Shown here: piece by piece, positions 1 to 64,000 of the stretch
Layout: each line of letters starts with the position of its first letter
How positions within the stretch are numbered: position 1 is the stretch's first letter
DNA from: a virus
Taxonomy: Duplodnaviria; Caudoviricetes
Virus record (IMG/VR): IMGVR_UViG_3300032038_000003
Location: 64,001-128,000 of that record
DNA length: 64,000 nt
Direction: 5' to 3' (one strand)
Notes under the pieces: model-generated
The model's database searches: none
Told to the model about the DNA's origin: nothing
What the model saw: the letters and a program-made list of their open reading frames with translations, nothing else
Position numbers and translations under genes: made by a program

Positions 1-47
1 TGAAGAACACGTACTCAATATCAATAATTTTATGAAAGGAAGATAGT

Positions 48-392
48 ATGGACAATTTAGCATTAAATTTGAAGAGCATTCAGGACCAGATTGATGCGTT
101 AAACAAACAGCTGAACGAAGCTCAGAATAAAAAACTCACTGCTGAAGTTCATTTACAGAACGAACAGCAAGAATATGAGGCACTTGAGAATCAACTTAAG
201 GAGCTTACTGGTCTCAATGATATGAATGAGATCGAACAGTACATCGCAAGCAAGTCTACAGAACTGAATGGTATTATGCAAGACTTGGCTCAAGTATCTA
301 ATACTGTAAACAGTCAGTACACATTCAGTGAAAATGATGTACAGATGTTGAAAGGTATAGTAGATAAGTACAATATCCCGATAGGAGAATAA
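48..392 (+). CDS. Small coiled-coil protein, possibly a detached coiled-coil segment of a split SbcC/Rad50
   Basis: Heptad-rich helical sequence; RBS GAAAGGA upstream; immediately precedes the ATPase C-half. Confidence 0.55.
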   Translation: MDNLALNLKSIQDQIDALNKQLNEAQNKKLTAEVHLQNEQQEYEALENQLKELTGLNDMNEIEQYIASKSTELNGIMQDLAQVSNTVNSQYTFSENDVQMLKGIVDKYNIPIGE

Positions 393-394
393 CT

Positions 395-1117
395 ATGGAA
401 GTTACAGGCTTATGGAAGGTTATCCAGGATCGTTCAAAAGAATTACAGAGCGGATATATTTCAAAGAAAGCCATTAAAGACCGTATCGAAGATGAAGTAA
501 TCGATTATACCAATAAGATTAATCAGTTAACGGACGAGAATGACATTTTAAATAAGGTCATTCTTGTCCTTACTGAATCTTCAAATATTGCACGTAACAA
601 CGCAAAGAACCATTTCGAGAAAATCATAACAGAGGCTTTACAGTATGTTACACAGTCTACAGATTATGAATTTGTTATTCAAGAAATGGTTGATAGGTCT
701 AAAGCATCTTATGAGTTTTTTATTAAAACGACAATCAACGGAGAAGAATCGTTGCAAAGTCCTAAAGATGCTAATGGTGGAGGTTTCGTAGATATTATAT
801 CCGTTGCAGCGAAGTATGCATATTTGGAATTATTCAACGATCCAAAAATACAGTGTGGAACTGTTTTCCTTGATGAACCAGGAAAAATGATTGACGAGCA
901 GAGATCCATTAAGTTCGCAGAATATATTAAAGAGCTTGGTAAAAATTATAATAAGCAAACGATTATGATTACTCATAATACCAGCTTGAAAGATATTGCG
1001 GACCAGACTTATTATGTTTCTCAGAATGCCAATCTTATTAGCCAAGTATCTGAATTACAAGATGTGCCATTGGCTAATATAGAAAATATAGTAAAGGAGC
1101 AGTTAGATGGACATTAA
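395..1117 (+). CDS. SbcC/Rad50-like ABC ATPase, C-terminal half only
   Basis: Coiled coil followed by signature-like ANGGG, Walker B/D-loop VFLDEPG and H-loop MITH; no Walker A in this ORF. Confidence 0.8.
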   Translation: MEVTGLWKVIQDRSKELQSGYISKKAIKDRIEDEVIDYTNKINQLTDENDILNKVILVLTESSNIARNNAKNHFEKIITEALQYVTQSTDYEFVIQEMVDRSKASYEFFIKTTINGEESLQSPKDANGGGFVDIISVAAKYAYLELFNDPKIQCGTVFLDEPGKMIDEQRSIKFAEYIKELGKNYNKQTIMITHNTSLKDIADQTYYVSQNANLISQVSELQDVPLANIENIVKEQLDGH

Positions 1118-1850
1118 ATACAAAGATAAAGATGTCGAGATTTCTATCAAGAACGTTAATAAAAATGCTATTTTAACAAACGACGAGTTAGAGAGCGTAG
1201 TAAAAATTATTAATTTGTTTAAAGATTTCAAGACACCGATGAAAGAATTGTTACCAACAACGGTTCAAAAACCAGCAGAAGAACGACAATCATCAGTGGC
1301 TAATAATGATGATCGCCCAGTAATCCGTGATCGTATTCCAAATCAAGTTGATTTATCAGAATACGAGATTAAACAGGCTGTTACACAAGAACCAATGATC
1401 AGATGTCCAGAGTGTGGACAATCATCTAAGGCTATTGTACGTATCAATGATACGGAGAATTATTTACTTCGCAAAGTAACAAAGAACAACAAGAAGACAT
1501 TCGAAACTGTTGTGGCATTAGAAAGCGAAGAAGCGATTACTAATATCTTAAAGCCAGAAGATGCGAATGTTATGGATTATCATAATGATATTATGAAAAT
1601 CAAGCAGAATAAAAAGCTTAAAGGTACCGATCTTAACGTATCTAATGAAACAAAGATTCAATGTCCTTGTTGTCATAAGATTAACCAATTTTCTAAATGG
1701 GTAGATGCTTTTAAAGATCCATTATTATTTGGATTTGAAACTGAAAACTTATGCGAAGTATGTGGCAAAGAAGCAGTCAAAGCAATTGACGAAAATAAAA
1801 ATGAAATTATACAATGTGAATATTGCGGTTATAAAGACCCTGTTGTATAA
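1107..1850 (+). CDS. Multi zinc-ribbon protein
   Basis: CPECG, CPCC, CEVCG and CEYCG pairs. Confidence 0.65.
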   Translation: MDIKYKDKDVEISIKNVNKNAILTNDELESVVKIINLFKDFKTPMKELLPTTVQKPAEERQSSVANNDDRPVIRDRIPNQVDLSEYEIKQAVTQEPMIRCPECGQSSKAIVRINDTENYLLRKVTKNNKKTFETVVALESEEAITNILKPEDANVMDYHNDIMKIKQNKKLKGTDLNVSNETKIQCPCCHKINQFSKWVDAFKDPLLFGFETENLCEVCGKEAVKAIDENKNEIIQCEYCGYKDPVV

Positions 1851-1851
1851 T
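1823..1851 (+). promoter_or_regulatory. Putative sigma-A promoter
   Basis: TTGCGG-17-TATAAT in the 3' end of the upstream gene. Confidence 0.5.
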
Positions 1852-1902
1852 AATGATTACAAAATGTTACTTAAAACTACAAAAGGAAAAGGAGAAACAG
1901 TC

Positions 1903-2370
1903 ATGAGACCAGAAAGAGACACTGTAACCGAGGTATACGAAGATCGGTACAAGAATGATTGCTATGCAGACGTAAGCTATTTTATTAATGCAAAAAAGAG
2001 AGTAATCGTTTGTAAGGTAGAGCCTTATGTTATGGACGAACAATTTTCATTCTTCACGACAAGAAAGGGCTTGGATTACAAGCAGTCGATGGCAAAATCA
2101 TTCTTTGAGATGTGTGGAGAGACATCTACAAGTTTTGTAGGTAAGGCTGTGTGTATGCCAGAAGACGAATTCGATGTAGAGTTCGGAAAGAGACTTGCAT
2201 ATGACAAGGCAATGTTCAAGCTGTTAAATGCTAAGAAGAAGTTTTTTATGGAAAGCATTAAAGACCTTGAATCATACATTGCAGCAGACAAGGAACTCAT
2301 TGATGATGTTGATAAACAAATCGCAAAGGCTACCGAGCGTTTTGAGAAAAAGATCAAGGAGGTAATGTAA
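1903..2370 (+). CDS. Conserved phage hypothetical protein (GxAxCxPxDxFDxxxG motif)
   Basis: Start reassigned to ATG 1903 after RBS AAAAGGAG; motif FVGKAVCMPEDEFDVEFGKRLAY is common in phage proteins. Confidence 0.6.
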   Translation: MRPERDTVTEVYEDRYKNDCYADVSYFINAKKRVIVCKVEPYVMDEQFSFFTTRKGLDYKQSMAKSFFEMCGETSTSFVGKAVCMPEDEFDVEFGKRLAYDKAMFKLLNAKKKFFMESIKDLESYIAADKELIDDVDKQIAKATERFEKKIKEVM

Positions 2371-2654
2371 TGACATTACAAGAAGCGTTAAATACAACTT
2401 TATCTCCAGATAAAGTAAAGGATATGGAAACTTCTGAGCTGGTTAAATATCTTGTTGATAATCAAGTATTTGATTCAGAGGCAGATTTACGTATGTTCTT
2501 GATCGAAGGCATCCAGAGGGCTGTACGTCTTGATGATGAATTTCCAATTAAGATATATACATCAGAAGACGAAGAGGTTCCAGAAGATCATAAGTATGTC
2601 GATGTAGGACCGCAGCTTACAGACGAATATATCGAAAATAACATGCACGAGTAA
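2370..2654 (+). CDS. Hypothetical acidic protein
   Basis: RBS AAGGAGG, TAATG overlap with the upstream gene. Confidence 0.65.
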   Translation: MTLQEALNTTLSPDKVKDMETSELVKYLVDNQVFDSEADLRMFLIEGIQRAVRLDDEFPIKIYTSEDEEVPEDHKYVDVGPQLTDEYIENNMHE

Positions 2655-2678
2655 TACAAGATTTTTCAATAATCTATC

Positions 2679-2702
2679 AAGCCCCCCTAACGGGGGCTTT
2701 TT
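2679..2702 (+). terminator. Rho-independent terminator
   Basis: AAGCCCCC-CTAAC-GGGGGCTT followed by a T run. Confidence 0.85.
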
Positions 2703-2726
2703 AGATTTCTTTAAATGGAGGTATTT

Positions 2727-2963
2727 ATGGACGTTCAAATGGGAATATGTACAAAAGATAATTTATGTGTCGATTGTGACGACACTAAATGTTGGCACTC
2801 TGGTAAAATCTATGCGGACTGTCCTAAATATCGATGTTACAGACCAAAGGATTTTATTAACGAATGCGAAAGTTGTGCATTTATAAAGGCATATCAAAAA
2901 GATATGAGAAAATATTATAAAGAGAAAGGAAGTGTTGCAAATGACATGGAACGAAATCATTAG
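2727..2963 (+). CDS. Small Cys-rich protein
   Basis: RBS GGAGGT before ATG 2727; multiple CxxC motifs. Confidence 0.6.
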   Translation: MDVQMGICTKDNLCVDCDDTKCWHSGKIYADCPKYRCYRPKDFINECESCAFIKAYQKDMRKYYKEKGSVANDMERNH

Positions 2964-3630
2964 TAACGAACAGGCAAAGGACTACTATGCAAATGGCATT
3001 ATTCCATTTCTTAAAGAAGAATATGCCAATTATGAATGTTATCCACCAAAGGAAAACATTTTTAAGGCGTTGTATTCTATTCCTACACCAGATGATGTAA
3101 AGGTCATCATACTTGGACAGGATCCATATCATGAACCTGGACAGGCTATTGGATTGTCTTTTTCTGTATCAGAAAATTGTATGAATCCGCCTTCGTTGCA
3201 GAATATTATTAAAGAAATTCAGCACGAAATGCATATCGAAAATGATAGTGCTGATAGACCGTTATATCATGGTGATTTAACGTATCTTGCAAGGCAAGGA
3301 GTATTGTTATTAAATAGCACCTTAACTGTAAGAAGAGGTCAAGCAAATTCACATGCTAATTGTGGCTGGCAGCAGTTTACAGATACTATCATCAGCACAC
3401 TGAATGAAATGAACCATCCAATGGTTGTAATGTTATGGGGCAAGTATGCACAGCGTAAGAGCCATCTTATTACTGGTAATAATATTCTGGTTCTAACTAC
3501 ATCACATCCATCACCATTCTCTGCCAATAGAGGTTTTATGGGATGTAATCACTTCGTTAAGTGTAATGAATATTTAAAAGCAAACGGCATTGAGCCGATT
3601 AATTGGTTAGGAGACACGCATGTTTATTGA
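2932..3630 (+). CDS. ung: Uracil-DNA glycosylase, family 1
   Basis: GQDPY, GLSFS, PPSL, GVLLLN and HPSP motifs; true start may be ATG 2941. Confidence 0.95.
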   Translation: MLQMTWNEIISNEQAKDYYANGIIPFLKEEYANYECYPPKENIFKALYSIPTPDDVKVIILGQDPYHEPGQAIGLSFSVSENCMNPPSLQNIIKEIQHEMHIENDSADRPLYHGDLTYLARQGVLLLNSTLTVRRGQANSHANCGWQQFTDTIISTLNEMNHPMVVMLWGKYAQRKSHLITGNNILVLTTSHPSPFSANRGFMGCNHFVKCNEYLKANGIEPINWLGDTHVY

Positions 3631-3690
3631 CAAAGACACTATTTCCAGTATTGAAATGATGACAGAGGAAGAAAGACAAGATCCATCTCT

Positions 3691-3810
3691 TGTAAGAAAT
3701 ACAACGGAACCAAATATGTATTACACGACGTTATTAAAGATAAATATGGTAAGTATCGAGATAATGTAGTGTATGAAATTCTAATAAAGGAGAATAAGTA
3801 TGCCAGATAA
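3691..3810 (+). pseudogene. Start-less fragment resembling the C-terminus of a phage GNAT acetyltransferase
   Basis: Frame reads CKKYNGTKYVLHDVIKDKYGKYRDNVVYEILIKENKYAR*, with an upstream stop at 3652 and no start codon. Confidence 0.4.
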
Positions 3811-3979
3811 TTATCATGAGTTTAATATCTATTTCAGTGATCTGAATGAAGATGCACAGAAAAGATTATTAAGTGCTGTTGGAGTGGAAACAGCATCTGA
3901 TATGAATTGGGATATGGATGTTGTTCCAATCGCAACATATTGTTTTTGCAGTGAAGGAGAAAATAATGAATCAGATTGA
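3800..3979 (+). CDS. 59-aa hypothetical protein (not in ORF track)
   Basis: RBS AAGGAG; MPDNYHEFNIYFSDLNEDAQKRLLSAVGVETASDMNWDMDVVPIATYCFCSEGENNESD*. Confidence 0.7.
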   Translation: MPDNYHEFNIYFSDLNEDAQKRLLSAVGVETASDMNWDMDVVPIATYCFCSEGENNESD

Positions 3980-5177
3980 CATTGACACACAAGAGTTAAA
4001 GTCAATGGCTCCGATTATTCCATATATAAAAACATATTATAAAGACAGGATTTTTATCGAAAGAGAAAGTGGTAATGTTGCATTTGCAAAATGTATCTTT
4101 CATGATGAAAATACTGCTTCACTTGCTATATATGCAAATGGAACATATAAATGTTTTGGATGTGGGGAACATGGAGATTTAATTACTCTTGTACAAAAAA
4201 TAGAAAATCTTGATTTTCAAAGTGCATGTATCCTTATAGCCAACAATGTTGGTTATCAGATAAAAGAAGTCTATGTAAATCAGGCTTGGGAGCAATATAA
4301 AGATAGTCTTGATGAACATACGAGAAGATATTGGCTAAATCTTCGACACAATGCAGATGCATTAAACTACGTAGTTAATGTACGTAGAATCAGTCCAGAA
4401 ATGATAAATACATTTCGATTAGGATTTACTGATAACGAAGAATATAAATATCGTAATGATATGCCAAACATTTCAAATCGTATTGTATTTCCAATTCTTG
4501 AGCATAAAAAGTTCAAGCCTAAATGCGTCGGTATGGCTTATAGAGGCTTAAGAGATGAAAAGCCTAAGTATATTAATGACCATAATCAATGCGGTCAGAA
4601 TGGACAGAATCCAGCGTTAAACGGTGTATTCATAAAAGGTAATATGCTTTATGGATTGGCTCAAGCATTTAAGGCCATTACAAAGAATAACTTCGTGTTT
4701 GTTGTCGAAGGATATTTTGATGTTATTGCTATGCATCAGTCTGGTTTTACTAATACGGTTGGATTAATGGGTACATCATTTACTGAAGAGCAAATAAAAG
4801 AGATACGCAAAGTTACTAACAATGTATTTTTATTGTTGGATAGTGATAATGCTGGTACAAATGCTATGGAAAAGCATATTACGGAACTAATCAAATATGA
4901 TATAAGGCCAGTAATTTGTGTAATTGACGGTTATAAAGATCCAGATGAAATGTGTAAAGCATTTGATTTTAATCAACAAGAAATCTATAACTTTATCAAT
5001 GCACATCAGAAAGAGGGTATTCATCATTTGATTATGAGCAAATTAGAAAGATATAAAGCAGTTGTTTCACAAGAAAGAGTAAAGACATTAACTACGTTAT
5101 ATCCGATAATAAACTCTATCCCGAATCCAGCAATTAAACAAGCATATCTCAAAGAAATTGAAAAGGAGATGTACTGA
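3966..5177 (+). CDS. dnaG: DnaG-type DNA primase
   Basis: CHC2 zinc finger (CIFH...CFGC), RIVFPI, PKYIN, Toprim VVEGYFD and DSDNAG, KDPDE; start at ATG 3966 after AAGGAG. Confidence 0.93.
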   Translation: MNQIDIDTQELKSMAPIIPYIKTYYKDRIFIERESGNVAFAKCIFHDENTASLAIYANGTYKCFGCGEHGDLITLVQKIENLDFQSACILIANNVGYQIKEVYVNQAWEQYKDSLDEHTRRYWLNLRHNADALNYVVNVRRISPEMINTFRLGFTDNEEYKYRNDMPNISNRIVFPILEHKKFKPKCVGMAYRGLRDEKPKYINDHNQCGQNGQNPALNGVFIKGNMLYGLAQAFKAITKNNFVFVVEGYFDVIAMHQSGFTNTVGLMGTSFTEEQIKEIRKVTNNVFLLLDSDNAGTNAMEKHITELIKYDIRPVICVIDGYKDPDEMCKAFDFNQQEIYNFINAHQKEGIHHLIMSKLERYKAVVSQERVKTLTTLYPIINSIPNPAIKQAYLKEIEKEMY

Positions 5178-6214
5178 TGAACGAACAGGAAAAAAGCATC
5201 ATTGCCGAAATGACAAGCTCCACAAATCCCAGAGAGGTATCATTAAATGATACTATTCTCGTTGGATGTAATGGATGTGGCAATTGTTGTATGAATGCTC
5301 AAATGAAATTGAATGCATTCGACATATATAATATTGCAAAGAAAGTAGGCATGAAGAAAGCGTCGGACCATATGATTTTCTACTTTGGAGATAATAGCCA
5401 TTTACCAATTATTGGCTTGTCCACTTCAAAAGAAACCAATATGTGTCCGTATTTACAAGCTACAAATGAAGGAGATTATAAATGTATATTAGAAGACAGT
5501 AAACCTTCTACATGTACACATCCATTTGTTGCTATAGGCACAAAGTTTACTAAAAGTGAATTTAGTTTTGTACCATTAGACCAGAAGGTACAGTCATTCG
5601 ACATTGAGCAATACTTAAAGGATTATGATATATCCAAGAATATATTCTATTATGTTGAAGACAGAAGTAATCAATGTCCGTCTACATGTAAAAAGAATGT
5701 ATTGGTATCAGATTATATGTCTGATAGAATTAAGTACAGTAGAGAACATAATCTTGCTATTATTACATCCATGCTTCTCAGCAAATACATAAAAGTTAAT
5801 GAATTTACTCGTTTATTGTATCTTGCTGATAACTCTAAAGAGAATAAGCATATTAAATCTTTTCTCGGTCAAATAAGTTCATATGATAGAGTAACAAGAT
5901 CAATATTCATTAGTGCTTATCTTTATACAGATATTGAAAGTTCTAAGTCTTTTGAAGAACAGACTATTGAGCATATTAAGTTTCTTGAAAAGAAAAAGTA
6001 TCCTGTTTTAAGATTGCTGTATAAATATTTCTATATCGTATTCGATCCAGGTCATGTAACATTAGAAAGTATTTTAAATACAGACGATATTGACCTTGCT
6101 CAAGAACGCTTCGATAATTATTTTGCAAGCAACGTTGAGCAAATTAAAGATCGTTTCTATAATCAAATGATTGTTGAAATGACAAAAGAAATGATGAAAG
6201 AACTAAATCTATAG
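5177..6214 (+). CDS. YkgJ-family CxxCxxCC (Zn/Fe-S cluster) protein
   Basis: CNGCGNCC...CPYL...KCILEDSKPSTC. Confidence 0.75.
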   Translation: MNEQEKSIIAEMTSSTNPREVSLNDTILVGCNGCGNCCMNAQMKLNAFDIYNIAKKVGMKKASDHMIFYFGDNSHLPIIGLSTSKETNMCPYLQATNEGDYKCILEDSKPSTCTHPFVAIGTKFTKSEFSFVPLDQKVQSFDIEQYLKDYDISKNIFYYVEDRSNQCPSTCKKNVLVSDYMSDRIKYSREHNLAIITSMLLSKYIKVNEFTRLLYLADNSKENKHIKSFLGQISSYDRVTRSIFISAYLYTDIESSKSFEEQTIEHIKFLEKKKYPVLRLLYKYFYIVFDPGHVTLESILNTDDIDLAQERFDNYFASNVEQIKDRFYNQMIVEMTKEMMKELNL

Positions 6215-6229
6215 GAAAGGAAAAGAGTT

Positions 6230-6625
6230 ATGACACTAATTGATGTTACAATGTCTGAAGAAGACAAAGAAATCATCCGTAACTTTATCGTTACAGACGA
6301 ACAGGCAAAACGTATTGACAAGAACAAGAAGAAATTAAATGAAGAGGTTAAGGCTATCTTTGAGAAGTATCAGATCAGCGATCCACTTGATTTCGAAGGT
6401 TCTACTCTTACTGTTACCGAAAGTACAAGAAAGACAGTAACAAAGGCGAAGAAAGACCAGTTTATCCAGGCTCTTGTAAATATGGGTAAGAATTACCTTG
6501 TAATTCCATCTGTAGATATTGATACAGAAACCATTGTAACTGAGTTAGAAAATGGTCAGTTAGATGAATCCTTTGTAAAACAGTACATGTCTATTACACC
6601 AGTAAAAACATTAACCGTAAAATGA
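6230..6625 (+). CDS. Hypothetical phage protein
   Basis: Strong RBS, intact 131-aa ORF. Confidence 0.7.
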   Translation: MTLIDVTMSEEDKEIIRNFIVTDEQAKRIDKNKKKLNEEVKAIFEKYQISDPLDFEGSTLTVTESTRKTVTKAKKDQFIQALVNMGKNYLVIPSVDIDTETIVTELENGQLDESFVKQYMSITPVKTLTVK

Positions 6626-6640
6626 GAGGAGTAATGCGTA

Positions 6641-7162
6641 GTGAATCTTGAGGATTATTTAAGTCAAAACATAAGTAACCAACGAGAGATTACGAACACT
6701 ACTTCCTTTTACGATAAGTTTAATGCGTTGTCTGAGTTGTATAAGCAAGAAGAAAATCAAGATAGCCGAAAAATATTACGGTCTCAAGGGAAATATAATA
6801 CAAAGATATGTTTCATCTTTAAAGATGAAGAGCATCTTAAGAACAGTACAAAAAGTCTTGAAAGGATATTTAATGTATATGGAATTAAGATGTGGGATAT
6901 ATTGATATTATATGAGAATAAGTTTGATGAAAGAGACCGTAATATTGGCATCTTAATGCAAGAACTGCTAATCGTTAATCCGATAGTAGTATATATTTTC
7001 GATGATACAGAGCTGGAAAATGATTTATTAAGTCAATGCCCAAAAGATATTGTCTTTGGTGCAAAGTATATCAATGTAAATAATATCCAGAACATGATAG
7101 AGGAAAATATGTCACCGAAAATATTTGACTTGTTCGAATATCTCATAACCTATAATTATTAA
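6641..7162 (+). CDS. Hypothetical protein, possibly a degenerate family-4 UDG-like fold
   Basis: GTG start after GAGGAG; SQGKYNTKICFIF and LMQELLIVNPIVVYIF resemble UDG-4 structural elements without catalytic motifs. Confidence 0.45.
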   Translation: MNLEDYLSQNISNQREITNTTSFYDKFNALSELYKQEENQDSRKILRSQGKYNTKICFIFKDEEHLKNSTKSLERIFNVYGIKMWDILILYENKFDERDRNIGILMQELLIVNPIVVYIFDDTELENDLLSQCPKDIVFGAKYINVNNIQNMIEENMSPKIFDLFEYLITYNY

Positions 7163-7173
7163 GGAGGAACGAT

Positions 7174-7995
7174 ATGAATAATCCAAATGACAACATAGAT
7201 ATCGATAATTTCTTTGATGATGCATTTAGTAATAATGCACCTATCCAGACACCAATTGAAGAGCCAGTACCTCAGCAACCAGCACAGGCTCAGCCAGAAG
7301 TACAGCAAGCAATTCGTATACCAAAGAACCAGCAAGTACAGATGCCTAATAATCAGCCTGTACAACAACCAGTACCACAGCAAGTACAGCAACCACCACA
7401 AGCTCAATCAAATAATCAGCCAATGAGAACAGACGGTTCTACACAGCAGAATCTTGCTATTCTGATGAATATTCAAGATTATTATAAGGATGTGGAATGG
7501 ACACAGAAGTATGCTGTATATATGCAAGAGTGTAGCAAGATCGAGGTTGATCCTATGAATTTGACTGCAAGCGACATTGCGGTTGCAGCTGGACGTATCG
7601 ATGCTTTATTGACCCCAGCACGTTTTGATTATGCATTAATGAATAAGGTGCATGGTCATTACGAGATGCTGTTAAAGTTACAGCAGCAGATTGAATATGG
7701 TAATCAGAAACGAGATGATGAAAACGCCAAGGTTAAGCATAGTATCGATGACACCAAGGCACTTGCGATGATGCGAGTAAAGAACAATACTTCTTATGAA
7801 GATGGTCTTGATTTGTTCGACCTTGAAGATAAATATGCTGGTAGAATGATCCAGGCAAAGACCATCTTGGATATATTAAGCGATAAGAAAGATATCTTGA
7901 TTACTTATTCGGCAGCTCTCAAGATTGAGAACACTGCAAATAACTTTACTGCAAGTGTACCAACAAATAACCAGTTTAATCAAATGAGGTCATAA
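7174..7995 (+). CDS. Protein with a Q/P-rich N-terminal linker and helical C-terminal domain
   Basis: RBS AAGGAGG; low-complexity QP tract at about aa 25-85. Confidence 0.7.
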   Translation: MNNPNDNIDIDNFFDDAFSNNAPIQTPIEEPVPQQPAQAQPEVQQAIRIPKNQQVQMPNNQPVQQPVPQQVQQPPQAQSNNQPMRTDGSTQQNLAILMNIQDYYKDVEWTQKYAVYMQECSKIEVDPMNLTASDIAVAAGRIDALLTPARFDYALMNKVHGHYEMLLKLQQQIEYGNQKRDDENAKVKHSIDDTKALAMMRVKNNTSYEDGLDLFDLEDKYAGRMIQAKTILDILSDKKDILITYSAALKIENTANNFTASVPTNNQFNQMRS

Positions 7996-7996
7996 T

Positions 7997-8578
7997 ATGG
8001 ATTGTGAATATGAAGCTACCTGTTTAAACAATGATAAATGTTATCGTTGTATTGAACAGAATCTTTTAAAGCTCAAGACAAAACCATGGAACAAGCCAAA
8101 GCAAACGAAGAACAGTTTAGTTCAAACACACGATACAAAGGCTATGAATGCAAAGAATTCCTGGGAAAATCTTGAACAAGAAGTAGCTGATTCATTAAAC
8201 AATATACCTAATATCCAAGATGCAAGACGTAGTGTACGCTCTGGAGCGTTGTGGTTTGAGAAAGGTGACATTGTTGATGAAATACTCCATCCAGAATGTA
8301 AAGAAAGGACTGGTCGCCAGCTTAAGTCTGGTGACCAGTCTATTTCTATACAGAGATTATGGTTGGAAAAGGCTGCTGATGAATGTAAGGGCAACTCAAA
8401 AACTATGTGTCTTCCGTTTAGATTTAAAGGTGATAATAAGATATATACCATCTTTGAACATAATGATATTGCAGAATTAATTACTTTAATGAAGGCATAT
8501 ATCAGAGATAACGAACTGAAAGCACAACAGATTAAAATTCTGGAGGATAAGCTAAATGAAAGCAACGACACTAAGTAA
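7997..8578 (+). CDS. Hjc-like PD-(D/E)XK nuclease / Holliday junction resolvase
   Basis: E...RSGA...KGDI...ECK motif order; N-terminal Cys cluster. Confidence 0.7.
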   Translation: MDCEYEATCLNNDKCYRCIEQNLLKLKTKPWNKPKQTKNSLVQTHDTKAMNAKNSWENLEQEVADSLNNIPNIQDARRSVRSGALWFEKGDIVDEILHPECKERTGRQLKSGDQSISIQRLWLEKAADECKGNSKTMCLPFRFKGDNKIYTIFEHNDIAELITLMKAYIRDNELKAQQIKILEDKLNESNDTK

Positions 8579-9839
8579 TTACTTTAACGACGTAAAGATA
8601 TTTGATCAGTTTATTACTGAAAAATATCAGTTGCACTTGTATGCTTTTACTTTGGTTGACATCAAAGATAACAAAAAGAAGACAATTAAATATTATATTA
8701 ACAAGCAAGAACTTGCAAAAGCTATTGGTAAATCCAATATCGATATGCGAATTTATGAACAGACACAGAATAAAGGTATTAATGTAGGTTTTCTTGATTA
8801 TATTAATTTCGAAGGAAACTCTTACATTAGTAGTACATTAATATCAAAGTCAACAGAAATACAGAACTTTGGTATTGATATGGAAGAACTTGAAAAAGAT
8901 GTAATGAATGCAACGATTGCAGATGAAATGAATTATGCAAATGCAGTAAGAGACTTTGCAGAATTTAAATTGGCTTGCAATCGTTCCATTTTAACTAATG
9001 CCGATCAGATTAAGTTTAAAATGAAACAGTCTTATCCATTTTTAGACGAAAACTATATCGAGGGCATTATTAATCTTGTTATGGATAGTGCTGTTATTAA
9101 CTTTGAGTTGCCATATAACAAGCTTGAGTTTGTAAATCAGCTTAAGACTGAAATGGTTGATGAAATGTTCGATTTCTTTGAGGATATTATTAAAGATTAT
9201 CGAAAAGATTTCATGCTTAAGAATAATATCACTCCAAAACAGGAATTTAAACAAGCAGAACAGGAAGAGATCAATGAACGTAATAACGAACTTGCAGAAG
9301 AGTTTGAGGCTGCGATAGCAAAGCGTGAACAGACCAAGAATACTTTTGATCCGTCTAAGTTACACATGTTTGTTAATGCAATGGAAAAAGCTTTAGTTGG
9401 TGAAATTAGAAAAGTCAGAAGTGATTTCCCAGCTGGATGGATATTAGAGAGATTTCCACAGGAAGCATGTGCATTACAATATACAGATGTGAATGGCAAC
9501 TGTCTGCGTATTAAAGATGCACAACAGGCTAACCAGATCAAGGCAGATACTTACAATCTTGGCGACGAATTATTAGCCATGTTCTTTTTAAGACATATTG
9601 GCAATCAGCTTGCTACATATGAACATAAAGACGAAAATGGTATCAGGTCTTATATTCCATTCTTGGAAGGCAAGACTCAGCCAGATGGCAGAGTAGAATA
9701 TCCTGGATTGTTAACAAGAAGCAAGTACAATAATATTCTTCGGCAGAATATTGTTTTATTATTTCCAGAACTTACTGCTGATCAAGTTACCATAGCACAC
9801 TTTGATATAGTTCGTAATTATTGTGCGTCAAAGATATAA
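8556..9839 (+). CDS. Hypothetical protein (427 aa)
   Basis: Long ORF, RBS GGAGG, no motif recognised. Confidence 0.7.
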   Translation: MKATTLSNYFNDVKIFDQFITEKYQLHLYAFTLVDIKDNKKKTIKYYINKQELAKAIGKSNIDMRIYEQTQNKGINVGFLDYINFEGNSYISSTLISKSTEIQNFGIDMEELEKDVMNATIADEMNYANAVRDFAEFKLACNRSILTNADQIKFKMKQSYPFLDENYIEGIINLVMDSAVINFELPYNKLEFVNQLKTEMVDEMFDFFEDIIKDYRKDFMLKNNITPKQEFKQAEQEEINERNNELAEEFEAAIAKREQTKNTFDPSKLHMFVNAMEKALVGEIRKVRSDFPAGWILERFPQEACALQYTDVNGNCLRIKDAQQANQIKADTYNLGDELLAMFFLRHIGNQLATYEHKDENGIRSYIPFLEGKTQPDGRVEYPGLLTRSKYNNILRQNIVLLFPELTADQVTIAHFDIVRNYCASKI

Positions 9840-9848
9840 GGAGTACAT

Positions 9849-11060
9849 ATGAACCATATAGCACTATACAGAAAGTATAGACCTACAACGTTCGACGAGG
9901 TATTCGGTCAGTCTGCTATAGTGCAGACATTACGAAACCAAGTAAAATCTGATAGAGTAGGTCATGCATATCTGTTTTGTGGTTTGAGAGGTTCTGGAAA
10001 AACATCTATCGCAAGGATTCTTGCTAAAGCCGTCAACTGCGAACATACAGTTGACGGTAATCCTTGTGGTCAGTGTAAGCATTGTAATTTTAAAAACGAT
10101 GTTAATCCAGATGTTATAGAGATAGATGCAGCGTCTAATAATGGCGTAGACAGTATCAGACAGTTAATAGACGAAGTTAATTATAAACCTACGAATACAA
10201 GATATAAGGTTTATATTATTGATGAAGTACATATGCTGTCTGGTAGTGCATTTAATGCTCTATTAAAGACTATAGAAGAGCCACCAGATCATGCAATATT
10301 TATTCTTGCTACAACAGAATACCATAAAGTACCGTCTACTATTAAATCAAGATGCCAGGTATATAATTTTAAGCTGATTAATCAGAATGATATTATGCTT
10401 GGACTTGAGAATGTGTTATCCAAAGAAGGTATAACTTATTTTGAGAAAGATGCATTGGAATATGTAGCAAGAAAAGCAGACGGTAGTATGAGAGATGCTA
10501 TCAGTATTTTGGATCAGTGCATCGCTCAACATAATGGTACACAGCCAGCAACAATATCAGAAGTAAAGCAACTCTTTGGAGATGTCGAAGATGATGTCGT
10601 TGTTGAATTGGCACAGTGTATTGAGAACGTAGATGTAATACGAGGACTGGATATTTTACATGCACAACATTATGATGGTCGTGATATGAAATCATTATTA
10701 GATGCTTTATATCATTACTATTTCGATAAGTTTACTACAGATTTTGGTACTACAGAAGGAGCTGTCTTTGAAAGATATGCCAGAATATTAGGAGAAACAA
10801 TGTCTTCTCTTGATCGTTCATCGCAGAAAATGACAGTGACAGAGATAGCATTTATCAAAATGTGTAAACCAGAGATGGAACAAGATTATAATTCTGTTGT
10901 ACAACGTATGAATAATCTTGAACATGAATTAACATTACTAAAGTCTGGTAATGTTGGTGCAATGTCTAGTAATGTTTCGACACAGATTCAAGAAACATTT
11001 GATGAAAGTGTAGCTTTATATTATAATAGTCCTTGGAGTTACAAATTAAACATACTTTAG
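9849..11060 (+). CDS. dnaX: DNA polymerase III gamma/tau (clamp loader subunit)
   Basis: LYRKYRP, GLRGSGKT, Zn CEH...CGQCKHC, EIDAAS, IIDEVH, SRC, GSMRD. Confidence 0.95.
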   Translation: MNHIALYRKYRPTTFDEVFGQSAIVQTLRNQVKSDRVGHAYLFCGLRGSGKTSIARILAKAVNCEHTVDGNPCGQCKHCNFKNDVNPDVIEIDAASNNGVDSIRQLIDEVNYKPTNTRYKVYIIDEVHMLSGSAFNALLKTIEEPPDHAIFILATTEYHKVPSTIKSRCQVYNFKLINQNDIMLGLENVLSKEGITYFEKDALEYVARKADGSMRDAISILDQCIAQHNGTQPATISEVKQLFGDVEDDVVVELAQCIENVDVIRGLDILHAQHYDGRDMKSLLDALYHYYFDKFTTDFGTTEGAVFERYARILGETMSSLDRSSQKMTVTEIAFIKMCKPEMEQDYNSVVQRMNNLEHELTLLKSGNVGAMSSNVSTQIQETFDESVALYYNSPWSYKLNIL

Positions 11061-11071
11061 GAGGATGTGAA

Positions 11072-11548
11072 ATGGCTGAAGAGCGTATTGAAAGATGTTT
11101 TTGGTGTGGTAAACCAAAGAGCGGAGAAATCGAAGAAACAGAAGAAACTATCAAGAACTCCGTTATTAATGATTATACTCCATGTGATAAGTGCAAAGAA
11201 TCTTTTGCTGGCGGTATCCATGTAATAGGAGTTACTAATAAACCTATTGTTAATGGTATGTTTCCGATTTCAAAAGACGATAAAAACACTCTTTATCCAA
11301 CTGGTAGTATGTTCGTGGCTAACGAAGAGTTTATTAAGGATATGCTTTCTGATGAAGGGGAAAAAGAATTACTCGAAAATGTTTTAAAGGAACGTGTTCT
11401 TATGATTCCAAATGAAGTATGTGAACAGATCGTAAATGATGCTCGTACTGCTCAGGCTGAGAACGGCGAAGAGTATATTGAGCAGATGGACGAAGTTCAT
11501 AAGGAGGAATCACCAAATGAAAAAGACGTACAAGATCAAAGCAACTAA
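11072..11548 (+). CDS. Zinc-binding hypothetical protein
   Basis: Start after AGGAGG; CFWCG and CDKC. Confidence 0.65.
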   Translation: MAEERIERCFWCGKPKSGEIEETEETIKNSVINDYTPCDKCKESFAGGIHVIGVTNKPIVNGMFPISKDDKNTLYPTGSMFVANEEFIKDMLSDEGEKELLENVLKERVLMIPNEVCEQIVNDARTAQAENGEEYIEQMDEVHKEESPNEKDVQDQSN

Positions 11549-11768
11549 AAGAGCCTGGATGGAAGTAACAGCTGATAGTTCTTTATCTCAGCAAGAAATT
11601 TACGATCTTGCTAAAGAAAAAGCATCCAAAGGGAGATTAAAATGGGAAGAACCTTCGTTAAATATTATTGATATCAATATCGATGATAGTGTGGACGTAG
11701 ATGTTAAAACCAAGATTGCTCTTATGGATGCCATCGATCCTTTAACAAATAAAATAAAAGAAAGTTGA
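11517..11768 (+). CDS. Small hypothetical protein
   Basis: Start reassigned to MKKTYKIK after AAGGAGG. Confidence 0.6.
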   Translation: MKKTYKIKATKRAWMEVTADSSLSQQEIYDLAKEKASKGRLKWEEPSLNIIDINIDDSVDVDVKTKIALMDAIDPLTNKIKES

Positions 11769-11793
11769 TTTATTTAATGTGTTATGTTATTCT
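11765..11793 (+). promoter_or_regulatory. Putative sigma-A promoter for spoVG
   Basis: TTGATT-17-TATTCT with extended -10 TG. Confidence 0.55.
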
Positions 11794-11857
11794 TAAGGTT
11801 GTAGAAGGGCTATTACATCCACTTAGCGTAACTCAAAATCTTAAGGAGGACTAACCG

Positions 11858-12118
11858 ATGAACATTACTGTAACTGATGTGCGTGTAAAGAAATACGACA
11901 ATCCAGAGAACAAGATCAAGGCTATTGCGAGTATCACAATTGATGATACATTTGTAATCCATGACGTTAAGATCATCGATTCTGAAAAGGGTTTGTTCGT
12001 TGCTATGCCATCTAAAAAGGGTACAGATGGCAAGTTCAAGGATATTGCACATCCAATCAACACAGAAACCCGAAATATGATTCAGAAGATGGTATTAGAT
12101 AAATACAATCAAGAATAA
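11858..12118 (+). CDS. spoVG: SpoVG family nucleic-acid-binding regulator
   Basis: ITDVRV-like start, [39 protein letters not shown]. Confidence 0.95.
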
Positions 12119-12150
12119 TACTTGATCCATGTCGCATATTTCACCCCGCT

Positions 12151-12177
12151 TGAGCCAGAGGAATCTGGCTCATTTTT
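12151..12177 (+). terminator. Rho-independent terminator after spoVG
   Basis: TGAGCCAGA-GGAA-TCTGGCTCA-TTTTT. Confidence 0.85.
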
Positions 12178-12192
12178 ATTGTAGGAGGCAAA

Positions 12193-12912
12193 ATGAAGGA
12201 AACTAATCTTGATGCTATAAAAAGTACTGCTCGTACTTTATTATATGTTGATATTACGGAAACAGAATTTCCTTTTTGTTTAATCCATCCTTTTCTTAAT
12301 AACCGATACATGTCTTTTAGTAATAAAGACAGACAACTGGTTGACATACTTGAATCAGATGAAAATCTACAGAAAGCTCGTGATTTCTTTGAAAAGAAAA
12401 TTAATGAGGCAGATGATATATGGCGAATCTTAATGTATATGCATATACCGTATAGACCGTTATTATTTAAGTTGTGTGCAAATGATTTATCTGATGAAGA
12501 TTATGCACAGATGCTTGTAGAAGTATGGACTGGTACTGAAAATCCTAATCAAGATGCAAATGTTAAGATTACAGAATGGATACGATTTTTTAAAAAGGCA
12601 AAGAAAGATTTGCTAATGACAGAGGAAGAACTAAACGTTTATAATAGTCTTAGCGACACAGAACCAATTGAAATATATCGTGGAGTCGGACATGGAAGAG
12701 AACCATACGGATTATCGTGGACAGCAAATACCACTACTGCACAATGGTTCGCAAATCGCTGGAATAACCAGGATGCATATATGTTTAAAACCACTTGTAA
12801 AAAGACAGATATATTAGCATATTTCAATTGTAGAGGAGAAGATGAACTTGTTGTAAACATTAAGAATCTTGATAAAAGCAAGATGGAAAGGATAGATCTC
12901 AATGGAGGATAA
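12193..12912 (+). CDS. Putative ADP-ribosyltransferase-fold protein
   Basis: C-terminal IYRG ... LSWT ... EDELVV, matching the R-S-E motif order. Confidence 0.55.
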   Translation: MKETNLDAIKSTARTLLYVDITETEFPFCLIHPFLNNRYMSFSNKDRQLVDILESDENLQKARDFFEKKINEADDIWRILMYMHIPYRPLLFKLCANDLSDEDYAQMLVEVWTGTENPNQDANVKITEWIRFFKKAKKDLLMTEEELNVYNSLSDTEPIEIYRGVGHGREPYGLSWTANTTTAQWFANRWNNQDAYMFKTTCKKTDILAYFNCRGEDELVVNIKNLDKSKMERIDLNGG

Positions 12913-14014
12913 GATTAAGAGACAAAAAATAATGGAAAGAGATCGATTCACATATGAAGATAAACTACGTTTTGCTGCTAAATCAGATGACAGATGTTGT
13001 CATTGTGGGAAGAAAGTTCATATTGGATACGGTGCAACTGTAGAACATTTCATTCCATTATCTCAAGGTGGCACTAATCGAGAAATTAATATGGTTATGT
13101 TATGTGAAGATTGTAATAAAAACAAAGGCAGCTTCATATACAGACCAGAAGATTATTTGTTATATCTCAAGAAAGAACACCTTGATAAGCTACAGGGTTA
13201 TTTTGATAGCTACATTAATTCGTTTGATTTTGTTAATCGAGATAACCTATTGGCATGTGATCGTTATAAAGTATGGGTAAATACCATGCCAGAACAAATG
13301 TATTACGCTATGAAATCACGTAAAAGACGCAAAGGACATATTGATATCATGAAAAGGTGTTCTGTACCATTATGGGTAAAAAGAGCCACGTATGATGATG
13401 TGGACAAACTTACAAAATATTATATTAAGTATCTTAAGAAATATCATTGTCTCGATTCAGAAGAATCTGCAAAGATTAATATCCAGTTCTGGATATCGTT
13501 TGGATGTATATATTATATTGAGCGTAATGGAAACATTGAAAGTTTCATTACGGTTACCATTACAAAGGCAAACGGTCATGTATTTCTGAATGATGACAAG
13601 TTAGATTATTATTTTACTGTAAATGTATTTACGTACTATAGTAACGAATATGCTCTTACATTAGGATATAATCTTTCAAGACAGATACCAAGATATTTAT
13701 CTGATGAACAGAATTTGAAACAGATACCAGTAAAATATTGCGTCATCTCTGAAGATACTTTGAGCGGTGAGATTTGTGATGGAGGAGCGATATATAAAGG
13801 AGATAGGTTCATATCATCATTCATGATTTTATATGATGGTGATAAAGATGAATTACCGCCTCTTATAGAAGACAAGGAACTTAAAAAGTTTTTCCAAAGA
13901 TTTGACGAAGTAAAAGAGGAACGATTAAAAGTATGGTTTGCCGTTCATGGTGAAGAGCCTTATGAATGGATGATGCGAGAATTAGAATTAGAAGAAAGTG
14001 AGGATAAGGAATGA
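12902..14014 (+). CDS. HNH endonuclease with a large C-terminal extension (possibly GNAT-like)
   Basis: CCHCG...TVEHFIPLSQGGTN...NMVMLCEDCNKNKG; later VKRATYDDVDKL...YYIERNGNIESFITV. Confidence 0.8.
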   Translation: MEDKIKRQKIMERDRFTYEDKLRFAAKSDDRCCHCGKKVHIGYGATVEHFIPLSQGGTNREINMVMLCEDCNKNKGSFIYRPEDYLLYLKKEHLDKLQGYFDSYINSFDFVNRDNLLACDRYKVWVNTMPEQMYYAMKSRKRRKGHIDIMKRCSVPLWVKRATYDDVDKLTKYYIKYLKKYHCLDSEESAKINIQFWISFGCIYYIERNGNIESFITVTITKANGHVFLNDDKLDYYFTVNVFTYYSNEYALTLGYNLSRQIPRYLSDEQNLKQIPVKYCVISEDTLSGEICDGGAIYKGDRFISSFMILYDGDKDELPPLIEDKELKKFFQRFDEVKEERLKVWFAVHGEEPYEWMMRELELEESEDKE

Positions 14015-14319
14015 GAAGAAAAGTTAAGTATATTCAGCCTGAGTGCCTTAAGAGGTACGAGAAGGCTATCAAGACATCAGATATGTGCATGGGTCTATCC
14101 GCTGCATTCGTCGCAGGGGCAGGAGTCATCATGCTGACGATAGAATATAACACCGGACTCCCAGTCTTAGGGATAGCTCTCCTGGTTATGGGAATCGGTA
14201 CCAGATTGCTCGCTGAGCTGTGGTACAGGAGGAGCAGATCGGATTTAAGAAGAATGCTCAACAGCCATGAATATCATGAGCTAGGACTCGCCATCATGGA
14301 GAAGGAAGGAGATCTATGA
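14011..14319 (+). CDS. Two-TM membrane protein, GC-rich cassette
   Basis: Two hydrophobic helices; visibly higher GC than flanks; ATG lies within repeat 1. Confidence 0.75.
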   Translation: MRRKVKYIQPECLKRYEKAIKTSDMCMGLSAAFVAGAGVIMLTIEYNTGLPVLGIALLVMGIGTRLLAELWYRRSRSDLRRMLNSHEYHELGLAIMEKEGDL

Positions 14320-14486
14320 TTGGATCAGCTGACAACAGACTTTCAGGTCGCTGGATTAAGCACGATGGCGACTTCCATGACAGTAGAGAGTGCTCAGTCT
14401 GCCATGTGTGGATGCCCTGGGATATGAATTATACAAATTATTGCCCTAACTGCGGTGCAAGGATGGAAAGTGAGGGTAAGGAATGA
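14316..14486 (+). CDS. 56-aa zinc-ribbon protein (not in ORF track)
   Basis: MIGSADNRLSGRWIKHDGDFHDSRECSVCHVWMPWDMNYTNYCPNCGARMESEGKE*; ATGA overlaps at both ends. Confidence 0.8.
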   Translation: MIGSADNRLSGRWIKHDGDFHDSRECSVCHVWMPWDMNYTNYCPNCGARMESEGKE

Positions 14487-14665
14487 AACATAAATTAATT
14501 CAATGGTTTAAGCGAAATGCTTGTGAAAAATGTGATTACTATCATGCTAGCAATAATACATGTCAATCGAAAAAGTGCACAACTTGTGGTTGCCATCCGT
14601 ATGTTGATTGGTTTGATAGACATTTTTGCGAGCCATACAAGGCAGAAAGTGAGGATGAGGAATGA
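14483..14665 (+). CDS. Cys-rich small protein
   Basis: Starts in repeat 2, ends AESEDEE in repeat 3. Confidence 0.75.
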   Translation: MKHKLIQWFKRNACEKCDYYHASNNTCQSKKCTTCGCHPYVDWFDRHFCEPYKAESEDEE

Positions 14666-15141
14666 CAAGGGAAGAAGCAATCAATGACCTTAAAGATTTT
14701 ATTGATACTTACATAACAGTCCACGGGGAGGAAGATATCATTGCGGTTTCGCTTGATAATGTTGATGTTGAAGCCTTTGATATGGCAATCAAGGCATTAG
14801 AGCAACAGCCTTGTGAGGATAGTATCAGTAGAGCAGAAGCACAAACAGAAATAGAAATGAATGCTTCAAGATACGCAATTTCAAAAGAACGTGGTGGCAT
14901 GGGGCAAGTTGAATGGAGTGACCAACTTATCAAAGTTAGTGATGCAGTAGACATTATAAGACATTTGCCACCAGCACAGCCAAAGCCAAAGACAGGGCAT
15001 TGGGAAATGTGCGAAGATGCGGACGGAATATACGGAGTGTGTGATATATGCGGTACAGATGCAGATTTTACCCATTATGGAAAAGCATATCCGTATTGCC
15101 CTAACTGCGGTGCAAGGATGGAAAGTGAGGTTAAGGAATGA
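14662..15141 (+). CDS. Mosaic phage protein with C-terminal zinc ribbon
   Basis: MTREEAI...AIKALEQQPCED...CDICG...YCPNCGARMESEVKE. Confidence 0.8.
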   Translation: MTREEAINDLKDFIDTYITVHGEEDIIAVSLDNVDVEAFDMAIKALEQQPCEDSISRAEAQTEIEMNASRYAISKERGGMGQVEWSDQLIKVSDAVDIIRHLPPAQPKPKTGHWEMCEDADGIYGVCDICGTDADFTHYGKAYPYCPNCGARMESEVKE

Positions 15142-15476
15142 AAGTATGGAAGTTTAAAAAGCGTATTGAGATTGACAAAACAATCGGCAATATTCACATA
15201 GAAACATTCCACTATAGTTCTTTTGAAAACAACAAGCCTAAACACTGGACAGAGTTACATTGTTGGTATGAATGTGATTGCGAACATTGTTCGTTATCCT
15301 GGGAAGATAGAAGTTACGAAGGCGAATGTTATGATTGCGGATGTTTCTTGGCTAAAAAAGGACACGATAATGCACCGATGCTGATATGTATGTTACCAAG
15401 ATGGATAAAGAAAATATTGTTGAGGTACAAGATAAAACGTGCGGAGATATGTGCAGAAAGTGAGGATAAGGAATGA
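15138..15476 (+). CDS. Cys-rich hypothetical protein
   Basis: CDCEHC...CYDCGC; ends AESEDKE in repeat 5. Confidence 0.75.
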   Translation: MKVWKFKKRIEIDKTIGNIHIETFHYSSFENNKPKHWTELHCWYECDCEHCSLSWEDRSYEGECYDCGCFLAKKGHDNAPMLICMLPRWIKKILLRYKIKRAEICAESEDKE

Positions 15477-15724
15477 GTAAATCAATTTTAACAATAGATA
15501 CACCAAAAGGATGCGTTTTTTGCCCATTAGCAAAGATGCGTGCGTTTAATGCAATTCCTGTAAAAACAATAATGGGTAGACAGCCCTACATGGGTATTAC
15601 TTGCCCGTTTTGTAATGGTATCAGATACATCTATGATTTGACGGCTGATGAAGTATTGACCTATAAACATAAAGAATGTCCGTTAAGAGAAAGTGAGGAT
15701 ACAGAAGACAATGACAATGTTTGA
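15473..15724 (+). CDS. Cys-rich small protein
   Basis: MSKSILTIDTPKGCVFCPL...CPFC...CPL; passes through the degenerate repeat 6 (ESEDTED). Confidence 0.75.
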   Translation: MSKSILTIDTPKGCVFCPLAKMRAFNAIPVKTIMGRQPYMGITCPFCNGIRYIYDLTADEVLTYKHKECPLRESEDTEDNDNV

Positions 15725-15815
15725 CGCACTATGCGTTGGTGTAACTTTACTAATTGTATTTGGTTTCGGCTATTTCATAGGATATATGAATAGCAATAAT
15801 GGAGGACGCAAATGA
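15711..15815 (+). CDS. 34-aa single-TM microprotein (not in ORF track)
   Basis: MTMFDALCVGVTLLIVFGFGYFIGYMNSNNGGRK*; RBS from repeat 6; ATGA overlap with the next gene. Confidence 0.65.
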   Translation: MTMFDALCVGVTLLIVFGFGYFIGYMNSNNGGRK

Positions 15816-16156
15816 TAGAAATAGATAACTTTAATAGACAGCTGGTTTATAGAAACTCTGTAAGAACAGAAGATGGTTCGATATTACATGTTGCATTTAT
15901 ATTAGATCCACATGATATAGAAATTATTTATCAGTGGAGACAAAGTGAAAATGATAAAGTAGATATCGATGAAAATATTTCTGAATATCTTACAACAGAG
16001 GAGTTAAAACGATATAATAGCCTCGATGAAAAGCAACAGCTAGAGTTCATTACAAAGGCTGCCGATTTGAAAAGACATTTTATGGACAGCGACAACATTG
16101 CATGGCGAGAAGCAACTGAGATGGCTATCAAAGAAATTAAGTTACAATATTTGTAA
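15812..16156 (+). CDS. Hypothetical protein
   Basis: RBS GGAGG; returns to background AT content. Confidence 0.65.
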   Translation: MIEIDNFNRQLVYRNSVRTEDGSILHVAFILDPHDIEIIYQWRQSENDKVDIDENISEYLTTEELKRYNSLDEKQQLEFITKAADLKRHFMDSDNIAWREATEMAIKEIKLQYL

Positions 16157-16192
16157 CTTTATGTTGCATTTATTTTTCCTCCGTGTTAATAT
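16139..16192 (+). promoter_or_regulatory. Palindrome next to a putative sigma-A promoter
   Basis: AAGTTACAA-TAT-TTGTAACTT (16139-16159), then TTGCAT-17-TAATAT with TG extension (16164-16192). Confidence 0.45.
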
Positions 16193-16233
16193 GTTTATAT
16201 CTAATAAACATACTATATACGGAGGTATTAATT

Positions 16234-16431
16234 ATGCTAAACGCAACTGTTATTAATGTACCAGAGGAATCAGAAGTAGCTATTGATTATGTAATATGCC
16301 CACATTGCGGCTCACAAATGGTAAGGAATAAAATGGATAATCCATATACTATTCATGGAAGATCTTATATTTGTGAGAACTGTGGTGCTGATGAAATCAT
16401 TAGCAATCCAACAGAAGAGGAGATTTATTAA
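16234..16431 (+). CDS. Small zinc-ribbon protein
   Basis: ATG 16234 after GGAGGT; CPHCG and CENCG. Confidence 0.7.
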   Translation: MLNATVINVPEESEVAIDYVICPHCGSQMVRNKMDNPYTIHGRSYICENCGADEIISNPTEEEIY

Positions 16432-16437
16432 AGACCT

Positions 16438-16602
16438 ATGAAAAATCCAAAGAAACTTACTCGTACACAGAAAGAAAAGCTTACTAAGAAACATCTTGAC
16501 GCATCTGAATACGTCATGATTGCGGAAGACGCTTATACTTTTACTGTTCAGAAGAAGAGTAAGATTGGTACAACTGAAGAAAAGATTACTTTTAATAAAT
16601 AA
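16438..16602 (+). CDS. 54-aa basic phage protein (DUF6906-like; not in ORF track)
   Basis: MKNPKKLTRTQKEKLTKKHLDASEYVMIAEDAYTFTVQKKSKIGTTEEKITFNK*. Confidence 0.65.
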   Translation: MKNPKKLTRTQKEKLTKKHLDASEYVMIAEDAYTFTVQKKSKIGTTEEKITFNK

Positions 16603-16645
16603 AATAAGGCGGTGTAGGATAATCCTACACCGCCTATTTGTTTTT
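16601..16645. terminator. Bidirectional terminator at the strand switch
   Basis: Perfect 14-bp inverted repeat AGGCGGTGTAGGAT-A-ATCCTACACCGCCT (16607-16635) flanked by A and T tracts between convergent genes. Confidence 0.9.
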
Positions 16646-17009
16646 ATTCGTCTGCCGCTGGAAGATCTGGAGCTGCTTCAATAGCTTCAGCTTCTTTCTT
16701 AGCAATACTTTCTCTTGTAGCAATAATCTCTTTAAGAGATACTAATGCATCTTCGATTAACTTGCTAAGTTGAGCCTCTGAAACAAAGAATGTAATTACT
16801 GGATAATTCTTCTTGATATATGTATAAGCTTCAGCGAACTTGATACGTCCAGTGTTAGATCCCCAAGCATCTTCTGCTTTTGCAACAGCATAGAGAGCTG
16901 CCTTTTTAAGAATGTCCTGGCGATATCTGATAAGATAAACAGTTATCGCAATAATAATAATACAAACAACGATACATAATACTGGGTTCTGACAAATAAA
17001 ATCTAACAT
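16644..17009 (-). CDS. Putative holin (LL-H-like)
   Basis: N-terminal TM helix then AVAKAEDAWGSNTGRIKFAEA...LIEDAL; start at ATG 17009 after AAGGAGG. Confidence 0.7.
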   Translation of the reverse strand: MLDFICQNPVLCIVVCIIIIAITVYLIRYRQDILKKAALYAVAKAEDAWGSNTGRIKFAEAYTYIKKNYPVITFFVSEAQLSKLIEDALVSLKEIIATRESIAKKEAEAIEAAPDLPAADE

Positions 17010-17022
17010 CTCTCTTACCTCC

Positions 17023-17421
17023 TTAATGAATATTGTAAAGACCATAATGATACATAAAATCTTTTTCACATTGCTGTTGATCAGCGAAATCACTTTCTTC
17101 ATCTACACCACGCATTTCGTAAAAATATTCTTTTAGGTCATTAATTTCGTTCTTTGCTGGAACAAATCTAGCATTTTCATGTTGCTCAGAAACTTCTTTA
17201 ATGAGTTCATCAGTCCATAAATCATCACGATAAGCGACTCTAAGCTTATTGCTAGACTCGTATGATTGACCCCAAAGATGTTCGCCCTCTAACTCATAAG
17301 AAATAAGATTAGCAATCTCGTCAAGATTTTCTTCGAGTTCTTCAGATAAGACACCAGAACTAGCTAATTCATGAAGAACAGTACAAGCTTCTTGTCGAGA
17401 TAAATAATGATCTTTGTCCAT
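17023..17421 (-). CDS. Acidic hypothetical protein
   Basis: RBS AAGGAGG; intact ORF. Confidence 0.65.
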   Translation of the reverse strand: MDKDHYLSRQEACTVLHELASSGVLSEELEENLDEIANLISYELEGEHLWGQSYESSNKLRVAYRDDLWTDELIKEVSEQHENARFVPAKNEINDLKEYFYEMRGVDEESDFADQQQCEKDFMYHYGLYNIH

Positions 17422-17425
17422 GTGC

Positions 17426-18451
17426 TTAATCCTCCTTTTGATTTTGCATTGCTTCTTTAAGTTTTGCTATGGCTTTACGTTTATGACTGCCAATCGTAGA
17501 ACGAGAATATCCATATAAATTTGCGAGAGTGTCTTCGTTTTGATGTCTTGCGTATGACAATACAAGAAGTTCTCTTTCATATGGAGTTAACGATCTAAAG
17601 ATTGGACTGCATACAGCTCCATTGATCCAATTAAAATTCAATGCGTCGTCACTGTAAATATCAATTTCTTCTTCTTTAACGGTTAATAGATTGCTGTTTT
17701 GTAATGCAAGCTGACGATCTATCATATCTATAACCGTATTATATTCGAATAATGCCTTTTCATCAACAGGAACCATAGAATGTGTAATATTATTAGTATC
17801 TGTATCATAATCATTTTCATCTTCGTCGGTCAATTGCATTAAATTAGCACTAATTAATGGGTCTTTTGATAAGTCCTTAAGAAAATGAAAGGCTTCAAAA
17901 TGAAAACATTTTTTGACATACAAATGAAAACTACCATTTGGTTTATATTTAGGATCATCTGGATCAGTAATAATTTTATATTTATTAGCCATATTTAAAA
18001 GAGCAAGTACGAGAGTATTATAAATATCTCCATACTCATATCTTTTAAATAAAGAATAAATATAATCACAAGTATCCTTAATATCAAACTTTTCTTTTGC
18101 TTTGCTACCAGAGAAAAGCTTGATAAAATTTAAGACACTAGGATAAATCTTGTTAATATCTTTTCCAGGAATTTTTACATACGGCAATTTATGCAGCACA
18201 ATAAAATGAGCATAAGTATGTAATGTTCTATGAAATGCCTTGATGATGTATTCAGTTGCTTCTCTATCCCCATCTTTAAAAAGAACAAGGTTACGCTGTA
18301 GATTAGCATAATCTTGTTCAGTAAAATTCGTAGTATCATCTTGTGGATCGAAGTCATTTAGATAAGTATCGTCTAATGCTCGTAGATATTTATAATCATC
18401 GTCGTTTAATGAATTTTCAAAAGCCTGTGATTTTGTTTGTTCTTCTTCCAT
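17426..18451 (-). CDS. Phage sigma70-family RNA polymerase sigma factor
   Basis: KDGDREATEYIIKAF (region 1.2/2.1-like); region 4 HTH LTPYERELLVLSY...LANLYGYSRSTIGSHKRKAIAKLK. Confidence 0.8.
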   Translation of the reverse strand: MEEEQTKSQAFENSLNDDDYKYLRALDDTYLNDFDPQDDTTNFTEQDYANLQRNLVLFKDGDREATEYIIKAFHRTLHTYAHFIVLHKLPYVKIPGKDINKIYPSVLNFIKLFSGSKAKEKFDIKDTCDYIYSLFKRYEYGDIYNTLVLALLNMANKYKIITDPDDPKYKPNGSFHLYVKKCFHFEAFHFLKDLSKDPLISANLMQLTDEDENDYDTDTNNITHSMVPVDEKALFEYNTVIDMIDRQLALQNSNLLTVKEEEIDIYSDDALNFNWINGAVCSPIFRSLTPYERELLVLSYARHQNEDTLANLYGYSRSTIGSHKRKAIAKLKEAMQNQKED

Positions 18452-18453
18452 CG

Positions 18454-18945
18454 CTATTCCTTTAAATTTAAAATATAAGATAAACCTATAGAGATAGCGT
18501 CGTAAATATCACTAGTCTTTTGTTTATTCGCTTTATCACTATAAGGACCAATTTGAGCTTCTAAGTACGGATAGTATTTTAATACTTCTTCCGCTACTTG
18601 CTCTTTCTTGGCATTACCAGGTAGACCAAAATTTTTTCTAATCTCTGAAGGTTGTCTGTGTACTACTATACGTTTTTGCTGTCTGAAGTAAAAGATAGTA
18701 GCACCACGCAATTCTGAAAGTTGTAAGCCAGTTTTTGCGTTTTTACCAATGAAGCCATCTTCAAGAATGACATGTGGAGCTTCTGGTAAAAAGCTTAGTT
18801 TAGTAATAATTTGCTCTATCCTATCATCAGTAGAATCTTTTGCAGTTGTATTTATTTTACCCTTACATACAAGTTTAAGGGTATCACTATCAATCACTGC
18901 ATAACCAGTGCTAGACAGTGAAGGGTCCAGAGATAATATCAGCAT
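18454..18945 (-). CDS. ruvC: RuvC-like Holliday junction resolvase
   Basis: ILSLDPSLSSTGYA, ILEDGF, GNAKKEQV, DIYDAISIG. Confidence 0.88.
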   Translation of the reverse strand: MLILSLDPSLSSTGYAVIDSDTLKLVCKGKINTTAKDSTDDRIEQIITKLSFLPEAPHVILEDGFIGKNAKTGLQLSELRGATIFYFRQQKRIVVHRQPSEIRKNFGLPGNAKKEQVAEEVLKYYPYLEAQIGPYSDKANKQKTSDIYDAISIGLSYILNLKE

Positions 18946-18950
18946 ATAAA

Positions 18951-19106
18951 TCAGTCCTTTATAGTAAGATTAGGTTTATTCTTGTCTTTGTTTTCTTCGT
19001 TTTCATCAAAACCATCAATGATTTGTTTTGCGATGGTTTCATCAACTTGAGTTTCGTTATTGTCGTCGATAACGAATTTTCCAGAATCGAGTTTCATATC
19101 TAACAT
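18951..19106 (-). CDS. 51-aa acidic protein (not in ORF track)
   Basis: RBS AAGGAGG; MLDMKLDSGKFVIDDNNETQVDETIAKQIIDGFDENEENKDKNKPNLTIKD*. Confidence 0.65.
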   Translation of the reverse strand: MLDMKLDSGKFVIDDNNETQVDETIAKQIIDGFDENEENKDKNKPNLTIKD

Positions 19107-19121
19107 AATTTACCTCCTTAA

Positions 19122-19150
19122 ATTATACTATTTATAAGCTATTTATGCAA
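19122..19150 (-). promoter_or_regulatory. Putative sigma-A promoter upstream of the ruvC-sigma-holin run
   Basis: TTGCAT-17-TATAAT on the minus strand. Confidence 0.65.
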
Positions 19151-19986
19151 ATATTACGATATTCGCAATGGTAACATTGTTTGTCTGGAGAAATACATTT
19201 TATATTATTTTGAATACTCAAAACAACATTTTTGACCGTTTGTTTTAATAGATTATATTCTTTATCTGTATATGTAGTTACAGTTGTTTTCTTGGTTTCG
19301 ATTTCGATTGTGACCACTTGAAAATAATCTACATTAAAGGTTTCTTTAAATGCATACGCAGCGGCCATTAATTCAATGTCGAACTGTCGTGCAATATTAG
19401 TATTAAAACGATTAGTGAAAGTAATAAACTTTACTAGTTGAATTACTTTTTTATTGTTAACGGTATATTCTCGTACATATTCATATGTTCCCGTTAGAAT
19501 AACATTAGGAATAATTTCTATCTGGTATTTATGTCCTATAATAATTGGACATTGCTTATCCTTAAGCATTATGTCGTTAAAATTAAAAATAGCATCGATA
19601 CCTTTTTTACGTAACTGCTCATATGAATTTTTCCATATTGAAGAGCGAGTAATTAAAATATCTTTGGTATTCTTATATTTTATCCATTCCTTACCCCATC
19701 TGTATTTTAAAAATTCAAGCGTACTATCTAGTCTATTTTCTTGTAAGGCTAATAAGTATGCATAAAATGTTCGATGTAAAGATTTATCATATAATGCTCG
19801 AACGTTGATTTCATTTTGATCTTCGTTCTTTAAATCATAGTATTGAGGACAGAAACAAAAATCTCTTACGTCCGCAATATCTATTATAAGTTTATTATTA
19901 ATATCAAGAGGGGTGGATGCAATATACAAATCATTGATTTGTATTTTGTTGTTTAAGTCTCTTGGAGACTGCACTTTTGTAAGCAT
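19132..19986 (-). CDS. Cas4/AddB-like PD-(D/E)XK-superfamily protein, catalytic motif degenerate
   Basis: N-terminal CP and C-terminal CYHCEYRNIC Fe-S-type ligands; GTYE/LVKFIT where GxID/DYK is expected. Confidence 0.65.
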   Translation of the reverse strand: MLTKVQSPRDLNNKIQINDLYIASTPLDINNKLIIDIADVRDFCFCPQYYDLKNEDQNEINVRALYDKSLHRTFYAYLLALQENRLDSTLEFLKYRWGKEWIKYKNTKDILITRSSIWKNSYEQLRKKGIDAIFNFNDIMLKDKQCPIIIGHKYQIEIIPNVILTGTYEYVREYTVNNKKVIQLVKFITFTNRFNTNIARQFDIELMAAAYAFKETFNVDYFQVVTIEIETKKTTVTTYTDKEYNLLKQTVKNVVLSIQNNIKCISPDKQCYHCEYRNICINSL

Positions 19987-20284
19987 TTAAATTAGCACCA
20001 CTTTCCCTTTCTGCTATCAATCCAGGAGTACCTCTATCAAGTTGATTGAATACATTTTGTTCACAATCCCAATGTACATGCCATTTAAATTCATGTTTTC
20101 TAATCTTAGGATCTTTAGAGAAGTCTTCTGGCAACATTGGTTTACCACACATCTGGCAAATAATATATTCGCCAGGTTTTGGTGGTGGTGGAACCATCCA
20201 ATCTTTTCCTCTTGCTCTATCTTCAGCAGCATATGCGGCTGAATTAGCAGCCACATATTGAGCCATTTGTTCTGTATTAGGCAT
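19931..20284 (-). CDS. Zinc-finger hypothetical protein
   Basis: CQMCG...HWDC. Confidence 0.6.
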   Translation of the reverse strand: MPNTEQMAQYVAANSAAYAAEDRARGKDWMVPPPPKPGEYIICQMCGKPMLPEDFSKDPKIRKHEFKWHVHWDCEQNVFNQLDRGTPGLIAERESGANLNAYKSAVSKRLKQQNTNQ

Positions 20285-20663
20285 TTGTAACCTCCGAATC
20301 TAAAGCTTCAATTGCTTTATAGATATAATCATCTACTGGAATAGCGAAGTTTTCTGGTTTAATCATTTTTTCTCTGTCCTCATATGTATGAGTACAAATA
20401 GGAATTTGACATGTTTGGCAAGCAACGTATAAGTGGCTTGCTTTATTCATACACTTGTCACAGATAGGACATGGATTGTATCTAGGACAAGTATGGAATT
20501 TCTTTTCTTTCTGTTCAAAAACAATTCTATTTGGTGAGCCAAGTTTTTGGTTCTTCAGATATCTTCTTAACTTTTGCTCTTCAAATTTAGGAATACCATT
20601 TTCGTCTGGTGCTCCAGCTGCAATTTCTTGTAAACCATCTAAGATGCTATATTTTCCTGGCAT
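20277..20663 (-). CDS. Cys-rich hypothetical protein
   Basis: CP...CPICDKC...CQTCQIPIC; RBS AAGGAGG. Confidence 0.65.
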   Translation of the reverse strand: MPGKYSILDGLQEIAAGAPDENGIPKFEEQKLRRYLKNQKLGSPNRIVFEQKEKKFHTCPRYNPCPICDKCMNKASHLYVACQTCQIPICTHTYEDREKMIKPENFAIPVDDYIYKAIEALDSEVTNA

Positions 20664-20687
20664 GATTAGTCCTCCTTATTTTTATTA

Positions 20688-20716
20688 ATTGTAGCATACG
20701 ACTACACTTAAGTAAA
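20688..20716 (-). promoter_or_regulatory. Putative sigma-A promoter
   Basis: TTTACT-17-TACAAT with extended -10 TG. Confidence 0.5.
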
Positions 20717-21208
20717 GTTGTACTTAGTTCTGAAGCGATATGAAACATCTTGAATCTTATTATTTACTATCTTATACATAACTTGGTTAGTAGTCATACT
20801 TGATAATCCGCCCTTTTTGTAATCATATTTGCCAAGTTTAAGATAGTCTAAAAGATTATCTTTGATTAAATCCGTAAAGAAAGCTATGTCGTTTAAACCA
20901 GAATATACACATGTCTTTAAGTTATAATCATCTTTGATATGCTTACAAAGATTATATAATTCTTGCATATTCTGATCTCCACCCATAAAGCATACACAGG
21001 AAATGAATTCTTTATTTACGGAGAGGACCTTGTCCAGATCCTCTCCAATAAAGTTACCTTCATATTCCCATAAATATTGTGAATGACATTGTTCACACTT
21101 ATGAGGACAACCGCTAATGTTAAATGCCAGAGAAATTTCATCTGGAACTTCTTGGCATACAATTGCGTAGCCTCGATATTTTAATGGAAGATTAGAAGTT
21201 TTGTCCAT
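20708..21208 (-). CDS. nrdG: Anaerobic ribonucleotide reductase activating enzyme (radical SAM)
   Basis: QEVPDEISLAFNISGCPHKCEQCH, FMGGD, TTNQ; start at ATG 21208. Confidence 0.93.
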   Translation of the reverse strand: MDKTSNLPLKYRGYAIVCQEVPDEISLAFNISGCPHKCEQCHSQYLWEYEGNFIGEDLDKVLSVNKEFISCVCFMGGDQNMQELYNLCKHIKDDYNLKTCVYSGLNDIAFFTDLIKDNLLDYLKLGKYDYKKGGLSSMTTNQVMYKIVNNKIQDVSYRFRTKYNFT

Positions 21209-23075
21209 TAATGTAATACCTCTTACTTGCTTCGATCTGTCTTTGTTCAGAGAATTTAGATACTCTCTTAAGATATCCAATTACTCTGGTTGCCCAATCA
21301 ACGTTTTCTGAACCGCATCTTGGACACTTATCAAACTTATGCTTGCTGATATAGCCACAGTCATTACATATAGTATTAGGTATATTAAAAGTAAGATAAC
21401 CACATCCTGTACGTACTGCATTGAGCATGATTTTCTTATATTGCTCTTGAGAGAGATGCTCTTCAAGATTCATATGTAATGCTGATCCACCATCAAGCCA
21501 CTTAGTTGTTTTTTCACCATGCAAAACAAGTTTATCAATGATAGACAATCTATCGTCATCTGGTTTATAGAAGTATGAATTATAGCAATCTCTTGGAGAG
21601 AAGTATCCATCTTCTTTATCCCACTTTGCATTCTTAACGCCAAGGTTTTCAGCTGGAACATATTCTGTATTGAACATGATCTTATTTGTCTTTGCGGCCT
21701 TATTTTCTTCGTAAATAGGCTTAAGACATGCAGTACAGAATTCAAAGTAATCATCGTTAGGAGAAATATCAATACCAAGATATTCTGCTCCTTCAATAAG
21801 GCCATTAATTCCTATAGTAAGGAACTGCTTATCCATATTGATATATCCAGCATCATATACTGGCATCAGTCCAGCCTTTAAGTTGCATTCAAGGATAGAG
21901 TTATATGAGATTAAATACTTATGTACTTTTCTCACTTGTTCTCTAATCGAAGCATCTAATTTAGCGTGATCAATATCGTTTTGATATTCTTCAGCAGATT
22001 TGTATGTATTCTGAATTAATCTGTTGAAGTTAATAGTGATAACACATTTACTTCCAGTTGCTACACCACCAGCACCAAGAGTATATGAGAACGTGTTATC
22101 CTGTAATTCGTTACGTAATCTACAACAAGATGCAAGGCTGTCTACTGTCTGGCTTGTGTACATAAAGAATGAATGGCCTTCTGCCCACATACTTGCAATG
22201 AAGTCAGCAAATTCATCATCATCAAAGTATGGTTCATTGTTTTCATCAAAGCCAGATAACAGATTTACTGTTTCTACTGGGAATGTCAGAATGGCTCTTA
22301 ATCTTTCTTGATTAAACCATTTCATGAAGCGTCTCTGAAGCCACATAACAGATTCAAAGTTAGGAACAGATCCATCTGGAAATACAAAGTCTTCAAAGAT
22401 ACTATTAAAATATGCCTTGTCAAAATAAGCAATGTTCCAGAATACACTCTGATAATTTCTTGCAGCTGCTGGCTGGTTAAGAGAGTATACGATCTCTTGC
22501 CAGTACTGAACTATCAACTCTTCAATAGAGCGATGTTTTCTTGAACAATCCGCCTGTTTGGTTGGATGTTTATAGTAATCATCACCGTATTCAATTCTGA
22601 TAAAGTAATCCATATAAGTAAGAAACTCTGGAGTACTTACAGCACCAGCAAACTGAGCAGCAATTGCAAATACAAGATTTACAAAAGAACCACAGAAAGA
22701 TTGGAGATTCTTTGGTGCTTCTGAAATACCACCAACCTCTTTCATTCCATTAAATAAAAATGGATACATTGTAATACTTACACAGTAAGGTAACTCTGGA
22801 TTAGTCTCGTCATGCTTATAAATCTCATGATTATCAAGCTGACGTAAATATTCTTCAGACATATCTTCGCCATATAATTCATATAACTTATCTCCCATCT
22901 GAAGTCTATTAATGCCGATAAAGAGTTCCTTTGGTAATTCACCAGTTAAAGTAGTAACATTCTTGTTTTCCACATTAGCATTAGCATCAAATTTACTACC
23001 AGTTGATGCGTTACTTACTTCCTTGTATCTTTTGATGAATTTAATGTACGGTCTATATTGTTCATACTTTGTCAT
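21192..23075 (-). CDS. nrdD: Class III anaerobic ribonucleoside-triphosphate reductase (no ATP cone)
   Basis: PYCVS, TFPVET, SCCRL, VPAENLG, CNDCG/CPRCG, glycyl-radical RVIGY. Confidence 0.96.
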   Translation of the reverse strand: MTKYEQYRPYIKFIKRYKEVSNASTGSKFDANANVENKNVTTLTGELPKELFIGINRLQMGDKLYELYGEDMSEEYLRQLDNHEIYKHDETNPELPYCVSITMYPFLFNGMKEVGGISEAPKNLQSFCGSFVNLVFAIAAQFAGAVSTPEFLTYMDYFIRIEYGDDYYKHPTKQADCSRKHRSIEELIVQYWQEIVYSLNQPAAARNYQSVFWNIAYFDKAYFNSIFEDFVFPDGSVPNFESVMWLQRRFMKWFNQERLRAILTFPVETVNLLSGFDENNEPYFDDDEFADFIASMWAEGHSFFMYTSQTVDSLASCCRLRNELQDNTFSYTLGAGGVATGSKCVITINFNRLIQNTYKSAEEYQNDIDHAKLDASIREQVRKVHKYLISYNSILECNLKAGLMPVYDAGYINMDKQFLTIGINGLIEGAEYLGIDISPNDDYFEFCTACLKPIYEENKAAKTNKIMFNTEYVPAENLGVKNAKWDKEDGYFSPRDCYNSYFYKPDDDRLSIIDKLVLHGEKTTKWLDGGSALHMNLEEHLSQEQYKKIMLNAVRTGCGYLTFNIPNTICNDCGYISKHKFDKCPRCGSENVDWATRVIGYLKRVSKFSEQRQIEASKRYYINGQNF

Positions 23076-23087
23076 AATTCTTACCTC

Positions 23088-23288
23088 TTATAAATTTTTG
23101 ACATATTCTAATGCCTGTGGAAATGCTAAATTGTTATCGTCTACTCCTAAAACTGGAACAGACATAAAACCTTTTTCTAACATTACGTCAATGTCTGTCA
23201 CTGATTCGTATTCGACACCTTTCTCTTGTAATACCCTTTCAAGTATCATACATTTAGGGCATCCGTCAGAATGATATAGCGTAATCAT
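23088..23288 (-). CDS. Glutaredoxin-like (NrdH-like) protein
   Basis: CPKC active site, SVPVL; adjacent to nrdD. Confidence 0.85.
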   Translation of the reverse strand: MITLYHSDGCPKCMILERVLQEKGVEYESVTDIDVMLEKGFMSVPVLGVDDNNLAFPQALEYVKNL

Positions 23289-23302
23289 AAGCAACATCCT
23301 CC

Positions 23303-23683
23303 TTAAATTATCCAGTTGATTTTATTTTCACTTAGTTTTGTGTCATTGTTAAACTTGTCTATCATGGCAAGTATTGTGCTTTCTACATCCTTCTCAATCA
23401 TCTTGGATTGGCATTTCTGTAAAAAGTCATCGAATAACCAGCCTTTACCAATCGTAATGTTACGCTCTGCATTATATAAATAAAGATTGTAACATTGATT
23501 TAAAAGCTCGGTTTTAATGTAATAAATATTAGGGTCAGCATAATTAGTAACTGTATCTGTAGCAAAATTTTTAATGACCTGATCTACTCCAGCTAACTCT
23601 CCAAATAGAGTAGCGTATTTAGGATTAGCTTTTGCAAGTTGACCAAGATCATTCAGATTGATTCCCAATTCTTGTTTGATCAT
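23303..23683 (-). CDS. Hypothetical protein
   Basis: Start MIKQELG after AAGGAG. Confidence 0.6.
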   Translation of the reverse strand: MIKQELGINLNDLGQLAKANPKYATLFGELAGVDQVIKNFATDTVTNYADPNIYYIKTELLNQCYNLYLYNAERNITIGKGWLFDDFLQKCQSKMIEKDVESTILAMIDKFNNDTKLSENKINWII

Positions 23684-24080
23684 CGTCGTTCTCCTTATCA
23701 AATAAATTCTTCAAAGGTACGTTCTTACTTAATCTGTATAAGATAGTTGTTCTTGGTACGCCAGTAATTCTACTCCATTCGGATATATTTTTTGTTTCAC
23801 CATCAATAGTAAGATAGTTGGCATTTACTGGATCATGAGTTTTGTAATATTCTTTTAGATTTTCTCCACCTTGCTGTCCTTTAAGGTGTCCGCATGATTT
23901 AATAAATCCACGTTTGATACCATAAAGAGGAGCAATTATTTCGTTTCCACAAGAACATTGACATCGCACCCAAGGGCCGCCGTAAGCTTTGTACTTATCT
24001 CCATCATCTGGTTTGTCGCTGTAAGATAAGATTTTTAATTCGTTGATTGTCACCCCAAGTTTGATTTCGTATTCGTTCAT
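23649..24080 (-). CDS. HNH homing-endonuclease-related protein lacking the nuclease core
   Basis: WVRCQCSCG...KSCG N-module joined directly to an LTIDGETKNISEWSRITGVPRTTILYRL HTH module. Confidence 0.6.
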   Translation of the reverse strand: MNEYEIKLGVTINELKILSYSDKPDDGDKYKAYGGPWVRCQCSCGNEIIAPLYGIKRGFIKSCGHLKGQQGGENLKEYYKTHDPVNANYLTIDGETKNISEWSRITGVPRTTILYRLSKNVPLKNLFDKENDDDQTRIGNQSE

Positions 24081-24095
24081 CGATCTTTACTTCCT

Positions 24096-25778
24096 TTATC
24101 CATAGACTATACTTGTATAAGTTTTTTGTGCTTGTGGATCGCTTTCTTTTAAATAAGCCATGTCTGGATAAAATTCAAAAAAGTTACGACCCTTATAAGT
24201 TCCATATTTATTTTTAGCAAAATGTACTTCGAATATTGGTTGCTTGTAAGGATTATTATTTATCGAGTAATATATGTTAGCACCTTCGCCTTTATAATGG
24301 ACTTCATTATAAACAAGCAGAACTGCTTTAGCTGCATATTTAATTTTAACGGATTCTCTCATATCATCTAATTGAGGTCTTCTTGTGCCGTTAAGCTTTT
24401 TTAATTCAGCAGAGCATATCATTGTAATGTTATATTTCGTAGAAAAATCCTGGCACCATTGAGCAAGAGTATCAAACTTGTCTTTTGCAGACAGATTAGG
24501 TTGATCTCTTATGTCCATGTCATGAAAGTTGTCTATAAAGACTACCAGTTTTTTATTTATTTGATGTTCATCAAAATAGATTAGCTTTTTTACTATTTCG
24601 TCTCCTATATCCTCAACAAATGTAGAAAAAGACGAATCGTATGCTCTGTATTTATCAGTCATATTTCTTAATGCAATCAATGTTTTTTTACGTCTGATAA
24701 GCATTAAGGGATAGTTCTGATATTTTAATGGTGTTTTGACTGAGTTGATTACTATTTGTCCAGAACATGCAGCCATTCTTGCAAGTTTGTCTGGCATTGC
24801 ATCATCCAGTGAAAAATCCATTACATAAACATCATCATTCTTACTAATGACATTCCATGCAAGATTACAGATTAGTGCCGATTTACCAAGGTTACTATCA
24901 CCAGCAATCATTACAACGCCAGGATAAAGTCCACCACCAAAAGCATTATCTATACAGTCATAACCAGTTTTGATTCCAACATTGGCTGGAGACCATGCCG
25001 CCTTTTCGAAGTTATCTAAAGTTTCCCACATAGCCAACTGATAATCTTCTGTTGGTTTTGCGGGGAAATTAAATGTAACGGTCTGTTGCTGACCATTCAT
25101 ACTCACACTAGTTACTTCTTGATAAGCTTGATCTTGTGTAGGAATAACTGGAGAGTAGAAAGCAGAGTCTTGTATTGTAATATTAGCACCAGTTTCTTCG
25201 TCTTTAACTGTAATAACATTGTTCGTTGTATTATTACTCATAAGATTACCAACGCTGGTTAACTTATTAAAGCCATAGAAACCAGTTTTTGTTCCTTTCG
25301 ATCTAAGATTAGGATCAAGAATCAAATCATCTGATTGGTACAGATTTAATGTTTGAACATCAGCTAATCCAGCAACAAGAATTTCGTTATCTGATATCTT
25401 AAGATTAATAATCTGTGGGTAAGTATTCTGTTTGAAAATGATAGGAAATTTACCATATTCAACTGTCTTAATACCTATTCCTAACGATTGGATATCTGGA
25501 ACATTGTACTGTTTAGAGTTACCAATCGTCCAATCGATGATGTTAATTCCCAATACTATTTCGAGTGCAGCCTCACCTAAAAGACCAGTATAGAATCTTT
25601 TAAACTCTCTTTCTCCATCTATTTGATGCTGAACTTCATTCTGCTGTTTATACGCAATAAGTTGCTGTATAAAAGCTTTAATCTTATCAGTAGTCTGTTG
25701 TGGAACAACGACTTTCTGAAAAGATTGTATAAATGGTTCAACACATGTTGAGTAGTTAATTTGAGCCTGTACTTCCAA
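24096..25778 (-). CDS. dnaB: DnaB-like replicative helicase with an N-terminal PD-(D/E)XK-like domain
   Basis: TGYDCID, Walker A AGDSNLGKS, Walker B VFIDNFH, RPQLDDMRES, AKNKYG; N-terminal GEAALE...PDI...IGIKT. Confidence 0.85.
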   Translation of the reverse strand: MEVQAQINYSTCVEPFIQSFQKVVVPQQTTDKIKAFIQQLIAYKQQNEVQHQIDGEREFKRFYTGLLGEAALEIVLGINIIDWTIGNSKQYNVPDIQSLGIGIKTVEYGKFPIIFKQNTYPQIINLKISDNEILVAGLADVQTLNLYQSDDLILDPNLRSKGTKTGFYGFNKLTSVGNLMSNNTTNNVITVKDEETGANITIQDSAFYSPVIPTQDQAYQEVTSVSMNGQQQTVTFNFPAKPTEDYQLAMWETLDNFEKAAWSPANVGIKTGYDCIDNAFGGGLYPGVVMIAGDSNLGKSALICNLAWNVISKNDDVYVMDFSLDDAMPDKLARMAACSGQIVINSVKTPLKYQNYPLMLIRRKKTLIALRNMTDKYRAYDSSFSTFVEDIGDEIVKKLIYFDEHQINKKLVVFIDNFHDMDIRDQPNLSAKDKFDTLAQWCQDFSTKYNITMICSAELKKLNGTRRPQLDDMRESVKIKYAAKAVLLVYNEVHYKGEGANIYYSINNNPYKQPIFEVHFAKNKYGTYKGRNFFEFYPDMAYLKESDPQAQKTYTSIVYG

Positions 25779-26220
25779 ATCCGCCTTCTCCTCTTTCAGT
25801 TTCTGTAAGTTTATCTAAAGTAACTGTTTCGAATATTACTTTCGGAACTGGCATAAAAATTACTTGTGCGATACGTTCACCGTTAGCAATGGTTCTTACT
25901 TCGTTACCATGGTTATGTAATGGAACGAACCATTCGCCACGATAGTCGCTATCTATGACACCAACTTTATTTGCTGGAGCAAGGTCTTGCTTAGTAGCTA
26001 ATCCGCTACGAGCAAATACAAGTCCAACATATCCGTCGGGGATCTCTGTTTTGATACCAACAGATAACTTTGCAGTCTGTCCTGGAGCAATCTCAACTAC
26101 GGTATTAGGATCAATACAAGCGTAGAGATCAGCACCAGCTGCAAATTCTGAACCAAAAGTAGGTTCATGAGCATTTTCATTAGTAAGAGTAACTAGTACA
26201 TTAATCGATTCTGATTGCAT
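25756..26220 (-). CDS. dut: Trimeric dUTPase
   Basis: AGADL, ARSGLA, GVIDSDYRGE, ERIAQ, RGEGGFGSTG. Confidence 0.96.
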   Translation of the reverse strand: MQSESINVLVTLTNENAHEPTFGSEFAAGADLYACIDPNTVVEIAPGQTAKLSVGIKTEIPDGYVGLVFARSGLATKQDLAPANKVGVIDSDYRGEWFVPLHNHGNEVRTIANGERIAQVIFMPVPKVIFETVTLDKLTETERGEGGFGSTGSN

Positions 26221-27271
26221 GTGGGGTATTCCTCCTTTTTTTTGATTGAACTTTAGTCTTTATTAGTTTGCAGTCACTCTTATTACAATGAGTGATTGTT
26301 TGTAATGTACTACATCCATAGGTTTTATTACCGTAAAATATAGATTTAATTGTAGCTTTCATTTCTCTATTAGGAGTCGGTTTGGTATTCTTTGAATTCC
26401 ATTCCGTCATAAGGTCTACTATTTCTTCAAAGGTCTTACCAGACTCTCTGTAAAAACTGGTAAGACATGCAATAGTAATATTACGAGATCCTTCTTCTGC
26501 TCCATTTTCCAAAATGTTTTGTATGCATTCTGGCACTACGTTTAATGTTTTACGATATCTAAATCCTTTTTCTCGTGAAGCAAACTCTTTTGCCAATTTC
26601 TCATAATTCTCAATAACTTTTAAATATTGATTTCCAGCTATAGGATTATAAACTGGCTTATCTTTTAAAATAAGATTACGAGGTTGCTTCGCAAGGTTCT
26701 TAATGTCTTGTTCTGTAAGATTGATTAGTTCATCTGGAGTAAGCATTATTTTGTACAAACCAGTTGAACTATTAATCGTATTAGGAACTCTAAATAAACG
26801 TTTGTTGTCGTATATCTTTAAATCAACAGTTTTGTGAATAGAGAATGTTTTAATCTGTTCAGCTATTGTTTTAAAGATTCCGTTTAAATCTTTACGAGGT
26901 TGTATACCAAGGATTTCACTTGGAATAATCAAATGAAATCCTTTATGACCAGAAAAATAAATCTTTATTTTATCTGGTTGTATTTGATATACAATCTTAA
27001 AGAAACTCAACGTATGTATTGCATCTTCTCTTGCATTATCAATACTGTTTGCATCATCAAAGTCTAAATATAAGTTCCCGTATAAATTGGCATCCTCGAC
27101 CTTTTCATTGTCATAAAGGTACGCAGAACAATAAGTATCAAGACAATTAAGGCTTTTAATATGTTCAAAAAACCGATTATAATCGATGTATTCATTTCTG
27201 ATAAATGTCCTTTCTGTAGAATTATTAGTATAGCCGATTTCTACTATTGTGCATTGATTAGATTCATTCAT
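26201..27271 (-). CDS. Archaeo-eukaryotic primase / PrimPol with PriCT-1-like C-terminal domain
   Basis: YLDFDD, FSGHKGFH, RLFRVPNT, EGSRN...EWN...EMKATIKS, C-terminal Cys cluster. Confidence 0.85.
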   Translation of the reverse strand: MNESNQCTIVEIGYTNNSTERTFIRNEYIDYNRFFEHIKSLNCLDTYCSAYLYDNEKVEDANLYGNLYLDFDDANSIDNAREDAIHTLSFFKIVYQIQPDKIKIYFSGHKGFHLIIPSEILGIQPRKDLNGIFKTIAEQIKTFSIHKTVDLKIYDNKRLFRVPNTINSSTGLYKIMLTPDELINLTEQDIKNLAKQPRNLILKDKPVYNPIAGNQYLKVIENYEKLAKEFASREKGFRYRKTLNVVPECIQNILENGAEEGSRNITIACLTSFYRESGKTFEEIVDLMTEWNSKNTKPTPNREMKATIKSIFYGNKTYGCSTLQTITHCNKSDCKLIKTKVQSKKRRNTPHAIRID

Positions 27272-27893
27272 TGAATAAATTCCTTTTCTTTGGAGAATAG
27301 TAAGGTTCACTATCGCTAATCGAATATTTCATTTCTTCGAGATACTGATCGGCTTTATTGGCATATTCATCCCAGTCTCCAAGATTGAAAAGTGTTCCAT
27401 TAGCTTTGTAATCGGCAGCTGCAATGTCTGTCATGAACAATAATCTGTCGATACCGTACTGATCTATTTTGTACTTAATCATGCCAGTGGTTTTGTTCAT
27501 GGACCATTCTTGCATGTTTAATGGCATTGTATTGTAAAAGTATCGAACAAATTCTTGAATTGTGTAGCTTGCAACGGGTTCAAGAAAATATTCTGGTGTC
27601 CTACTAACCAAGGTTCCATGATCAATATCTCTATCAATGGTCGGTGGCTTACTTACAAGTTTCAACTCTTTATGATAGTATCTTTCGTTAGGATTTAATT
27701 TATTAATCATATCTTCGTTGCCACGTTTCCGATATGAGAAAAGATTCCAACGAAAGTCTTTATGGTTATAGAAAGTAGTTAAAATTTCAGTCTTAATATC
27801 TTTATAGGTATAACCCAGTGAAAGATATTGAGTAAATAAACCACAAAGTTGATTAGCAAACTGTTTATCCCCACCAACCATTAGTATAAACAT
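27264..27893 (-). CDS. Hypothetical protein in the replication cluster
   Basis: Intact 209-aa ORF upstream of the AEP primase. Confidence 0.65.
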   Translation of the reverse strand: MFILMVGGDKQFANQLCGLFTQYLSLGYTYKDIKTEILTTFYNHKDFRWNLFSYRKRGNEDMINKLNPNERYYHKELKLVSKPPTIDRDIDHGTLVSRTPEYFLEPVASYTIQEFVRYFYNTMPLNMQEWSMNKTTGMIKYKIDQYGIDRLLFMTDIAAADYKANGTLFNLGDWDEYANKADQYLEEMKYSISDSEPYYSPKKRNLFNE

Positions 27894-27925
27894 AGCTACA
27901 AGGTCATATACAGAACCCTTATCGG

Positions 27926-28738
27926 TTAGTAGGTTTGTTGTTCCCGCAGTGCATCAGTCCAGTTAATGAACTTATCAAGCCATTCTGGATTAAAGAAGTC
28001 ATATTCAAGCCCACAATATCTCATGAACCATGATGACATTTGTTCTTTAGTGGTAACGTTATGTGCTTTCATCCATGCTTGAAGCTTTGCACCAGTTTCG
28101 TTAGTCCAGTTAGGTTTCATATATACATGACCAGGATTTACTTCATCAGCAGTAGGAGTCTTTAAGGCATCTGCCTTATTAACTTGATCCCAAAACTGTT
28201 TTTCGTATGCATCACATTCTGGTGTACCAAATTCAAGGTATTCTGGTTCTTCTTTCTTAGGCTCTTCTTTTACTTGTGATGTGTCGTTGTTGTCACCAAG
28301 CAATGCTTCAAATATTGCCTGAGCATCGTTTTGAGACTGCTCTGAGGCGTTCTGTTGGGTTTTAGCCTTGATGTTCGATAATTCTGCCATAACAGATGCA
28401 GAAGTCGTTTTAGGCTGCTCTGAAGCGTTCTGAGTAGGTTGAGAAGTTTCCTCAGAAACGCTGTTGACATTTGTGATCAGCTTATTAATAATATTACATA
28501 TAGCAGACCACTCGTTAGACCCTGTGCCGTCAATAGTACGACCAGGAAGAAAAAGTGTTCCCGCTACGCACATCCCCCCATTAGTGCTAATCATGTGAGT
28601 AATCTTGAATGTCCATTCTGGAAACACATTGTCAAGAATTGATACTACTGTATCTTCTGATATCGAAGTGTTTAGTTTGGTGAGATAATTCTTATCCCAC
28701 TTCATAGATAAGAACTTTTCTGTAAGCTTTTCGTACAT
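27926..28738 (-). CDS. Possible Rad52/Sak-like single-strand annealing protein
   Basis: N-terminal ISEDTVVSILDNVFPEWTFKI resembles the Rad52/Rad22 core; followed by a low-complexity linker. Confidence 0.4.
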   Translation of the reverse strand: MYEKLTEKFLSMKWDKNYLTKLNTSISEDTVVSILDNVFPEWTFKITHMISTNGGMCVAGTLFLPGRTIDGTGSNEWSAICNIINKLITNVNSVSEETSQPTQNASEQPKTTSASVMAELSNIKAKTQQNASEQSQNDAQAIFEALLGDNNDTSQVKEEPKKEEPEYLEFGTPECDAYEKQFWDQVNKADALKTPTADEVNPGHVYMKPNWTNETGAKLQAWMKAHNVTTKEQMSSWFMRYCGLEYDFFNPEWLDKFINWTDALREQQTY

Positions 28739-28770
28739 CTCGTAAGATCTCCTTTCGTATTAGTGATTAC

Positions 28771-28799
28771 ATTGTACATCTTAAAATGTTTGGTGTCAA
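28771..28799 (-). promoter_or_regulatory. Strong sigma-A promoter of the replication operon
   Basis: TTGACA-17-TACAAT with an upstream A/T tract (UP-like) at about 28804-28820. Confidence 0.85.
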
Positions 28800-28823
28800 C
28801 TACTTTTTAAAAAAAAATTTAGA

Positions 28824-28863
28824 CAAAGAAAAACCCTCATGATTGGGGGAATCATGAGGGTTT
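28824..28863 (-). terminator. Rho-independent terminator
   Basis: Minus strand AAACCCTCATGATT-CCCCC-AATCATGAGGGTTT followed by TTCTTT. Confidence 0.88.
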
Positions 28864-28907
28864 CGAGAAGGTTCTAATACTACCAGTTACAAGATGTTTG
28901 CTTACAT
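28824..28907 (-). ncRNA. Candidate ~80-nt small RNA
   Basis: ORF-free unit bounded by a TTGACT-17-TATAAT promoter and an intrinsic terminator with a CCCCC loop. Confidence 0.5.
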
Positions 28908-28912
28908 TACAC

Positions 28913-28941
28913 ATTATATATATTAACATTGCATTAGTCAA
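28913..28941 (-). promoter_or_regulatory. Sigma-A promoter overlapping the stop codon of the last structural gene
   Basis: TTGACT(28941-28936)-17-TATAAT(28918-28913). Confidence 0.7.
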
Positions 28942-30205
28942 GCCTGTATTTGATGCGTGTCATGTAGATATTAGGCGTATCTTCATTGCCTTCTATGTAA
29001 AATTTTACCAATAATTTATGCCCACTAAGAATAAATGGAGCAGTACCAGATATTCTATGATAGTTATCACTAGAATCAAAGTAATAATATTCTTTAATGA
29101 CATTAAAGTTTTGGTCATCAGCTCTGGTAATATTGTTAAATAATACTTCAGCATCATATATTTTGATTAGTCTATCTGTTTCTGGAAATTCAAACACTTC
29201 ACTAAAGATACTGTTGTCTTTAGAATATCTATTAAATAATACATCTACGTTTCTTAATCCTAAATACCATACTCTTCTATCGAGAGTAGAGTCGTATTCA
29301 AAATTACGCTGACGTACTTTAATTTTGATCTGATTAATCTGCAATGCTTTGAAGTTAAATCTTAAATTGTTTGCGTTAGGGATAATGGTACGATGATAAG
29401 TATTACCAAAGATATCTTCGTATTCTTCCTCTTCGGCTCCGAAATGTGTTTCAAATCCAGGCACTCTCACCCAAGCACCGTTAGATTTATATTGAACATC
29501 CATAATGTCCATATAGCCAAGTGGAAATGGCTGAATAACAATTTCATTTGCCTGTCTGGTCGTTACAATGTCTTCTGGTAACGCTATAACAATTTCGTTC
29601 TCTATTTCGTTTACATTGGCATTAGTAGTAACTTTACGATACCAAACATTTGCTTCTGTACCATCAAAGATATTTCTTACATCGCTATCTTCAATAGTGT
29701 AGATGTTTTCTCCAACAACAAAATTATCTGGACCAATATATGCTTGGATACTGTCTGGCACTAATACTTCATCGTAAGTTTCATCATATAAATGAGTTTT
29801 GCTTACGCTTGAAATAGTATGTGCAGTAATATCGTTTGTTGATTTGTTCACGATAGCTTTATAGTTATCTTCAATTACTTCTGCTTCGTGTGCAAATTTT
29901 GATTGGTATCTGTACTCTTTATCTGTTGCTTTGAGATTATTATACAATTCTTCAGTTTGCTGCAACTTTAATAAAGTCTCAGATAAACGTTTGCCATATA
30001 CAGTAGATTCAATGCTGTTAGCAAGATTAAATTCATATAAATTTTTTTGTAATAGATTAGCCTTATTGAAAAGATCCAGGATATCTCTAAACGCTTCTGT
30101 TTGAAGATTGTTTAATTCATGAGAACTCATAAGAGTTCTGTATTTGAATTCTCTTTCTTGGATATCTGGTATATTTCTTATAAACAAATTACTGACTGTT
30201 TTCAT
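28934..30205 (-). CDS. Virion structural protein (paralogous baseplate/tail family)
   Basis: Helical N-terminus, beta-rich body, NIFDG...W motif, C-terminal TPNIY; located in the structural module. Confidence 0.6.
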   Translation of the reverse strand: MKTVSNLFIRNIPDIQEREFKYRTLMSSHELNNLQTEAFRDILDLFNKANLLQKNLYEFNLANSIESTVYGKRLSETLLKLQQTEELYNNLKATDKEYRYQSKFAHEAEVIEDNYKAIVNKSTNDITAHTISSVSKTHLYDETYDEVLVPDSIQAYIGPDNFVVGENIYTIEDSDVRNIFDGTEANVWYRKVTTNANVNEIENEIVIALPEDIVTTRQANEIVIQPFPLGYMDIMDVQYKSNGAWVRVPGFETHFGAEEEEYEDIFGNTYHRTIIPNANNLRFNFKALQINQIKIKVRQRNFEYDSTLDRRVWYLGLRNVDVLFNRYSKDNSIFSEVFEFPETDRLIKIYDAEVLFNNITRADDQNFNVIKEYYYFDSSDNYHRISGTAPFILSGHKLLVKFYIEGNEDTPNIYMTRIKYRLD

Positions 30206-31971
30206 TTACTTTTGTCCTCCGATTTATATATACCAGTTGTGTAATGGTCGTCTTTTAAGATAGCATTTAATTGATGTTGCATAAATGATACGTCATTTAA
30301 AGTAGTGATTTTAATACTTGTATCACCAGCTACATCAGAAATGATTTGATTGTATTGCTTTTCTATATCTGTAAACAAAGAATACAACTCTTGAATGTTC
30401 TTAATAATCATTCTGGCATAATCATTAGTCTTAATACCTTCAGCTGGCCCACGATATCTATTGTTTAAGATAGTGGCTCTTGGATAGTTATTGTTTAAAG
30501 AAGTAGGGAAGATATTATTATTAGTAGTGCTATCGTTTTCCAGGCCATTAACAATAATTTCTCCAGTTAAGGTAGTAGTGTTTTCGTTATATGTAACTGT
30601 AATAACGTTTGGACCAACATCATGAATAATATTGGTACTAACAACAAAGTTCTTAACTGTCTTTATTGTACCATTGTTGTAATAAATATTACAGATAACT
30701 CTTTCTAAATCAAAAGTTCTGCCTTGATATATTCCAGGGCCAGTATATGTAACTTGTATATCTGTAGGTTTTAAATCGGGTATGAAACCAACAACTGTAA
30801 ATGATGTTGTAATAACGCCAAGTTGTCCTTCATAAGAGATGTTATAAGTATTAACACCTTCTTTTGAAACAAGAGTATCACTTATCTCACAATCATCAAC
30901 ATCAATGGTTTCATAGTATGAATTTCCTACATCACCACCAGCAGAATAATAAATCTTAACTTGTACATATGATGGCTGGAAGTTATGATTTACTTCTACT
31001 TGTGGACCATTGTAATATGCGATCAGTCTCGATAACTTGACTTTAAAAGGAGTAACCTGGATTTGACATGTATGTCCTTTATAAAAGATATCGATTAAGC
31101 CATCATTGGTTTCTGTGACGATATTACCGTTAGGGAATTCAAAATCAGTAATAGTAGATTCTGTATCATCTGAATAATGTCCTATTACAACAAAGAATTT
31201 TTTCTGTGCTTCTTTGCCATAGGCAACCATTTCGCCATCCCAATATCCAGCAATAGATTGTAGATTACGAATACCTTGTACTATAAAGGTAGTCTTATTT
31301 ACGTCACCCTCTGGGTCTATGTAATATACTTCAAATACATTAGCTCCAAGCTGAGTAACAATTTTATCTGCTGGCTCAAGCGTATATGGAGTAGAGCCAT
31401 TATGATTATCAATCTTAACTTCGTTGCCATCATCGTATTGGGCAACAACTTCAAGCTGATCAGTATCTAATTCTTCTCCTACTGGAACAGCGTCACCTTT
31501 ATATTTTGCAGTAATGTTAATTACATTTGGAACCGCATATTCGTCTACTAATACGATTGCATAATGACTATATCTTGATCCAGTTGTAGACGATTTTGAA
31601 GAGTCGTCATAAAATATAACACTGCTTTTACTTACGTTAAATGGTTTACCAACGTAATAATAGCCAGTATCTGGATCGCTAGTATCGACATAATTAGAAC
31701 CCATCCATGTTTGAATATTAGAAACAAACTGGTTCCAGTTATCATCAATGTCATTTATTTCTGAATAACCAAATGCAGTGTCGATTGGTTTCATACAATA
31801 AACAACACTATGAGTCGTACTATATGGATTTTCTATTTGAATTTCTGGATGTCCATAATAGATATGCTGCTCATTATTAGGGATATTATTTAATACCCCA
31901 TATTCTCTATCGAGATTAGAAATCTCACAGCCTTCTATTCTACACCATCCATTTGTTCTAACATTCAGCAT
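30202..31971 (-). CDS. Structural protein with tandem Ig-like repeats
   Basis: Repeats of the type I.A.Y.G..V..G......V...Y.DG (about four). Confidence 0.7.
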   Translation of the reverse strand: MLNVRTNGWCRIEGCEISNLDREYGVLNNIPNNEQHIYYGHPEIQIENPYSTTHSVVYCMKPIDTAFGYSEINDIDDNWNQFVSNIQTWMGSNYVDTSDPDTGYYYVGKPFNVSKSSVIFYDDSSKSSTTGSRYSHYAIVLVDEYAVPNVINITAKYKGDAVPVGEELDTDQLEVVAQYDDGNEVKIDNHNGSTPYTLEPADKIVTQLGANVFEVYYIDPEGDVNKTTFIVQGIRNLQSIAGYWDGEMVAYGKEAQKKFFVVIGHYSDDTESTITDFEFPNGNIVTETNDGLIDIFYKGHTCQIQVTPFKVKLSRLIAYYNGPQVEVNHNFQPSYVQVKIYYSAGGDVGNSYYETIDVDDCEISDTLVSKEGVNTYNISYEGQLGVITTSFTVVGFIPDLKPTDIQVTYTGPGIYQGRTFDLERVICNIYYNNGTIKTVKNFVVSTNIIHDVGPNVITVTYNENTTTLTGEIIVNGLENDSTTNNNIFPTSLNNNYPRATILNNRYRGPAEGIKTNDYARMIIKNIQELYSLFTDIEKQYNQIISDVAGDTSIKITTLNDVSFMQHQLNAILKDDHYTTGIYKSEDKSK

Positions 31972-31980
31972 ATTCTAAAC

Positions 31981-34026
31981 TCACTTTCCTGTTATTCTAA
32001 AGTTTAAAATAGATGGAGAAACATTTTTGCTTTTACTTGTTAATACAGCCATAATTCTAAATCTAAGTTTATTAGATTTAAAATATTGCTGCATATTTTG
32101 CTTTAATCCGTAATAGCTAATAAAGAATCCCATATCGTTATTAGCAGAATGAATCATTTCGGTAGGATCTACATTGACGTAAACAGTATTTGATTTGATA
32201 GTAAAGTATTCATAGCTTGGCTCTAATGATTTTTTGAGCATGTTTACGTTAGTGTATTGCATTGGTTTAAAAGCAAAAACGTCATTAGTTAACTCTTTAA
32301 AGTTCATGTTATGATACAAGAATCTTGTAACGACATGTGAGGTTGGGCAATAAATAGCCATTTGAATTTTATTTACGCCTTTTTTGAAATTGATAGCATA
32401 TAAACCATTATCACCAGACACTTGTTCATATCCATTGACGAATAATCGTATTGTACTTGCAGCATCACTATCTCCTTCGATATTAGTAATTACTCTTATA
32501 AATTTGTCATATACAGCTGTTGTTTGTGGAGCATCAACGTATTGAGTAAAAACATACAATACATTTGACATCAACTCAAAATTAGTATAGTTTTCACAGT
32601 CCATAAATAACTGTGTTTTAGTACAGTTTTTAATATACTCTGTTACGTCTGTATCTTTAAGATGGAAACCATCATCATAATCGCCATCTTTACGATTATA
32701 TCTTTGTACAGACCACATGTTATATCCTGGAGTTACTTTTAAAGAGTTCACGTTAACGCCAGTAGGCAGTTTGAATATTTCATACAAACCAGTTAATGCA
32801 GACTGTACACCATAGTTCTTATATGTACCATTATTGGCTATATTATGTCTTTTTTCAAACATAAATAATTGATGCTCTTTATGATTGTCGATTGCATCCC
32901 AGCCGATTTTATCATAAGAGTTATCAAATCCAATAAAGTAATTGATTCTGGTATTTGCATATACCATGTCAGTAGCATCAAGTTTAATAAAGTTAGTAAG
33001 ATTATTAAACTCAATAGGCTTGGTAACCAATACAGATTGAGATTCAAATTCTTCAAGAGCGATAGTTATGTTCTTGAAAATATAATAATACTCATATACG
33101 TTATATCCTTGAGTATTTACTGATTGCCCATCTGCTTCGTTTTTAGTACATGTAATCTTAAGATACTTTGCAGACTTTGTTTCAAAGTTCCATTCGATTA
33201 AATCTTTGCCATTAATGTCATAGACAGTATAAAAACTATTACCGTCTTCTGATAATGCAAGAGTAAATGTCATGTCGTTAGATGATGTAGATTTAAAAAA
33301 GACAGTATTGAATTTCATTGTCATTCCTAAATCAACAATCAAATTTACAGACTTAGGTTTGTTATTAGAACTTTGTCCAGTAAGTATAAAAACATCATTG
33401 ATAGTATCGTTAAGGATTCTTTTTAATTCCCCTTGAGATTGATAACCACCAAAGTTATCCATACCAGTAATTGCAATATCTGCATTAATAATAGATAACT
33501 TATTTACTTGACTGTTGGTTTTCTCTGTTACTACTTTCTTTTGTAATAGATCTACAAACGAAGTAGTAAAAGGAATATTACGGGATTCATCACCGTACAG
33601 TTCAAGGTTATACAGGCTATCAAATACTTCAACGTATTCTTGAATCTGCTTATTAGATTTAAGAGACTCTTGAAGACAATTCGCTCTTAATACTATTTTG
33701 TCAATAGCATGAAATACTTTTGCTTTCTCTGTATCATAATATTCTTGTATTGAAACGGCCTTATTATTTGCTTCGATATTAGCTTCGTAAATGGTTTCAA
33801 TATCTTCTTTAAACGTAAGAAAATTATGATTGTAATCGTCTTTAGAAGATTCTTCGTATGGGGTCTGCTTAATTGGTGCATAATAAGGCATACCCATAGT
33901 ATGGTTATCAAAGTATTCTCTCAAGAGATTATTCAACTCGTAATTGTTAGGCTCGATACCTTTTTGAGCAAGCTCTTGAGCGAATTGTTTTATTTTTCTA
34001 TCTCGTTGTATTTTACTAATACTCAA
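31981..34026 (-). CDS. Virion structural protein (paralogous family)
   Basis: Discoidin-like segment LIVDLG...LSEDG...AKYLKI; C-terminal SPSILNFRI. Confidence 0.6.
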   Translation of the reverse strand: MSISKIQRDRKIKQFAQELAQKGIEPNNYELNNLLREYFDNHTMGMPYYAPIKQTPYEESSKDDYNHNFLTFKEDIETIYEANIEANNKAVSIQEYYDTEKAKVFHAIDKIVLRANCLQESLKSNKQIQEYVEVFDSLYNLELYGDESRNIPFTTSFVDLLQKKVVTEKTNSQVNKLSIINADIAITGMDNFGGYQSQGELKRILNDTINDVFILTGQSSNNKPKSVNLIVDLGMTMKFNTVFFKSTSSNDMTFTLALSEDGNSFYTVYDINGKDLIEWNFETKSAKYLKITCTKNEADGQSVNTQGYNVYEYYYIFKNITIALEEFESQSVLVTKPIEFNNLTNFIKLDATDMVYANTRINYFIGFDNSYDKIGWDAIDNHKEHQLFMFEKRHNIANNGTYKNYGVQSALTGLYEIFKLPTGVNVNSLKVTPGYNMWSVQRYNRKDGDYDDGFHLKDTDVTEYIKNCTKTQLFMDCENYTNFELMSNVLYVFTQYVDAPQTTAVYDKFIRVITNIEGDSDAASTIRLFVNGYEQVSGDNGLYAINFKKGVNKIQMAIYCPTSHVVTRFLYHNMNFKELTNDVFAFKPMQYTNVNMLKKSLEPSYEYFTIKSNTVYVNVDPTEMIHSANNDMGFFISYYGLKQNMQQYFKSNKLRFRIMAVLTSKSKNVSPSILNFRITGK

Positions 34027-35794
34027 TGGTATCTCCTCCCGTAGTTACTTTAAGTTTATATGAATAAACTATTGGAGTTGCATAATCATAGTTAACAATT
34101 GACTTAGGCTTTTTCATTACTATCTTAAGCTGTACTTGATTTGTATTGGTAAGTACACTTAAGTTTTGTGCCTTAAATTTATCAGAATGATTCGTCAATA
34201 AGTTTTCAATCGAATCATTATTGATAAAGTATTTATATACGCCTTCGTATGATCTCTGAATCGGAGTGATAGGATACCAAACACTTCCATTATCTACCGA
34301 TATAAAGTATTGTAATACACTTGGGTCATCTCCAGGAATGTATTCTTCAGTTTCAAGCATGATACTTGTTATCTGTTCATCAGTAGTAAATACTCTACTT
34401 ACATATTCAGAGTAATCTGCAAAAGTACAATTTGGCAATCTGATTTCTCGGATACCTATCATGTATCTAAATGCATCAATCATTTCTGCATTAGACTTTC
34501 TTTCGATTGTACTTTCTGGTAGCGTAAATAACGAAGACTTAATATAAGTTTCATTAGGAATACTTGTTGTTTTATCTCTGTAATTAAGCCATTTTGTAGT
34601 AGGATCATATTTTAAACCAAGCATAGTTACGTTTGGTTTTGGTCCTTCTATACGTGTAAACTGATCAGCGTCTTCAAAGTCTTGGTATATAGATATATTA
34701 TCAGTATTTACGTTTGTATAAAAGAAATGTCCAACCTTACACAAATATCTCGTATCTTGAATAAAAGTTAATTCAACACGATTAATAGTTTGTGCTGGGA
34801 AAGCAAAGGTTAATACTTGGTCAAAAATCTTATTCTCCGCTACTTTATAGCAATAATTATTAGAAGCAAATACTTCACACTTTTCAAGAGTACAATATGT
34901 ACCGCCTTTAGCATCAGAAAGATATGGAAGAATACTGATCCATGAACAAACTGTATCGTTGGTAAGATTTAATATAAGCTTTAATCTCAATAAAGTTTTA
35001 TTATTATCTACCCAAGATACACCTTCTTCGTAATCAAAGCCATATGAATTACATGCTTTACGTACTTTATCAGTAACGTTAAATAATTCAAATTCGAACC
35101 ATGTATCTTTGTTTCCATCAACAATTGCACCTGGATCAATATGTAAACCATCTTGTCCAACAAAATGTAAGTTGCCGTTTAATGTATCAACACAATGAGT
35201 GTTACCTGGAAACCCATTGGAATATTCATCATCGATTTCAATACTAGCAATGTTTGCATTACTAGAAGAACTCTGATTCAACGTCAAAATACCATCGAAT
35301 GTATCGATGGTACACGAAGTATTCGCAGACATATTTCCTACGTTTGCGAAATCATTAAATGAATCAGAAAACACTACCATGCCACGACCTTGGTTAGTGG
35401 ACAAGCTCTGCTTGATATTATTAACCTTATTAGAGAGATAGGTAAGCTGATTAGACATCATTGTTCGACTAAGTTGTGCATCAACAAAAGACTGCGAAAC
35501 ATAGTCTTGCAATGCCTCGCAGTCTTTAATAATGTACTCCATATCATTATAAGATTCATTGATCATTGCATTGTATTCGCTAGATATTGGTGTAGTAACT
35601 GCTGGTCTGTATGTAAAACTTGGTTTTGTCAATGATTCATAAAACGTATTTAGCATCGTTTTAATCTTATAATAGTATTCAGTCTCTGTCCTAATCTCTC
35701 CATTCTTGTACTGATAGTTGATTGCGGCAAGTAATGTTTTAAGCTTGTTGTCTATAGTTTTAGACTTATCTGTATACTGGAGTAAATTTCCCAT
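34016..35794 (-). CDS. Virion structural protein (paralogous family)
   Basis: AIVDGNKDTWFE, YFISVDNGSVW, C-terminal TPIVYSYKLKV. Confidence 0.6.
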   Translation of the reverse strand: MGNLLQYTDKSKTIDNKLKTLLAAINYQYKNGEIRTETEYYYKIKTMLNTFYESLTKPSFTYRPAVTTPISSEYNAMINESYNDMEYIIKDCEALQDYVSQSFVDAQLSRTMMSNQLTYLSNKVNNIKQSLSTNQGRGMVVFSDSFNDFANVGNMSANTSCTIDTFDGILTLNQSSSSNANIASIEIDDEYSNGFPGNTHCVDTLNGNLHFVGQDGLHIDPGAIVDGNKDTWFEFELFNVTDKVRKACNSYGFDYEEGVSWVDNNKTLLRLKLILNLTNDTVCSWISILPYLSDAKGGTYCTLEKCEVFASNNYCYKVAENKIFDQVLTFAFPAQTINRVELTFIQDTRYLCKVGHFFYTNVNTDNISIYQDFEDADQFTRIEGPKPNVTMLGLKYDPTTKWLNYRDKTTSIPNETYIKSSLFTLPESTIERKSNAEMIDAFRYMIGIREIRLPNCTFADYSEYVSRVFTTDEQITSIMLETEEYIPGDDPSVLQYFISVDNGSVWYPITPIQRSYEGVYKYFINNDSIENLLTNHSDKFKAQNLSVLTNTNQVQLKIVMKKPKSIVNYDYATPIVYSYKLKVTTGGDTIEY

Positions 35795-35854
35795 AGATTA
35801 AAACTCCTTAAAATAAAAATTTAAGTCTTATAAAATTGTTTCCTATATACACCT

Positions 35855-36775
35855 TTATACATCTTTTGCACGAAGATTTTCTTTTATACTATCTTTTAAT
35901 CCATCAAAATATGCTTGTCTTGTTGTATAACCAGGAACAATTTCATATTCTTTTTCTGGTAAGCCTAACAAATAATCACCAACATAACCTTGTTTATGTG
36001 CATTATATGCATCAGAGTACCATGCATTATAGTCATCTAATTGGTTTAATTGATGTTCAAAATCTATATCATCAAGATCGTTAACACCTTTCCAAGCCTC
36101 ACGTTGAGCTTCATAAAAATTAGAAAATTTTTTCGGTTTTAATGCAGTTTCTATAGATTCCACTTCTGCATTACTAAGCGTTGGTGTTATAGGTTTCGTA
36201 TTACCAATAGCGTCTTCAATTCCTTTATGAAAATAATTTTGATATTTTCTTTGCATATCCACATCGTTAAATTGAGAAGAAAGTTTTAAAGAAGCGATAT
36301 TTGTTGCATTTTGCATATCTTTTTCTGACAAATTATCTATTCCTCTTAATTGAGAACGATAATTTATTGCATCCATATGAGCAAGCTCTTTTATTTGAGA
36401 ACCAGACAAACTATTAGGATCAGATAATTTTGATATTGAAATTGAAGAATCTCCAACTTTAAAATTCATAACGTTTTTAGCAACATTTAAATCATTAGCA
36501 TTACTTGGCATTTCATGTTTGGCATATACTTTTTCTGCTTCTGCCATTACAGAATTAGAAATGCTTTGATCATAAACTTTAGAGGTTAATTTATTTTGTA
36601 ATGCTTGTTTACCAGCACTTATACCAGCACCACCGATAGAACCAACAAAAGCACCACCGACGATACCTCCAAGAATATTTCCATCTTTATCTCGTGATTC
36701 TTTAATGCCGCCTATGGTAGCACCAACAGCACTGCCTATACCAGCAGCTCTTGCCATTTTACTAATATTTACCAT
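35855..36775 (-). CDS. Glycine-zipper-containing protein
   Basis: AAGIGSAVGATIGG...ILGGIVGGAFVGSIGGAG N-terminus. Confidence 0.6.
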   Translation of the reverse strand: MVNISKMARAAGIGSAVGATIGGIKESRDKDGNILGGIVGGAFVGSIGGAGISAGKQALQNKLTSKVYDQSISNSVMAEAEKVYAKHEMPSNANDLNVAKNVMNFKVGDSSISISKLSDPNSLSGSQIKELAHMDAINYRSQLRGIDNLSEKDMQNATNIASLKLSSQFNDVDMQRKYQNYFHKGIEDAIGNTKPITPTLSNAEVESIETALKPKKFSNFYEAQREAWKGVNDLDDIDFEHQLNQLDDYNAWYSDAYNAHKQGYVGDYLLGLPEKEYEIVPGYTTRQAYFDGLKDSIKENLRAKDV

Positions 36776-36791
36776 ATGTATGCTCCTTATG

Positions 36792-37067
36792 TTAAGACAG
36801 AATACTTATGATTTCCTGTCTTAATACTAATAAAATATCTTTTGGCATACACTGTGGCAATGCTGTACTGATTACTATATTATCGCTATTATTAGCATAA
36901 ACATAATCATATACTGCATCTGCAACTTGTATGGCTGTTGCATTATTATCCATAGCATCTGTTGCTTTTTTGATTACATCAGCCTGTGTATAGCGTTCGA
37001 GATATTCATTAGTATATTGTTCGATTACTTGAGTAACCGAATCTTTCTTTGCTTTTGAATATGCCAT
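36792..37067 (-). CDS. Small helical protein
   Basis: RBS AAGGAG; weak similarity to the N-terminus of the adjacent Ig-domain protein. Confidence 0.6.
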   Translation of the reverse strand: MAYSKAKKDSVTQVIEQYTNEYLERYTQADVIKKATDAMDNNATAIQVADAVYDYVYANNSDNIVISTALPQCMPKDILLVLRQEIISILS

Positions 37068-37082
37068 GATTATCTCTCCTTA

Positions 37083-37685
37083 TTACTCAGCGGTAATTGT
37101 TACTACGCAAGAATCAGACTTTGTATTGTCCTTTGTAGATGTAGCAACAACAGTAACTTCACCAGCTTCTGCTTCAGCATCAACTGTAACTACACCGTCA
37201 ACAACTGTAACCTTGTCGTTTGCGGTTGCAAGAGACCAAGTAACAGTTTTGTTTTCTGCTTCATCTGGAGAAGCAACAACGGTAGCGGTAAGAGTTTCAG
37301 AACCACCTTTTGCAATGCTTGTAGTATTCTTGTTAAGAGTTACACTTGTAATAGTAACTACTGCTGGCTCTGGTACGGGTTCTGGTGTAACACCGCCCTC
37401 AAGTTCTTTAATAGCATTGTAAACAGCTCCTCTTACATATGATCCATAGTTGAACATTACAAGATTTGAACCGATGGTATTGTAAGTACCATTATTGAAT
37501 AATGGTAAATCATCGATTGCAGCACGAGCATTGTTTGCAATGGTATCTGCGTCTAATCCAGCTTTCATACCAGAAATGATTGCAGTTGTAGGAAATGTAA
37601 CATTTTGAGCATCAGTAAAACCATGTAAAACTTCTGTTGCTTTATCGCATACAGATTTGATTTGAGCATCTGAATAACCAGCCAT
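37083..37685 (-). CDS. Ig-like (Big_2) domain protein, probable virion decoration
   Basis: PEPVPEP linker then ITSVTLNK...LTATV...NKTVTWS...VVDGVVT. Confidence 0.85.
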   Translation of the reverse strand: MAGYSDAQIKSVCDKATEVLHGFTDAQNVTFPTTAIISGMKAGLDADTIANNARAAIDDLPLFNNGTYNTIGSNLVMFNYGSYVRGAVYNAIKELEGGVTPEPVPEPAVVTITSVTLNKNTTSIAKGGSETLTATVVASPDEAENKTVTWSLATANDKVTVVDGVVTVDAEAEAGEVTVVATSTKDNTKSDSCVVTITAE

Positions 37686-37701
37686 GACTTATAACCTCCT
37701 T

Positions 37702-38016
37702 TTAATTATTATCTTTGTTATTATTATCAGTCTGTTCCTCTTCAGCTTCTGTTGCAAGTAACGCTCTGATTTCAGACATAGCGAATCTTACGTTATTAGC
37801 GGTAAAAGCTCTAGTATTACTAGTAGGTAATAAGTCAGACTGTCCATTTCTCATAGTATCAAAAGAATCAAGATATGTTGTCATATCAAGAATTGTTTCT
37901 TCAGTAGGGTTCTTTACGATCTCATTTGCAGCATGAGTAATTTCTTGAATGTTTAAAAAGTCACTACAATATTTGTAAAGAATGTTATGCATCTGGATTT
38001 TCTTTTCATCATTCAT
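37702..38016 (-). CDS. Small hypothetical protein
   Basis: RBS AAAGGAG. Confidence 0.6.
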   Translation of the reverse strand: MNDEKKIQMHNILYKYCSDFLNIQEITHAANEIVKNPTEETILDMTTYLDSFDTMRNGQSDLLPTSNTRAFTANNVRFAMSEIRALLATEAEEEQTDNNNKDNN

Positions 38017-38032
38017 GATTGTTCTCCTTTAA

Positions 38033-38917
38033 TTATATTCTAACTAACATTCCTGTTTTTACAACACCAGTAACGGCTCCAGACTTTTTCGTACTAAATT
38101 TCCAACCACGACTATCTTCTCCTCTGTAATAAAGAGTAGATTTTTGTACCCATGCTGGAATCTTTTTGCCGTTATAATATGTATCTGTTAATAGTTTAAT
38201 TTTATCACCGATTTCAAGTTTTGTCTCTTTTTTTATAGGATAAACCAATTTGCCATCGGAATCAAATACGTAATATCCAGGATGCTTATCGCATTCTTTT
38301 TTCGCATTTTCAATTTTTTCATATGCCCCGATTTGATTTTTGGAATCTTCCCATGAAGTTCTTACACGATAATATTTTTTATCTTGAGATGGTTTAACTG
38401 GATCTGGTGTATGGAGAACACAGTCCAAAACCATTCCTTGGTCGTATTGTGTAAGGTTGTGAGAGTTAATAACTCGTTTAATGTTTTGTGGATATGCAAG
38501 AGAAGTATAGTATTTACATTGACCAAGTACCTCTATAAACTTAATTGGATCCGTAATATTTTGTCTTACTGGATCGTAATTGGAAATAGAAATAAATTCA
38601 AAATATCCTTTTACGCCATCCTCCATATTACGGAACTTAAACCATTGATCAGTAATATCATAGTAAGAGCCATCTGGTCTTTGTTCTTTACTACCATCTA
38701 CAAATGTTCCACATGCAGATGGACATCTGTTACTTCTATATTTCAGTCCAAAATAGTTATTGAATTGGGCTTTATAACTTGTACCGTAACCAGATTCTAA
38801 ACAAGCCTGAGCGATAATCGGGCTGGCTACTTTATATCCGTTTTGTTTAGCGTATTTTTGTACAAGCGGACCGATTTTAGAAATAAAAGATTTCATAGTG
38901 TCAAAATCTGCTGCCAT
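38033..38917 (-). CDS. GH73 glucosaminidase-type lysin with C-terminal cell-wall-binding module
   Basis: IIAQACLESGYG, NNYFGLK, YYT...Y; YRVRTSWEDSKNQIGAY...GYYVFDSDG; start at ATG 38917 after AGGAGG. Confidence 0.88.
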   Translation of the reverse strand: MAADFDTMKSFISKIGPLVQKYAKQNGYKVASPIIAQACLESGYGTSYKAQFNNYFGLKYRSNRCPSACGTFVDGSKEQRPDGSYYDITDQWFKFRNMEDGVKGYFEFISISNYDPVRQNITDPIKFIEVLGQCKYYTSLAYPQNIKRVINSHNLTQYDQGMVLDCVLHTPDPVKPSQDKKYYRVRTSWEDSKNQIGAYEKIENAKKECDKHPGYYVFDSDGKLVYPIKKETKLEIGDKIKLLTDTYYNGKKIPAWVQKSTLYYRGEDSRGWKFSTKKSGAVTGVVKTGMLVRI

Positions 38918-38946
38918 TTTTGAACCTCCTTTTATTTTTAAAATGC

Positions 38947-41220
38947 TTATAAAGTAGTAAATTCTAACTTGTAACTGTTTAAAATTGGCGTAAGCCAATT
39001 ATCATGTTTAGTATTTCTTCTGAGTATAGCTTTTAATCGTATCTGTGATCCAAAACTTGGATAACTGATTTCGATTTTTTGAGTAGGTGCGATTGGCTTA
39101 TTAAAATACAAGTATCTCCCATTAGTATAATACTGTATTTTATTTGTGTTTGCAACGAAGTTCTTGAAGCTGCTTGCTGGGTTGAGTTTATCAGTAACAC
39201 ATTCAATAGATTTATCTGATAATGCACTAGCAGTGTTTTGATTAAGAACTAAGTTTGTATCGACATTGACGATTTTTACGTAAGTCATTGTATCATCTGG
39301 ATGCTGACGATTGTAGTAAGGATATTCATCAAGACGATAACAAGCAGATCCTGTACCAATAATTTCTTGGAAAGTATTACTTGGCTGAGGATTTTCGTCG
39401 TTAATAAGAGTAATCTCTTTTGAAGTATCTAATGGCATATAAGACACAGTATAAATTGCAAAATTATCAAATCCAGCAATTTCAATTGCATGTACATTAC
39501 CGTCATCATCGTATCTTAAAATATAGTCGGCATCTTCTGTTAATACGATATCGTTGTAATATACGATTGGACGTTCCATTACTGTTGTTTCTTTACCGTT
39601 AGCATCGTAAGTAATAATATTACCACAGACAGCTTTATGTCTTAAGTAGCAATATGCATAGTCAAGCTGAAGAAGCTCGTGGTAAACGTAGTCCTTATTA
39701 GATGGACATATAGGAATCCAATCATTATATTCTGGGTTACGTTTTGTTGTAACATAAAACTCTATATCTGTAAGTATCTGTTGATCTGAAGATAATGGAT
39801 GTGTTTCGTCAGATACTAATTTAATAGTATCTACAGAACCATCACATTCAATAACCTTAGATACAAATACACCAGCTCTTTGATATTCTGAGAAGCAAGG
39901 AGCAATGTTATAAAAGCCATAATTGTATTGATACTTGGTTACTGGTAAGTATTTCTCTTCGTTTTCGATTAGTAATTCATTAATATCAAGAAGTTTATTG
40001 GTTATCATCTTGTTATTAATATACTTCCAAACATTACTTTCTAATCCTCTATCAAGATACAATGGCTGGAAAACAGTAGAATTATCCATTTTAATTTTAT
40101 CGTTTAGCTCATAAGTCGCATTAAACCAGAGTTCGTTTTTGAACATCTGATTTGTAGAAAGCATATATGTATCTTTAATGCAATGGATCTGATTGATTAA
40201 GATATATAACTTCTTACAAGTAATGGTTTTAAAGTGAAAAGCATATTCTTTATCAATACTTGTAGTAGCTAATAATTCATTTTCGTTACCTGGATAGATA
40301 ACGTCATATATAGTATCATCTTCATCATCAGATAATTGATATCTCATTGCTACGATATCAATTGGAAAGTTACCATATGGCTTTAAAATTAATTCGTTTA
40401 CGTTTGTTAATGCTTCAAATGTAAGACATATTTCGCATAATGCTCCTCTTGGAAGATTATAATACGAACGATTAGTATCATATAAACCATCTGAGTTTGT
40501 AAAGTTTAATCCTTTGATCTTAATTTCTTGATTAGTTAAGATTGTTTCTGACCAGTAACTAGAGTTACTAGTATCTATTGCGTTATCCAATTTGGTTTCA
40601 GAATTACGTGCTACTATAAAGCCAGCACCGTATTGTTTAGTAATACTAATTTCTCCTAACTGTACACCAGATTTATATACCATAACATTCTGTTGACGTG
40701 TATAGTTAAGAGTGATATTCTCTTGATCTGAATTAAAACGGACATATGTATCTTCTGGCATTTTCTCGCCATAACGTTCCGTATAATACATTTTATCCGT
40801 TTCTTGATTGTTAATAGTACGTAAACCTTCGTAATAGCATTGTGGAGCACCTTCAGTTCCAATAACAGCTTCGCAAGCAGTAAGCTGGTCATTTAATTCA
40901 CCAATAGTAGAATGTAATGTAGTAATAATACTCTCGTTTAATTTCTGGTGAGACTGAAGTGTATTATATAAATTATCAATATAATAAAATGTCGTAAGAA
41001 TATCCAAGTATAATTCATAAGCTGTCTGGTTATAATCATATGCATTGGTTAAACCAGACTGTTCTCTAACGGTGGTTGTAAGCTTGTTATTCTGTAAATT
41101 AGATAACAGTTTACGCTTATATAGGTCTTTTTCTTTAGAAGTCATATAACGCATATCAATTAATTGTTCTATAACTTCATTGACCATTTTTTCTTTTAAT
41201 TCATTTAAAGAAGTGATCAT
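38947..41220 (-). CDS. Virion structural protein (paralogous family)
   Basis: NAIDTSNSSYWSE; C-terminal TPILNSYKLEF. Confidence 0.6.
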   Translation of the reverse strand: MITSLNELKEKMVNEVIEQLIDMRYMTSKEKDLYKRKLLSNLQNNKLTTTVREQSGLTNAYDYNQTAYELYLDILTTFYYIDNLYNTLQSHQKLNESIITTLHSTIGELNDQLTACEAVIGTEGAPQCYYEGLRTINNQETDKMYYTERYGEKMPEDTYVRFNSDQENITLNYTRQQNVMVYKSGVQLGEISITKQYGAGFIVARNSETKLDNAIDTSNSSYWSETILTNQEIKIKGLNFTNSDGLYDTNRSYYNLPRGALCEICLTFEALTNVNELILKPYGNFPIDIVAMRYQLSDDEDDTIYDVIYPGNENELLATTSIDKEYAFHFKTITCKKLYILINQIHCIKDTYMLSTNQMFKNELWFNATYELNDKIKMDNSTVFQPLYLDRGLESNVWKYINNKMITNKLLDINELLIENEEKYLPVTKYQYNYGFYNIAPCFSEYQRAGVFVSKVIECDGSVDTIKLVSDETHPLSSDQQILTDIEFYVTTKRNPEYNDWIPICPSNKDYVYHELLQLDYAYCYLRHKAVCGNIITYDANGKETTVMERPIVYYNDIVLTEDADYILRYDDDGNVHAIEIAGFDNFAIYTVSYMPLDTSKEITLINDENPQPSNTFQEIIGTGSACYRLDEYPYYNRQHPDDTMTYVKIVNVDTNLVLNQNTASALSDKSIECVTDKLNPASSFKNFVANTNKIQYYTNGRYLYFNKPIAPTQKIEISYPSFGSQIRLKAILRRNTKHDNWLTPILNSYKLEFTTL

Positions 41221-43973
41221 GCGTTATCTTCTCCTTTGCCTGGTACAGTGAATAATCTATAACTTATTGTAGCATTGTCAAACAGACTATTCAAAGAGCC
41301 GTACAAAAATTCACCATAATAATACCATTTTTCATCTTCCGTTAACGACTCTACATCACCATTGATAAAATATTGGGTGTTGCTATTATTAACATGGTAA
41401 TAAGGCAGTTCGGAATCTTGTAACAATAATATAGAAGCCAAGTAATCTTTATTTGTATTTGTAACATTGCATAAATCAGCATTAAAATCTGATAGATACA
41501 TTTTTAAATCATTGTAAAAACCCATATATGTGTTATCACAAAAATACAATCTATCATTAAATCCATTACTTTTATTCTTTTTAATTACTATTTTCTTTTC
41601 ATATTGACTTATATTAGTATCTGATATTAACTGATACATACTATTATCAGCAAAGTCAGTAAATGAATCTAAAACTGTATTGTAATGAATTGTCTTAATA
41701 TCTGAATAAGCACTAATTGTAACGTTATCTGTTGTACATAACGTACCACTGTTCTCTTCGTCATTTTCATTGGCGTTTACACATAGCTTATAAGAAATTG
41801 TTTCATTTTGATCTGACGCTTTAATAGTAAACTCATATTGTTCATCTGTATCGGTTACAGAAATACATTTACCAATAATAGTAGGAGGATTAGGTATTTT
41901 TGTATCAAGCGGAGAATGAGTATATGACATATTAGTATTGCAGTTAATTCGTCGTGCATTATTAACAACGACTTCATATGTGAACGGAGGATCACTTCCA
42001 ATTAAATCTCCAGCTGTTTCATAATGTTTGGTAATTGTCCATGATAAATCAGCAGCATCTCCGTTTTTATCTGCGTTGAAAACAACATCACAATCTACTT
42101 CTACTTCTTGTAATACTGATACGGCAAAGTTTTCATCGGTGTTAAAACTATATACAAATTTATCTGCTTCAGTACCGCCACCATTACATTCTTGAGTAAT
42201 GATTTTATAAGTGTGTCCGTTAACAAAAGTGACATTACTCATAGATAACTCTAATGCCTGGTCATTATAATGTGTAGCATTACTGCTGGCATAGTTATCT
42301 GTTACATATGAAAAATTTGTACCATCAATACTTTCCCAAATAGCAAAACCGTACCAGTGTCCAGTATTCATTTTAAGTTTAAATGCACCAGTATAGTTTT
42401 CTCGTGCAGTAAACAGTAATAATTCTTTTAATGCACCAAAGTCTCCATTACCAAGACCGCCAGCACCATATTCAGCGGTTACAGTATGTAAATCATGAAT
42501 ACGTTGAGTTGCAAACGGTATACACATTCTTTTAAATTTAAAATGTGAAGTTGTACTGTCATGTGATATGAGAGTGTTATTGTCTTGAGTACAGCCATTA
42601 TCAACATCTGATACATCACTATTATCTATTTGCAAAAAAGAATTGTTTATTTTATTAGAATTATCTTCTACCCATGCAAATAATATCATTGGATGATAAA
42701 GATAAACAGGCAAGCAAGATAATCTTTTAAAGTAAACATTAATATTATTAGATTCGTCTATTTCGTAGTCCGCATAAATAAAATCATGCTGACTGTCATT
42801 TAACGAATATACATGAGGTAACATATCACGATAATGTTTACCATTTTGATTATATTCAAAAAAGATTTCGAGATCGCCATTGATAATATTATTATTAGCA
42901 AAGTTTTGCAAAACATTACCAGTAATTTGTTTGTTGCACATACATGATAATGCAAGCTTAGTATAGCCATATTTAATATCAAATTCTGAATCGTGATATT
43001 GTCCATGTTTGGTTTTGGTATTAATAGAATCTAAATCATCTAATATAAAGTTTGCCCCAGTAACAGGAATTGTACCAGAGTCTACAACACGAATAGAATG
43101 TTCTAAGGTATCCTTAAGTAAGTTAAACTCTTCATTGCTTAAATAGTTCTTAAGAAGAGTATGAATATATTGTTTAAAACTAAAGTTTTTAACGTCAGTA
43201 TATGTATTTGCATCTCTAACAAAGTCAGAGATCCATAGGTCAATGTTATCATCTACATATTTAAGCTTATTATATATAGGAGTAAAGATATCCTGTAACT
43301 GATTGATATAACGTTGACCGATAGAAGTAAAATATTCATCGGTCTCTTTAAAACGCTCAACTGCTTTTTCAACTCTGGCTACCAGATCTTCTATGAGAAT
43401 CAAATCTATACTTACACGAGATCCAGTATAGATAAGCATATTTAATATATTCTGGTTCGTATGTAAATGGAATCCGCCATTTATTAAATTATACTCTTCA
43501 AGTTTTTCACGTAATCCTTTTACTTCGTCAATCGTATGTATGTGAGCTAATGGAACTCTTGCATTAGAAAGACGATCATCATCACCAGCTACGAGATGGT
43601 CTTCCTGTTTTTCTCCATAATTAAAATAATCTTCGACATCATCATTCCATAATGTTGTACTTTCTGTTGTAATATCACAGAAATCTTTATTAAAAGCAGT
43701 GTTTTTATCGAACGCTTCTTCTCCGCCAAAGTCTCTGATAAACAGATCTATATTACCAGAACGTTCGTTAATACATATGATATATTTATTTGAATAAGCA
43801 TTTAAGATTTCTTTTAATCTTGTATAAGCCTGGATAATAATGGCTTCTTTAGATTCTTGAGAAATCTCATTTTCAATTTGAAAATATCTCTGAATAATAT
43901 TTTTTAAATAAAGAGTAATAGGATCATTCTCTTCTTTAGTGATAATATTATTCTCGTGTTCCTTTAAAGCCAT
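41217..43973 (-). CDS. Tail fibre-like protein
   Basis: GDDDRLSNAR and HIHTIDEVKGL, HLH fibre-type motifs; N-terminus paralogous to the 43988-45265 product. Confidence 0.65.
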   Translation of the reverse strand: MALKEHENNIITKEENDPITLYLKNIIQRYFQIENEISQESKEAIIIQAYTRLKEILNAYSNKYIICINERSGNIDLFIRDFGGEEAFDKNTAFNKDFCDITTESTTLWNDDVEDYFNYGEKQEDHLVAGDDDRLSNARVPLAHIHTIDEVKGLREKLEEYNLINGGFHLHTNQNILNMLIYTGSRVSIDLILIEDLVARVEKAVERFKETDEYFTSIGQRYINQLQDIFTPIYNKLKYVDDNIDLWISDFVRDANTYTDVKNFSFKQYIHTLLKNYLSNEEFNLLKDTLEHSIRVVDSGTIPVTGANFILDDLDSINTKTKHGQYHDSEFDIKYGYTKLALSCMCNKQITGNVLQNFANNNIINGDLEIFFEYNQNGKHYRDMLPHVYSLNDSQHDFIYADYEIDESNNINVYFKRLSCLPVYLYHPMILFAWVEDNSNKINNSFLQIDNSDVSDVDNGCTQDNNTLISHDSTTSHFKFKRMCIPFATQRIHDLHTVTAEYGAGGLGNGDFGALKELLLFTARENYTGAFKLKMNTGHWYGFAIWESIDGTNFSYVTDNYASSNATHYNDQALELSMSNVTFVNGHTYKIITQECNGGGTEADKFVYSFNTDENFAVSVLQEVEVDCDVVFNADKNGDAADLSWTITKHYETAGDLIGSDPPFTYEVVVNNARRINCNTNMSYTHSPLDTKIPNPPTIIGKCISVTDTDEQYEFTIKASDQNETISYKLCVNANENDEENSGTLCTTDNVTISAYSDIKTIHYNTVLDSFTDFADNSMYQLISDTNISQYEKKIVIKKNKSNGFNDRLYFCDNTYMGFYNDLKMYLSDFNADLCNVTNTNKDYLASILLLQDSELPYYHVNNSNTQYFINGDVESLTEDEKWYYYGEFLYGSLNSLFDNATISYRLFTVPGKGEDNA

Positions 43974-43987
43974 AAATTATCTACTCC

Positions 43988-45265
43988 TTAATAATATACT
44001 GGGCAAAACGCTTTAGCGTATATGTCACAAACAAGATATCCGTCTAACATTTCATCTGTTAACTGGTTTTCATTGGTTTGAAATACAAGCTGTAATTTAT
44101 TATTATTCTGCTGTATCGCTTCAATGTAACCAGCTATCGTTAACCGAGGAATTAGCGGATACATGAACGGTTTGAACTCTGTACTGAAATTATCCATGTG
44201 AGGTAATGGCTGCTTGATTTTTACACCATTACGCTCATATTGCAAATAAAACTTGAAGATAACTTCTGTACTAGTAGCAATATCAACCGCTCTTTTTAAG
44301 AATTTATCAAGAGTGGCTTGTGATAAAGTAAGATCAGCAATTCTTGTATCTTGGTCTGAACGAATATATAAGTCTCTAATAGACCACATATCGGTATTAA
44401 CAAATGTGTAGCACTGATTTGCAATATCAATGAGTTCTTGTATGTTTTCTTTTTTGACATAATTAGTATCTATATAATTAGTATCTATATAATTAGTAAG
44501 TTCTGTAACGGAATTATCAAATACAGTATCTGTATATTGTTTTGCACGTAATAAATACTCTTCGCATTTTTCTAATACGTATTGATAAATAGCATCAATA
44601 CGCTGATTGATTGTAACCAATTCGGCATTAATTCTATCGATTTCTGTTTCAGTATCTCTGATATATTTTTCAATATCTTGTCTTATCTGTTCTGTGATTT
44701 GATTAATCTTAGGTTCAAGAGTATCCAGGATACCAAGATCAATACTTGTTTTATCACCAGTATATTCAAGAATATTAAGAAGGTCTTTATTTGCATGGGT
44801 GTGATTATACACATCTGTACGTTCTATTTGTCCTATAATAGTAGATAAGATACCATCTAAACCTCTGATATCACTAATTTCGTGTTCATGTTTAATAGGT
44901 TTTCTAGCATCATATAATCTTGGATCATTACCTTCACATGCTGTATTTGCAGTGTTACCAAAGTTAACATTAAATGCAGAAAGCTTGGGAGAGATTAATG
45001 GTTCTCCACCCAAGTCTTCAAGAGTAATGCTAACATCTCCAGTTCTTGTTTCTCCGTTTGGCAGAGTAATACTAAGAACACCCAAAGAGTTATAATCCAT
45101 TTCTGTTCTTAATCTATCAACAGCTTCACGAATTATATACTCTTTGGATCCTTCAAGAGCTTCGTTAGAATCTCTAAAATATTCTTGAATGATATTTAAT
45201 AAGTACTTCTCTACGGAATCCGTAGATTTAATATACATATTATTTTGAAGTTCTTCTATTCTCAT
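43988..45265 (-). CDS. Tail fibre-like protein
   Basis: TGDVSIT, EGNDPRLYDAR, HEHEISDIRGL, HTHANK. Confidence 0.65.
   Translation of the reverse strand: MRIEELQNNMYIKSTDSVEKYLLNIIQEYFRDSNEALEGSKEYIIREAVDRLRTEMDYNSLGVLSITLPNGETRTGDVSITLEDLGGEPLISPKLSAFNVNFGNTANTACEGNDPRLYDARKPIKHEHEISDIRGLDGILSTIIGQIERTDVYNHTHANKDLLNILEYTGDKTSIDLGILDTLEPKINQITEQIRQDIEKYIRDTETEIDRINAELVTINQRIDAIYQYVLEKCEEYLLRAKQYTDTVFDNSVTELTNYIDTNYIDTNYVKKENIQELIDIANQCYTFVNTDMWSIRDLYIRSDQDTRIADLTLSQATLDKFLKRAVDIATSTEVIFKFYLQYERNGVKIKQPLPHMDNFSTEFKPFMYPLIPRLTIAGYIEAIQQNNNKLQLVFQTNENQLTDEMLDGYLVCDIYAKAFCPVYY
44459..44498. repeat. In-frame 15-bp tandem repeat (about 2.7 copies)
   Basis: ATAATTAGTATCTAT x2 plus ATAATTAGTA; encodes TNYIDTNYIDTNY. 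Confidence 0.9.
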
Positions 45266-45666
45266 ATGGCAGCAACCCTTTGTGTATTAATTTTATCCAT
45301 GTCACTAAGTTCTTTATAGATGGACTTATAGATTTGTTCGTTTTCTGCACTCAGTTTAGTGACTTTTACTCCATTCATATATTCTTTAGTAACTTTAGTA
45401 ATCTGTCTAACCTTTGTTAAGACAGATTCTATTTCACCATAACTTGTAAGATAAGGTTCGTAATAAAGTTTATGGAGCTGCGATACAGCACCAACAGAAT
45501 GATAGTTATCCCATTCTGTTCTAATATAATGAAGTCTTCCCTGGTCATTCCAATCGAATGTGAGGTAAACAGTGTCAAGTGGTTCTATGACCTTTACTAC
45601 TTTATCTTCTTGAGCACGATCCCTAACTATAATAGTTAATCCATCGTCATCGCCTACCTCTATACT
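45262..45666 (-). CDS. Start-less 134-codon frame, probable +1 frameshift extension of the 45665-46321 gene
   Basis: Opens at TTT-CCC-TAG; reads SIEVGDDDGLTIIVRDRAQEDKVVKVIEP...TQRVAAI*; its TGA overlaps the next ATG. Confidence 0.75.
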   Translation of the reverse strand, partial: SIEVGDDDGLTIIVRDRAQEDKVVKVIEPLDTVYLTFDWNDQGRLHYIRTEWDNYHSVGAVSQLHKLYYEPYLTSYGEIESVLTKVRQITKVTKEYMNGVKVTKLSAENEQIYKSIYKELSDMDKINTQRVAAI

Positions 45667-46321
45667 AGGGAAATCTCATAAGGTCTGGATTTGTAAGTCC
45701 ATAATTAGCTTCGACTTGTGCATCCCAGTAAAGAATACCATATCCATTAAGTACAGGATATTCGTTTAACTGATTAGGAGTAAACTGAGCAACCAAAACG
45801 AAACCTTGTGTAATGTTCTTTGTTAAATGTAATGGCAATTTAATCTGATTAGCTTCGATAGGCCATCTTTCGCCAGTATACATCTCAAGATAGTATTTGA
45901 TAGAAGCACCTACTGGAACTTCTTGACTTGTTACCAAGAAGAAATCATTCATTTCAATATCTGCACCATGAGGGCTATATATTCTGACAGATTTGAATTC
46001 TCCAGGCTTCGATTTATCTTTTAATGATACTTGGCTGGTTTTTTCTAAAATACATACATTGTTTGAATCAGTAAGATTGATTTTTTTACCGTCTTGGAAA
46101 TAATCAATCGAACATGAATTACAATATAAGTTGTTATCTAAAATAGTATAAACCCTTTCTTCAAAGGCTTTATCTTTAACATCATTTGTTTCCTGTTGAG
46201 TAGCGTTAACATCTTGCTGTAATGAATTTACGGTTTGAGCATTAACCCTTTCACTAGACTCGTTAACGTGTCTTTTGTATTGGGTATATTGTCTTTTGTT
46301 GTTGTTTTCATTCATTGCCAT
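45665..46321 (-). CDS. Virion structural protein ending at a CCC-TAG frameshift site
   Basis: Beta-rich (VPVGASIKYYL...W, YPVLNGYGI); ends MRFP*. Confidence 0.7.
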   Translation of the reverse strand: MAMNENNNKRQYTQYKRHVNESSERVNAQTVNSLQQDVNATQQETNDVKDKAFEERVYTILDNNLYCNSCSIDYFQDGKKINLTDSNNVCILEKTSQVSLKDKSKPGEFKSVRIYSPHGADIEMNDFFLVTSQEVPVGASIKYYLEMYTGERWPIEANQIKLPLHLTKNITQGFVLVAQFTPNQLNEYPVLNGYGILYWDAQVEANYGLTNPDLMRFP

Positions 46322-46336
46322 AGCGTATAACCCTCC

Positions 46337-46828
46337 TTAAATAATGACGTTATGGTTTCCGTAAGTATAAGTATCAGCAAAGATCGGTTTGATTCTAATC
46401 TGGCAGTTAGATTCAAGTGGATAAGTTCTTGTAATCATATCTCTAAAATACTCAACTCGTATTTTGTCGTTTAAATCAAGAGGTTTAAGGTTTTTATCAA
46501 TAGTAATAAATCTATTATATTTATTATATTGATAATAAAGAGTATTCAAAACAGCGTCATTAATATATACCTTGAACTTATGATCTCTGTCGGTATATAA
46601 ATCTTTAGGTAATTCCCATGTATAGTTATCATTATATTCAAGGTCTATACTGGTACGCTCAACATTTGGTTCAGAAGGATTATCGAAAGCGTCTATGAGT
46701 TCTTCACGAATACCAGAAGAATAATTATCATCTGGAAATAAACCATAGACTTCATATCCTTGAACATGCTTATTATTAAGCCTTTTAAATGTAATTGTCT
46801 TTGTTAATAATGCTGGGATTAAAGACAT
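46337..46828 (-). CDS. Structural module protein
   Basis: FKVYIND...LNDKIRVEY motif, also seen in the larger tail proteins. Confidence 0.6.
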   Translation of the reverse strand: MSLIPALLTKTITFKRLNNKHVQGYEVYGLFPDDNYSSGIREELIDAFDNPSEPNVERTSIDLEYNDNYTWELPKDLYTDRDHKFKVYINDAVLNTLYYQYNKYNRFITIDKNLKPLDLNDKIRVEYFRDMITRTYPLESNCQIRIKPIFADTYTYGNHNVII

Positions 46829-46840
46829 ATTTACAACTCC

Positions 46841-47998
46841 TTATGTTTCAAGAACGTAATGAGTATTCTCAGATACGTTCTGATAAACGTCTATTAAATA
46901 TATGTCAAAGACATATAAATTACCAACTACACCAGATATTTGAATATTGATGGTATCCTGTACGCTAGATTCAGAATATACCGCAAGCTTATTGGATTCA
47001 AGTGGGATATTCCACTGGTTATATCCTAATGATTTGTGCTGAGTTTTATCATAATAAATACCGTCTCTTCTTATGATTTCAATCTTGTGAGCATCAGTAT
47101 CATTAATATCAATTACGGTATCTTGATCATCTGGATTTTCTTTATACAGAATAACCATTTTTTCAATACTTACTGGTAATTCACTCTGATATGTCGGCAC
47201 ACTGAATTCACCATAATCAGATCCATAGACATTACGTACCTTATAGGATTTTAATTTTCGATAATTAAATTCCTTATTATCGTTTTGCCATGGATTTTGT
47301 ACTTCAAGTACCATAAATGTATTAGAAATTAAGCTGTGTAATGACACATGTACATTTTGAATTTTAGGAACTGCTTCAACCATTGGTAACCCAAGCTGTT
47401 GAATATTATAAGAACGTGTGACATCACCTATTCTTATTGTATCATCGTTTTCGTTATATGGAATATTATTAACAAGCTGCCATGTATCAGTATCTGAATC
47501 TGTATAATTGTCACATGACCATAGCTGTCTTGTTAAATCGGTTGCATCGATATAGTTAATCAATACACCGCTTACTTTAGATAAGTGTGTCATTTGGTTA
47601 TTTATTTCATCTACTGCAATAACAGAATAGTAAAATACAATACCTTCTTTATGTGTGAGTGGCAAAGGTGAAAGAATTAATTCATTTACATAAGAGTACG
47701 TATTAACTTTTACAAGATTTATTGCAGTTTCATATTCAACAATAGGAACCGTATTGGTCTTTGGACCGTTATAGGTTACACCAGTAGTATCTTGAAGCGT
47801 ATCAAAAATAATATAACAAGGCTTACCGTTATAGCTTTCTGTAGCTGCGGTTGCCTGATCTATAACTATGATTGGTTCAAGATTTGCTACCTTTGATATT
47901 GTATTAATATCATCTGCATTCGTTGAACGGAATATATATAATTTGAGATCGTTGTCGCTTTCTACTTTTGGTATTGTAAGTTTTGCAGTATATCCCAT
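46841..47998 (-). CDS. Structural protein with FN3-like segments
   Basis: LYIFRS...FYYSVIAVD; IYLIDVYQNVSE. Confidence 0.55.
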   Translation of the reverse strand: MGYTAKLTIPKVESDNDLKLYIFRSTNADDINTISKVANLEPIIVIDQATAATESYNGKPCYIIFDTLQDTTGVTYNGPKTNTVPIVEYETAINLVKVNTYSYVNELILSPLPLTHKEGIVFYYSVIAVDEINNQMTHLSKVSGVLINYIDATDLTRQLWSCDNYTDSDTDTWQLVNNIPYNENDDTIRIGDVTRSYNIQQLGLPMVEAVPKIQNVHVSLHSLISNTFMVLEVQNPWQNDNKEFNYRKLKSYKVRNVYGSDYGEFSVPTYQSELPVSIEKMVILYKENPDDQDTVIDINDTDAHKIEIIRRDGIYYDKTQHKSLGYNQWNIPLESNKLAVYSESSVQDTINIQISGVVGNLYVFDIYLIDVYQNVSENTHYVLET

Positions 47999-48014
47999 AT
48001 TAATCTCCTTATAA

Positions 48015-48050
48015 AATTGAGCTGGAAACCTTTGAATTTCCAGCTCAATT
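48015..48050 (-). terminator. Strong hairpin (terminator or leader structure)
   Basis: AATTGAGCTGGAAA-8nt-TTTCCAGCTCAATT, 14-bp perfect stem. Confidence 0.65.
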
Positions 48051-48070
48051 GCAAAGCTTTCCTGTTATTT

Positions 48071-48099
48071 ATTATATTATTAAACCGCAACACATTCAA
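48071..48099 (-). promoter_or_regulatory. Putative sigma-A promoter
   Basis: TTGAAT-17-TATAAT overlapping the stop of the 1476-aa gene. Confidence 0.55.
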
Positions 48100-51000
48100 G
48101 AAAGATTTCTGGTGTGATGTCTATCACGTTAGTATAGTTGTCTTGTATCTCTAATGTATATTGAGGCAAGTCTTCTTTCTTGTATGAGTCTACAAATTCA
48201 ATAATTGGATAAATACCAGCTCCAAGCCAACGTTTAACTTTTTGTTCTACGTCAGCAGTGGTAAATCTGCCACCATATTCTTTTAAAATTCTATTGTCGA
48301 GCCTTACAATAATAACACCGTTTTCTTGATATGGCTTACCATCGTAATAACCAATATCAAGATAGAAGTCTGATTCTGGCTCAAGTTCGTGTCGTAATGA
48401 ATCAGACATTGCTTCAAGGACACCACCGCCACGAGTTCTTGAATCAGTAATAATAGTTGAATGTAATGAAGTATCTTGTCTGATATATACAGAACCGATT
48501 AACATATCTTCGTCTGCTGCTGGTTCTGCATTATCGATTTGGTGATATAAGCAGTTTTCGTTTTCTGATATTACTTTTGATACTTCGTCAACTGGAGTAA
48601 TTTCTGTACCAGTATATTCTTCTTCAACATCTTCAAAACCGTCAAGTAATGTCTCTGTAGTTTCTCTTGGAGTACGAGTAACGATATTAACCTTAAGAGG
48701 GCTTGCGATATTAAACGTATATACAAATTTGTCTGCGTCTTGTCCGCCAGCACTACATTCTTTTGTTAATATACGATATGTTCGTCCAGGCAAGAAGATT
48801 ACTTCGTCAATTGAAAACGTATATGGATTCATCGTATGTGTATGTCCATCTGCTGGTGCAGTATAGAGAGTAGTCCATACTTCTGGGAAATCGTCTTCGC
48901 TTTCAAGTATTTGTATTTGGAATCCATCCCAATGACCAGTACCCATTGTCATATTAAATGGTCCATTGTATTCAATTTCGTTTTCATTAACTGTAAACGA
49001 TAATACTTCTTTCCAATCTGGTGAAAATTCAGAATACTTAGTAACCACTTCTGAGATATCCATGTCTGGACTGTATTGTTTTTCAACCCATCTTTTAGTT
49101 TCAGTTTTATATTTTGGCTGTTTAACGGTTCTCGTTTTTGTAACTTCAGTTGCCGTTACGCCGTCTTTACCATAATATAAGCTATCTGCATCTGCACTAA
49201 TTTCGTAAATACCAGTAGGCTTTAAGAAAAAGTAGATAACTTTATTAAATAAGTTTTTCGAAGGACTTACTTCTGATGGTAAATAGTTAGGGTTGTTATA
49301 AGTATGATAGATATTAGGATTTAAATCTATTCTTACAAAGTCAGCAGCGTCTCTCCAATATCCACGATAATGATAATTTTCTTCTAAGTAAGTATAGTTA
49401 GCAATAATCTTATCATTTTCTGAGATAGCTTCTTTAATGATAACGACACCGTCTGTGAACGATACATTTTCAACCGTTAACTCAAACAACTCGTCATCTA
49501 TCTTTTTGAAGACATGCATAGTTAACAGTTTATAATTCTCGTCATATAAAACATGCAATGGATAACATAAAGTTTTAATCATGTGAGGATTAAGTATTGT
49601 TACTTGTTCGTTTTCAATATCTACATATGGTTGTCCATAAGTAGTTGAATAATGCTGGGTATCATATTCTGGCATAGAGTAACATACTTTAGTATGAGCA
49701 CCGTATTGATCCATGATTCTTGAGAAATGTCCAAACTGAATCATTGGATACCATGATTCTAATAATTTTTCTTCTCTTGGTGCTTTAACTCTAATGTTTC
49801 GAGAGTCTATACATTTAACTTTGTATCCTTGATAAATATATTTTCCATCTGTCCAGTATGGATTTTCCATATCAAGTTTCTTAGTATATGCTGCATGAAC
49901 TATATCGTAAAATCCAGTATCAATAGTTGTTTCTGCTGTAATAAAACCAGATCCATCTGGATTACATTTGATATTAACAGATCCAGCATTGTTAATATTA
50001 TGTATAATTACAGAATAAACAAATGTATCAGCAGTATCTGATATTACTGGTTCATAATCATCATCTGCTGATTGATAGTCAGCTTGATCGTTCATACATA
50101 ATTGTTTTGGAGAACATGGAACGGAATCTCCGTTTAATTTAGGAGAAATGATCATACCACGTCCTTCAAAGTCTTTATATTCACAAGGAATACAATAATC
50201 TTTATTTAAAATACTTGATTGACGTATTTCGCTATAAAAGACTTTGTTGTTATCTTTATCTACAGCCATTACTTGCCATTCGAAAGTAACACGATATCTT
50301 TCATCTTTGAGAGGCATGTAATTCAAAATTTGAATATAGCTGAGTCTTGTTTTGCGGTTAACTTTACAAAGACGATAATCAACACCCTCTACCATATAAG
50401 GAGCATTATATATATCTTCTTCGATACCATTATTTAAAACTTTGTTATCATCATCAATATCATTAAATCCGTTATAAACGACTTTAAATGTATCTGTAGA
50501 GCTTGATACAAAGTTAGTAAACAAGTCGGCGTAATAACATTTAGGAATTAATTTCGTTGTAGGTTTATTATACTGATCATAAGTGGTTTGTTCTGTATAT
50601 TCTGCTACTGAAAGCTTCATGTTATGTTTATAATTTTCTGGTACGTCTTTTAGCATACTCGTATAGATTTGAACAGCATCACCTTTATACATACCGTTTT
50701 CATCTGGTCCACGGTAATCATATATAGGCTGTTTTAATCTATATTTATAAAAACATCCTTCACCATCTTTAAATATATCAGTAACATAAACCGTATCTGC
50801 TTCTAATCGATAATAACTACGATATTCAACTGAATACGTAGGTCGATTATCTTTATCTGTTTCTGTTTTTAATCCTTCAACAATCTGACGCAAATAACCG
50901 TCTTGGTCTGGGAACATAACGATTTCGTTATCTTCATCAGCGTTTTGGTTGCCAACAGAATTACCTTTGGTAACAGAACCCATATAGAAAGCAATACCGT

Positions 51001-52510
51001 CATAATCAATCCAGTTTTTATTTACTAATCCAGAATAATGACAGTGTGCTCTATAACTTGTTGCTTCTTCTTTTCTGGTAGTAATAGTTCTGGTTACTGA
51101 TTCATGACCAGCTTTTTCTATCCATACGCTATGATAATTAGCTGTAATATTATACAGCATAGTACCTTCAGTTCCACGGTCAGATATAACGTATTTAAAA
51201 CCTAAGACAAAGTGACATGGCGAAGGCTCTAGTTCTTCATGAATTTCATTCTCTGAATCGCCTTCGAACACACTACCGTCACGCAGCATATCTATGGTTT
51301 TATCATTAACAACGAACTGTAAATCTGATAACCAAATAGCTATATCTTTTCCAGCATCAATAGCATCTTGTAAGATTTTTAATACAGTCTGATATGATCC
51401 AGGGGCATTTTCAAGCATAACCATAAAGTCTTCAATTTCTTCATAGCCTTTACCCATATCAGCAAGGTATGAAGTTTCTGGCTTTTGACCACCAAGTTTT
51501 ACATCTTTATCAAAAGTAGGCAGTTGATTTTTATAACTGTCCTGATCATCAGTATGAGTAACATGCCATGGAAAATCATCTGATTGAATGTTAGATATTT
51601 TTCTTTCTTTTGAAATAGAACCGTCTTTAGGTTCTACGTCGTATTTAACTGGCTCATATTCCAGTTTATCAAAATATAAAAATCCAACTGGTTTAGATGA
51701 ACTAATAATATCTGGATTGTTGATAAATTGTTCGTTAGAACCATCCCATTGGTTCGTAAGATTATTTACAAAGTTTGCAATCCTGTTATTAGTATTTGTT
51801 GTTGGCATACCAGAACCGCTACACTTTAATTTGGTTGGAGTGATTTCGATACGTGCGGGCCAGCAATAATCTTCGCCTGCCATTGGATTTGGTACGTTAG
51901 TCCACGGACCATTATTCATATCATTTGAATTAAGATATGTACCAAAGATTTCATGGTAATTAAGCTCGAAGTTATTAATCGTATAATCCAGCTCTTCAGT
52001 AATAGAAGCGTCTTTTGTTGTATATGTTTCGTATTGAGCAGTATCAAGATATAAATGACCTTTATATCCATCTGCATCTGCATATTCTATTACTTTGTCT
52101 TCATCACCCTTTTTAGAAACGATCTGGACATTATCATACGTAACTTCTTTCTGATTTACGTGTTGTTCTGGATACCAACGAACAGTATTTTCTTGTCTTG
52201 TAAGACGACCATAATATCCTTCTTCGTCTGAATGATAAATGTATTTAGGTAAATATAAATCAGTAGTAGGCTCTTCACCATTAGGACCAGAAGCTACGTC
52301 TGTTACGGTTAACCATTGTGTTTCAATTCTATGATCAATGGTCTGGCGTGGAGGATCACTCGCTAAGATTTTTTCTGAATCTGTAGCAGTTGGATTAAAA
52401 TAATATGCAAGATTTACAGCATTTTGAGGAACCTTCTTTCCTATACGGAGAGAAGGTTCCTTGTCATATCCTGTAACTGTATCTTTGAAAGGTTTCGTAG
52501 CTTTGAACAT
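48080..52510 (-). CDS. Large virion structural (baseplate/tail) protein, 1476 aa
   Basis: Acidic, beta-rich; C-terminal DSRTRGGG...LDIGYYDG; contains a module shared with the 918-aa fibre. Confidence 0.65.
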   Translation of the reverse strand: MFKATKPFKDTVTGYDKEPSLRIGKKVPQNAVNLAYYFNPTATDSEKILASDPPRQTIDHRIETQWLTVTDVASGPNGEEPTTDLYLPKYIYHSDEEGYYGRLTRQENTVRWYPEQHVNQKEVTYDNVQIVSKKGDEDKVIEYADADGYKGHLYLDTAQYETYTTKDASITEELDYTINNFELNYHEIFGTYLNSNDMNNGPWTNVPNPMAGEDYCWPARIEITPTKLKCSGSGMPTTNTNNRIANFVNNLTNQWDGSNEQFINNPDIISSSKPVGFLYFDKLEYEPVKYDVEPKDGSISKERKISNIQSDDFPWHVTHTDDQDSYKNQLPTFDKDVKLGGQKPETSYLADMGKGYEEIEDFMVMLENAPGSYQTVLKILQDAIDAGKDIAIWLSDLQFVVNDKTIDMLRDGSVFEGDSENEIHEELEPSPCHFVLGFKYVISDRGTEGTMLYNITANYHSVWIEKAGHESVTRTITTRKEEATSYRAHCHYSGLVNKNWIDYDGIAFYMGSVTKGNSVGNQNADEDNEIVMFPDQDGYLRQIVEGLKTETDKDNRPTYSVEYRSYYRLEADTVYVTDIFKDGEGCFYKYRLKQPIYDYRGPDENGMYKGDAVQIYTSMLKDVPENYKHNMKLSVAEYTEQTTYDQYNKPTTKLIPKCYYADLFTNFVSSSTDTFKVVYNGFNDIDDDNKVLNNGIEEDIYNAPYMVEGVDYRLCKVNRKTRLSYIQILNYMPLKDERYRVTFEWQVMAVDKDNNKVFYSEIRQSSILNKDYCIPCEYKDFEGRGMIISPKLNGDSVPCSPKQLCMNDQADYQSADDDYEPVISDTADTFVYSVIIHNINNAGSVNIKCNPDGSGFITAETTIDTGFYDIVHAAYTKKLDMENPYWTDGKYIYQGYKVKCIDSRNIRVKAPREEKLLESWYPMIQFGHFSRIMDQYGAHTKVCYSMPEYDTQHYSTTYGQPYVDIENEQVTILNPHMIKTLCYPLHVLYDENYKLLTMHVFKKIDDELFELTVENVSFTDGVVIIKEAISENDKIIANYTYLEENYHYRGYWRDAADFVRIDLNPNIYHTYNNPNYLPSEVSPSKNLFNKVIYFFLKPTGIYEISADADSLYYGKDGVTATEVTKTRTVKQPKYKTETKRWVEKQYSPDMDISEVVTKYSEFSPDWKEVLSFTVNENEIEYNGPFNMTMGTGHWDGFQIQILESEDDFPEVWTTLYTAPADGHTHTMNPYTFSIDEVIFLPGRTYRILTKECSAGGQDADKFVYTFNIASPLKVNIVTRTPRETTETLLDGFEDVEEEYTGTEITPVDEVSKVISENENCLYHQIDNAEPAADEDMLIGSVYIRQDTSLHSTIITDSRTRGGGVLEAMSDSLRHELEPESDFYLDIGYYDGKPYQENGVIIVRLDNRILKEYGGRFTTADVEQKVKRWLGAGIYPIIEFVDSYKKEDLPQYTLEIQDNYTNVIDITPEIFLECVAV

Positions 52511-52520
52511 TTGACTACTC

Positions 52521-55500
52521 CTATTCGTTAATGATTTCTACAGAAGCTTCAATTACTTTGCCATCGCTTGCAGTAGTACGTGCAGTCAGTACATCGATAC
52601 AAGGCTCAACAGCGGATTCATATAATACATGAATAACACCATTAATATCAGTAAGATGTTTAGCGTCGGTATTATCAAAATTAAGAATACCACTATCGCA
52701 GTCGATATCAATATCTTTAGCAATGACTGGATTACCTTCGTAATCAAGGCATTCTATTGATACATCTATTTTATCATACCCTCCAGATTTAATGTACTTT
52801 GGATTTCTGTAGATATTAATTGTATAAGGCTCATTATGTTCATCAGTTAAGTAAATAAATCCTTTATAGTCAGTTCTATAAACTGGATTAAGACTAAGAT
52901 TAGTAGCAATAAACTTATTATTAGTCTTATTGGTTTCAAAGTACACTTTGTATTTATGCTTCAGAGTCTGTATCTGCTCTTCAACGGTAATTGTACGATC
53001 AACACGAGCAACTAATTCTGGAGATACAAAGTAAGTATCTTTTTGTGATCTTACACAGAAACCATAACAAACAGCTTGTGTAAATATGTCCAGGCGGTCT
53101 GATGATGTAAGATCAACGGTTAACGTTGAATCATCGTTCCATACATTTGGATTATTCCATTCAGAAATTTTACATTGTACTTGAGAACCATTCTTGGCTA
53201 CACCGATTTTGATACCATTAACCATATCATTCCAGTTTACATATCCATCGTGTTCAATGGTTTTATTAGTAATAACCAATGCATCGTCACGTCCATAATC
53301 AAGAACGATTGCTGTATTACATCTATTAAATGTATAATCGTCTGCTAAAGAAATTAAATAGCTTAATGTATGATATGCACCACCAGAGTCTTTAGCATAA
53401 CCAATGACAAAACCTATAATGTCTTGATCAGCATCTGTTGAATATGCTATGACACTCATTGAATAACTAGTTACTGGAACAAGATTATTAATAATAATCG
53501 AGAACTCGTCTAAGTTATATGAGTAATATATAGCGTCAAGCCCAGCATCATATTTCCAGTTTACATCTGATATTGTAGAGTTCTTATTGATTGCCTGTTT
53601 AAAACCGTTAGCATAAATCTGTCCTAAATGACATTCTGTATAAGTATGAGTATCTACGATAGGAACAAGATTTTGTATTTCTTCTCTCTTTGCAACCTCA
53701 GAATCGTAGTCACTGTAAATTGTCATTTGAGTCTTATCTTTTTCGTAATCTATTTCTGTATAGAAAGAATTTAAAATATTGTATTTAACTTGAATTTTAT
53801 CGTTTATTTTTGGATTTATATCAAAAATAATCAGATTATTTACAATTTTAAAGCTTTCAAACGGTTCTTCATTTAATGTAAGAGTTAATGTTTTGATGTC
53901 AAAATCGTTACGAGAAAGCTTAATGTAGTGCTGATCGTCCGCATTTAAAATCTCAAAGTTTTCTGTTTTTTGCATTGTGACAGGATCAACATCAAATACC
54001 TCTCTATAAGAAATACCATCAGCGTCTTCCATTGTAATTGGACAGTATTGCTGAGGAGTACCTTTTGTAATAGATAAGACATCAAGTGTTTTAACTGGAT
54101 CCATATTTGCAAAGATATATGGTGTATATTTTACAGAGATTTCTGTTTCAAAATCTGCTGTTGCAAATATAGGAGTATTTAACGAGCTAACACTTGGGTA
54201 TTCATTTTTAGTAGACTCTTCGTAGTTTAAGTGAATATTATGTTCTGTTGAATTGATTTTTACATAATGAATTTCATTATCTTTGAATCCTTTAGCTTTA
54301 ATATCTCCAGAAATAATATCATAAACCGAAGGGAATATTCTGTGTGATTTACCATCTGTAGTAATTTCAAACGACTGTATTTCTTGGAAAGAGTCATATG
54401 TATCAACTGGAACATAATCTCCAGTCATTTGAATTTGCTCAATATATGGTAATAACACATCGCTTTCTTTAGTTAATAATTTCTTATGAAGCCAATAAAC
54501 TTTTTCACCATAAGGAATTACTATTCTGTATCTAAAGAATCTCGTAGTAAGTGTAGCAGTACCATTTACTCTGGTCCATGTAACATTCTCAAGTAACAAC
54601 TTGTCTTTATTATAGTTTTCTGTAGCAACATATAATTCACAATTTTTGTTAATATTAGAAGCAAATATATCAACGCTAATAGTAGATACACAACCAAAAT
54701 CAATTATCTTTGAATTAAATATACCGTCTGATTCGTAAGGACCAGCCTGTAAATGATCAGTAATAGTAACACAGTTTGTATGGTTTTGAGTGTCACCGTC
54801 ATCTACCCAATCAAGGTAACAGCATAAGTAATCTTCAATGGTTTTATCATGGTGTGTTACACTTGCTGCAATAGTAAACTGTACTTGATATGCACAGCTT
54901 AATGGTACATTTGGTACTGAATCATTTGCAAATTCTTTCCAATCAGACCATTGACCTTCTTCAATGTCATAACTTCTTACTTGCATAGGTGGCAATTCAG
55001 AACCATCTTCAAAGTGACAATCAACTCTTAATTTACCAGCAGAGGTAAGAGTATTAGGGAATAAGATAACTGGTGATGTATAAACATGTGCAGTATATTC
55101 TTTATAGAATTCACCATCTATCTTAGGCTGAATTGTTAATCCCTTACCGTTAACCCATACAAACTCTTTTTCGTTTTGCATGAGTTCTGAACGAGTATTT
55201 TTAACAATATCGTAATGCTCTGGATCTCCAGCTTTACGAAGTAAATCAACATCAATAGTCATATAGCCATTGATTGTCTTAAAGTTTTCTTCGTTATATT
55301 CTTCAAAATCGGCTTCTACATCAAATTCAGAATAAGCATAATACTCATGCTGATTGAGATAATAATATCCGTTATGAATTCGTGGAGACCATTTTGTTGT
55401 TGCATTTACTACACCTTTAAAGTTAGCACCAAATTCTGCTTTGCCATTTTCATCAAATGCTACTTCAGATGGATAATTAAGAGCAAGTACATCTGAGTTA

Positions 55501-58500
55501 TCTGAGAATAATTCGATATAATAATGGTCGTATGGATATCTTGTTAATGGTTTAGTAAGTTCAAAGTGTTGTAATGTAGTCTTATTATCAAACAGTTCAA
55601 TAGGTTTGCTTGTGACTGTTTGCAGAAGTTCATTATATACGACATCCTTATATGTAAGGCTATCAGAACTAAACGTTACATAATCGCCGTTAACATTAGT
55701 AATACTATCTTTTTCAGACGATGGATGCTCCCATTTGTAAGCAACTAAAGCTGTATCTGGATAAAATTCAGTAATCATGATATAGATTTTAATATTTTTA
55801 GCATCTATTGTAGTAGGAAGATTAAATTCTGGTGTTACTACTCGTAAATCTTTTTTACCAGATTTATTGCTTTCTCTATATCTACCGTTTACATTTCCAT
55901 AAAAACTATCCATACCAGGATTAGGCTTTTCGTCATAGTATGGTCTTGTTTCATAATGAGGTTTAGCTTGGAACCAAATGTAATCATCAATATAGTCGTC
56001 TCTAAAGTACGTTTGTCCTTCTATTTCTTGCGATGTCAAATAGAAAGGAGAAAATCTTGTTGCAATTGGATCATCACCAAATGAACCAATATATTGTGTA
56101 TTTGATCCGCTTATTTGATTTTCGTCCTGTATAAAGATATTTTTTGCATAATATATATGTACGAATACGATATTTTTATAAGGACTGAATGGATCACAGT
56201 CTGGTAATAATTCATAATAGTTTGTATAAGCATCTGGATCTTCGTAATTAAATCTATAATTTAAGATTGGAGATGTATAATGCTCGTCGTTATGAGCTAT
56301 AACATCTTGAGCTAATATTTCAATAACTGGATATGTTACGCCTCGAACAAATTTATTAGTATCTACTCCAGGATCAAGAATATTATCATTATCTGTATCT
56401 ATACTAACGTTTGGTGTATCAGCATTATCGTCATGGTTATATGTTGTACCAACTGGTAAAAATAATGTCCAATCACCAGTCTTTTTTAATGTATCGCTGC
56501 CAGTAATATAAATATCTTTATCTTTATCAACGATATCAACAACATGTTTAATAACGTTAGGGTCACCAGTATATGGAATATCATGGAGTCCAGTAGATAT
56601 TCTTGTCTTTCTATTCCACAAATATCCTTTGTAATCACCGCTAGGAGAAATTAATATTTCAGTCTGATGATCTCTTGGGTCATTATGACTAGGTTCGTTA
56701 TTAGAAGCATTTAATTCAAATGATCCAATACGTTCGCCGTCATATATAATTGCATCTGTATAACCAGATAACCATACATATTTGTCTTCTCCAACAGCAT
56801 AAATATCATCACCAAAAGCAGATGTGTCTAATTTATTAATGTCCGCATAGACATTAATAGATCCAACATATCCGTCTTCCAGTCCGTCATCTGAAAAGTC
56901 TACATCTGGAACTTTATCTTCGTCGGCGTATTTATATGTATCTTTAATGATAAGACCACGGATAATGTAATTACCCTGTTTCTGTTTCTTTTCTTCGTCA
57001 GTATATGCTTCAACAAGTTGATTATATCCTTGTTGCCAGACAGTTGTATTCTTAACTTCTTCAAGAATCATTTCTTGAATACTACGACTATCTACTTGAA
57101 TCGCTTCTTGTCTGATAACAGCGTCTTGATCAAAATTTCTATCGACTATAATAGAGTCCGAAGGAATAATAGCACGTTGTTCATTACGAGCATATACAAT
57201 TGGAGTAACGGTATCATTAAGCGTAATTGTCCATGGATCTTCATCTTTAGGTGGGAAGTATACTCTTGCCCATTTACATTCATCAATATCCCAGTCTGCG
57301 GTAAGATTGATTTCTTCTCCAGTATCTTCCCAGCCTTCGAATTCCCATCCGTCTGGCTCTTCGTGATATGGTTCATCTGTACGGTTACCATCTGGATCAA
57401 GATAGTAATCTTCTCCAGCTATTGTTTCTTGAAGTTTATCTAAAAACTTTTTAAAGGCAGCACTTAAAGAAGCACCATCAGTCCAAGATGATACTTCATT
57501 ACCAACATATCCAGCAATAAGGCTCATATAATCAGCTGAGAACGTTTGAGTTGGAGAACCACTGGAAATACCTTCATTAATCTTATATACACACGCTAAA
57601 ATATAATCACATGCAGCTTTAATAGAATCACCTTTTTCCTGTATATAATTCGCAACACCAAAATTACTATCAGCAGTGAAATTATATCCAGCCAAAGAAC
57701 CATTAGTTGTATTAGCTCCACCGTCTGAGAAGAAGAAGACAGCAGAATGTTCTTGAACAAGATAATTCTGTGCAAGATCCAAACCACAACCCCATTCTGT
57801 ACAAGTTAATGCTCTATAGTCTAACTCAGGTACACATGAGGATTTAAAAGTCTCAGCATCAACATTTGTAGGTCCAACAGTCCATGCTTGTTCATCAAAC
57901 GCAATTAACGTATAGTCAATTACACCAGCACCTTTTGCAGCCTCAATTAAATCAACAAAATTATTGATTTCGTTTCTAACGTAAGGAACACCTTCCATAC
58001 CAAGAGCAGAAATCATACCAGGTGTTTCATATTTACCTTCTTGTGATGATTTAGTAACGTCAACAACAAAAACAATTGAAACTGGACTAAATTTTAACTC
58101 TGGTTCAATATGTACTGGTGTATTAGGAACTTTCTTTGTTTTCTTTTTCCATTTAGGATGTTCAAGAGGACATGTAATATCTTCGCTGTCATCTTTCTTT
58201 TTCTTAACTAAGACATCTGCTCTCATACGAGCACATACAGTAACTGGTTGAGAAGCGTACATATAATCTTTAATAGAAATGTTTTCTCTTGGATAAACAT
58301 CTATATCAAAAGTTACTTCGCCCTTTTGTTCTTCTACTGTCTCTATTGATTCGAGACATACTTTATAGTTGAATCCAACGGAGTCATAACGTTTCTCTCT
58401 TTGAGTACGAGAACCTCTTAATTGGATATAAGCCTTGAATTTCTGATAAAAATCAGCATCCATCTGCTTATATACTTTTAAATCGTTATAGTCGCCAACA

Positions 58501-59243
58501 CCAGAATGAAAAGCTTCAAGGTTTTCTTGGATAATTTCACGTTCTGAATCGTCAGATGTATAATCATAATTCTTAGGAATTTCGTATTGTTCAAGAGATT
58601 GGTCAATTGGAGCTGTTGCTGTTCTAACTGTTGTTGCATGAGAAGGACCAGATGTTTGTTCGCTGTTATAAGCGATTAAACGTCTGGTATATGTTGTATC
58701 TGATTCAAGACCAGTTTCGGTATAATTATTTCTGCCAATAGGAATTTGAGCAATGATTTTATCTTGTTGGTTTTCATCATCGACATCAATTGCTTCAGAC
58801 ACAAGATAATGAGCTTGTCCATCATCTTCCCATGACCATATAATAGTATTGTTATCGTATGCCTTTCCGATTAACTCTGGAGCCTTTAAAGGATCATATT
58901 TCGGATAAACATAGCAATTGATATTTGGCTCAAGAGAGATTTGATTAGAATCATCACCATCTCCAGGCTCGAAAAATACATCAACTCTATCTGTAAGAGA
59001 ATTGATATTAAATTCGTCAATATCTATATTGTTAATAGTAAGTGCATGAATTCTGCAATACTTATTGATTTCTTTTTTGAACAACGTAAACATCTGTACG
59101 TTTGTAGCTATCTTATGATAGTTATCGTACAGATCAGTATCGGATAATCCATCTATATCAAAACTGAAATCTTTTTGAAAGGTTTCAGTTTCATTATTTG
59201 TAAGATTGATTATTGTAAGAATAATTTCATATGCTATCGTCAT
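52521..59243 (-). CDS. Very large multidomain virion protein (FN3, vWA, lectin/TSP-C-like, Ig-like), 2240 aa
   Basis: FN3 IIWSW...YTETGLESDTTYTRRLIAYN; vWA IVFVVDVTKS...LIAF...FFSDG; DQDIIGFVIGY; C-terminal LDYEGNPV...TDING. Confidence 0.75.
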   Translation of the reverse strand: MTIAYEIILTIINLTNNETETFQKDFSFDIDGLSDTDLYDNYHKIATNVQMFTLFKKEINKYCRIHALTINNIDIDEFNINSLTDRVDVFFEPGDGDDSNQISLEPNINCYVYPKYDPLKAPELIGKAYDNNTIIWSWEDDGQAHYLVSEAIDVDDENQQDKIIAQIPIGRNNYTETGLESDTTYTRRLIAYNSEQTSGPSHATTVRTATAPIDQSLEQYEIPKNYDYTSDDSEREIIQENLEAFHSGVGDYNDLKVYKQMDADFYQKFKAYIQLRGSRTQREKRYDSVGFNYKVCLESIETVEEQKGEVTFDIDVYPRENISIKDYMYASQPVTVCARMRADVLVKKKKDDSEDITCPLEHPKWKKKTKKVPNTPVHIEPELKFSPVSIVFVVDVTKSSQEGKYETPGMISALGMEGVPYVRNEINNFVDLIEAAKGAGVIDYTLIAFDEQAWTVGPTNVDAETFKSSCVPELDYRALTCTEWGCGLDLAQNYLVQEHSAVFFFSDGGANTTNGSLAGYNFTADSNFGVANYIQEKGDSIKAACDYILACVYKINEGISSGSPTQTFSADYMSLIAGYVGNEVSSWTDGASLSAAFKKFLDKLQETIAGEDYYLDPDGNRTDEPYHEEPDGWEFEGWEDTGEEINLTADWDIDECKWARVYFPPKDEDPWTITLNDTVTPIVYARNEQRAIIPSDSIIVDRNFDQDAVIRQEAIQVDSRSIQEMILEEVKNTTVWQQGYNQLVEAYTDEEKKQKQGNYIIRGLIIKDTYKYADEDKVPDVDFSDDGLEDGYVGSINVYADINKLDTSAFGDDIYAVGEDKYVWLSGYTDAIIYDGERIGSFELNASNNEPSHNDPRDHQTEILISPSGDYKGYLWNRKTRISTGLHDIPYTGDPNVIKHVVDIVDKDKDIYITGSDTLKKTGDWTLFLPVGTTYNHDDNADTPNVSIDTDNDNILDPGVDTNKFVRGVTYPVIEILAQDVIAHNDEHYTSPILNYRFNYEDPDAYTNYYELLPDCDPFSPYKNIVFVHIYYAKNIFIQDENQISGSNTQYIGSFGDDPIATRFSPFYLTSQEIEGQTYFRDDYIDDYIWFQAKPHYETRPYYDEKPNPGMDSFYGNVNGRYRESNKSGKKDLRVVTPEFNLPTTIDAKNIKIYIMITEFYPDTALVAYKWEHPSSEKDSITNVNGDYVTFSSDSLTYKDVVYNELLQTVTSKPIELFDNKTTLQHFELTKPLTRYPYDHYYIELFSDNSDVLALNYPSEVAFDENGKAEFGANFKGVVNATTKWSPRIHNGYYYLNQHEYYAYSEFDVEADFEEYNEENFKTINGYMTIDVDLLRKAGDPEHYDIVKNTRSELMQNEKEFVWVNGKGLTIQPKIDGEFYKEYTAHVYTSPVILFPNTLTSAGKLRVDCHFEDGSELPPMQVRSYDIEEGQWSDWKEFANDSVPNVPLSCAYQVQFTIAASVTHHDKTIEDYLCCYLDWVDDGDTQNHTNCVTITDHLQAGPYESDGIFNSKIIDFGCVSTISVDIFASNINKNCELYVATENYNKDKLLLENVTWTRVNGTATLTTRFFRYRIVIPYGEKVYWLHKKLLTKESDVLLPYIEQIQMTGDYVPVDTYDSFQEIQSFEITTDGKSHRIFPSVYDIISGDIKAKGFKDNEIHYVKINSTEHNIHLNYEESTKNEYPSVSSLNTPIFATADFETEISVKYTPYIFANMDPVKTLDVLSITKGTPQQYCPITMEDADGISYREVFDVDPVTMQKTENFEILNADDQHYIKLSRNDFDIKTLTLTLNEEPFESFKIVNNLIIFDINPKINDKIQVKYNILNSFYTEIDYEKDKTQMTIYSDYDSEVAKREEIQNLVPIVDTHTYTECHLGQIYANGFKQAINKNSTISDVNWKYDAGLDAIYYSYNLDEFSIIINNLVPVTSYSMSVIAYSTDADQDIIGFVIGYAKDSGGAYHTLSYLISLADDYTFNRCNTAIVLDYGRDDALVITNKTIEHDGYVNWNDMVNGIKIGVAKNGSQVQCKISEWNNPNVWNDDSTLTVDLTSSDRLDIFTQAVCYGFCVRSQKDTYFVSPELVARVDRTITVEEQIQTLKHKYKVYFETNKTNNKFIATNLSLNPVYRTDYKGFIYLTDEHNEPYTINIYRNPKYIKSGGYDKIDVSIECLDYEGNPVIAKDIDIDCDSGILNFDNTDAKHLTDINGVIHVLYESAVEPCIDVLTARTTASDGKVIEASVEIINE

Positions 59244-59291
59244 CTTAATTCTCCTATCAGAAAGATTTTCTGATATTATTATATAATTATA

Positions 59292-59322
59292 AAGGGCTAA
59301 TTAAAAGTATTAATTAGCCCTT
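59292..59322 (-). terminator. Intergenic hairpin / terminator
   Basis: AAGGGCTAATTAA-5nt-TTAATTAGCCCTT. Confidence 0.65.
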
Positions 59323-59340
59323 GCAATCTTTTGTAGGGAA

Positions 59341-59703
59341 TTAGAATACTTCGAAATCCCATTGAGTATTAACATACATGTCTTCATGAATTTTATAAAA
59401 CTTACCATTCGGATAGCTATCAACAACTTCCTCTACGTAAAGCATTGTGCCTTTTGGAATGATGCCAGCAACGTTATTATTAACATTAGGAACTTTAAGA
59501 TACGGAGTATCTTTTTTGCAATAAAGTTTAGTCATGTTTTCACGTTGTTTAGCTTTCTCTAATGCTTCTTGTGCAGCTTTAGCTTTTAACTCTGCTAATG
59601 GATCTTCGACAGTAGCCTGTTCTTCTACTTTTTTCTCCTCTTTGGTTTCAACTTCTTTTTCTAATACTTCCTCTTGGACAGTATCTTTCTTTGCTCTTGC
59701 CAT
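59341..59703 (-). CDS. Small protein with a charged N-terminus and possible SH3-like C-terminus
   Basis: YLKVPNVNNNVAGIIPKGT...FYKI...YV pattern. Confidence 0.55.
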   Translation of the reverse strand: MARAKKDTVQEEVLEKEVETKEEKKVEEQATVEDPLAELKAKAAQEALEKAKQRENMTKLYCKKDTPYLKVPNVNNNVAGIIPKGTMLYVEEVVDSYPNGKFYKIHEDMYVNTQWDFEVF

Positions 59704-59708
59704 TGGTA

Positions 59709-61166
59709 TTATTCCTCCTTTTCTTTTTCAAGATGTTGTTTTATAAGCATAGCATCTATTGCTCTTCGATATAAACATGTAATGAACCATTCAGTGTCAC
59801 ATCTGGCAGATAGTCCAGTAAGCTTTGGAGCGTATAATTTATATCGACCATAATGACCAGTATCTTTTATACGGTTTAGTATTTTGCCCCAATTGAAATA
59901 TCTATTGCCAGCAATTTGACATGCTTCATCGAAGTCTTCTGTAACGTCAATAACAGAATGCGTATTTGGGTCATAGTAGAGCATTTCAAAATCGTGCTCT
60001 GGATAAACTGTTTCTTCATAACCCATAATAGCAACTTTATCGGAAATAGTCCAGTTATTATATCTGTAACGAACTGTAAACCAATTAGCACCAGTATGAT
60101 GTATAGCGAAATCTAATGGATCTATTTGACAATGATCAAATGGGATCATTTCACGATTATGATTAGGATAATATAAGTAAATTCTAAAATTGCCTGGTAT
60201 GAATTTTTCTCCAACTCTTACAGGTTCGCCTTCATACCATGCATCAAGACGACAATTTGCTGATAGCCATAAAAATGGCACTTTTACTTTACATCTTAAA
60301 TCGTTCCTCATAATTTCGAATAATCCAAGATTAGTATTAGTGATTTGAGGAAAAGTTACAAATTCCCATTCTTCATTTGTTAAGAAGCGTCTTTTTTCTT
60401 CGTATCCATCAAAAGTAATTAACGATACTAAGATTTCACTTTTAGATACCAAATTATTTAGCTGTTTTTCTTGTATTTTGTCAGCTTTACCATCACCATC
60501 AAGATCAATTGCAATGCCAACATAAGTAGCTTCTATGCGAAGCTCCTGTTCTTTACCATAGACTGTAATAGGTGCTGTCCATGTTTGATCAAGAATGGGA
60601 TCATAATATGAAACTTCAATCGTATTAGCATCTACATGTTCTATGGTTTGCGGAGTAATAATATAATTGTCATAAACTTCACTTTCTAAAGTAAATCGTG
60701 CAGTTGTATTATTAGACTTTGTAACTAATACTTGAACGTATTTTCTTGGAATGACATCGTTTACTGCTACTAATTGATTCGAAATATAAGTAGCTTTAAA
60801 GTCTGTAATAAACGGTTCAAATGGAATGATTAAATTATCACAGACATGATAGCAAGTATATTTACTTGGATCAGCCATTTGTGATATATCAATGGTATCG
60901 TCGTATTCGGATACCATATATATATCAATACTAATGCGGCAACGTCCACTAAAATGGAACTCTATACGACCGTCTTTATCAGAATATATCGTATGTCCAT
61001 TATTTAAGTCTGGAACTGTGTCATCATACGTAATATCATAAACAGCGTATACTTGTTTATTGCTGATACGGATATTGTTATCATCATAAGCCAGGATTGT
61101 AGCAATAAATGAATTAAGCTGAGTTTTCCATGTTGATATATCTGGTTGAAGGTAAAATTTACTCAT
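59709..61166 (-). CDS. Structural protein with Ig-like repeats
   Basis: FKATY, IEATYVG and LDAWYEGEPVRVGE repeats similar to the 30202-31971 product. Confidence 0.6.
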   Translation of the reverse strand: MSKFYLQPDISTWKTQLNSFIATILAYDDNNIRISNKQVYAVYDITYDDTVPDLNNGHTIYSDKDGRIEFHFSGRCRISIDIYMVSEYDDTIDISQMADPSKYTCYHVCDNLIIPFEPFITDFKATYISNQLVAVNDVIPRKYVQVLVTKSNNTTARFTLESEVYDNYIITPQTIEHVDANTIEVSYYDPILDQTWTAPITVYGKEQELRIEATYVGIAIDLDGDGKADKIQEKQLNNLVSKSEILVSLITFDGYEEKRRFLTNEEWEFVTFPQITNTNLGLFEIMRNDLRCKVKVPFLWLSANCRLDAWYEGEPVRVGEKFIPGNFRIYLYYPNHNREMIPFDHCQIDPLDFAIHHTGANWFTVRYRYNNWTISDKVAIMGYEETVYPEHDFEMLYYDPNTHSVIDVTEDFDEACQIAGNRYFNWGKILNRIKDTGHYGRYKLYAPKLTGLSARCDTEWFITCLYRRAIDAMLIKQHLEKEKEE

Positions 61167-62281
61167 AATAACTGCCTTCTTTTAAAGTTCTTAAATCCTT
61201 GAATAGAACCGTCATATAAATGTTCGATATATCCAACGCCATTTACATCCTCAGCATTTTGATCCCAGTAATGTTCGTTCCAATGAAAATGATCCCAAAA
61301 GATTGGAGATTCAGATTCAAGAACTTTGATATATTGCTCAATCTTAGGCTTTGGCTTACCTTCTACAGTAAATAATTCATTACGTAATTTAACATCATCT
61401 TCATTCCATAACTGGTGCATCTCAAGACCATATACATAAGTTACTTCTGCATTTGCACTTAAATCTTCTGTTGGTGTTAATAACACACTTCCAGCAGCAG
61501 TAAAATAAATGTGGTCTTGTGGATAATACGATCCGTTAACCTTAATAGAATTTAAAACAATCATAGGATCATTTAATTCTAAGTCACGATCAATATTCTC
61601 CCAGGTTAAGATTCTACGTATTGCAAGTTCACGTCCGATACCATTAATTAAACCGTTTTTAGATGCATTTGCTGGGTTTTTAAATACATCTTGAATACGC
61701 TTTTTATATTCTATATTGGGTTCTTCTGGTAATCTTGGACAAGACATTAATGCACCGAGTTCATCAAGATAATTCCATACTTGATGCGGTATTAATGCAA
61801 CTTCACGAGACCAGTCTTCGTTTTTATATTTGATTTCGATTTTGCCATTATTATGAATAGCATCGGCATTAAATTTTTTACGTACATAAATAATATTACG
61901 TTTATAGTCTACATAATAACATTCGAATGAATGTAATGGTTTGTCTTCAATCATTTGAAGATTAACACCAAAGAATTCTTTAAGATTCTTAGCTTCGTAT
62001 AGACCAGTACCATTAGCAGATACTGTTTCTATGTTATAAGCAGAAAAAGGCATTGGAATAATAGCCTTATAACAAAAATCAATTTGCTTAATATCAACAG
62101 TATCTATATAACATTGATTATAAGCATAATCGATAGTGAATAAGGCATCATCTAATTCCATGCCGAATATATTCAAATAATTTGCACCATTACTATCTTG
62201 TGATTGCTTTCTCATTGAAAACCAATAAGGAAGTTTTTCTAACAAGATACTAGTATGTTCAGCATAAGGAAGTTTTGCCAT
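61163..62281 (-). CDS. Probable baseplate wedge subunit
   Basis: LDELG...RLPEEPNIEYKKRI...ASKNGL motif; next to baseplate J. Confidence 0.6.
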   Translation of the reverse strand: MAKLPYAEHTSILLEKLPYWFSMRKQSQDSNGANYLNIFGMELDDALFTIDYAYNQCYIDTVDIKQIDFCYKAIIPMPFSAYNIETVSANGTGLYEAKNLKEFFGVNLQMIEDKPLHSFECYYVDYKRNIIYVRKKFNADAIHNNGKIEIKYKNEDWSREVALIPHQVWNYLDELGALMSCPRLPEEPNIEYKKRIQDVFKNPANASKNGLINGIGRELAIRRILTWENIDRDLELNDPMIVLNSIKVNGSYYPQDHIYFTAAGSVLLTPTEDLSANAEVTYVYGLEMHQLWNEDDVKLRNELFTVEGKPKPKIEQYIKVLESESPIFWDHFHWNEHYWDQNAEDVNGVGYIEHLYDGSIQGFKNFKRRQLL

Positions 62282-62423
62282 TTACATACCCCCTTGAGAT
62301 AACGTAATAAGCTGTGTCTTTAGAAGCTTCTATTTGTTTTGTAGGCTTAATAATAATTAATGTATTAGGAGCAGTAATACTTCTAAGATAATCATCTAAT
62401 TTTTCTGCCATTATCTTAATCAT
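62259..62423 (-). CDS. 54-aa hypothetical protein (not in ORF track)
   Basis: RBS GAGGT; MIKIMAEKLDDYLRSITAPNTLIIIKPTKQIEASKDTAYYVISRGYVNGKTSLC*. Confidence 0.45.
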   Translation of the reverse strand: MIKIMAEKLDDYLRSITAPNTLIIIKPTKQIEASKDTAYYVISRGYVNGKTSLC

Positions 62424-62436
62424 TAATCATACCTCT

Positions 62437-63255
62437 TTATAAAATTACTACATTATCTACGTCATTAGATAAAGTAAATCTTTCAAACCATCTTGATGTT
62501 TGATTCGTATATAATGCTTTTTCGTTATTGATGTAAAACTCTTTGTTTTGTTCCTGGATGATATATGGACTTACATCCATTATGATCTGAGTCATCTTAT
62601 CTATATTGAACATCTCTCCAATCTTAAGATTAGAAAGATAATCCATAACGACTTGCTGTACTTCGTATTTAATATCTTGTTTGTCGTTATCCGATATATT
62701 ATTGGCAAATGATAATTGCTGTGTAAGTTTAATATAGTTTAAAGTAGGACTTACTACATTATAACGAATACCATATCCATGAACATCTTTAAGACGTTCA
62801 TAGACGTTATCTAAAACATCTTGAGGAGTTACATCTTTATTAGTAAGAACGATTACTGTAAAAGAACCAGCCCCCATTGAATACGGCTGTAATATAACAT
62901 CCTCAACGCCATCAGTTGTAAGAGCTGTTAATCTTACAGCTGTATAATTAGAAGTAGCAAGAGTTAAGCATTGATTGGTAATTCTTGCTCTATAATTATC
63001 ATCAGATTCATTGTCGAGTCTTGTACACTGCAAAAGGCTACCAATAGCATCTAAAGCGTCGTTATCTGCTGTAGTAACGAATGCTCTTAAATGATTGATA
63101 GTCAATGTTGTATATAGATCAGCGATACTTGAATTGATAATATTTAAAAATAATTTTGCAATACTACCAGGACTTGAGTTAAAGCCTATGGCATTAAGAG
63201 CCTTAACACCTTCTTCTGATAGTTCATTAAAGGTTTTTGTATTTAATACGATCAT
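62437..63255 (-). CDS. Baseplate J-like protein
   Basis: PGSIAK, TA...LDAIG, ESDDNYRARI, GVEDV, GAGSFTV, YLSNLKIGE. Confidence 0.85.
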   Translation of the reverse strand: MIVLNTKTFNELSEEGVKALNAIGFNSSPGSIAKLFLNIINSSIADLYTTLTINHLRAFVTTADNDALDAIGSLLQCTRLDNESDDNYRARITNQCLTLATSNYTAVRLTALTTDGVEDVILQPYSMGAGSFTVIVLTNKDVTPQDVLDNVYERLKDVHGYGIRYNVVSPTLNYIKLTQQLSFANNISDNDKQDIKYEVQQVVMDYLSNLKIGEMFNIDKMTQIIMDVSPYIIQEQNKEFYINNEKALYTNQTSRWFERFTLSNDVDNVVIL

Positions 63256-63688
63256 ATTTTGGCTCCCATCCGTACCTAATATTTACTCCTTTAACCATAT
63301 CGATTTCTGCGATTAATTCATAAGAGTAAGTGTCTTCGGTACTAGCATCTTTTATCTTGAAATAAATATTATATGTAATATTTATCATATCAACTATAGT
63401 GGCTTTAATAAAGATTTCTTCTGGATTCCATAATGAATCAAATGTTAACTGCTGCATGATTAGCGTTTTACCAGTTTCAGCAGCTGTTTTGTTACATGGT
63501 TTACCAATAAGAGACTCTAAATTAGCACCAATTTCGTCAATAAACCAGTTTGTACTTACTGATTTAATTCTATTATAGGCTAACTGAAGTCTCAAATCAT
63601 TATCCATTTTTGCTTGAATATCCCATGTACTTTGATTAAGCACAAGTTCACCACCTGTACTTAATCCAAAATCAAATCCTTGAACCAT
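63227..63688 (-). CDS. Baseplate wedge gp25/XkdS-like protein
   Basis: LRLQLAYNRIKS...W...IGANLESLIG; directly upstream of baseplate J. Confidence 0.65.
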   Translation of the reverse strand: MVQGFDFGLSTGGELVLNQSTWDIQAKMDNDLRLQLAYNRIKSVSTNWFIDEIGANLESLIGKPCNKTAAETGKTLIMQQLTFDSLWNPEEIFIKATIVDMINITYNIYFKIKDASTEDTYSYELIAEIDMVKGVNIRYGWEPKYDRIKYKNL

Positions 63689-63705
63689 TTATTCATCCTC
63701 TATAA

Positions 63706-64000
63706 TTAATTATTATTTTTATCTTGTTCCCAAAGATCCATATCAAATTCATATTGAATATCATAATCAATATGAGCTAAGTTAAAGCAACTTTGATCGT
63801 GATCTGAAGAAGCAAAGAAACGTAATTGTATAATGTCATCATTCTTGGTAAACGAATCTGTAATATTCCATTGAGTGGTAGATAAATTATCATTAGTTAA
63901 TTCAAAGTCACCAACAGATAATTTATACGTACCACCATTATAAATGTCTGCTCCAGTGATGCTACCAATACTAATTTCTTTTTTGAGATTTGCTGTATTA
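63706..64000 (-). CDS. 3' end of a structural gene truncated by the window edge
   Basis: Open frame ...NTANLKKEISIGSITG...DLWEQDKNNN* running off the window. Confidence 0.6.
   Translation of the reverse strand, partial: NTANLKKEISIGSITGADIYNGGTYKLSVGDFELTNDNLSTTQWNITDSFTKNDDIIQLRFFASSDHDQSCFNLAHIDYDIQYEFDMDLWEQDKNNN

Follow-up and report, generated by a model that had tools for sequence, protein, structure and literature searches.

Why should a run of small phage genes be joined, one after another, by the same 21-bp repeat lying across the stop/start overlap, and is such a junction a dedicated site of gene exchange, a translation signal, or both? The question is raised by a locus in the window analyzed here, a stretch of 64,000 nucleotides that corresponds to bases 64,001-128,000 of a phage record of 210,314 bp (34% GC, estimated complete), whose source is probably the rumen. 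A preliminary description of this stretch had proposed an integron-like cassette system without an integrase, with the repeat as its standardized junction.

The repeat and the genes joined by it

The window contains five full copies of the 21-mer, one of them with a single mismatch, against 0.00 copies expected by chance from shuffles. Their positions (Table 1) and the spacings of 472, 179, 476, 335 and 233 bp, the last of which leads to a supposed sixth copy at 15689, are as first described. The same applies to their relationship to the genes: the upstream ORFs end in ESEDKE, ESEGKE, ESEDEE, ESEVKE and ESEDKE with -4 stop/start overlaps, and the Shine-Dalgarno (SD) sequence of the next gene lies inside the repeat. 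The first ten bases pair, with one bulge, at -12.2 kcal/mol with the canonical Firmicutes anti-SD; the 16S 3' end was not found in the four host assemblies searched for it. The 21-mer is purine-rich and asymmetric, with no attC-like hairpin or short-range inverted repeat at any copy, and no promoter-like or terminator-like site is seen at the copies in the window. The repeat had not been noticed at other gene junctions of the window. This is true of the 21-mer, as no further copy with up to four mismatches exists anywhere in the 210-kb genome, but not of its ten-base core, which is the ribosome-binding site (RBS) of three other genes of this phage.

The block consists of six genes with a GC content of 36-47%, as opposed to 32-33% in the flanks, and the junction between its first two genes, at 14316, is without the repeat. 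The genes had been characterized as mostly unrelated and of differing GC; the latter holds, but a Zn-ribbon end is common to the proteins of 56 and 159 aa, whose genes have a 50-bp repeat in common at 98% identity. Annotation of the cargo yielded weak Zn-ribbon matches and unnamed clusters, and nothing else.

Table 1. Features of the repeat-joined block and its flanks (window coordinates)
Feature	Position	Strand	Remarks
Resident HNH-domain gene, 370 aa	12902..14014	+	Last codons replaced: ESEDKE instead of ESEDTEDNDNV
Left crossover zone	13993..14006	+	14-bp microhomology with SD core, shared with empty site
Linker copy 1	13994..14014	+	5' part from recipient; spacer and stop/start of donor type
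Cargo gene 1, 102 aa, hydrophobic stretch, 47% GC	14011..14319	+	95-98% aa identity to genes of DNA polymerase A/VapE phages
Cargo gene 2, 56-aa Zn-ribbon protein	14316..14486	+	Travels with gene 1; gene 1/2 junction without linker
50-bp repeat copy A	14439..14488	+	Zn-ribbon end and linker copy 2 (14466-14486); breakpoint of 655-bp indel relative to L297
Cargo gene 3, 60 aa, Cys-rich	14483..14665	+	Linker-to-linker match in L287 (85% nt) and L025 (77% nt)
Linker copy 3	14645..14665	+	1 mismatch
Cargo gene 4, 159-aa modular protein, C-terminal Zn ribbon	14662..15141	+	No named family
50-bp repeat copy B	15094..15143	+	With linker copy 4 (15121-15141)
Cargo gene 5, 112 aa, Cys-rich	15138..15476	+	98% nt to L297; 76%-identical homolog at same HNH site in L264
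Linker copy 5	15456..15476	+	
Cargo gene 6, 83 aa	15473..15724	+	Linker-to-linker match in Butyrivibrio sp. INlla21 (L255) and L065; carries old HNH tail
Right crossover zone ("degenerate sixth copy")	15688..15701	+	Native SD of recipient and old HNH tail
Resident hydrophobic ORF, 34 aa	15711..15815	+	Present in L267/L271, absent from more distant relatives
Resident 114-aa gene	15812..16156	+	Usual downstream neighbor of HNH gene in relatives

An empty allele and the entry of the block

Scans of IMG/VR with the HNH and DnaX-like proteins recovered no close relatives, and there was no match among cultured GenBank phages; relatives were found via protein-cluster look-ups from homologs of the HNH protein. 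Four of them (L267, L268, L270 and L271) are 92-97% identical to the window at the nucleotide level over the flanks covered but lack the block: the HNH gene runs directly into the 34-aa and 114-aa genes, and a single site is kept. In the alignment the window tracks this empty allele to 14006 and resumes at 15688, with 14 bases common at the switch. Because more distant relatives, at 77-91% identity, are likewise empty, the 1,695-bp difference is an insertion into the window phage.

The HNH proteins of the close relatives end in ESEDTEDNDNV/I and that of the window phage in ESEDKE; the old HNH tail now terminates the 83-aa cargo protein, whose nearest relative ends in ESEVTE. The event that the compared alleles show is a crossover within the 14 shared bases that exchanged the tails of two proteins, and it is by this crossover that the HNH gene gained the repeat as its 3' end, as had been suspected. 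The copy at 15689, which has five mismatches to the 21-mer and had been taken for a degenerate one, is by the same alignment the native HNH tail together with the SD of the next gene; its interpretation as a decayed repeat was rejected on this ground. None of the other HNH cluster members listed ends in ESEDKE, which suggests that the entry of the block was recent.

A further relative, L264 (~72-75% identity), received an insertion of its own at this position, and the tails are arranged alike: a copy with four mismatches closes the HNH gene, and ESEDT... closes the last of the inserted genes. We rejected common ancestry of the two insertions, since intermediate relatives are empty; it also does not fit the 112-aa protein of the window, which is closer to its small-phage counterparts (96-98% identity) than to that of L264 (76%). 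The 34-aa ORF is probably an earlier insertion at the same SD, given its distribution among the relatives (Table 1).

Donor arrays and the mosaic structure of the block

The block genes match arrays of small phages at 76-98%, where they lie repeat-to-repeat with other neighbors. The module of the 102-aa and 56-aa genes has its match, at 94-96% identity, in the DNA of phages that encode DNA polymerase A and VapE; in the known donor-type copies of the 102-aa gene, the upstream junction variant is one base shorter. Where annotated, the donor-type loci are small-gene arrays flanked by replication genes on one side and by genes for VapE, RusA or terminase on the other. One locus, L297, matches 14234-14486 at 96% and 15094-15476 at 98%, the two matches overlapping in the 48-50-bp repeat; missing from it is 14487-15141, the segment of the 60-aa and 159-aa genes, with the break falling precisely in the 50-bp repeat and the flanks 96-98% identical. 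Three others (L013, L026 and L074) have ~260 bp in common at 99% with unrelated flanks, and the difference between L013 and L026 is one gene, linker to linker. In 18 alignments, of up to 99% identity and with unrelated flanks, the aligned segment begins and ends at the motif in each partner. The acquired block itself is a mosaic of modules that occur separately elsewhere, and the repeat originates in the small-phage pool, not in the jumbo phage of the window. The proposal that gene-content breakpoints fall inside the repeat is borne out by three empty/filled pairs: the HNH site, L297 and L013/L026.

Distribution of the 21-mer

A search for the 21-mer in phage collections, which the preliminary description had recommended, recovered exact matches in at least 118 stretches of IMG/VR viral contigs. 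Exact matches were also found in 28 stretches of bacterial assemblies, many with rumen or Lachnospiraceae titles and including Butyrivibrio sp. INlla21 and Eubacterium ruminantium; those in distant taxa may represent mis-binned phage contigs. Such arrays are present in the cultured hosts Butyrivibrio sp. INlla21 and Eubacterium ruminantium ATCC 17233 (clusters of 6 and 8 core copies). Copies are found at start codons and share one strand, with 90% no more than 3 kb from the seed copy; they form an asymmetric repeat of single orientation in RBS position among non-structural genes. The motif-bearing phage contigs reach 145 kb and differ in their replication and recombination genes. Mostly different families are joined: with genes called by a simple purpose-made caller (as also for the break rates below) at loci chosen for carrying the motif, 208 motif junctions comprise 178 upstream and 173 downstream families, 169 of the 208 having the -4 overlap. 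Proteins ending in ESEDKE number 122, in 109 families. Literature searches, incomplete in coverage, found no paper on the motif.

Conservation of core and spacer

As we read it, the junction is built of an extended SD, a 7-nt spacer and an overlapping stop/start. The SD core is an ordinary host-type RBS that can arise independently, because host chromosomes and the three other genes of the window phage use it as such: it precedes start codons 9-18 times per host genome, compared with 1-2 in controls, and the host-chromosome cores are scattered, their spacers being varied outside phage-like clusters. The spacer, to judge from its frequencies, is conserved by descent and not by convergence, as it is exact in 34/114 non-seed copies of motif-bearing loci versus 3/119 unselected viral SD-plus-start sites. 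Hence, conservation extends past the SD core and start codon, a check named at the outset. The copies display synonymous bias, with AAG at 73% of Lys codons (45% in the background) and a Ser AGT:AGC ratio of 214:58 (versus about 1:1), and they tolerate many substitutions as well as spacer insertions that alter the peptide. The conserved entity is a DNA string, not the peptide. We rejected a functional peptide tag, as copies with spacer insertions have changed tails; ESEDKE at a C-terminus is a scar left by recombination, and to take it for a protein motif would be a mistake.

Is the junction a privileged site of exchange?

Identical gene order without breaks at the repeat, or conservation confined to the SD core, had been set beforehand as findings against the cassette proposal; gene order was found to differ, with breaks in the repeat, and conservation to exceed the core. 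Between phage groups, homologous genes have different neighbors at 166/166 motif or core junctions versus 41/48 others. Within phage groups, where some pairs are near-duplicate records, broken junctions amount to 11/45 with the motif versus 27/63 without it, and break rates within arrays are 0.58-0.71 and 0.52-0.67, respectively; Fisher tests on junction breaks ignore relatedness. Clean indels fall at the motif in 1/21 rows from motif-bearing loci, many of the remainder being also at gene junctions. For pairs with different upstream genes, 17.5/20 upstream bases match at motif junctions versus ~10 at others. A uniquely hot site was rejected, as the non-motif junctions of close relatives break at least as often. 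Shuffling at gene junctions is a property of the whole region, in which the motif stands out as the most widespread allele of junction microhomology found, without being privileged as a site.

The genome of the window phage has no match to a tyrosine or serine recombinase (no PF00589), RecT, Erf, Rad52 or Sak4, and RecA is the recombination gene detected; that no site-specific recombinase is visible therefore holds for the whole 210-kb genome. Among 50 motif-bearing phage records, RecT occurs in 7, Erf in 10 and a tyrosine integrase in 22 (PF00589 is absent from 28), and of these three families tested none is common to all 50. What stands of the integron-like system is cassette exchange with breakpoints in the repeat, but not a dedicated system, there being no hairpin, no promoter and no common recombinase among the families tested.

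Proposed mechanism and alternatives

We consider it quite probable that the 21-mer is a translationally coupled junction that phages of rumen Firmicutes have in common and that provides the microhomology for their recombination by ordinary short-homology exchange. A strong host-type SD core, carried independently by many genes, would seed 10-14 bp of homology. A crossover in the core, as shown by the window site, exchanges everything downstream: the upstream gene takes the donor spacer and stop/start, so that it ends in ESEDKE, and the incoming gene keeps its SD and coupling. The breadth of the distribution suggests that, as such events were repeated, this one allele spread progressively through accessory arrays in phages that are otherwise unrelated. 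The 210-kb phage, with a core at its HNH end, captured 1,695 bp of a small-phage array there, as the empty allele shows; the donor may have been an excised circle that integrated, or linear DNA exchanged by two crossovers. A general activity is likely to have catalyzed the exchange, such as RecA, template switching in replication, or the single-strand annealing proteins of a phage residing in the same host. Efficient pairing lengths are 31-34 bp for RecA and 23-27 bp for Red-beta (PMC3945230); 14 bp is below these, and the events should therefore be rare and are probably filtered by selection. A bolder form of this mechanism, which we offer tentatively and with considerable doubt, makes the extended SD of rumen Firmicutes a universal self-propagating attachment site: any tail-overlapping gene could be captured and converted to an ESEDKE junction, and one interoperable accessory pool (possibly of mini-circles, possibly with counter-defense cargo) would link temperate and jumbo phages, maintained by selection for exchangeability. 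As cultured hosts carry such arrays, the mechanism is directly testable, and the motif offers a search handle for accessory phage genes.

The standard alternative for the boundaries of phage mosaics is random joining followed by selection (PMC3029335): illegitimate joints elsewhere would destroy genes or their coupling, and the repeat would be a passenger of past junction events. It is in keeping with junctions lacking the motif breaking as often. However, in all three empty/filled pairs one copy has become two direct repeats, the signature of a homology-directed crossover, and the surplus of matching upstream bases at motif junctions also goes against this alternative, which we judge unlikely. 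The 21-mer could instead be kept mainly as an RNA-level signal comparable to the Start Associated Sequences (SAS) of mycobacteriophages discussed below, as a protein-binding site or an optimal re-initiation junction, with recombination a by-product. Its synonymous bias, the confinement of copies to one strand and to start codons, and the core pairing energy with the canonical anti-SD are all compatible with this; yet descent by recombination accounts for the same bias, spacer insertions and many substitutions are tolerated, adjoining junctions in the same arrays lack the motif, and the motif is common to phages that share none of the three recombinase families tested, which renders such a primary role rather improbable.

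One-gene modules precisely bounded by the repeat, and an HNH end that received two or three insertions within the window-phage family, are what would be expected of a dedicated integron-like system acting in trans through an unrecognized phage or host recombinase, or of cleavage by the adjacent HNH protein. We regard either as very improbable: the site is asymmetric and without a hairpin, anything between 14 and 50 bp is shared, the window genome offers RecA without a match to the other recombinase and annealing-protein families named above, the 50 carriers share none of the three families, and, as to cleavage, every empty relative has the HNH gene as a fixed resident. Hardly any credence is given to pure convergence of an SD and a stop/start in one acquired block, devoid of an exchange role. 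This function explains 14/21 bases and the core is a normal host RBS, but the spacer is much rarer at unselected sites than at motif-bearing loci, the block is a mosaic of modules present separately elsewhere, and the empty/filled pairs refute it.

Relationship to known linkers, signals and cassette systems

Whether mosaic joints come from conserved linkers or from random joining with selection is an old question, and linkers have usually not been found (PMC3029335). In the 21-mer a coupled junction has become a boundary/linker sequence of a whole phage community, an ordinary translation signal that also serves as a common point of gene exchange; one linker, common to unrelated phages, is in use in three empty/filled pairs. 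The boundary or linker sequences of modular theory (Susskind and Botstein 1978; Clark et al. 2001), as summarized in PMC3029335 and PMC2839356, are comparable short conserved gene-border sequences allowing homologous exchange of unrelated genes with placement and expression kept. Unlike these, the 21-mer lies within coding sequence and overwrites the C-terminus of any upstream gene, is common to more than 100 gene families of unrelated phages, and its entry is seen against empty alleles. The HNH pair shows both the recruitment of a new gene, with an SD crossover overwriting its tail, and a jumbo phage tapping the small-phage pool.

The PeSLs of T4-type phages (Arbiol et al. 2010, PMC2839356; Comeau et al. 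2014, PMC4122927), for which their authors themselves drew the integron comparison, are similarly a repeated expression signal in hypervariable regions with copy-to-copy crossover indels and no dedicated recombinase. They are, however, intergenic promoter-plus-stem-loop cassettes of one phage group with experimentally shown mini-circles, whereas the 21-mer is without promoter or hairpin, involves 14-21 bp, is translational and spans phage types. The SAS of Cluster K mycobacteriophages and Cluster EF Microbacterium phages (PMC3203893, PMC7302621) are also asymmetric single-orientation repeats in RBS position among non-structural genes, conserved beyond 16S pairing; they constitute a cluster-specific 13 bp actinophage consensus proposed as a translation-initiation signal, with no exchange role given in the descriptions cited. 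Relative to the SAS as described there, the 21-mer differs in sequence, spans phage types, includes the stop/start overlap and marks breakpoints.

Integrons (IntI, attI, attC) resemble the block in their single-gene modules separated by a repeat; unlike them, it has no integrase, palindromic attC or cassette promoter, it fuses its modules within coding sequence, and exchange proceeds without site specificity. The ninR region of lambda is reportedly, after Kroger and Hobom in 1982, a chain of stop/start-overlapped genes, and to our knowledge the nin junctions share only the 4-base overlap. As here, small genes form a coupled and dispensable array that lies between the replication genes and the late genes. 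Short-homology exchange with prophages is a further parallel, seen in the capture of prophage DNA by phages through Rad52-like recombinases (PMC3945230). That work found no recent mosaics between temperate and virulent coliphages; in contrast, a 210-kb phage without a detected integrase, whatever its lifestyle, carries small-phage DNA at 94-98% identity.

Variation at the end of the HNH gene

The 370-aa HNH gene, whose 3' end carries the block of six small genes, keeps a constant position after SpoVG and phrog_4776 among the relatives fetched, and the C-terminal region of its product (~280 aa, 57 homologues) is conserved and unannotated. This fixed position and conserved region argue for the behavior of a core gene rather than of a homing endonuclease. 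Its end is a recurrent variable site in the window phage's family. The 34-aa ORF that follows the block probably entered at this same SD in an earlier event, because it is missing from several relatives (L260, L263, L272-L274, L276 and L277); another, L265, lacks the resident 114-aa gene. The strong hairpin, which coincides with convergence of transcription and a flip in GC skew, closes the operon that took in the block. Nearby, the gene preceding the DnaX-like gene (window:8556-9839; L260, L263, L264) ranges in length between 208 and 454 aa in the different relatives and is a second variable spot.

Features of the receiving region in the window
Feature	Position
370-aa HNH protein gene	12902-14014
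Internal segment of the 159-aa gene	14766-14836
34-aa hydrophobic ORF	15711-15815
Bidirectional terminator-like hairpin, strong	16594-16648

A repeated segment within the 159-aa gene

The internal segment of the 159-aa gene, the fourth cargo gene, encodes ALEQQPCEDSISRA and occurs 57 times in 43 loci, the window included, at ~85-96% identity. The sequences flanking it vary between occurrences, and 9 bases of the junction motif lie within it. It resembles a second linker, one that lies within a gene and would serve domain shuffling.

The motif and its core in other genomes

Two occurrences of the 159-aa gene's internal segment are in a locus (L234) of Eubacterium ruminantium ATCC 17233, which also has two dense clusters of the core, with 6 and 8 copies (G002 contigs C7 and C15). 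As a cultured type strain, it is ready for circle and deletion tests of these clusters. One phage group (L088:7999, L098, L017, L046, L118) has a single linker copy between a 74-aa ORF and a 147-aa gene, a putative SSB judging by its N-terminus. Since this junction is stable across relatives, the motif can become fixed at a core junction.

Follow-up and report, generated by a model that had tools for sequence, protein, structure and literature searches.

A gap of roughly 400 bp follows a 218-aa open reading frame (ORF0) in the genome of a Caudoviricetes phage, and the question raised by this locus is whether the gap is intergenic or encodes a second part of the same protein that ribosomes would reach by changing frame at the stop codon. 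The stretch of DNA analyzed here (64,000 nucleotides, referred to as the window) belongs to a genome of 210,314 bp with a GC content of 34%. An initial annotation, made from the sequence of the window, had proposed a programmed +1 frameshift at CCC-TAG. The comparative data presented below strongly support a programmed +1 frameshift at this CCC-stop, and we regard it as probable that the locus is one gene in two frames with two products, of 218 and 352 aa, that are both used.

Reading frames at the locus

The genes of the region are all on the minus strand (Table 1). ORF0 ends in ATG AGA TTT CCC TAG, and the +1 frame around the same site reads ...TTA TGA GAT TTC CCT AGT ATA GAG GTA.... The layout given in the initial annotation was recovered in full, from the end of ORF0 and the stop-free +1 frame of 134 codons, closed just upstream by a TGA, to the overlap of its terminal TGA with the ATG of the next gene (ATGA, 45265..45262). 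Its statement that this frame lacks an ATG until near its last third also proved correct, the first canonical start being an ATG at codon 96 of 134. Since the +1 frame is closed by a TGA on one side and the zero frame by the TAG on the other, a shift would have to take place within only 11 nt. The strong Shine-Dalgarno sequence of ORF0, AAGGAGGG, has no counterpart ahead of the extension frame in the sequence at the locus. Reading CCCT as one step joins the two frames into a predicted fusion of 352 aa (P0003), for which the predicted tryptic junction peptide is FPSIEVGDDDGLTIIVR.

Table 1. Positions of the split gene, the candidate shift site, and adjoining features in the window
Feature	Coordinates	Strand	Remarks
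Shine-Dalgarno sequence AAGGAGGG	46331..46338	-	Strong; 9 nt ahead of ORF0 ATG
ORF0, 218 aa (short product)	45665..46321	-	TAG stop included in coordinates; homologue clusters of 217-219 aa
TGA closing the +1 frame, two codons 5' of the site	45676..45678	-	Sequence
Candidate shift site TTT CCC TAG (E-, P-, and A-site codons)	45665..45673	-	T at 45667 skipped in the proposed slip
+1-frame extension, 134 codons plus TGA	45262..45666	-	Terminal TGA at 45264..45262; open in 24/24 distinct relatives; codon periodicity; dN/dS
Next zero-frame stop (TGA), five codons past TAG	45647..45649	-	TAT AGA GGT AGG CGA TGA
Next gene, 425 aa, tail-protein-like N-part	43988..45265	-	ATG (45265..45263) overlaps extension TGA as ATGA

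CCC is rare in this genome, accounting for 45 of 1,935 Pro codons (2.3%), and among 175 genes TAA is the stop of 124 (71%) and TAG of 21. A scan of these 175 genes found ORF0 to be the only one that ends in CCC-stop, with no second example, and where a stop elsewhere in the genome was followed by a long open +1 or -1 frame, that frame always continued into the following gene. By our own estimate from base composition, a stop-free frame of 134 codons would occur in DNA of 34% GC with a probability of about 4e-5; given the comparative data, a chance origin of the open +1 frame is out of the question.

Conservation of the two frames in related phages

Scans of viral and metagenome contigs yielded 31 loci, of which 30 contained both halves and 25 had distinct junctions. 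In all 30 two-half loci (50-96% amino acid identity), the frame of the C-part was one ahead of that of the N-part, and the split fell at the identical codon. Among the 25 distinct junctions, the Pro codon was CCC in 24 and CCT in 1, the Phe codon before it was TTT in 24 and TTC in 1, and the stop was TAG in 21 and TGA in 4; it started with T in every locus. The initial annotation had looked to the conservation of CCC-TAG/TAA and of both frames, and in the relatives CCC, a TAG or TGA stop, and the frames were retained, whereas TAA was found at none of the junctions. Codons for the Arg that precedes Phe varied more freely (AGG 9, CGA 5, CGC 4, CGT 4, CGG 2, and AGA 1, the last being the codon in the window). 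TTT and CCC were 96% conserved at their third positions, compared with a mean of 63% for the other third positions, which indicates selection on the site at the nucleotide level; as the loci are related by descent, plain binomial figures overstate the site-codon bias. Homologues in which both parts form a continuous protein likewise have an invariant R216 and F217, and the conservation of the Phe before Pro is thus no evidence of selection for shifting. One locus (L012), on a 1.4-kb contig, has CCT TAG at the junction, and re-pairing there would be poor.

Precisely at the stop, the variability of third codon positions passes out of frame 0 and into frame +1. Upstream, conservation at codon positions 1, 2, and 3 of frame 0 was 0.83, 0.93, and 0.63, and downstream the values for frame +1 were 0.81, 0.90, and 0.59. 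When relatives were compared with the window, dN/dS was 0.04-0.19 in the extension, at dS values of 0.5-1.5, versus 0.04-0.17 in the N-part, a pattern that reveals purifying selection in both frames. All 24 distinct extensions were open, with lengths of 119-143 codons and a conserved N-terminal stretch, S-I/V-E-V/I-G-x-D-D-G-L-T-I-I-V-R-D-R-A-Q, and amino acid conservation started at the very first codon past the shift. The two halves are also covered by one profile, phrog_28136 (283 positions), in which ORF0 corresponds to positions 23-197 and the extension to 204-278. On these comparisons, the two-frame architecture and its conservation are firmly established.

A number of explanations without a change of frame by the ribosome bear on the same data. 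A sequencing or assembly indel, of which the initial annotation had warned, or a decaying pseudogene could have produced a split of this kind, and a single window is not enough to rule out a one-base error within a stretch of C or T. However, the identical +1 layout was shared by 25 distinct sequences that differ at many synonymous positions and come from independent assemblies (JGI, ENA, and NCBI), and this recurrence in independent metagenomes excludes assembly error; in addition, both parts are under purifying selection and no extension contains a stop. We consider the chance of an indel or a pseudogene to be negligible. The same holds for TAG reassignment or readthrough, which is conceivable inasmuch as some large gut phages recode TAG. 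TAG here ends the 21 genes counted above, and none of the six tRNAs encoded by the phage is a suppressor (nor is any a tRNAPro). The initial annotation had noted that readthrough of the TAG meets a TGA after five codons, and this was confirmed; readthrough would therefore yield nothing. In every locus, the zero frame is closed again 4-15 codons past the stop; the stop itself is TGA in four of them, and the periodicity is that of a coding frame +1, not of a coding frame 0.

A further alternative is that of two separate genes, with the extension translated from a non-canonical start or by reinitiation after the TAG. In four loci (L001, L007, L022, and L028), an ATG or TTG does occur nine codons into the extension, but it is absent from the window and from most loci, where the first start is at codons 22-122, and no Shine-Dalgarno sequence precedes it. 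The nine residues ahead of it (S-I/V-E-V/I-G-x-D-D-G) are conserved, and the continuous homologues have them in frame. The extension frame lacks a conserved start codon: across the loci its first canonical start drifts between codons 9 and 122, and the independent start that the initial annotation had set against its own proposal was not found. We judge two separate genes to be very improbable. The conservation, periodicity, dN/dS, and start-codon data thus leave no room for assembly error, pseudogene decay, readthrough, or independent initiation as a general explanation.

Split and continuous homologues

A search of the fusion against 5.8 billion proteins returned 463 homologues, and the counts that follow are derived from the best 120. 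Among the matches listed, 91 clusters formed a short class of 217-219 aa (59-92% identity) that contained the N-part only and ended in RFP in 90 clusters and in RLP in 1. A continuous class, also among the matches listed, comprised 30 clusters of 311-363 aa (45-61% identity) that covered 88-99% of the fusion. The continuous homologues align across the junction without gaps and share a RFPSIEVG.DDG motif (e.g., DLMRFPSIEVGTDDGITILVRDRAQEDK). The initial annotation had reasoned that homologues with a single continuous frame would speak against its proposal. Such homologues exist, but they contain the exact peptide predicted by a +1 slip on CCC-T (RFP-SIEVG.DDG) and for this reason support the frameshift, and the split form is itself conserved. 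The proposed programmed +1 frameshift is thus upheld by a split form that recurs in the 91 listed clusters as well as in all 30 DNA loci. With the loci arranged in +1 at one codon and with relatives that read RFPSIEVG, ribosomes must slip one base if the full protein is to be made.

In their protein sequences, several continuous forms have RFP-S or RFP-E at the junction, the residues expected if one base were lost from CCC-TAG-Y or CCC-TGA-G. Continuous homologues differ in the residue that follows Pro, K and N being among those present, and TAA would therefore be tolerable at the site at the protein level. Scans of viral contigs in which continuous homologues served as queries returned nothing, or only split loci that had already been found, and a scan of prokaryote genome contigs gave no match.

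Split and continuous forms are interspersed on trees of the N-domain. Parsimony required 10 state changes on a FastTree phylogeny of 121 rows, of which well-supported branches forced at least 4, and 9 on an IQ-TREE phylogeny of 84 rows, of which at least 3 were forced in this way. A single clade of continuous forms was rejected by the AU test (delta lnL 116, p = 0.004), for a group that was defined after the first tree had been seen and with recombination left out of account.

These phylogenies bear on the possibility that the shift is real and needed but that only the 352-aa product matters, in which case the split would be a compensated one-base insertion or a throttle on expression, and the 218-aa protein would be a by-product. 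The continuous homologues indicate that some lineages need no more than the long form, and the short form may be dispensable. The number of state changes (at least 3-4 on well-supported branches and about 9-10 by parsimony) and the AU result are in keeping with such a history, and the authors of a study of Escherichia coli pheL warn that high shifting at CCC_UGA can be incidental (PMC3082878). Nevertheless, the deletion of one C would restore a single open reading frame, yet the locus is split in 91 of the 121 listed clusters, at dS above 1, and the short form stops precisely at the domain boundary, as in SPP1 gp17.1/17.1*. The persistence of the split at saturating synonymous divergence, when it could so easily be removed by a single base, argues that the split state is selected. 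We therefore consider it unlikely, though by no means far-fetched, that only the long product matters, and we continue to favor a gene whose two products are both used, the short form having a putative function of its own.

It is tempting to speculate, although we think it doubtful, that the CCC-stop is an evolutionarily labile stoichiometry switch, with lineages toggling by single-base indels between the long form only and the short and long forms together and so tuning the composition of the baseplate or fibre region to the host. If this were the case, the ratio in the split state would depend on the tRNAPro, RF1/RF2, and EF-P status of the host, and the translation of the next tail gene, coupled through the ATGA overlap, would perhaps be host dependent as well.

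Protein setting and the predicted slip

An AlphaFold2 model of a continuous homologue (P0010; alignment of 52 rows, mean pLDDT of 78.6) consisted of a disordered N-terminus, a long helix (residues 28-63), a jelly-roll (approximately residues 69-200, with pLDDT mostly above 90), and a C-terminal part with a beta domain (residues 230-312) and a helix (residues 319-337). The shift position maps to a low-confidence linker between the two domains (residues 211-230). The jelly-roll weakly resembles carbohydrate-binding and similar sandwiches, among them the PNGase C-domain, CBM6, and Cry domain III (Foldseek E values of 4e-4 or weaker). The extension modeled alone reached a pLDDT of 74.6, and structure searches with it gave no interpretable match (best VIA Z of 4.7; best Foldseek E value of 0.2). 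Pfam contained no family that matched either half or the neighboring genes. When 50,697 phage records were searched at the DNA level and, with the extension, by tblastn, there was also no match, and the fused protein had only a weak match in phage records, to ORF167 of phage 0305phi8-36.

Columns 10-202 of the N-part aligned with residues 5-195 of 0305phi8-36 gp167 with an hhalign probability of 96%, and the gene order around the locus is that of 0305phi8-36 ORF163-171. The best viral match was A7KUU1, a protein of 591 aa, which is also the length of gp167. The homologous N-terminal helix and jelly-roll of gp167 occupy the same slot of the syntenic block, but gp167 is a single open reading frame of 591 aa with a different C-part and no frameshift, and identity is only approximately 22-25%. 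It is annotated as a virion protein identified by mass spectrometry. In the window, a 757-aa protein matches gp171 of 0305phi8-36 over its full length, a 2240-aa protein matches phrog_21285, and a baseplate-wedge (gpJ-like) gene is located upstream at 62437-63255; ORF0 itself sits downstream of giant baseplate-zone proteins. The placement in the baseplate or fibre region suggested by the initial annotation is supported by this synteny and by the PHROG matches, and it is reasonable to assign the gene product to that region. Both isoforms would then be expected in the virion.

By analogy with SPP1, the Listeria phages, PhiC0139, and E. coli pheL, the slip could proceed as follows. When a ribosome translating ORF0 arrives at UUU-CCC-UAG, its P site would contain the rare CCC with peptidyl-tRNAPro paired to it, and the stop in its A site, UAG (or UGA), would be decoded slowly. 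Some of the ribosomes would then slip one base forward as the tRNA re-pairs from CCC to CCU, the next codon would be read as AGU, and 134 more codons would be translated. The predicted outputs are a protein of 218 aa with the helix and jelly-roll and one of 352 aa with the added beta/helix domain, both most likely built into the baseplate or fibre region in a ratio set by the frequency of slipping. TAG and TGA are each read by one release factor only, and their exclusive use at the site may favor slow termination. Transcriptional slippage was considered unlikely on TTTCCC, and a -2 shift would put tRNAPro on TTC. RNAalifold identified no conserved RNA structure from -60 to +120 around the site, where single-sequence z-scores were only -0.7 to -1.6; as in pheL, in which the 3' context is irrelevant, an RNA stimulator does not appear to be needed.

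Shifting of this type is already known from phages, and no new mechanism is revealed here; the precedents in SPP1 and Listeria phages invoked by the initial annotation are borne out by the literature. Gene 17.1 of SPP1, which encodes the tail tube protein, shifts +1 at CCCUAA with a product ratio of 3:1 (PMC6316719). Our locus would work in the same way, with a rare CCC directly before the stop that gives way to a frequent CCU and a C-terminal extension domain added to a putative virion protein, which would be made as two products in a fixed ratio. However, the stop here is TAG or TGA and never TAA, the shift is predicted from sequence, and the protein is an unrelated one from the baseplate or fibre zone of a 210-kb myovirus-like phage rather than a tail tube, with an extension that is not FN3 and has no recognizable fold. 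The MTP-TpeX fusion of the lactococcal 936-group phage PhiC0139 arises by a +1 shift at the identical shifty stop, CCC.UAG, and was detected in virions by Western blotting (PMC4759559), but that case comes from a small siphovirus, concerns its major tail protein, and is found in a few phages, whereas at least 91 clusters in a jumbo-phage lineage are involved here. In the Listeria phages PSA, A118, and A500, tsh shifts +1 at CCC_UGA (PMC5009743); the shift site there is likewise a Pro codon and a stop, in a tail structural gene of low-GC hosts with rare CCC, and CCC_TGA is used by four relatives here, but the protein family and the virion location are different. The UUC_CCC_UGA of E. coli pheL undergoes 15% +1 shifting that acts through the nascent Phe-Pro and needs the penultimate Phe, for which UUU is equally good, and that is indifferent to the 3' sequence (PMC3082878). 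The Phe-Pro-stop context is the same in our locus, and the lack of conserved RNA structure agrees with it, but the pheL shift is incidental and gives no useful product, whereas the shifted frame here is a conserved domain.

What is new, and well supported, is the protein family and the phage lineage in which CCC-stop +1 frameshifts are predicted to occur. Gene callers miss a conserved domain of 134 aa and misannotate the gap of approximately 400 bp in at least 91 protein clusters. The affected lineage is one of widespread uncultured phages of approximately 210 kb, distant relatives of 0305phi8-36, and metagenomes are the source of many of the related contigs. The loci also provide a deep natural alignment of a CCC_UAG/CCC_UGA shifty stop of the pheL-like Phe-Pro-stop kind, with TAA wholly avoided and no RNA stimulator. 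Combined with the repeated switches to in-frame fusions, it may help to address what determines the efficiency of such sites and whether selection acts on the short product.

Other classes of frameshifting do not fit the locus as well. A prfB (RF2)-type site has a conserved stimulator resembling a Shine-Dalgarno sequence 3 nt 5' of the shift codon and serves autoregulation by the release factor. Here, the GAGG formed with the AGG Arg codon was present at only 9 of the 25 junctions, the rest having CGN or AGA, and the product is not a release factor. A lambda G/GT-type arrangement is at odds with the +1 direction, the lack of a heptamer, and the position of the gene downstream of the giant baseplate-zone proteins. 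The features found are those of the shifty-stop class, in which the +1 frame overlaps the end of the upstream frame (here within the 11 nt) and lacks a separate initiation signal.

Genome context and phage lineage

The phage genome is a single contig of 210,314 bp (34% GC), of which the window spans positions 64001 to 128000. A block of virion structural genes on the minus strand shares its gene order with Bacillus phage 0305phi8-36 (ORF163-171), and its 757-aa protein matches gp171 of that phage over its full length at 26% identity. Moorella phage MTATph1 and jumbo Bacillus phages gave remoter matches. This synteny, the gp171 match and the remoter matches together identify the phage as a distant, uncultured member of the 0305phi8-36 lineage. 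Located within the block is a 321-aa protein that may be a tail-associated lysin.

Features of the structural block and of the proposed frameshift locus
Feature	Location	Strand	Details
Structural block	window 38947-63255	-	
321-aa protein	window 38033-38998	-	PHROG matches endolysin/endopeptidase-like
Extension end and next-gene start	window 45262-45295	-	equivalent place compared in related loci
Arg codon 5' of shift site	window 45674-45679	-	AGG in L004, L010, L012-L016, L018, L021, L031
Variant shift site in locus L012	L012:655-670		TTT CCT TAG, not CCC TAG; contig JAEEGL010209982.1, 1416 bp

Sequence around the proposed shift site

The 218-aa ORF ends in CCC TAG, the proposed +1 shift site. 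TAG terminates 21 of the 175 ORFs in the genome (TAA, 124; TGA, 30), and tRNA-Pro is absent from the six tRNAs of the whole genome (Glu, Gln, Asn, Met, Lys, and Thr), which are grouped at 14.4 to 22.7 kb. Only one relative, L012, carries CCT TAG, and its extension in the +1 frame is intact; the CCT may be a sequencing error, a variant that shifts poorly, or a sign that re-pairing is not strictly required.

Of the 25 distinct junctions, 9 have AGG as the Arg codon two codons 5' of the CCC, even though this codon supplies only 4.9% of the Arg codons genome-wide. Where AGG is used, GAGG arises 3 nt upstream of the shift codon, the spacing of the Shine-Dalgarno (SD)-like stimulator of prfB; the TGA closing the +1 frame likewise arises from this AGG. 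AGG is not conserved family-wide among the 25 distinct junctions (the window has AGA), and it could be a lineage-specific enhancer.

Junction with the next gene

The next gene encodes 425 aa, beginning MRIEEL. In most loci its ATG overlaps the TGA of the extension (ATGA), and elsewhere the two are at most 21 nt apart. An SD-like AAAGG or GGAGG lies within the 3' end of the extension. It could be that translation of the next gene is partly coupled to frameshifted ribosomes.
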